21,466 bases of DNA from Nitrospirota bacterium. Lineage in GTDB: Bacteria > Nitrospirota > Thermodesulfovibrionia > Thermodesulfovibrionales > Dissulfurispiraceae. This document shows, piece after piece, positions 1-21,466 of the stretch. The stretch spans positions 1 to 21,466 of the forward strand of contig JBFMCP010000047.1 of NCBI GenBank assembly GCA_040754455.1. The letters run 5' to 3'. The notes beneath the pieces were generated by a model, which searched no databases, was not told the origin of the DNA, and saw only the letters and a list, made by a program, of their open reading frames with translations. Position numbers and translations under genes: made by a program. Every line of letters starts with the position of its first letter. Position 1 is the first letter of the stretch.

Positions 1-127
1 GCCCGGTGTTTATCGATGGACGATGCCATCATCTCCGTCCACGGTCGAGCTCCGCCTGGGCAAAAAAAGCCGCCGCCTTGCGCAATATCTCATTGGAACG
101 CGTCAGTTCACGATTCTCTCGCTCCAA
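1..127 (-). mobile_element. IS3-family transposase fragment (OrfA C-terminus and start of OrfB), 5'-truncated
   Basis: Minus strand 127->29 reads [32 protein letters not shown], the typical end of IS3-family (IS51/IS629-like) OrfA. Its stop overlaps an ATG at 32 (ATGA) that opens [10 protein letters not shown], an OrfB-like start running off the window. Confidence 0.85.
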
Positions 128-323
128 AAACATCATCGAAAGCGTTAACAGCAAGTTCAGGAAGGTCACAGATGCCCGCCGGGCCTTCCCCTCGGACGAG
201 GCGGTGCTGAAGTCCCTCTACATGGCTGCGCTTGAGCTTGAAAGGAAATGGAGCAAACCTATCAAGGATTGGGCTATAATCTATGCACAGCTCGTCGTCC
301 TCTTCGAGGACAGGCTGTTATGA
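126..323 (+). pseudogene. IS256-family (mutator-type) transposase, C-terminal fragment
   Basis: [63 protein letters not shown] matches the IS256-family C-terminal pattern (NxIESxNxxxRK...FP...W...W...F.DRL). The first ~40 aa of ORF 6..323 are only the antisense of the IS3 fragment. Confidence 0.85.
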
Positions 324-330
324 GGAAACT

Positions 331-356
331 GATTTACACAGTTGGCGAGACAGTTC
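331..356. mobile_element. Probable right terminal inverted repeat of the IS256-family element
   Basis: GATTTACACAGTTGGCGAGACAGTTC lies just after the transposase stop and resembles the TTTACACA...GACA end typical of the IS256 family. Confidence 0.6.
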
Positions 357-535
357 TTATCGAACTGCCATTTATTTTCATTGCGGTGGCCTGGACCTAT
401 CCCCCGAGCCTCCAGCTAATCCAACGCTATGCTTCAGAGGAGCTTAACCACTATATGTTGGGGCTACCCATTAAAAAGCCAGTTGCGGCTTAGCTTTAAA
501 TATCTCGATACCCTATCACTCCAATACTCTATTTA

Positions 536-668
536 GAGTCTGTCCCTAAACTGCGAGTCCGATAATAATTCGTCATTCTCGCGAAAGCGGGAATCCAGTC
601 TTTTCAAGAGTTTCTGGGTCCCCCAGTCAAGCCGGAGGATGACAAAACCTGACGTTATAAACAGACTC
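536..668. repeat. MITE-like element with 8-bp terminal IRs enclosing two REP-type palindromes
   Basis: GAGTCTGT (536-543) and ACAGACTC (661-668) are exact reverse complements. Inside are GTCATTCTCGCGAAAGCGGGAATCCAG (572-598) and the inverted unit CTGGGTCCCCCAGTCAAGCCGGAGGATGAC (614-643). Confidence 0.65.
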
Positions 669-671
669 CAT

Positions 672-1472
672 TTATTTGGACAATCGCTGTCGAACTATCT
701 CATAGAGAACGATTGACGCAGCCATGGCGACATTCAGGCTTTCTGCTTTTCCGATAATGGGGATTTTTGCAACAATTGTTGCTTTTTTGAGTACAATACC
801 GCTCACCCCGCGTGCCTCATTGCCGAAGACAACCGCTACCGGCTGGCTAAGATCGACATCATACACCGATGATGACGCATGGACATCAGCCGCGCAGAGT
901 GCGATTTTTCTCGAATCCAGATAGCTGACAAGAACCTCGGGCTCGGAAAAGGTAACAGGAATATTGAACAGGCTGCCTGCCGTTGCCCTGATCGATTTTG
1001 GCATAAAGGGGTCGCACGTTCCCGGCAGGATGATCACGGCGTCGGCGCCTGCTGCATCCGCCGCACGTATGATCGTCCCGAGATTGCCCGGGTCCTGTAC
1101 GCCGTCGCAGACAACAAGGAGCGGCGCTGCCTTGAAATTGATCTCGTCCAGCGCCGGTGAAGGGTACGATATAAGAGCGATGATGCCCTGGGGTGTCTCG
1201 GTATCGGCGATTTTGGAGAGTATCGGAAGAGAAGTTTCGATAAGCTGGGTAGTGCCCTTGGCAATGCTCCTTACAAGGAGCTGCCCCTCCCTCTTAGAGG
1301 AAAACTCCTCAGTGAAAAACACCCGTTGAACCCCTGCCTTTGCTGCAAGTGCCATCTCAATGAGATGAGGTCCCTCGATGAGAAATGGACCGCGCCGGTC
1401 AGACCGCTTCTTGAGCTTGAGCGTCTCCTTTATCAACGGATTTGAGAGGCTGGTTATGGTTATGTATTTCAC
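672..1472 (-). CDS. TrmH/SpoU-family (SPOUT) RNA 2'-O-methyltransferase
   Basis: Motifs ITSLSNP, FLIEG, TETPQGI, DGVQDPGNLGTIIR, VFGNEARGVS, IPIIGKAESLNVAMA. Confidence 0.93.
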   Translation of the reverse strand: MKYITITSLSNPLIKETLKLKKRSDRRGPFLIEGPHLIEMALAAKAGVQRVFFTEEFSSKREGQLLVRSIAKGTTQLIETSLPILSKIADTETPQGIIALISYPSPALDEINFKAAPLLVVCDGVQDPGNLGTIIRAADAAGADAVIILPGTCDPFMPKSIRATAGSLFNIPVTFSEPEVLVSYLDSRKIALCAADVHASSSVYDVDLSQPVAVVFGNEARGVSGIVLKKATIVAKIPIIGKAESLNVAMAASIVLYEIVRQRLSK

Positions 1473-2323
1473 GATATGAATTTGAAGGGTGCAGGGATAA
1501 ACGTTACAATAAAGATAATCAGCGCGAGGAACCCCATAACCTTTCTTTTGGGATCAAGCGAACCCTCCCAATACACGATCGGTGGATGTTTGATGCCGAG
1601 AATAAGCATCAGAACCGCCCATATGAGCCATCCTTCCCATCCCGAGTCTCCCATAATCGCTGAAATTCCGAGAACTGCAAGAATACCGACGAGCACCACA
1701 GATACGTAACGATGCTTATCGCCCAGCAGTGCATATGCGACGTGGCCGCCATCAAGTTGGCCGATGGGAATGAGATTCAGGGAGGTGACGAAGAGCCCGA
1801 TCCAGCCGGCAAAGGCGACAGGATGAAGCAGAATATCATAGTGGTCGGGCGCAACTCCGAGCACCACTTTAGCAATGAAAGAGAAGAGAAGAGAATCACC
1901 AAGGCTTAAGGTTCCTTCCGACTGCGGCAGAGGGACCACTTTGGACATGCTCAACCCGATTATGGAAGCAATCACTGAAACAATGAATCCCGCTATCGGG
2001 CCCGAAGCCCCGATGTCGACGAGGGCCTTTCGCGTAATGATAGGGGATTTCATCTTGATAAAGGCGCCGAATGTGCCGATGAGCGAAGGCGCGGGGATGA
2101 AATAAGGAAGCGTTGCTTGGGTGTGGTGCTTTTTTGATGCTATGTAGTGGGACAGCTCATGACAGAGCAGGATGGTCATCAGGGTGCCCGCAAAAGGGAA
2201 TCCCTCGATAAGCCTGCCTGGCTCTTTGATAATATTGATTCCCTGCTGGAGGGCACCGGCGGCAAGGGTTGTAAGAAAGGTGACGATGAACAGGATAATA
2301 TGGAGGTAGGGAATTCTTCTCAT
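1469..2323 (-). CDS. Site-2 (M50 family) intramembrane zinc metalloprotease
   Basis: HELSH (HExxH), LPYFIP, GTFGAFI, ASGPIAG, NLIPIGQLDGGH; several hydrophobic helices. Confidence 0.93.
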   Translation of the reverse strand: MRRIPYLHIILFIVTFLTTLAAGALQQGINIIKEPGRLIEGFPFAGTLMTILLCHELSHYIASKKHHTQATLPYFIPAPSLIGTFGAFIKMKSPIITRKALVDIGASGPIAGFIVSVIASIIGLSMSKVVPLPQSEGTLSLGDSLLFSFIAKVVLGVAPDHYDILLHPVAFAGWIGLFVTSLNLIPIGQLDGGHVAYALLGDKHRYVSVVLVGILAVLGISAIMGDSGWEGWLIWAVLMLILGIKHPPIVYWEGSLDPKRKVMGFLALIIFIVTFIPAPFKFIS

Positions 2324-3771
2324 TTCCGGTTGACGACTCTCAGTTTCTTGTTGAAGTGCTTGCTCTGAGAGCTTCCTTCGTCAACAATCCTTCCTTTCAC
2401 ATCATAATCATAAGCGTCGATAATCTCCACGGTGACCACATCGCCAACCTTAACAGAAGATAGATTTTCTTCTTTATCTGATTTCTGTTTTCTGTTTTCT
2501 GGCTTCTGTTTTCTGGCTTCTGACTTCTCAATGATTACCATCCCGTCGATCTCCGGCGCATGAGAGTAGAGACGCGCAAGCGCCACTTCATCATCGATTT
2601 CATCAATAATTGCCGTAAACTTTTTGCCGATCAGTTCCCTGTTCTTTTCCAGCGAAATGAGCGCCTGCCGCTGCATGATGTCATCGAGCCGCCGCTGCTT
2701 CACCTTCTCCGGCACCTGTCCTTTGAGCTGCGCCGAGGGCGTGCCCTCCTCCTTGGAGAAGGCAAAGACCCCGAGACGGTCAAAGCGCATCTCTTCGATA
2801 AAATCGACCAGTCCATAGAAGTCCTCTTCCGTTTCTGAAGGGAATCCTACAATAAAGGTCGTCCTCAGGGCCATCTCCGGTATCCTGCGCCGTATTGTCC
2901 TGATCAGTTTCGTATACTCCTTGCGGGTCCCTCTCCGCCCCATGAGCCGCAAGATCCTGTCTTCGGAATGCTGGAGCGGTATATCGATATACTTTTGTAT
3001 CTTATCTTCAGTTGCAATGCACTCGATCAGCTCATCGGTTATGGCGGTCGGATAAAGGTAGAGGAGACGAATAAAGAAATCGCCCTTGAGCGCTGTCAGG
3101 TCCCTGAGCAAAGAGACAAGATTGTAACTATCCAGGTCTTTACCGTAATTGGTAATATCCTGGGCAACGAGGATAAGCTCTCTCACACCGCTCAGAATTT
3201 GCTCCTCGGCCTCTTTGAGAATGGTTGCAGGAGGTACACTCCTGAACCTCCCCCGTAGAGAGGGAATAACGCAGAAAGTACATTTTTTGTCGCATCCCTC
3301 CGCGATCTTGAGATAAGCATAGCTGCTCGGAAGACGGTCCGGTGGATCGGGAAGTTGGTGGATAGGTGAATGGGTGAATGGTCTTTCCTCTTTCAGTTTC
3401 TCCAGTTCACTCCTTCTCCGTTTCGCCAGCTTCCTGCAGTATTCGATGATCTTATCTTCCTCCGCCACTCCCCACAGTGCATCTATTTCGGGGATCTCCT
3501 TCAGCAGTTCATCCTTATACCGCTTCGCGAGGCAGCCGAAGACGAGCAGTTTTTTTTCGCGGCCTTCCTTGAGTGCTGCGAGCCTGAGGATCTCCCCTAT
3601 GGATTCCTCCTTTGCATCTCTGATGAAGCCGCAGGTATTGACGAGAATAATATCGGCATCACCAGCATCCCTGACCGGAACAAATCCCTCGGACAGGAAC
3701 CTCCCTGCAAGATGATCGGAGTCAACCTGATTTTTCGGGCAGCCGAGGGTGGTGATGTGCATCTTAGCCAT
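2320..3771 (-). CDS. rimO: Ribosomal protein S12 methylthiotransferase RimO
   Basis: LGCPKNQVDS, VNTCGFI, GCLAKRY, radical-SAM CDKKCTFC, YLYP, DIPLQH, TRAM-domain APEIDG. Confidence 0.95.
   Translation of the reverse strand: MAKMHITTLGCPKNQVDSDHLAGRFLSEGFVPVRDAGDADIILVNTCGFIRDAKEESIGEILRLAALKEGREKKLLVFGCLAKRYKDELLKEIPEIDALWGVAEEDKIIEYCRKLAKRRRSELEKLKEERPFTHSPIHQLPDPPDRLPSSYAYLKIAEGCDKKCTFCVIPSLRGRFRSVPPATILKEAEEQILSGVRELILVAQDITNYGKDLDSYNLVSLLRDLTALKGDFFIRLLYLYPTAITDELIECIATEDKIQKYIDIPLQHSEDRILRLMGRRGTRKEYTKLIRTIRRRIPEMALRTTFIVGFPSETEEDFYGLVDFIEEMRFDRLGVFAFSKEEGTPSAQLKGQVPEKVKQRRLDDIMQRQALISLEKNRELIGKKFTAIIDEIDDEVALARLYSHAPEIDGMVIIEKSEARKQKPENRKQKSDKEENLSSVKVGDVVTVEIIDAYDYDVKGRIVDEGSSQSKHFNKKLRVVNRK
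2480..2528 (-). repeat. Seven tandem degenerate heptamers inside rimO
   Basis: Coding strand: AGAAGTC AGAAGCC AGAAAAC AGAAGCC AGAAAAC AGAAAAC AGAAATC. Confidence 0.9.
3341..3430 (-). repeat. Degenerate mirrored octamer array inside rimO
   Basis: Coding strand has purine-rich GCTGGCGA AACGGAGA AGGAGTGA ACTGGAGA AACTGAAA GAGGAAAG, then AC, then pyrimidine-rich CATTCACC CATTCACC TATCCACC AACTTCCC GATCCACC. Confidence 0.6.
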
Positions 3772-3773
3772 TC

Positions 3774-4214
3774 TTAATCATTCCTCCTTTTCATCACCGC
3801 CTGGTATACAACAACATAGCCGATGGCTGCAGATACTGCACCGATAAGAGTACTGCCGAAAATAAACGGCAGCAGGAGCGGCTTTATCTCGCCCAGGAGA
3901 GAGGTGAAACTCATATTGTTCCAGTCAACGGCAGGAATAATGTCCGTTATTCCGAGGAGCCGTGCGCCGACCCACGTGGAAAAGGTATAAATGGGAATGA
4001 TCGTCCAGGGGTTGGTAATATATACGCCGACGATAGTTACAAATTTATTGAGCCCGAAGATCCATGCGGCGACAATCCCCAATACCGTATGCAATCCCAG
4101 AACGGGCGACATTCCTATGAAGATGCCCGCTGCAAAAGAGATGGCGATCTTTTTCGGTGAATCTTTTGCAAGGACCACCTGTTGTAATTTATCCCGAAGT
4201 CCCAAAGTGCTCAT
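3774..4214 (-). CDS. DUF2062-family membrane protein
   Basis: SPKKIAISFAAGIFIGMSPVLGLHT and ITNPWTIIPIY patterns; hydrophobic; overlaps the end of thiL. Confidence 0.85.
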   Translation of the reverse strand: MSTLGLRDKLQQVVLAKDSPKKIAISFAAGIFIGMSPVLGLHTVLGIVAAWIFGLNKFVTIVGVYITNPWTIIPIYTFSTWVGARLLGITDIIPAVDWNNMSFTSLLGEIKPLLLPFIFGSTLIGAVSAAIGYVVVYQAVMKRRND

Positions 4215-5268
4215 ACCCCCTGGAGGAAAGGGGTGATTCCCTTCCCTCTCTATCGATTACTACTCTCTCCTTCGCTGTAATCTCGCCAATAAAAATGGCG
4301 CCATCGTCGATATCGTCGGCGGTGGTAAACAAAAGCTCATAATCCTCTCCGCCTGACGTTGCGAGGTCGACGGGATCCAACCCTATAATTTCCGCTGCAT
4401 AACGCAGTTCGGCAGAGAGCGGTATGCACTCACGATACACCTTAGCCCCGACATTGCTTTCGTCGCAGATCCTGCAGAGGTCGATAAACAGTCCGTCGCT
4501 GACATCTATCATTGATGTAATGCCGGGCTGAAACATACCTGCCTGCCGCGCTACAGGCATCAAATGCCTCCTGAGGAGCGGCTCTATGCGTTTCCCCTCA
4601 ATCATCCTTGTCTCCGTACCGAGGACGATCTCCAGATCCGGCAGCGCGGCACGCCCCCCCTCCCTGCTCAGGGACGACTCCTCGGTTCCCCACTCTTTAA
4701 CGAGCCTTTTTGATGCAGGAGCAAGTCTCTTCAGGATCTCGAGGCCGCAGGCCGCATCGCCGGTCGGGGAGGTAATATAAATACGATCCCCCACCGACGC
4801 CCCCCGCCTCGCGATCGCCTCCTCGCTGCTGCCGATAACCGTAGCGGCGAGCACCATATCATGGACTGCGGTCGTAAGATCGCCGCCGAGCAGCACTACC
4901 CCGTAGTGCTCCATGGCACGTCCGATCCCCGTATAGAGCTCGCGGAACAACTCTTCCTCTGCATCAGCTTTCAGGGCGATATCCAGGAAGAGATAGCGGG
5001 GAACTCCCCCCATAGCCATGATGTCACTGACATTCACCGACACCAGTTTGAATCCCAGATGGAAGGGAGCGCTGTAGCTCAGATCGAAATGAATGCCCTC
5101 GTTCATCATGTCGGTGGTAACGAGGACCTTTTTCCCGAAGGAGTCAAAGACCGCGGCATCATCACCAATACCGATGATAACGCCGCTGTCCACACCCTTT
5201 GACGGAAGGCCGAACTTATCCCTTACTTCTTTGAGAAGCGCGAGCTCTCCGCGATGACGGAGTTGCAT
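4189..5268 (-). CDS. thiL: Thiamine-monophosphate kinase
   Basis: [61 protein letters not shown]. Confidence 0.95.
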
Positions 5269-7738
5269 GTTTTTCCTTTGCGTCTCTTATCGAGCGGTGA
5301 TGCTTCCCTGCTTTGACTTTTCCGGAGGCCGCCTTTGCCGCAGGACGCTTCGAATCTCCTCCTGAAACTGCCTTTGCTGCAAGCCTCTTTATTCCGAGGG
5401 CATTTTTGAGCACTTCATCCATAGTATCGACGAGAATAAAACGCATGCCCTCCTTGACATACGGCGGAAGCTCGTCCAGGTCCTTTTTATTCCTGCGAGG
5501 GATGATGACGGTCTCTACCCCCATCCTCTTTGCCGCAAGCGTCTTCTCCTTAAGGCCGCCGATGGGAAGCACCCTCCCCCTGAGCGTCACTTCGCCGGTC
5601 ATCGCCACATCTTTTCTCACCGGCTTCTCGGTGAGTGCCGATGCGATGGCCGTTGCCATGGTAATGCCTGCAGAAGGTCCGTCCTTCGGAATAGCACCCG
5701 CAGGGACATGGATATGGAAGTCGACCTGCCCGAAGACGTCATCGTTGATGCCGAGCTCGTGTGCCCGCGACCGAATATAAGTCAACGCGGCCTGCGCCGA
5801 TTCTTTCATGACATCGCCGAGCTGTCCGGTAAGGGTAAGTTGCCCCTTTCCCTTCATCTTCGTTGCCTCGACATAGATGACATCTCCTCCGGCCTCGGTC
5901 CAGGCAAGTCCCGTTGCCACACCCACCTCGCTCTTCTTCATCTCCTCTTCGGGGAGGAACTTGGGGGCACCGAGGTACTTATCGATGTTGCTCGCCGTGA
6001 TGTCAAAGGTCTTCGCCTTCTCCTCGGCAACCTGCTTCGCCACCTTCCTGCAGAGGTTGGCGATTTCACGCTCCAGGTTTCTCACCCCAGCCTCACGTGT
6101 ATAGTGAGAAATGATCTGGCGTATCGCGGAGTCATTGATCTTCAGTATCTTTGGAGTGATACCGTGTTCCTCGAGCTGCTTGGGAACAAGGTATTTCTTT
6201 GCGATCTGCAGCTTCTCCTCTTCCGTATATCCCGAAAGATAGATGATCTCCATCCTGTCCTTGAGCGGACCGGGTATGGGGTCGGCAAGGTTTCCCGTAG
6301 TGATGAACATGACATTCGTGAGATCGAAGGGCACTGCTAGGTAGTGGTCCACAAAGGCATTGTTCTGCTCGGGATCAAGCACTTCAAGGAGCGCAGAGGA
6401 CGGGTCGCCCCTGAAATCCATGCCGAGCTTGTCGATCTCGTCCAGCATGAACACCGGATTATTCGAGCCGGCCTGCCGTATTCCCTGAATGATCCTACCG
6501 GGAAGTGCGCCGACATACGTCCTCCTATGCCCCCGTATTTCGGCCTCATCGCGCACACCCCCAAGAGACATTCTCACAAACTCTCTTCCCAGCGTCCTCG
6601 CAATAGAGCGACCGAGCGAGGTCTTGCCCACGCCCGGAGGCCCGATGAAACAGAGGATCGGTCCCTTCATCTTCTCTTTCAGCTTTCGCACGCTGAGGTA
6701 TTCGAGGATCCTCTCCTTCACTTTCTCGAGGTCATAGTGGTCCTCGTTCAGTATCGCCTCGGCCTTCTTGATATCGAGCTGGTCCTTCGTGCTCTTCGAC
6801 CAGGGAAGTTCGGTCAGCCACTCAAGATAGGTCCTGATCGTGCCCGCTTCAGCGCTGTCGGGGTGCATCTTCTCGATCCTCTTCAGCTGCTTTTCAGCCT
6901 CCTTGAGCACCTTTTCAGGCATATGTGCTTCTTCTATCTTTTTCCTGAATTCCCGTATCTCTTCAGCGCGCTCGTCGATATCGCCCAGCTCCCGCTGTAT
7001 TGCCTTGAGCTGCTCGCGGAGAAAGTATTCCCGCTGCGTCTTATCGATTTCACCCCTCGCCTCGGTCTGAATCTTCTGCTGAATGGTGAGTAACTGCACC
7101 TCTCTGCCCAGTATCTCGCTGATCCTCTTCAACCGCTTGATGGGATCGGACATCTCAAGGATCTCCTGTGCCTGCTCCGTCTTCAGCCCGAGGTTGGCGG
7201 TAATCAGGTCGGCGAGCCTCCCTGGGTCATCGATGTTCTCGATAACAACCATGACATCGGGCAGGATCGTTTTCCCTAACGAGACGACTTTGTCCATCTG
7301 CTCCTTGACGTTCCGGATGAGCGCCTCGGTCTCAATGTTCGCCTCAGCAGGCTTCTCTTCGGCTACCTTCTCTATCTCGGCCATAAAGAAGGGTTCCTCC
7401 TGGGAAATTCCCACCACCCGTGCCTTGCTCAGCCCCTGCACTAGGATCTTCACCCTTCCGTCGGGGAGCTTGAGCATTCTCATGATCATACAGACCGTGC
7501 CCATCAGATAGAGGTCGTCCGTCTTCGGGGTCTCCACATTCAGGTCTTTCTGGGCGAGGAGCAGCACCATGCGGTTGGTGTTGAGGGCATGGTCGATCGC
7601 CTTTATCGATACATCCCTCCCGACAAAAAGAGGAAGGATCATATAAGGAAAGATGACGATGTCCCTCACCGGCAGTACCGGCAACACATTCGGAATCTCT
7701 ATTTCCTTGTTTTCTTCCTTTACAACGGTGTCAGTCAT
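5216..7738 (-). CDS. lon: ATP-dependent Lon protease
   Basis: N-domain LPVLPVRD, Walker [23 protein letters not shown], catalytic PKDGPSAG and GGLKEK; SD GGAGGAG upstream. Confidence 0.98.
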
Positions 7739-7804
7739 GTAGCTCCTCCCTGTCGCTCCGGCATCCTGGAATTCCCTTTCATGAAAATTTCAGGCTTTGT
7801 GCCT

Positions 7805-8176
7805 TCACACTCTCTCTATCGTAATAGCTATGAATTTATTCTTCAGCCTGGGGAATCTTATAGTAACCACCCCGTTAACGTACGACGCTTTTCCTGCTGC
7901 GGCATCGACCGGGACCGGGATCTTCACGATACGCCGAAAGGTCTTCACATACCGCTCCATGCAGAGATACATGACCCCCGCTCCGGCATGGACATCCGCT
8001 CGTGATCCTTCGATGATAAGGAGGTCATCATACACCCGTATCGACAGATCGTCAAGGGTGACGCCCGGCAGATCAACTTCGAAGACGAGATCATCACCGA
8101 GCTCATAGGAGTCGATCAGCGGCCATGCACCGGACTCGACCTGATAGAAAAAAAGATCCTCCACGACACCCTTCAT
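7805..8176 (-). CDS. Hsp20/alpha-crystallin family protein
   Basis: PLIDSYE, VDLPGV, ERYVKTFRRIVKIP, ASYVNGVVTIRFP, C-terminal IxI. Confidence 0.85.
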   Translation of the reverse strand: MKGVVEDLFFYQVESGAWPLIDSYELGDDLVFEVDLPGVTLDDLSIRVYDDLLIIEGSRADVHAGAGVMYLCMERYVKTFRRIVKIPVPVDAAAGKASYVNGVVTIRFPRLKNKFIAITIERV

Positions 8177-8177
8177 C

Positions 8178-9050
8178 CTACGGCAACTGTTTGATTTTCT
8201 CGACCAAGTACTTTCTGAAGTCTTCCGACAGCTCCCTGTTTTTCAGTGCGAAATCAACAGTGGCTTTCAGGTAGCCCAGCTTGTCACCGGCATCGTATCG
8301 GTTACCTTTTATAAGATAACCGTAAATCACCCTCCGGTTCAACAACTCTTTCAATGCATCCGTCAACTGGATCTCGCCTCCTGCTCCGGGCTTCTGTTTC
8401 TCAAGGATATCAAAAATGTCCGTGGTCAGAATGTACCTTCCGATAATGGCCAGATTGGAAGGCGCCTCTTCGGCCTTCGGCTTTTCAATAAGGTTCTTTA
8501 TTCGATACACATCGCCGTCGAGAACGCCGTCGATAACGCCATAACGGTGCACATCTGCGGTAGGGACTTCTTCGAGGGCGATGACCGGACACTTCAATTC
8601 ATCGTAGACTCTGATCATCTCCTTGAGGAGTGCATAATCGGGATCGACTACGTCATCGCTGAGGATCACCGCAAAAGGCTCGTCCTTCACAAAGGGCTGG
8701 GCACAGAGAATCGCATGGCCGAGTCCCAGCGCGACCCTCTGGCGGATATAGGCAAAGCTGATCTGGTTCAGCTTATTGATCTCATCGAGGAGTTTCTTCT
8801 TCCCGGAATTCCTCAGCTTTTCTTCGAGCTCGGAGGCGGTATCAAAGTGATCCTCTATAGCCCTCTTGTGCTTTCCCGTAATCACTATGAACTCCTCAAT
8901 GCCGCAGGAGATGGCCTCTTCAACGGCATATTGGATCAGCGGCTTATCGACAATGGGCATCATCTCCTTCGGAGACGCCTTTGTTGCGGGGAGGAAGCGC
9001 GTGCCGAGACCGGCTGCGGGAAAGATCGCCTTTTTTATTGTCTTTTTCAT
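8178..9050 (-). CDS. galU: UTP-glucose-1-phosphate uridylyltransferase
   Basis: KAIFPAAGLGTRFLPATKASPKEM, LGLGHAI, IEKP, GEIQLTDAL. Start moved to ATG 9050 (GAGG upstream) because the longer ORF runs through the tRNA. Confidence 0.96.
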   Translation of the reverse strand: MKKTIKKAIFPAAGLGTRFLPATKASPKEMMPIVDKPLIQYAVEEAISCGIEEFIVITGKHKRAIEDHFDTASELEEKLRNSGKKKLLDEINKLNQISFAYIRQRVALGLGHAILCAQPFVKDEPFAVILSDDVVDPDYALLKEMIRVYDELKCPVIALEEVPTADVHRYGVIDGVLDGDVYRIKNLIEKPKAEEAPSNLAIIGRYILTTDIFDILEKQKPGAGGEIQLTDALKELLNRRVIYGYLIKGNRYDAGDKLGYLKATVDFALKNRELSEDFRKYLVEKIKQLP

Positions 9051-9087
9051 TGCGGTACCTCGCTGCGTTGTTGTCTGTGAGAGAGCG

Positions 9088-9174
9088 TGGTGCCGGAGAC
9101 GAGACTCGAACTCGTACGAAACCAGGTTTCGAGGGATTTTAAGTCCCTTGCGTCTGCCATTCCGCCACTCCGGC
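9088..9174 (-). tRNA. tRNA-Leu (anticodon TAA), CCA encoded
   Basis: Acceptor stem GCCGGAG/CTCCGGC then A-CCA; anticodon arm AGGGA-CTTAAAA-TCCCT; long variable arm CGAAAC-CTG-GTTTCG; T arm ACGAG-TTCGAGT-CTCGT; 87 nt. Confidence 0.97.
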
Positions 9175-9231
9175 ATGCATGTTGTGCATGCGTTCCAAGA
9201 AATCAGGACAAAAAATATATACTACATAAAT

Positions 9232-9260
9232 AAGATACTAAAAAACCACTGAAAGTGCAA
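9232..9260 (-). promoter_or_regulatory. Putative sigma70 promoter for the tRNA-Leu-galU operon
   Basis: TTGCAC-N17-TATCTT on the - strand in an AT-rich stretch upstream of the tRNA. Confidence 0.6.
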
Positions 9261-9331
9261 CTTAAAACCCTGCATCTCCGTCCATGGAATATACCTGGAA
9301 AAGAGGTGTCCGCGACCATTCCCCGCGATGG

Positions 9332-9340
9332 TGGTATAAT
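9332..9340 (+). promoter_or_regulatory. Putative extended -10 promoter for tldD
   Basis: TGgTATAAT about 57 nt before the ATG; SD GGGAGG precedes the start. Confidence 0.5.
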
Positions 9341-9396
9341 CAGAATGAGGTGGAGCACCCCTTTTTACGGGGGAATGACAACGGGAGGTCTATACG

Positions 9397-10782
9397 ATGG
9401 TCGATGCGGAGCTTCTGCAGCGGATCTTGAAAAAAACCCTCGCACGGGGCGGAGAGTACGCCGATATTTATGTCGAGCACCGGCGCACCTCGACGGTACA
9501 GCTCGACGACAACAGGATAGAAAAGATCATCTCAGGATCCCACTCCGGGATCGGCATACGCCTTATTTATGATAAAAAGACAGCCTACGCGTACAGCAAT
9601 GATTTTTCCGAAGGCACTCTCATGGATCTTGCCGCAGCGGTCAGCAAAGCAGCGGCAGGCGGCGAAACGGATCGCACCATCAGCATGAAGAAACGTGCGC
9701 CCGAAACGACCTTCACGATACGAACGCCTCCCGACACGGTCCCCCTCTCCGCTAAGATCGCCCTTGTGCAGAAAGGGAATGAAGCGGCGCGCGCGTTCGA
9801 TCCGAAGATCAAACAGGCGACCGTTACCTACAGGGACTCCCGACAGAACGTCATCATCGTCACTTCGGAAGGGAACCTTGTCGAGGACGAGCGGACGCAT
9901 ACCCTCGGGCTCGTACAGGTCATCGCCGTTGACGGCACTGCAATTCAGACCGGATATGAGCCGGTCGGAGGACTCATCGGCTTCGAATTGTTCGAAGAGA
10001 ATCCGCTCGATGCCATTGCGCTCAAGGCCGCCCGCAGAGCGGTTATGATGCTGAGCGCACGACGCGCACCGGGAGGAAGAATGCCTGTTGTTATCTCCTC
10101 GGAAGCCGGCGGCACGATGATCCACGAGGCGATCGGTCACGGACTTGAGGCGGATCTCGCCCAGCAGGGTCTCTCCGTGTATTCCCGGAAGGTGGGCCAA
10201 CAGGTCGCTTCTCCGGCAATCACCGTTATTGATGATGCAACGCTCCCCAACAAGAGGGGCTCGTTCAGCTTTGACGATGAGGGGACGCCATCGAGGAGAA
10301 ACGTGCTCGTAAAGGACGGCATTCTCCTCGGGTATATGTATGATACGTACACTGCGCTCGTTGACCGTACTCTCTCGACTGGCAACGGCAGGAGGGAGTC
10401 CTACGAGCACAAGCCCATTCCCCGCATGACCAATACCTTTATCGCCCCCGGCTTCCATTCCCCCGACGAGGTCATTCGGTCGGTCCCCCGGGGGCTTCTG
10501 GTGAAGAAGATGGGCGGAGGGCAGGTCAATACGGTGACCGGAGATTTCGTCTTTGATGTGCAGGAAGGATACCTCATCGAAAACGGCAGCATCCTCGAAC
10601 CGGTGCGAGAAGCGACGCTGGTAGGGAACGGCCCGACGGTACTGCAGTCGATCGATATGGTCGCCTCTGACCTGGGCTTTTCCATAGGGACCTGCGGCAA
10701 GGACGCACAGGGGGCCCCCGTGTCTGATGCCATGCCGACCCTCAGAATCCCCGAGATGGTGGTGGGGGGAGAAGTGAAATAA
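9397..10782 (+). CDS. tldD: TldD metalloprotease (TldD/PmbA family, catalytic type)
   Basis: YADIYVE, HEAIGHGLEAD (HExxxH), FDDEGTP, TGNGRRESY, PRMTNT, GTCGK. Confidence 0.93.
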   Translation: MVDAELLQRILKKTLARGGEYADIYVEHRRTSTVQLDDNRIEKIISGSHSGIGIRLIYDKKTAYAYSNDFSEGTLMDLAAAVSKAAAGGETDRTISMKKRAPETTFTIRTPPDTVPLSAKIALVQKGNEAARAFDPKIKQATVTYRDSRQNVIIVTSEGNLVEDERTHTLGLVQVIAVDGTAIQTGYEPVGGLIGFELFEENPLDAIALKAARRAVMMLSARRAPGGRMPVVISSEAGGTMIHEAIGHGLEADLAQQGLSVYSRKVGQQVASPAITVIDDATLPNKRGSFSFDDEGTPSRRNVLVKDGILLGYMYDTYTALVDRTLSTGNGRRESYEHKPIPRMTNTFIAPGFHSPDEVIRSVPRGLLVKKMGGGQVNTVTGDFVFDVQEGYLIENGSILEPVREATLVGNGPTVLQSIDMVASDLGFSIGTCGKDAQGAPVSDAMPTLRIPEMVVGGEVK

Positions 10783-10862
10783 AAGCAAAGATCAAAAATA
10801 AAAAATCAAAATAAAGGAACTCCTTATTTTTAAATTTTTCTCTTTGTATTTTTATCTCTTAA
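10783..10862. repeat. AT-rich mirrored heptamer array, probable terminator of tldD
   Basis: AAGCAAA GATCAAA AATAAAA AATCAAA, then a central ATAAAGGAACTCCTTAT hairpin, then T-rich 7-periodic units. Confidence 0.55.
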
Positions 10863-10863
10863 G

Positions 10864-10958
10864 TGTGGTAAAATTCCTACAGCATCGCAATTATCCTACA
10901 CTTCCCGCTACTGAACCTATTGATTCCATTATATTTTATTAATGGCACACTAATTGCA
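10864..10958 (+). promoter_or_regulatory. Sigma54 (-24/-12) promoter of lpxC with candidate enhancer sites
   Basis: TGGCAC-ACTAA-TTGCA at 10943-10958. Upstream are TGTGGTAAAATTCCTACA (10864-10881) and a second site ending TCCTACA (to 10900), with an IHF-like AATCAA-TAGG-TTC on the - strand between them and the promoter. Confidence 0.75.
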
Positions 10959-10974
10959 ATGCCATTATAATCTT

Positions 10975-11859
10975 ATGAGACTTCAACGGACAATAAAAAA
11001 AGAGGTTGAGTTCAGCGGCATCGGTCTGCATACCGGAAGGCCTGCAGCAGCAAAGCTTAAACCCGCTGCCCGCGATACCGGCATTATTTTTTACCGGATC
11101 GATAAAGGCGCCATTATCCGGGTAAACATCGCTTCGGTGATAGACACTGCCTTTGCTACAACCCTTGGGTTTGACGGTGTTAAAGTGAGGACCGTCGAGC
11201 ACCTCCTTGCAGCTGCAGCCGGTCTCGGCATTGATAATCTGCTCATTGAGGTGGATGGACCTGAAATTCCCATTCTCGACGGCAGCTCTATGGATCTCAC
11301 CGGCCTCATTCTCGATGCTGGAATAGCGAAACAGGGAAAGCAGCGTCCGTTCCTCAAAATCACGAAACCCGTGGTGTACGAGGATACCCATTCACGTGTT
11401 GTAGCCCTTCCTTACGACGGCATGCGCATCTCCTATTCCATACATTTCAATCATCCTTTTCTCCGGCATCAGGAATTAACGTTAGATATCAATGAAAAAA
11501 CCTTTGTCGAGGAGATCGCACCGGCACGGACCTTCGGCTTTCTCCGGGATGTGGAGATGCTGAGGGCGAACGGCCTGGCAAAAGGAGGCTCACTCGAAAA
11601 CGCAATTGTTGTCGGAGACAAGGGGATCATGAATGCCGGCGGCCTCAGATTCGAAGATGAATTTGTCAGACATAAAGTCCTTGATACTATTGGGGATATG
11701 TCCATTCTCGGGCTTCCCATTCAAGGCCATCTCCTGCTCGAGAAGTCGGGACATACCGCCAATATACGTTTTTTGAAGAAACTTCTCTCTTCTCCGGATT
11801 GCTACAGCATCGTCTCGGAAGTTGACCTTTTGGACAACCACGTTTTAAACTATAGATAA
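10975..11859 (+). CDS. lpxC: UDP-3-O-acyl-N-acetylglucosamine deacetylase
   Basis: QRTIK, GIGLHTG, TVEHLL, EIPILDGS, ARTFGF, GGSLENAIV, HKVLDTIGD, SGH. Start set at ATG 10975. Confidence 0.97.
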   Translation: MRLQRTIKKEVEFSGIGLHTGRPAAAKLKPAARDTGIIFYRIDKGAIIRVNIASVIDTAFATTLGFDGVKVRTVEHLLAAAAGLGIDNLLIEVDGPEIPILDGSSMDLTGLILDAGIAKQGKQRPFLKITKPVVYEDTHSRVVALPYDGMRISYSIHFNHPFLRHQELTLDINEKTFVEEIAPARTFGFLRDVEMLRANGLAKGGSLENAIVVGDKGIMNAGGLRFEDEFVRHKVLDTIGDMSILGLPIQGHLLLEKSGHTANIRFLKKLLSSPDCYSIVSEVDLLDNHVLNYR

Positions 11860-11860
11860 C

Positions 11861-11930
11861 AAAAAAGAGGGATACCCAAAAACTCAATCCTCGGCTTCAA
11901 TTTGTCTTTTTGGGTATCCCTAAATTTTTT
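11861..11930. terminator. Bidirectional terminator between lpxC and the convergent unit
   Basis: Perfect 15-bp IR AGGGATACCCAAAAA (11868-11882) / TTTTTGGGTATCCCT (11907-11921), 24-nt loop, flanked by A and T runs. Confidence 0.7.
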
Positions 11931-11950
11931 ACGGTCTACAACAGCATCAC

Positions 11951-12019
11951 TTATTTCTTCTTTGCAGTCTTCTTTGCAGCGGTCTTCTTCTTTGCAGCAG
12001 CCTTTTTTGCAGCAGCCAT
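11951..12019 (-). CDS. 22-aa Lys/Ala-rich basic micropeptide MAAAKKAAAKKKTAAKKTAKKK (histone H1 tail-like)
   Basis: ATG 12019 to TAA 11951; strong SD AAAGGGGGTG just upstream; codon-phased GCT/GCA/AAG repeats with synonymous variation; followed by a terminator. Too short for the ORF track. Confidence 0.75.
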   Translation of the reverse strand: MAAAKKAAAKKKTAAKKTAKKK

Positions 12020-12084
12020 TCTTTTCACCCCCTTTCATTCCCGCCCTCTTTATACACAACAACACCGGCGGGTACTGTTCTTCG

Positions 12085-12630
12085 CTACACTCTTCCCAAG
12101 AGAGTAATTCTCTTCTCGGAAAGAATCCTCTTCACATTCGAATCCTTCTTTTTCTTCAGCTTGTACTCGGACTCCTCGATCACCGTGCAATTTATCTTCT
12201 TGCCGAACTTTCTCTCGATAGCCTGCAGGCCCATGAGCAATGCAGGAGTGGATGGTCCAATGACAAACAGATCGACAATCGAAGGATCTTCACCCTCAGC
12301 GTAGGGACCGTAGATAAAAGCGGTCTTGATATCATTCGCCCTCAGGAGACTCTTCAGGGCGCCGGGCAGTCCCAGGGATTTTGCGATCAGATCTTTCAGC
12401 TCAGAGAACAGGGGGGATTCGCTGTTGGCCTGGAAGTATTTCAGGTTGGCGACCTTCTCGCTGACAACGATGCCCATCTCTTCGAGCCGGTCGAGCTCCC
12501 GTTTGACTCCCGACGGGTTTTTCCTCAGCAGCTTTGCTATCTCCCGCACATAAAATTTTTCATCTGGGCTGTTCAGCAGGAGCGACAGCACCTCGGCTCG
12601 TATCGATGATGAAAATAGGTTTCTCAGCAT
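12085..12630 (-). CDS. Winged-helix DNA-binding domain fused to a minimal nucleotidyltransferase-fold domain (degenerate catalytic motif)
   Basis: N-terminal LFSSSIRAEVLSLLL...FYVREIAKLL...VKRELDRLEEMGIV...KYFQAN (wHTH); C-terminal AFIYGPYAEG...SIVDLFVIG. Start moved to ATG 12630 because of AGGA upstream and the promoter position. Confidence 0.8.
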   Translation of the reverse strand: MLRNLFSSSIRAEVLSLLLNSPDEKFYVREIAKLLRKNPSGVKRELDRLEEMGIVVSEKVANLKYFQANSESPLFSELKDLIAKSLGLPGALKSLLRANDIKTAFIYGPYAEGEDPSIVDLFVIGPSTPALLMGLQAIERKFGKKINCTVIEESEYKLKKKKDSNVKRILSEKRITLLGRV

Positions 12631-12649
12631 TCCTTTTCCTGTTATTGAA

Positions 12650-12678
12650 ACTATAAACGATAATATTACATTTGTCAA
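12650..12678 (-). promoter_or_regulatory. Near-consensus sigma70 promoter of the wHTH-NTase gene
   Basis: TTGACA-N17-TATAGT on the - strand, 20 nt before ATG 12630. Confidence 0.8.
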
Positions 12679-12802
12679 CAATAAAATTAAAAAAAAGAAC
12701 AAAAGTTTATTTTTTGTGAACATTCATCTTTTTAGAACATTTGTTCATTAAAAAACACCATTCGTTTCCTCTTCTCAATTCTCGGCTCGGTATGTGGGAT
12801 CT

Positions 12803-13417
12803 TTAATAGCGGAAGATATCGAGAGCGCCCTCTCTGAGGACGACGGGGAAAGTTCCGGTTGCATCAACAATCGTTGATGGTACTTTACTCTCCGTTTCAC
12901 CACCGTCAACGATCAGATCGACGGCGGCGTCAAAGTAGCTGGCCACTGCAGCCGCGGTTGCGGCAGGGGGATGGGATGAGGGGTTGGCGCTCGTCGCGGT
13001 AAAGGGGAAGGGTACGGCCCTCGCAAGCTGCAGGGCGAAGGACTCGCCGGGGATTCTCACTGCAACCTTGCCTCCGGCAACAATGTATTCCGAGAGTCCG
13101 GGACGGGCGGTGAAGAGAATCGTCAGAGGGCCGGGCCAGAATCGTTCCATGAGCTGCCGCGCGGTATCGGTGACCGCTGTGGTGAGCAGAGAAAGCTGCT
13201 CAACGTTCCCGATGATCAGCGGCATCGTCTTTTCCTTCGGCCGCCGCTTGATAGTGAAAATCCGCTCTAAGGCCTGCACATTGTCATAGCGCGCGCCAAG
13301 GCCGTAGAAGGTCTCCGTAGGGTAGGCGATAACCCCCCCCTGCTCGAGTAGTGACACCCCTCTGGCGATCAGTTCTTCGCAATTGTCCTCAGTAAGCCTC
13401 AGAAGCATATATTCCAT
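12803..13417 (-). CDS. tsaC: L-threonylcarbamoyladenylate synthase (YrdC/Sua5 N-domain only)
   Basis: YPTETFYGLG, IKRRP, FWPGPLT, VAVRIP, TATSANPS, PSTIVD. The start may be ATG 13408. Confidence 0.93.
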   Translation of the reverse strand: MEYMLLRLTEDNCEELIARGVSLLEQGGVIAYPTETFYGLGARYDNVQALERIFTIKRRPKEKTMPLIIGNVEQLSLLTTAVTDTARQLMERFWPGPLTILFTARPGLSEYIVAGGKVAVRIPGESFALQLARAVPFPFTATSANPSSHPPAATAAAVASYFDAAVDLIVDGGETESKVPSTIVDATGTFPVVLREGALDIFRY

Positions 13418-13565
13418 TATATGCTAAATTCCCTTCCCGTTTTGTGCATCCCGGAATATATCCACTAAGGGAAGAGAGATGGGCGTCCGGCACGGCGCCT
13501 CCCTCCCTGCCTTCATCGCACTTGTCCCGTTATGATGACTTTGCCCTGGGTTCGCCTGAGGCTCG

Positions 13566-13595
13566 TTGCAAAGGAGGGCGACATCCGTGTATAAT
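13566..13595 (+). promoter_or_regulatory. Candidate sigma70 promoter upstream of the riboswitch
   Basis: TTGCAA-N18-TATAAT. Confidence 0.4.
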
Positions 13596-13768
13596 AGGTC
13601 TGCTGTAGTATGGCAGTAAACGGACGTTGATAGATCATGCAGTCTATTCCTTCTCATCGTTGTAATGATGCACCCCGTTGTTCCTCCGCCTCTGATAGCA
13701 GCGACCATGCCTTTTCAGCTCTCTGCCATACACGCAGAATGAGATCTTTGACAGCATAAAAGCATCTT

Positions 13769-13862
13769 GTTTCCGAAAGGGTAAACTCTGGGCAACCAGA
13801 GGACACAAAGCTACGGGTCCGCCATGTGGGGTAGAGAGGTGGACAGCCGGGCTGCCGAAGAA
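13769..13862 (+). ncRNA. c-di-GMP-I (GEMM) riboswitch aptamer
   Basis: AGGGTAAAC, P2 CTCTGG-GCAA-CCAGAG (GNRA loop), GACACAAAGC, P3 with CGG/CCG and GTCCGCC/GGTGGAC, closing AGCCGGGCTGCCGAA. All hallmark GEMM elements are present in order. Confidence 0.92.
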
Positions 13863-13890
13863 TCAGGCTCATCTGCCGCGTACCTTCCCG

Positions 13891-13922
13891 AAAGCCTGCT
13901 TCCCTCAGGGAACAGGCTTTTT
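13891..13922 (+). terminator. Intrinsic terminator forming the riboswitch expression platform
   Basis: AAAGCCTG(C)TTCCC-TCA-GGGAA-CAGGCTTTTT. An upstream CAGGCT (13864-13869) can pair with the 5' arm as an antiterminator. Confidence 0.8.
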
Positions 13923-13953
13923 GCTGCTAGAAGAAAGGGAGGAATAAACGGCA

Positions 13954-15036
13954 GTGAAGCTTTTCAAAGAAGTAACCAACAGCATCCTTCGTCATGTTTC
14001 GCGCAAAGAGTGCGGTAGACATCGCCACGGGCAGTCGGACCTGTTCGTCCCCGGGAAGAGGCATACCGGTCTCCTCCCAAAGACAATCGCACTTTTCCTT
14101 ACCCTGACGCTGCTAATCATTCAGGCAGGACCGGCAAAGGCCGTTGTTCGGGAACAGGAGCCTACAGCGCTCAGGAGTGCCACCGTGGACGGAGCATCGG
14201 GCAGGGCGGTCGACGCTATCGCCGGTTTCTCTGACGGCAGCGTCCCGTTCGGTGCGCGACTCTATATTCTGGCCGTCGGCATCAACAAGTATGAGAATCC
14301 GAAATATACGCTCAGGTATGGAAGGTCTGATGCGGAGACCTTTGTTCAAGCGGTGGAGCAGCACGGCAAGAACGTCTTCAGCCGCATCATTACGCAGACC
14401 ATCTATGATACACAGGCAAACAGACGCAATATAGAAGCCGCCTTCAACAGGATCATCGCAGAGGCGCAGCCCGAGGACGTGTTCGTGTTCTACTATGCAG
14501 GACACGGTGTCCTGAGCAAGGGAGACACCTCCGACAAGCCCGAATTCTATATGGCATTGACCGATGTGACCAGCCTAACCGGCGAGAATGCAATGTTCGA
14601 GGAGCGGGGGCTTTCGGCGCTGCTCCTCAGGAATTTAAGCTTCAGGATCAAGGCACAGAAACAGCTGCTGGTGCTCGATGCCTGCCATTCAGGAGGAGCG
14701 CTGGAGAGATTTGCTGCTGAAGGCCCCGCTGATGGGTACACTCCTCTGCAACTCGGGAAAAGCGCCGGCATCACCGTATTGGCGGCAGCAGGCACCGACC
14801 AGCCCGCCACCGAGTTCAAGCAGCTTGGCCATGGGGTGTTCACCTATGCCCTTGTCAAAGGGCTCGGAGGAGAGGCGGACAGAGGCGACGCTCCCGACGG
14901 AAGGATTACGGTTCGTGAGCTTGAGGCATATTTGAACGAACAGGTGCCTGCACTCATCAGCCGCTATAAAGGAAAGGCGCAATCGCCGAACAGCTTTGTC
15001 AGAGGAAGCGATTTCACCCTCGGCGCAAAACAGTAA
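13954..15036 (+). CDS. Caspase-like (peptidase C14) protein with predicted signal peptide
   Basis: LYILAVGINKY, YYAGHG (His), LDACHSG (Cys), GHGVFTYAL, DGRITVREL; hydrophobic IALFLTLTLLII followed by AKA; GTG start with GGGAGG upstream. Confidence 0.9.
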   Translation: MKLFKEVTNSILRHVSRKECGRHRHGQSDLFVPGKRHTGLLPKTIALFLTLTLLIIQAGPAKAVVREQEPTALRSATVDGASGRAVDAIAGFSDGSVPFGARLYILAVGINKYENPKYTLRYGRSDAETFVQAVEQHGKNVFSRIITQTIYDTQANRRNIEAAFNRIIAEAQPEDVFVFYYAGHGVLSKGDTSDKPEFYMALTDVTSLTGENAMFEERGLSALLLRNLSFRIKAQKQLLVLDACHSGGALERFAAEGPADGYTPLQLGKSAGITVLAAAGTDQPATEFKQLGHGVFTYALVKGLGGEADRGDAPDGRITVRELEAYLNEQVPALISRYKGKAQSPNSFVRGSDFTLGAKQ

Positions 15037-15047
15037 ACGTATGTTCA

Positions 15048-15081
15048 TCGTTAGTGCTTGGGGACTCTCAAGCACTAACGA
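15048..15081. terminator. Hairpin between convergent genes
   Basis: Perfect 13-bp IR TCGTTAGTGCTTG / CAAGCACTAACGA overlapping the asparaginase stop; no long U tract. Confidence 0.6.
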
Positions 15082-15986
15082 CCTCTTGGTCTTATACCCC
15101 TGCCCGTTGCATTGATCTTCTTGAACGCCTTTTGTACAACGATCTTTCCCTGAGCAGCATACCCTGAGGCCATGTAGTCTGTGGTATGCGCAAGTGTGAA
15201 CTGCCCTTTACGATTAATGACAATAACACCTGCCTCACCCTCAATAGCCAGGAGGTCTCTAAGTGCACGATTGACTGCCCGGTAAAGCGGCATTGTTTTC
15301 AAGTACATACAGATCTCTTTTGCAAGAGCATGCCTGATAATCGACTCCCCGATGCCGGTGCACGAGACTGCGCCGCTTTCATTTTCTGCGTAGACACCTG
15401 CGCCGATGATCGGCGTGTCACCGACCCTCCCCGGAAGCATTCCACTGATGCCGCCTGTTGACGCCCCTGCAGCAAGGGTCCCTGAGCGGTCGAGGCCTAC
15501 GGCGCCTACGGTCGAAAAGTATTTTGTGAAAAGCCGGGCGATGTATTTCTTCTCTTGCTTTATCTGCGCAACTTCGTCCAATGCCCTTCTGCCGGGGCGG
15601 CGCAACGGGGCAAGACCCTCCGCATCGGCAATTCTTTTCGCCCCTCTATGGGTGAACATGATGTTGGGGAGGTCCATAGCCAGCCGCGCTGCCTTGACCG
15701 GATTTCTTATGCCTTCGAGGCCGATCACGGCTCCCGCCTTCAGGAGCTTTCCCTCCATAAGCGAAGCATCCAGCCTCCGTACCCCATCGAGCTGCACTTT
15801 CCCTCCTGCACCGGCATTGAATATGCCCGAATCCTCGAGAACAGCAATTGCCGCAACCACTGCTTCGAGTGACGGCCCTCCTCTTTCCAGAACGCGGTAT
15901 CCGACAGAAAGGGCTTCAGAGATTTTCTGCAAAGCATCATCACCGGGAGCCTTGCCCCCTGCCCCGCCATGGACGAGAAGAATCAT
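15075..15986 (-). CDS. Isoaspartyl peptidase / plant-type L-asparaginase (Ntn hydrolase)
   Basis: VHGGAG, LEDSGIFNAG, DASLMEG, nucleophile TVGAV, STGG, GRVGDTPIIGAG, CTGIGE. Start moved to ATG 15986 (GGGAGG upstream). Confidence 0.92.
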   Translation of the reverse strand: MILLVHGGAGGKAPGDDALQKISEALSVGYRVLERGGPSLEAVVAAIAVLEDSGIFNAGAGGKVQLDGVRRLDASLMEGKLLKAGAVIGLEGIRNPVKAARLAMDLPNIMFTHRGAKRIADAEGLAPLRRPGRRALDEVAQIKQEKKYIARLFTKYFSTVGAVGLDRSGTLAAGASTGGISGMLPGRVGDTPIIGAGVYAENESGAVSCTGIGESIIRHALAKEICMYLKTMPLYRAVNRALRDLLAIEGEAGVIVINRKGQFTLAHTTDYMASGYAAQGKIVVQKAFKKINATGRGIRPRGR

Positions 15987-16132
15987 GCCCCTCCCTTCGA
16001 TCATTTCATAGAGGAATATCGGCTCTCTTAAATGATAGGATCTCACCCCTCAAAAGTAAATGCCCGGTCCGGCAAAATACCTGCTCCGGACAGAATGAAA
16101 GGGGGCATTTTCTATAGATGCCCCTTGTCTGC

Positions 16133-16238
16133 TCTGGAAAATATTCCATAATTGTGGAACCCCTTCCCGTCTTTTACAGGCAGACATAAAATATTTATCT
16201 TACATTTCAATAACTTTTAACCTGGCATTTCCTTTGTA
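16133..16238 (+). promoter_or_regulatory. Candidate sigma54 promoter with tandem enhancer sites for the chemotaxis cluster
   Basis: TGGCAT-TTCCT-TTGTA (16223-16238; GG-N10-GT variant); two TGGAA-N4-TTCC sites at 16135 and 16155; AT-rich IHF-like TTTCAATAACTT in between. Confidence 0.55.
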
Positions 16239-16347
16239 TACCTCATATGGTTGCAGAGGTCTCTCGCTGGTGCCTGTTTCTGCGCTGTTGTGCTCATCAG
16301 TGTTGCCATAGCAGGAAGAACAGAACCACCTCGCTCAAATCGTAACT

Positions 16348-16374
16348 TTAACTTTTCGGAATATGCGCCGATAA
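16348..16374 (+). promoter_or_regulatory. Sigma28 (FliA) promoter
   Basis: TTAACTTT-N11-GCCGATAA versus consensus TAAAGTTT-N11-GCCGATAA, upstream of chemotaxis genes. Confidence 0.8.
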
Positions 16375-16495
16375 AGGAATGCAGAGAAGCCGCATCAGCA
16401 GTTGTTAATGACAGAAAACATCTCTACACCGTGTTAGAGAAAGATACGGGAAGTCAAGCAGCACTTCCATCAAGAAAGGCGAACGCTGAAAGGCT

Positions 16496-18361
16496 ATGCT
16501 CTTTTTTACAAAAAGGAGAAATGGTACCGTTCCTTCCCCGACAGCAGCGGAGGGAGCTGCTGACAGTGCACCGGACAATGCAACAGACGCGTTTGTGTCT
16601 CTTTGTAAAATATGGGTGCCGAAGCTGAAGGGGATGGCTGCACAACTGCACACCATCTCGAAGGAGACAGAAGACGAGTTCCTCGCCCTTGGATCAAACC
16701 TCCAGGTCTTCTCCAGCGGCTGCTCGAAGAGCTCATCCGATGCCGCTGCCATTGTAACCATGATCGAGGGAGAAAACGGCCTCAATATACACGCCCTCAA
16801 GAGCCTCTTCGGCCAGGCCCATGATGAGGTGGAAACCTGTGCATCGTTTGTTGCAAACGGGCTCAACGGAATGGCCGATCTGCTCCCCCGAATCGATGAC
16901 ATTATAGAACTGAAGCTTTTTCTTGAGAGGCTCGCCCGCTCCGTCGGCATTCTGGGGACATTGATGAAGACAGAGACAGCCCGGATTACCGAGGATGATT
17001 TTACGACAATGACCGCGGTGGTTGATGAGCTGGGTCTGGACATCGAACGCAACACGGACGAAATAGATACAACAGCCAGGAGCGTCAAAAGCCTTCTCGT
17101 CTCGTCGCGTAATGAAATGCACACAAAGACCAGCCTGTTCAATGAGGCACTCCAAACAAACAAGATGCGTATTCACAATATTTTCGAAGAGATCAATGCC
17201 ATGACAACCCAGGCTGCTCAGTCGTGCCGCCGTATTGAAGATCGTGCAACGCAGGTCTCGCCGGAGATCGGCAAGGTCGTCGCTGCATTGCAGTACCATG
17301 ATATATGTCGCCAGCAAATGGAGCATGTGGGTGAGGTGCTTGAGGAGGTAGCTTCCAAGATAGCCTCCTCCGGGGAGGAAGGGAAGGCCGCGCTCCCCCA
17401 GTGGATCATCAATGCCCTTACCATTCAGATTTCCCAGCTCGAGCACGTCACCTCCGAAACCTCCAACTCGGCTGCAACCATTGCAGCACATCTCTCGACC
17501 GTAGCGGATCTCGCAAAAGACCAGGCACGGGAAATCGAGACCGTACTCGATGAGAGCGGCACGGGGGGGGACAGAATAACCAAAATACAGTCTGCTCTCG
17601 AATTTCTTTCAGCAACGCTGTCCGAAAGCAAGATCATGATCACCGATGTCAGCGGGACGGTGTCCGACGCAAACAGCAGTATCAGCGCTCTTTCCAGGCA
17701 GGTGGAAAACATTAAGGAGATCAGTGAAAACATAAATATCCTCGCCATGAATACCATACTGAAATCTTCCCGTACAGGGGAGACCGGGAAAGGCCTCGGG
17801 GTGCTTGCCAACGAGATACGAAAACTGTCAATCGCCGCGCAGACCAAGATCATGAAGGGAACCGAGACTATCACAGCAATCCTCAAAAGCTCGGCTGACC
17901 TCGAAAAAGCACTGTCCGATGACTTCAGCAAGAAACTCCTTTCGACCGACGAAATCATATTGCAAACCGAGCGTTCCCTGAAAGAGCTGACCGAAATTCA
18001 CGATAAGATAAAACGAGCAGTGGACCGGATTATATGCGATATAAAGTCGCTCGAGGCGGATATTACAAGAATCGTTTCCGGTATCACCTTCGGCACAACG
18101 GTAAAAACGCGCCTGGATACGATCATTGATGACCTCAGAGCAATGCTGGATGAAGCGGTGAAGAGCGTCCCCGATGGAGCAGAGGCATTCAGCCACGCCC
18201 CTCACCATCTCCACGACCTCGCGCATCGTTACACCATGCAGAGCGAGCGTAAAGTCCATGAGGAGGTGCTCAATGCAATAAGAAAGAGTGACGGCAGCGT
18301 TCCGGCAGAACAGAACAAAACAGGCAGCAGCGGTCTCGGAAACAACGTCGAACTATTTTAA
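16496..18361 (+). CDS. Soluble methyl-accepting chemotaxis-like protein
   Basis: Coiled-coil protein with no TM segment; divergent hairpin tip NINILAMNTILKSSRTGETGKGLGVLANEIRKLS; LQYHDICRQQMEHV; RYTMQSERKVH; ends NNVELF; lies upstream of STAS-cheY-cheA. Confidence 0.82.
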   Translation: MLFFTKRRNGTVPSPTAAEGAADSAPDNATDAFVSLCKIWVPKLKGMAAQLHTISKETEDEFLALGSNLQVFSSGCSKSSSDAAAIVTMIEGENGLNIHALKSLFGQAHDEVETCASFVANGLNGMADLLPRIDDIIELKLFLERLARSVGILGTLMKTETARITEDDFTTMTAVVDELGLDIERNTDEIDTTARSVKSLLVSSRNEMHTKTSLFNEALQTNKMRIHNIFEEINAMTTQAAQSCRRIEDRATQVSPEIGKVVAALQYHDICRQQMEHVGEVLEEVASKIASSGEEGKAALPQWIINALTIQISQLEHVTSETSNSAATIAAHLSTVADLAKDQAREIETVLDESGTGGDRITKIQSALEFLSATLSESKIMITDVSGTVSDANSSISALSRQVENIKEISENINILAMNTILKSSRTGETGKGLGVLANEIRKLSIAAQTKIMKGTETITAILKSSADLEKALSDDFSKKLLSTDEIILQTERSLKELTEIHDKIKRAVDRIICDIKSLEADITRIVSGITFGTTVKTRLDTIIDDLRAMLDEAVKSVPDGAEAFSHAPHHLHDLAHRYTMQSERKVHEEVLNAIRKSDGSVPAEQNKTGSSGLGNNVELF

Positions 18362-18374
18362 AGGGGGGATAGTT

Positions 18375-18719
18375 ATGGAGTACAAACTCGAGCAGTCCGG
18401 TGCAATGGGAATACTTACCATTGATGGAGAACTGACCGTGCAGTATGCGGATGAACTGAAATCGGCGTTATTGAAGTCACTCGACAATGTCGACCATCTC
18501 GTTCTCAATCTCGCAAAGGTAACTTCAATCGACCTCTCCTGCCTGCAGCTCCTCTGCTCGGCGCACCGCACCTCCGGAAAACTGAACAAGCAGTTATCCC
18601 TGCTCGGTGGCCGTCCCGAAGCGCTTCAACAGGCGGCGAAGAATGCGGGCTATCTGCGCCATGTCGGCTGTAATTACGATGCACATAAGGATTGCTTATG
18701 GAAGGAAAGGAGCACGTAA
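18375..18719 (+). CDS. STAS-domain protein (chemotaxis-associated)
   Basis: LTIDGELTV...LVLNLAKVTSIDLSCLQLL; SD AAGGGGGG before ATG 18375. Confidence 0.88.
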   Translation: MEYKLEQSGAMGILTIDGELTVQYADELKSALLKSLDNVDHLVLNLAKVTSIDLSCLQLLCSAHRTSGKLNKQLSLLGGRPEALQQAAKNAGYLRHVGCNYDAHKDCLWKERST

Positions 18720-19081
18720 TGGGCAAGACGATTATGACGGTGGACGACTCCGCCAGTATCCGGCAGATGGTAACGTTTACCCTGAAAGAGGCTGGGTATG
18801 ACGTTGTTGAGGCAGTTGACGGGAAGGATGCGCTCTCCAAAGTCAATGGGAACATCGGCATGGTCATTACCGACCTCAACATGCCCAATCTCGACGGCAT
18901 TGGGCTCATCAGGGAATTGCGGGCGAATGCCGCCTGCAAATTCATTCCCATCATCATGCTGACGACTGAATCGCAGGACAGCAAAAAACAGGAAGGCAAG
19001 GCGGCAGGGGCAACCGGCTGGATCGTCAAACCCTTTACGCCCGACCAGCTGCTGGCGGTCGTCAAAAAGGTGCTGGGATGA
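18719..19081 (+). CDS. cheY: Chemotaxis response regulator CheY
   Basis: Stand-alone receiver domain: VDDS, ITDLNMP, MLTTES, GATGWIVKPF. TAATG overlap with the STAS gene and ATGA overlap with cheA. Confidence 0.92.
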   Translation: MGKTIMTVDDSASIRQMVTFTLKEAGYDVVEAVDGKDALSKVNGNIGMVITDLNMPNLDGIGLIRELRANAACKFIPIIMLTTESQDSKKQEGKAAGATGWIVKPFTPDQLLAVVKKVLG

Positions 19082-21180
19082 GCAAAATCCCTGACAAGCA
19101 CCGGGAAGCCTTCAGGGAAGAGGCGAATGAGCTCCTTACCGAACTCGAAGACGCTCTGCTTGAGCTCGAGGAGACACCCGGCGATACGGAACTGATCGGT
19201 CGTGTCTTTCGGGCAATGCACACGATCAAAGGATCCGGAGCAATGTTCGGCTTTGAGGATATTGCTGCCTTTACCCATGAGATCGAGACCGTCTTCGACC
19301 AGGTGCGGAACGGGAAGATGGCCGTGAGCAAACAGCTCATCGACCTCACCCTGGCGGCACGCGACCAGATACGCTCCATGCTCGGCGGCAAGTCGGTCGA
19401 CGTGGTCAGGGCCGGTGAAATCGTTGCCGCTTTCAAGAACATGCTCCCCGGGGAGAAGGGCCGGGAGGAAGTTGCCCCCGTCCCCTCTGCTACCAAAAAA
19501 GAGGATGCCCAGACGCTGCATCCCGCTACCTACAGAATCAGGTTCCGTCCTGCAAAAACCATACTCATGACCGGTACAAACCCTCTCGGTCTTCTCGAAG
19601 AGATCAGACAACTCGGCAAGTGTGCCATTATTGCCCAAACAGATACCGTACCGACATTAAGCGATATAAACCCCGAGGAATGCTCTACGTATTGGGATAT
19701 CGTCTTGACCACCGATAAAGGTATCAATGCCGTCAAGGATGTCTTTATTTTTGTCGAGGACGGCTCGGAACTAAAAATCGATGTTATCGATGACGGCGGC
19801 CGGCTCGACAGGGATTCGGATTATAAGAAAATCGGAGAGATACTGATCGAACGGGGAGATTTGTCGAAAGATGATCTCGAGAGGATCCTTGCAGCCCAGA
19901 AGCGCATCGGCGAACTGCTCGTCGAATCAGGTGTTGTTGATCAAGGGCATATCCAGGCTGCTCTCGTCGAGCAGCAGCATGTAAAGGAGATCCGCAAGGA
20001 ACGTCAGGCAGCGGAGTCCATATCGAGCATACGCGTCCCCTCGGAAAAGCTCGATAAGCTCGTCGACCTCGTCGGCGAACTGGTGACTGTCCAGGCGCGA
20101 CTCAGCCAAACCGCTGCAAGCGGGAACGATGCGAGACTTATCTCTCTGGCCGAAGAGGTGGAACGGCTCACTGCGGAGCTCCGCGACAACACCATGAATA
20201 TCCGCATGCTGCCCATCGGCACAACGTTCACAAAGTTCAGGCGACTCGTGCGCGACCTTTCGAGCGAGCTGGGGAAAGAGATCGAGATGACCACCGACGG
20301 CGCAGAGACCGAGCTCGACAAGACAGTCATCGAAAAATTGAACGATCCTCTGGTACACCTTATCCGCAACAGCATCGATCACGGCATCGAGCCCCCCGAT
20401 GTCCGTGAGGCTGCCGGAAAGCCGCGAATGGGAACGGTGCATCTCGCTGCTTCCCATTCCGGCGCTTATGTGCTGATACAGATAAAGGATGACGGGAAAG
20501 GCCTCGATCCCGAGGTCATCCGCGCAAAAGCGATTGAAAAAGGTCTGATCACCGCTGATGCTGATGTGCCCGAAAAAGACCTCTTTGCGCTCATACTGAC
20601 CCCCGGTTTTTCGACAGCAAAGACGATCACAAACGTATCAGGCCGTGGGGTCGGAATGGATGTCGTCAAGCGCGCCATCGATGCTCTGAGAGGCACGATA
20701 GAAATCGCCAGCGAGAAAGGGAAGGGGTCGACGATCACCCTGAAGATACCGTTGACGCTCGCGATCATCGAGGGGTTGCTGGTAAAAATTGCAGAGAATT
20801 ACTTTGTCATTCCTCTTTCAGTTGTCAAGGAATGCGTTGAGCTCACCCGTGAGGATATAGCCGCTGCCCACGGCAGGGATCTCGCCAATGTGCGCGGCCA
20901 GCTCGTACCCTATATACCTCTAAGAAATCGGTTCTCTGTTGATGGCGAGCCGCCTGCAATCGAACAGATCGTCATCGTCGAATCCGAAGACAACCGGGTC
21001 GGCTTTGTCGTCGATCAGGTCATCGGAGAACATCAGACCGTCCTCAAATCATTAGGTAAATTCTACAAGCACATAGAAGGCATTTCGGGAGCTACCATAC
21101 TGGGGGATGGTACGGTGGCACTGATACTGGACATCCCTAAGCTCATTCGCGCTGTAGAGCAAGAAAACGTAGTTGTTTAA
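19078..21180 (+). CDS. cheA: Chemotaxis histidine kinase CheA
   Basis: Hpt FRAMHTIKGSG, dimerisation LDKLVDLVGELV, HLIRNSIDHGIE, DDGKG, GFSTA..SGRGVGMDVV, PLTLAII, C-terminal CheW-like domain. Confidence 0.97.
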   Translation: MSKIPDKHREAFREEANELLTELEDALLELEETPGDTELIGRVFRAMHTIKGSGAMFGFEDIAAFTHEIETVFDQVRNGKMAVSKQLIDLTLAARDQIRSMLGGKSVDVVRAGEIVAAFKNMLPGEKGREEVAPVPSATKKEDAQTLHPATYRIRFRPAKTILMTGTNPLGLLEEIRQLGKCAIIAQTDTVPTLSDINPEECSTYWDIVLTTDKGINAVKDVFIFVEDGSELKIDVIDDGGRLDRDSDYKKIGEILIERGDLSKDDLERILAAQKRIGELLVESGVVDQGHIQAALVEQQHVKEIRKERQAAESISSIRVPSEKLDKLVDLVGELVTVQARLSQTAASGNDARLISLAEEVERLTAELRDNTMNIRMLPIGTTFTKFRRLVRDLSSELGKEIEMTTDGAETELDKTVIEKLNDPLVHLIRNSIDHGIEPPDVREAAGKPRMGTVHLAASHSGAYVLIQIKDDGKGLDPEVIRAKAIEKGLITADADVPEKDLFALILTPGFSTAKTITNVSGRGVGMDVVKRAIDALRGTIEIASEKGKGSTITLKIPLTLAIIEGLLVKIAENYFVIPLSVVKECVELTREDIAAAHGRDLANVRGQLVPYIPLRNRFSVDGEPPAIEQIVIVESEDNRVGFVVDQVIGEHQTVLKSLGKFYKHIEGISGATILGDGTVALILDIPKLIRAVEQENVVV

Positions 21181-21244
21181 CAAGGCAATTGTATCAATGT
21201 TTGCCTTCTTCAACTTTAAACAGGGGGGGAAAGGAGAGCTGATT

Positions 21245-21466
21245 ATGGAAAGCGGGAACCACGGGCGGATCAAAACGACTCACTTCGGCACAGGAATCAG
21301 AGCACTGGTGCTCTGCTTGCTTTGGACAGGGCTTTCTTTTGCCGCACACCCGCTGATCACCGATGACACGGGCACAATGGGCAAAGGGAAATTCCAGGTT
21401 GAGGTGAACAGTGAGTTCAGCTACGACAAAGAAAAAGAAGACGGTATCACAACAAAAGAGAGAATG
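21245..21466 (+). CDS. Exported protein, probable outer-membrane beta-barrel ('transporter'/MetA-phenol-degradation-like), 3'-partial
   Basis: Open to the window end: MESGNHGRIKTTHFGTGIRALVLCLLWTGLSFA-AHPLITDDTGTMGKGKFQVEVNSEFSYDKEKEDG; signal peptide plus PLxTDDxGT motif; SD AAGGAG. Confidence 0.65.
   Translation, partial: MESGNHGRIKTTHFGTGIRALVLCLLWTGLSFAAHPLITDDTGTMGKGKFQVEVNSEFSYDKEKEDGITTKERM

Follow-up and report, generated by a model that had tools for sequence, protein, structure and literature searches.

Bacterial H1-like Lys/Ala proteins are already a known kind, and the C-terminal tail of the eukaryotic linker histone H1 is disordered and presumed to act by charge neutralisation of DNA. 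Among the bacterial proteins, Hc2/HctB consists of Lys/Ala/Thr low-complexity repeats in variable number and has no folded domain; its reported length is 165-237 aa (PMC2848022). Lys/Ala/Pro repeats characterise Pseudomonas AlgP and NF038053, the H1-like family of the Burkholderia type, and AlgP is reported to act on polyphosphate granules (PMC9239181). In mycobacterial HupB/MDP1 and in Ku, Lys-rich PAKKA/AAKK tails are described in a DNA-binding context (PMC5974015, PMC3553676), and these tails are fused to folded domains. The other described system to be considered is the type VII HEPN-MNT module, which pairs a minimal nucleotidyltransferase (MNT) gene with a HEPN gene that overlaps its 3' end.

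Here we describe a locus in which a free-standing Lys/Ala-rich (K/A) peptide is encoded beside a gene for a degenerate relative of such nucleotidyltransferases. The window, i.e. the whole stretch of 21,466 nt that was analysed, carries on its minus strand an ORF of 22 codons, and its translation, MAAAKKAAAKKKTAAKKTAKKK, has 10 Lys and 0 acidic residues (Table 1). Judged from its conservation and its substitution pattern, this ORF is a genuine protein-coding gene in Nitrospirota that has gone unannotated. New here are (i) the size of 14-29 aa in most genomes, (ii) the conservation across the phylum, (iii) the cassette of a hairpin and a 12-nt Shine-Dalgarno (SD) sequence, (iv) the fixed linkage to a degenerate winged helix-turn-helix (wHTH)-MNT(-HEPN) module and (v) the absence from protein databases. 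The literature listings and abstract openings that we covered contain no description of the micropeptide or of a K/A gene linked to wHTH-MNT/HEPN.

Table 1. Features of the micropeptide locus, in window coordinates
Feature	Position	Strand	Remarks
lpxC	10954..11859	plus	Pfam LpxC E 4.5e-103; convergent, ends at the common terminator
Bidirectional terminator	11858..11921	both	15-bp stem, T-runs on both strands, common to convergent lpxC
Micropeptide gene	11951..12019	minus	ATG 12019-12017, TAA 11953-11951, product MAAAKKAAAKKKTAAKKTAKKK
Extended SD GAAAGGGGGTGA	12036-12025	minus	full 12-nt match; AAAGA (12024-12020) gives 5 nt to the ATG
Spacer stem-loop	12040..12072	minus	CCCGCC 12072-12067 / GGCGGG 12045-12040; ends 3 nt before the SD; also in the computed fold
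wHTH gene, 181 aa	12085..12630	minus	ArsR-like winged helix and degenerate minimal-nucleotidyltransferase-like C-terminal domain
Candidate promoter TTGACA-17-TATAGT	12650..12678	minus	11/12 positions fit the consensus, the sole basis for this site; precedes the start at 12630

The preliminary description had listed a 22-aa Lys/Ala ORF with a ribosome binding site, a hairpin in the spacer and a terminator, and each of these elements is present in the window at the coordinates given there, on the minus strand, which that description had left unspecified. The spacer between the stop codon of the upstream gene (TAG, 12087-12085) and the ATG of the micropeptide is 65 nt long, as had been claimed, and the reported residue counts and codon-phased repeats (GCT GCT GCA AAR AAG and so on) were borne out by translating the ORF and reading its codons. 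The SD GAAAGGGGGTGA can form 11 Watson-Crick pairs and 1 G-U pair with the 16S rRNA 3' tail (...GATCACCTCCTTTCT), and AAAGGGGGTG at 12035-12026 (minus strand) leaves 6 nt to the ATG; the 16S end, ...GGATCACCTCCTTTCTAAGG, was read in a genome of the same family and in a genome of another class, the window's assembly being without that part. Beyond the ORF, the stem of the terminator is formed by AGGGATACCCAAAAA (11921-11907) and TTTTTGGGTATCCCT (11882-11868), followed by CTTTTTTGTT. This is the 15-bp stem that had been noted previously, and a simple terminator scan missed it because the loop is 24 nt. A T-run on the plus strand lies just past the lpxC stop codon, and the hairpin is therefore taken to be a bidirectional terminator. 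Rfam returned only sub-threshold, hairpin-shaped miRNA matches for the terminator region and none at the curated threshold. The stretch of 218 nt from the hairpin to the terminator has a fold z of -3.45, and in this fold hardly any base around the SD and the AUG is paired.

The test on which the proposed gene could fail had been set beforehand: relatives should have a conserved SD-ORF at the syntenic position. Such an ORF was found at every informative locus. In relatives of the same family or order, an SD with a K/A-rich ORF is present in 28/28 informative loci (29 loci fetched, with upstream proteins 60-84% identical among loci; L021 ends at the contig end). Among 80 named public MAG loci, nearly all labelled as Nitrospirota, Nitrospirae, Thermodesulfovibrionales or Dissulfurispiraceae, it is present in all 78 informative ones, a set that shares genomes with the set of relatives, so that both counts include related genomes as non-independent samples. 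The first filter caught 76/80 of the named loci; L043 and L055 were filter errors in which the ORF is present, and L110 and L114, where the DNA stops right after the upstream gene, were left out of the 78. In 20/20 more distant loci across the phylum, an GAAAGGGGGTG-type SD precedes a Lys-rich ORF; these loci represent 7 of 8 genomes of the same class, and 13 of 67 from other classes, that have the wHTH gene. The ATG, SD, reading frame and stop codon of the micropeptide are retained in all informative loci; GAAAGGRGGTGA is retained in nearly all orthologues and a perfect GAAAGGAGGTGA in many of them.

Substitutions among the micropeptide orthologues amount to pS 0.50 and pN 0.061, i.e. a pN/pS of 0.12, in 176 same-length pairs that had been pre-selected at a peptide identity of at least 70%. 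In 264 pairs taken without a peptide-identity filter, the differences at codon positions 1, 2 and 3 number 1154, 719 and 2541, respectively, and are thus concentrated at the third position. Synonymous sites are near saturation and the amino-acid sequence is kept; that the nucleotides drift while the peptide is held argues for selection on the protein. On this substitution pattern, selection on the micropeptide ORF is at the protein level, in line with what had been proposed from the repeats. The expectation that annotation pipelines overlook the micropeptide was also confirmed: by exact look-up, 0/10 peptides, including GTG-extended and long forms, occur in a collection of ~15 billion predicted proteins.

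The orthologues follow the consensus MA(A)TKKAxAKK...AKKTAKKK (alignment A1), and Lys and Ala dominate their composition. The 1681 codons of 72 unique sequences specify 747 Lys (44%), 574 Ala (34%), 181 Thr (11%) and 82 Pro (5%), together with 2 Asp and 0 Arg, Glu or aromatic residues. Length varies widely. Within the order, the K/A ORF ranges from 14 to 54 aa, with 14-29 aa in most genomes, and at the syntenic locus of class-level relatives the ORF reaches 67, 102 and about 150 aa; the 67- and 102-aa forms (two same-class loci) are built of KKKTTA-like units and the form of about 150 aa (one locus) is K/A/P-rich with a Cys-rich start. The K/A/T composition is always maintained in the repeat expansions. 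A second tandem K/A copy with its own SD is found at 3 relative loci and 2 named-MAG loci, and tandem second copies occur among the distant loci too. The genome of the window moreover has two longer K/A paralogues of 42 aa (contig C61) and 59 aa (contig C11), both with a strong SD and both located elsewhere, without the wHTH module. The ~10-fold range in length and the duplications fit a function that depends on charge and not on a fold. Composition and variable length together would be the properties of a disordered polycation acting by charge density.

The resemblance to histone H1 and Hc2 that had been pointed out is real in composition, and it stays below every curated cut-off. Neither the 22-aa peptide nor a 25-aa form has a Pfam match, and the 22-aa peptide has no NCBIfam match. 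Hc2/HctB is the sole Pfam family neared by the long K/A orthologues, which reach up to 28.5 bits with PF07382 (cut-off 40) and up to 23.6 bits with NF038052 (cut-off 135); with NF038053, the long orthologues score 21.2-21.6 bits and the 59-aa paralogue 15.5 bits (cut-off 80). The K/A peptide shares with Hc2/HctB the low-complexity repeats, their variable number and the lack of a folded domain, and differs from it in phylum, in gene context, in length and in having a control region of hairpin and 12-nt SD. It likewise shares with the H1 tail a K/A/P/T composition in which Lys is strongly preferred over Arg. Unlike H1, however, it is bacterial, free-standing and about one fifth of the length of the H1 tail, and the 22-aa peptide contains no globular winged-helix H1/H5 domain, being without a Pfam match and too short for such a domain. 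AlgP and the NF038053 proteins are far longer than the micropeptide. With HupB/MDP1 and Ku it has in common the repeat vocabulary KKAPAKK and AAKK; in contrast to those fused tails, the K/A peptide is encoded separately, and 0 of the best 120 wHTH homologues (proteins of at most 317 aa) has a Lys-rich C-terminus.

The hairpin in the spacer, first noted as a CCCGCC/GGCGGG pairing, turned out to be more than incidental. A stem of at least 5 bp, with at least 3 G-C pairs and ending 2-5 nt before GAAAGG, occurs upstream of the orthologues in 75 of 79 unique regions compared to 19.5 expected from shuffles, and stems of at least 7 bp occur in 54 compared to 6.1 expected. There are 59 distinct 5' arm sequences among these hairpins, i.e. 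the structure is conserved with covariation and the sequence is variable. On the 3' side, a terminator-like hairpin with a T-run follows the K/A ORF in 71 of the 79 unique regions downstream of orthologues. The possibility that the wHTH protein uses the spacer inverted repeat as its operator on the DNA was also considered and rejected on the grounds that there are 59 forms of the stem, whereas the winged-helix residues G41, K43, R44, E45 and L46 are invariant in all 14 aligned proteins (alignment A2). Because the stem varies in sequence and these winged-helix residues do not, an RNA element is favored, and the spacer hairpin more likely acts as an RNA structure than as an operator.

The upstream gene was listed as an ORF of 212 codons. 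Relatives align only from residue 32, and 102 of the best 120 homologues are 181 aa long and named 'winged helix-turn-helix domain-containing protein'. Together with the promoter-like site, the start of the alignment and the length of these homologues led us to place the gene at 12630..12085; its true start is probably the M at 12630 and not that at 12723. The protein matches Pfam HTH_5 with 27.2 bits and has no Pfam match in its C-terminal half, but full-length orthologues in other classes (41-48% identity) match Polbeta (PF18765) and NTP_transf_2 above cut-off. The label 'wHTH-NTase' given to this gene is therefore right by descent. Nucleotidyltransferases of the Pol-beta superfamily have the catalytic motif GS...DxD. 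At the two carboxylate positions (alignment A2), I/D is found in the window protein and N/N or D/N in Nitrospiria-type proteins; S/N is also seen among the other orthologues, and both positions are acidic in only 3/14 aligned sequences. Since the carboxylate pair is variable or lost, catalysis is not what is conserved in this family, and the proposal that the micropeptide is a substrate of the upstream nucleotidyltransferase is disfavored.

The wHTH gene was found in 130/301 sampled genomes across the phylum. At 6 same-class loci the K/A ORF lies directly 3' of it. At all 13 other-class loci fetched, reading of the ORFs reveals an overlapping HEPN gene between the wHTH gene and the K/A gene, and the K/A peptide (e.g. 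MAAKKKAAKKKATKKKATKKK) is encoded ~50 nt past this intervening gene. Pfam searches with 4 of the other-class intervening genes gave a HEPN match in all, 3 of them above cut-off (PF05168) and that of L127 weak at 14.8 bits. Neither the window nor the Thermodesulfovibrionales loci have a HEPN gene. HEPN RNases carry the motif Rx4-6H. In the two sequences inspected, the HEPN protein of L124 is without any histidine and the f23 orthologue has RLARKSH, which could fit the RNase motif. The order of genes at the other-class loci is that of a type VII HEPN-MNT module; the differences are that the MNT domain is fused to a winged helix and has its carboxylate pair varied or lost, that the HEPN protein of L124 lacks His, that the Thermodesulfovibrionales have no HEPN gene and that a K/A peptide gene always follows. 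The module is flanked on one side by TldD and LpxC in Thermodesulfovibrionia, and the flanking genes of the Nitrospiria-type family encode a DEAD-box helicase, DivIC and a GH57 enzyme. As the flanking genes differ between classes, it is the linkage of the wHTH and K/A genes itself that is conserved. Conversely, three DNA patterns detected no K/A ORF in 4/4 complete or near-complete genomes of the same order without the wHTH gene (G033, G134, G039, G277); these patterns are narrow, their matches in the four genomes lie in unrelated genes only, and the positive control was found. A peptide profile (alignment A1) gave no match in 5 genomes without the wHTH gene, a profile that misses even the window's own peptide at E<=10. 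The pattern searches suggest that the K/A gene and the wHTH gene were lost together.

Several explanations compete for this locus. That it is no gene at all, but an ORF arisen by chance within a purine-rich repeat, or else part of a non-coding RNA, would agree with its absence from protein databases and with the ease with which ORFs of 22 codons arise: the region 9000-15000 is overlapped by 88 ORFs of at least 20 aa, such that its size alone is within chance, and the opposite strand is also open, with a 235-aa ORF at 11902..12609. It is the conservation and the substitution pattern, and not the size, that put the ORF beyond chance. With the start codon, SD, frame and stop kept throughout, the bias toward the third codon position and no Rfam family at the curated threshold, we regard this explanation as hardly credible. 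A subtler version holds that translation matters and the peptide does not, the ORF being a regulatory or stabilising mini-cistron that, e.g., shields the wHTH mRNA at its 3' end or responds to the supply of Lys-tRNA. The shortness of the ORF, its many Lys codons and the structured RNA on both sides are what such a mini-cistron might look like, but the amino acids are conserved with synonymous sites near saturation, repeat expansions keep the K/A/T composition, and the terminator follows directly with no co-oriented gene after it, the next gene in the window being the convergent lpxC. Neither is the arrangement that of a leader peptide or attenuator, as the terminator follows the K/A ORF; in another class a co-oriented DivIC lies beyond the terminator. 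A mini-cistron is very unlikely on this evidence.

Two further explanations accept the peptide as a functional product. It might be a small basic protein associated with the ribosome or rRNA, comparable to bTHX, bS22 or proteins of the size of bL36, and its tiny size, strong basicity, phylum-wide occurrence and extreme SD are all in keeping with this. Another ORF in the genome that is preceded by the same 10-mer SD, AAAGGRGGTG, encodes a 29-aa Arg/Lys-rich peptide, which has a bS22-like appearance. A protein fitted into an rRNA pocket is, however, hard to reconcile with lengths from 14 to about 150 aa and with tandem copies; in addition, the 1681 codons specify neither Arg nor any aromatic residue, no ribosomal-protein family of Pfam or NCBIfam is matched and the gene lies outside ribosomal gene clusters, which makes a ribosomal role decidedly unlikely. 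Alternatively, the micropeptide could be the dedicated partner of the wHTH-MNT(-HEPN) proteins, either as a basic DNA-binding tail supplied in trans or as the toxic or effector third component of a HEPN-MNT-derived system. Across the phylum the two or three genes remain adjacent as their flanks change, the four genomes without the wHTH gene gave no K/A ORF with the three patterns, and in the cases described K/A-rich tails usually belong to proteins with a folded DNA-binding domain (PMC3553676, PMC5974015). Against such a partnership, none of the best 120 wHTH homologues is fused to a Lys-rich C-terminus, the poor conservation of the carboxylate pair argues against a nucleotidylated peptide, the histidine-free HEPN protein of L124 argues against a working toxin, and the two longer K/A paralogues sit without the module. 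We consider a dedicated partner unlikely.

We favor, with moderate confidence, the explanation that the micropeptide is a non-specific coating peptide for DNA, RNA or polyphosphate, acting like the tails of H1, Hc2, AlgP, HupB/MDP1 and Ku; we rank this above a fitted ribosomal protein or a substrate of the nucleotidyltransferase. As a 22-residue Lys/Ala/Thr polycation with a net charge of ~+10, it would act without a fixed fold and neutralise polyanions in the cell, DNA in the first place and possibly RNA or polyphosphate. The K/A gene would close a unit whose first cistron encodes the wHTH protein, likely the transcriptional regulator of the unit, and which also includes a HEPN partner in other classes. 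The 5' stem-loop, the 12-nt SD and the 3' terminator would give rise to a mini-mRNA that is stable and on which initiation is very efficient. Whether obtained by processing of a longer transcript or started separately, this mini-mRNA would yield much more peptide than regulator. Two observations bear on this model. In the micropeptide, 9/9 Ala codons are GCT or GCA, compared to 61% GCG and GCC in ribosomal-protein genes, a count based on only 21 codons; this codon usage is unlike that of ribosomal-protein genes and lends no support to high expression from codon adaptation. Moreover, the genome already has five HU/IHF-family genes and thus no obvious gap in its nucleoid proteins, which counts against the coating function.

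A more far-reaching version of the coating function, which we put forward as possible and rather doubtful, is that of a phylum-wide 'mini-protamine' of Nitrospirota. The micropeptide would then be the smallest free-standing nucleoid- or polyanion-coating peptide known from bacteria (down to 14-22 residues), made in bulk from a hairpin-capped mini-mRNA that has a 12-nt SD, with its dose set by a domesticated, catalytically dead HEPN-MNT pair turned into a winged-helix regulator. If so, HEPN-MNT modules would have a new regulatory use, and gene callers and tryptic proteomics alike would be blind to a whole class of abundant components of the cell.

Among the Nitrospirota are nitrite oxidisers, in the Nitrospira lineage, and sulfate reducers, in the Thermodesulfovibrionia. 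Should the peptide be produced in large amounts, every annotation of the phylum lacks an abundant polycation with an influence on the nucleoid, RNA or polyphosphate. The gene lies below the length limits of gene callers, its product is absent from the 15-billion-protein collection and the peptide would be destroyed by trypsin. The locus is a testable case for asking how many very short conserved genes have been overlooked, what role free H1-tail-like peptides have in bacteria and why catalytically degenerate HEPN/MNT modules are retained. The cassette of hairpin, 12-nt SD and terminator also provides a natural expression unit of compact size. In the 3.27-Mb genome, the 10-mer AAAGGRGGTG is found just 48 times, about half of them in front of a start codon.

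Two types of terminator stem, each conserved in sequence, lie 3' of the peptide ORF among the 80 named Nitrospirota/Thermodesulfovibrionales loci, and the wHTH proteins of genomes sharing these stems are merely 66-88% identical to that of the window. This conservation goes beyond what a terminator would need, and we suggest that an additional element might reside in the long loop.

In two class-level relatives the syntenic peptide has grown to 102 aa (L117) and 67 aa (L118) via tandem KKKTTA/KKTAA units, which we read as a clear case of repeat-length evolution at the peptide locus. At four loci from two other families of the phylum (L127, L128, L129 and L130) the peptide carries a C-terminal Cys (...KKKKC, ...KKKKRC, ...KKGKC) that could serve in dimerisation, metal binding or lipidation, and at L129 and L130 a second K-rich ORF follows in tandem. 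The window's own genome encodes two longer K/A/P-rich paralogues on contigs C61 and C11; both are preceded by a strong SD and neither is adjoined by a wHTH-MNT gene.

Features at the peptide locus, its relatives and other ORFs behind the extended SD
Feature	Location	Strand	Remarks
Promoter-like site TTGACA-17-TATAGT	window 12678..12650	-	inside supposed N-terminus of 212-aa wHTH ORF
Over-extended part of wHTH ORF	window 12631-12723	-	
Stem type 1, GGGAATACCC...			loop 24-40 nt; window's own type
Stem type 2, GGCTGGAGAA...			loop 4 nt
42-aa K/A/P-rich paralogue	L032:1438-1566 (own contig C61)	+	N-terminal C-x-x-C
59-aa K/A/P-rich paralogue	L033:1502-1681 (own contig C11)	-	
HEPN gene	L124:1154-1636 and equivalents		other classes; overlaps end of wHTH-MNT gene
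29-codon ORF, MGNVVKWRKKKMRKHKHRKLRKRTRSQRR	contig C1, offset 259102 of reverse complement	-	GTG start; Arg/Lys-rich; AAAGGRGGTG SD
20-codon ORF, MTIKKVAKKAAMTCKCKGSC	contig C6, offset 54008 of reverse complement	-	same extended SD

With respect to the upstream gene, the wHTH homologues are 181 aa long as opposed to the 212-aa ORF in the window. Given this difference and the promoter-like site within the supposed N-terminus, translation of this gene probably begins at the 12630 ATG. The one copy of the HEPN protein inspected, that at L124, contains no histidine at all and therefore probably lacks the usual RNase motif. From their sequences, both halves of the toxin-antitoxin-like pair formed by wHTH-MNT and HEPN look catalytically dead.

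Two other short ORFs in the same genome stand behind the extended SD. The one on contig C1 presumably resembles ribosomal protein bS22. The other, on contig C6, is rich in Lys with a Cys-rich end, and may be another unannotated micropeptide. In family f10 genomes (L137, L138), a 134-aa gene lies behind the extended SD, flanked by ORFs that were assigned by eye as sulfate-adenylyltransferase-like and as an AprB-like ferredoxin.
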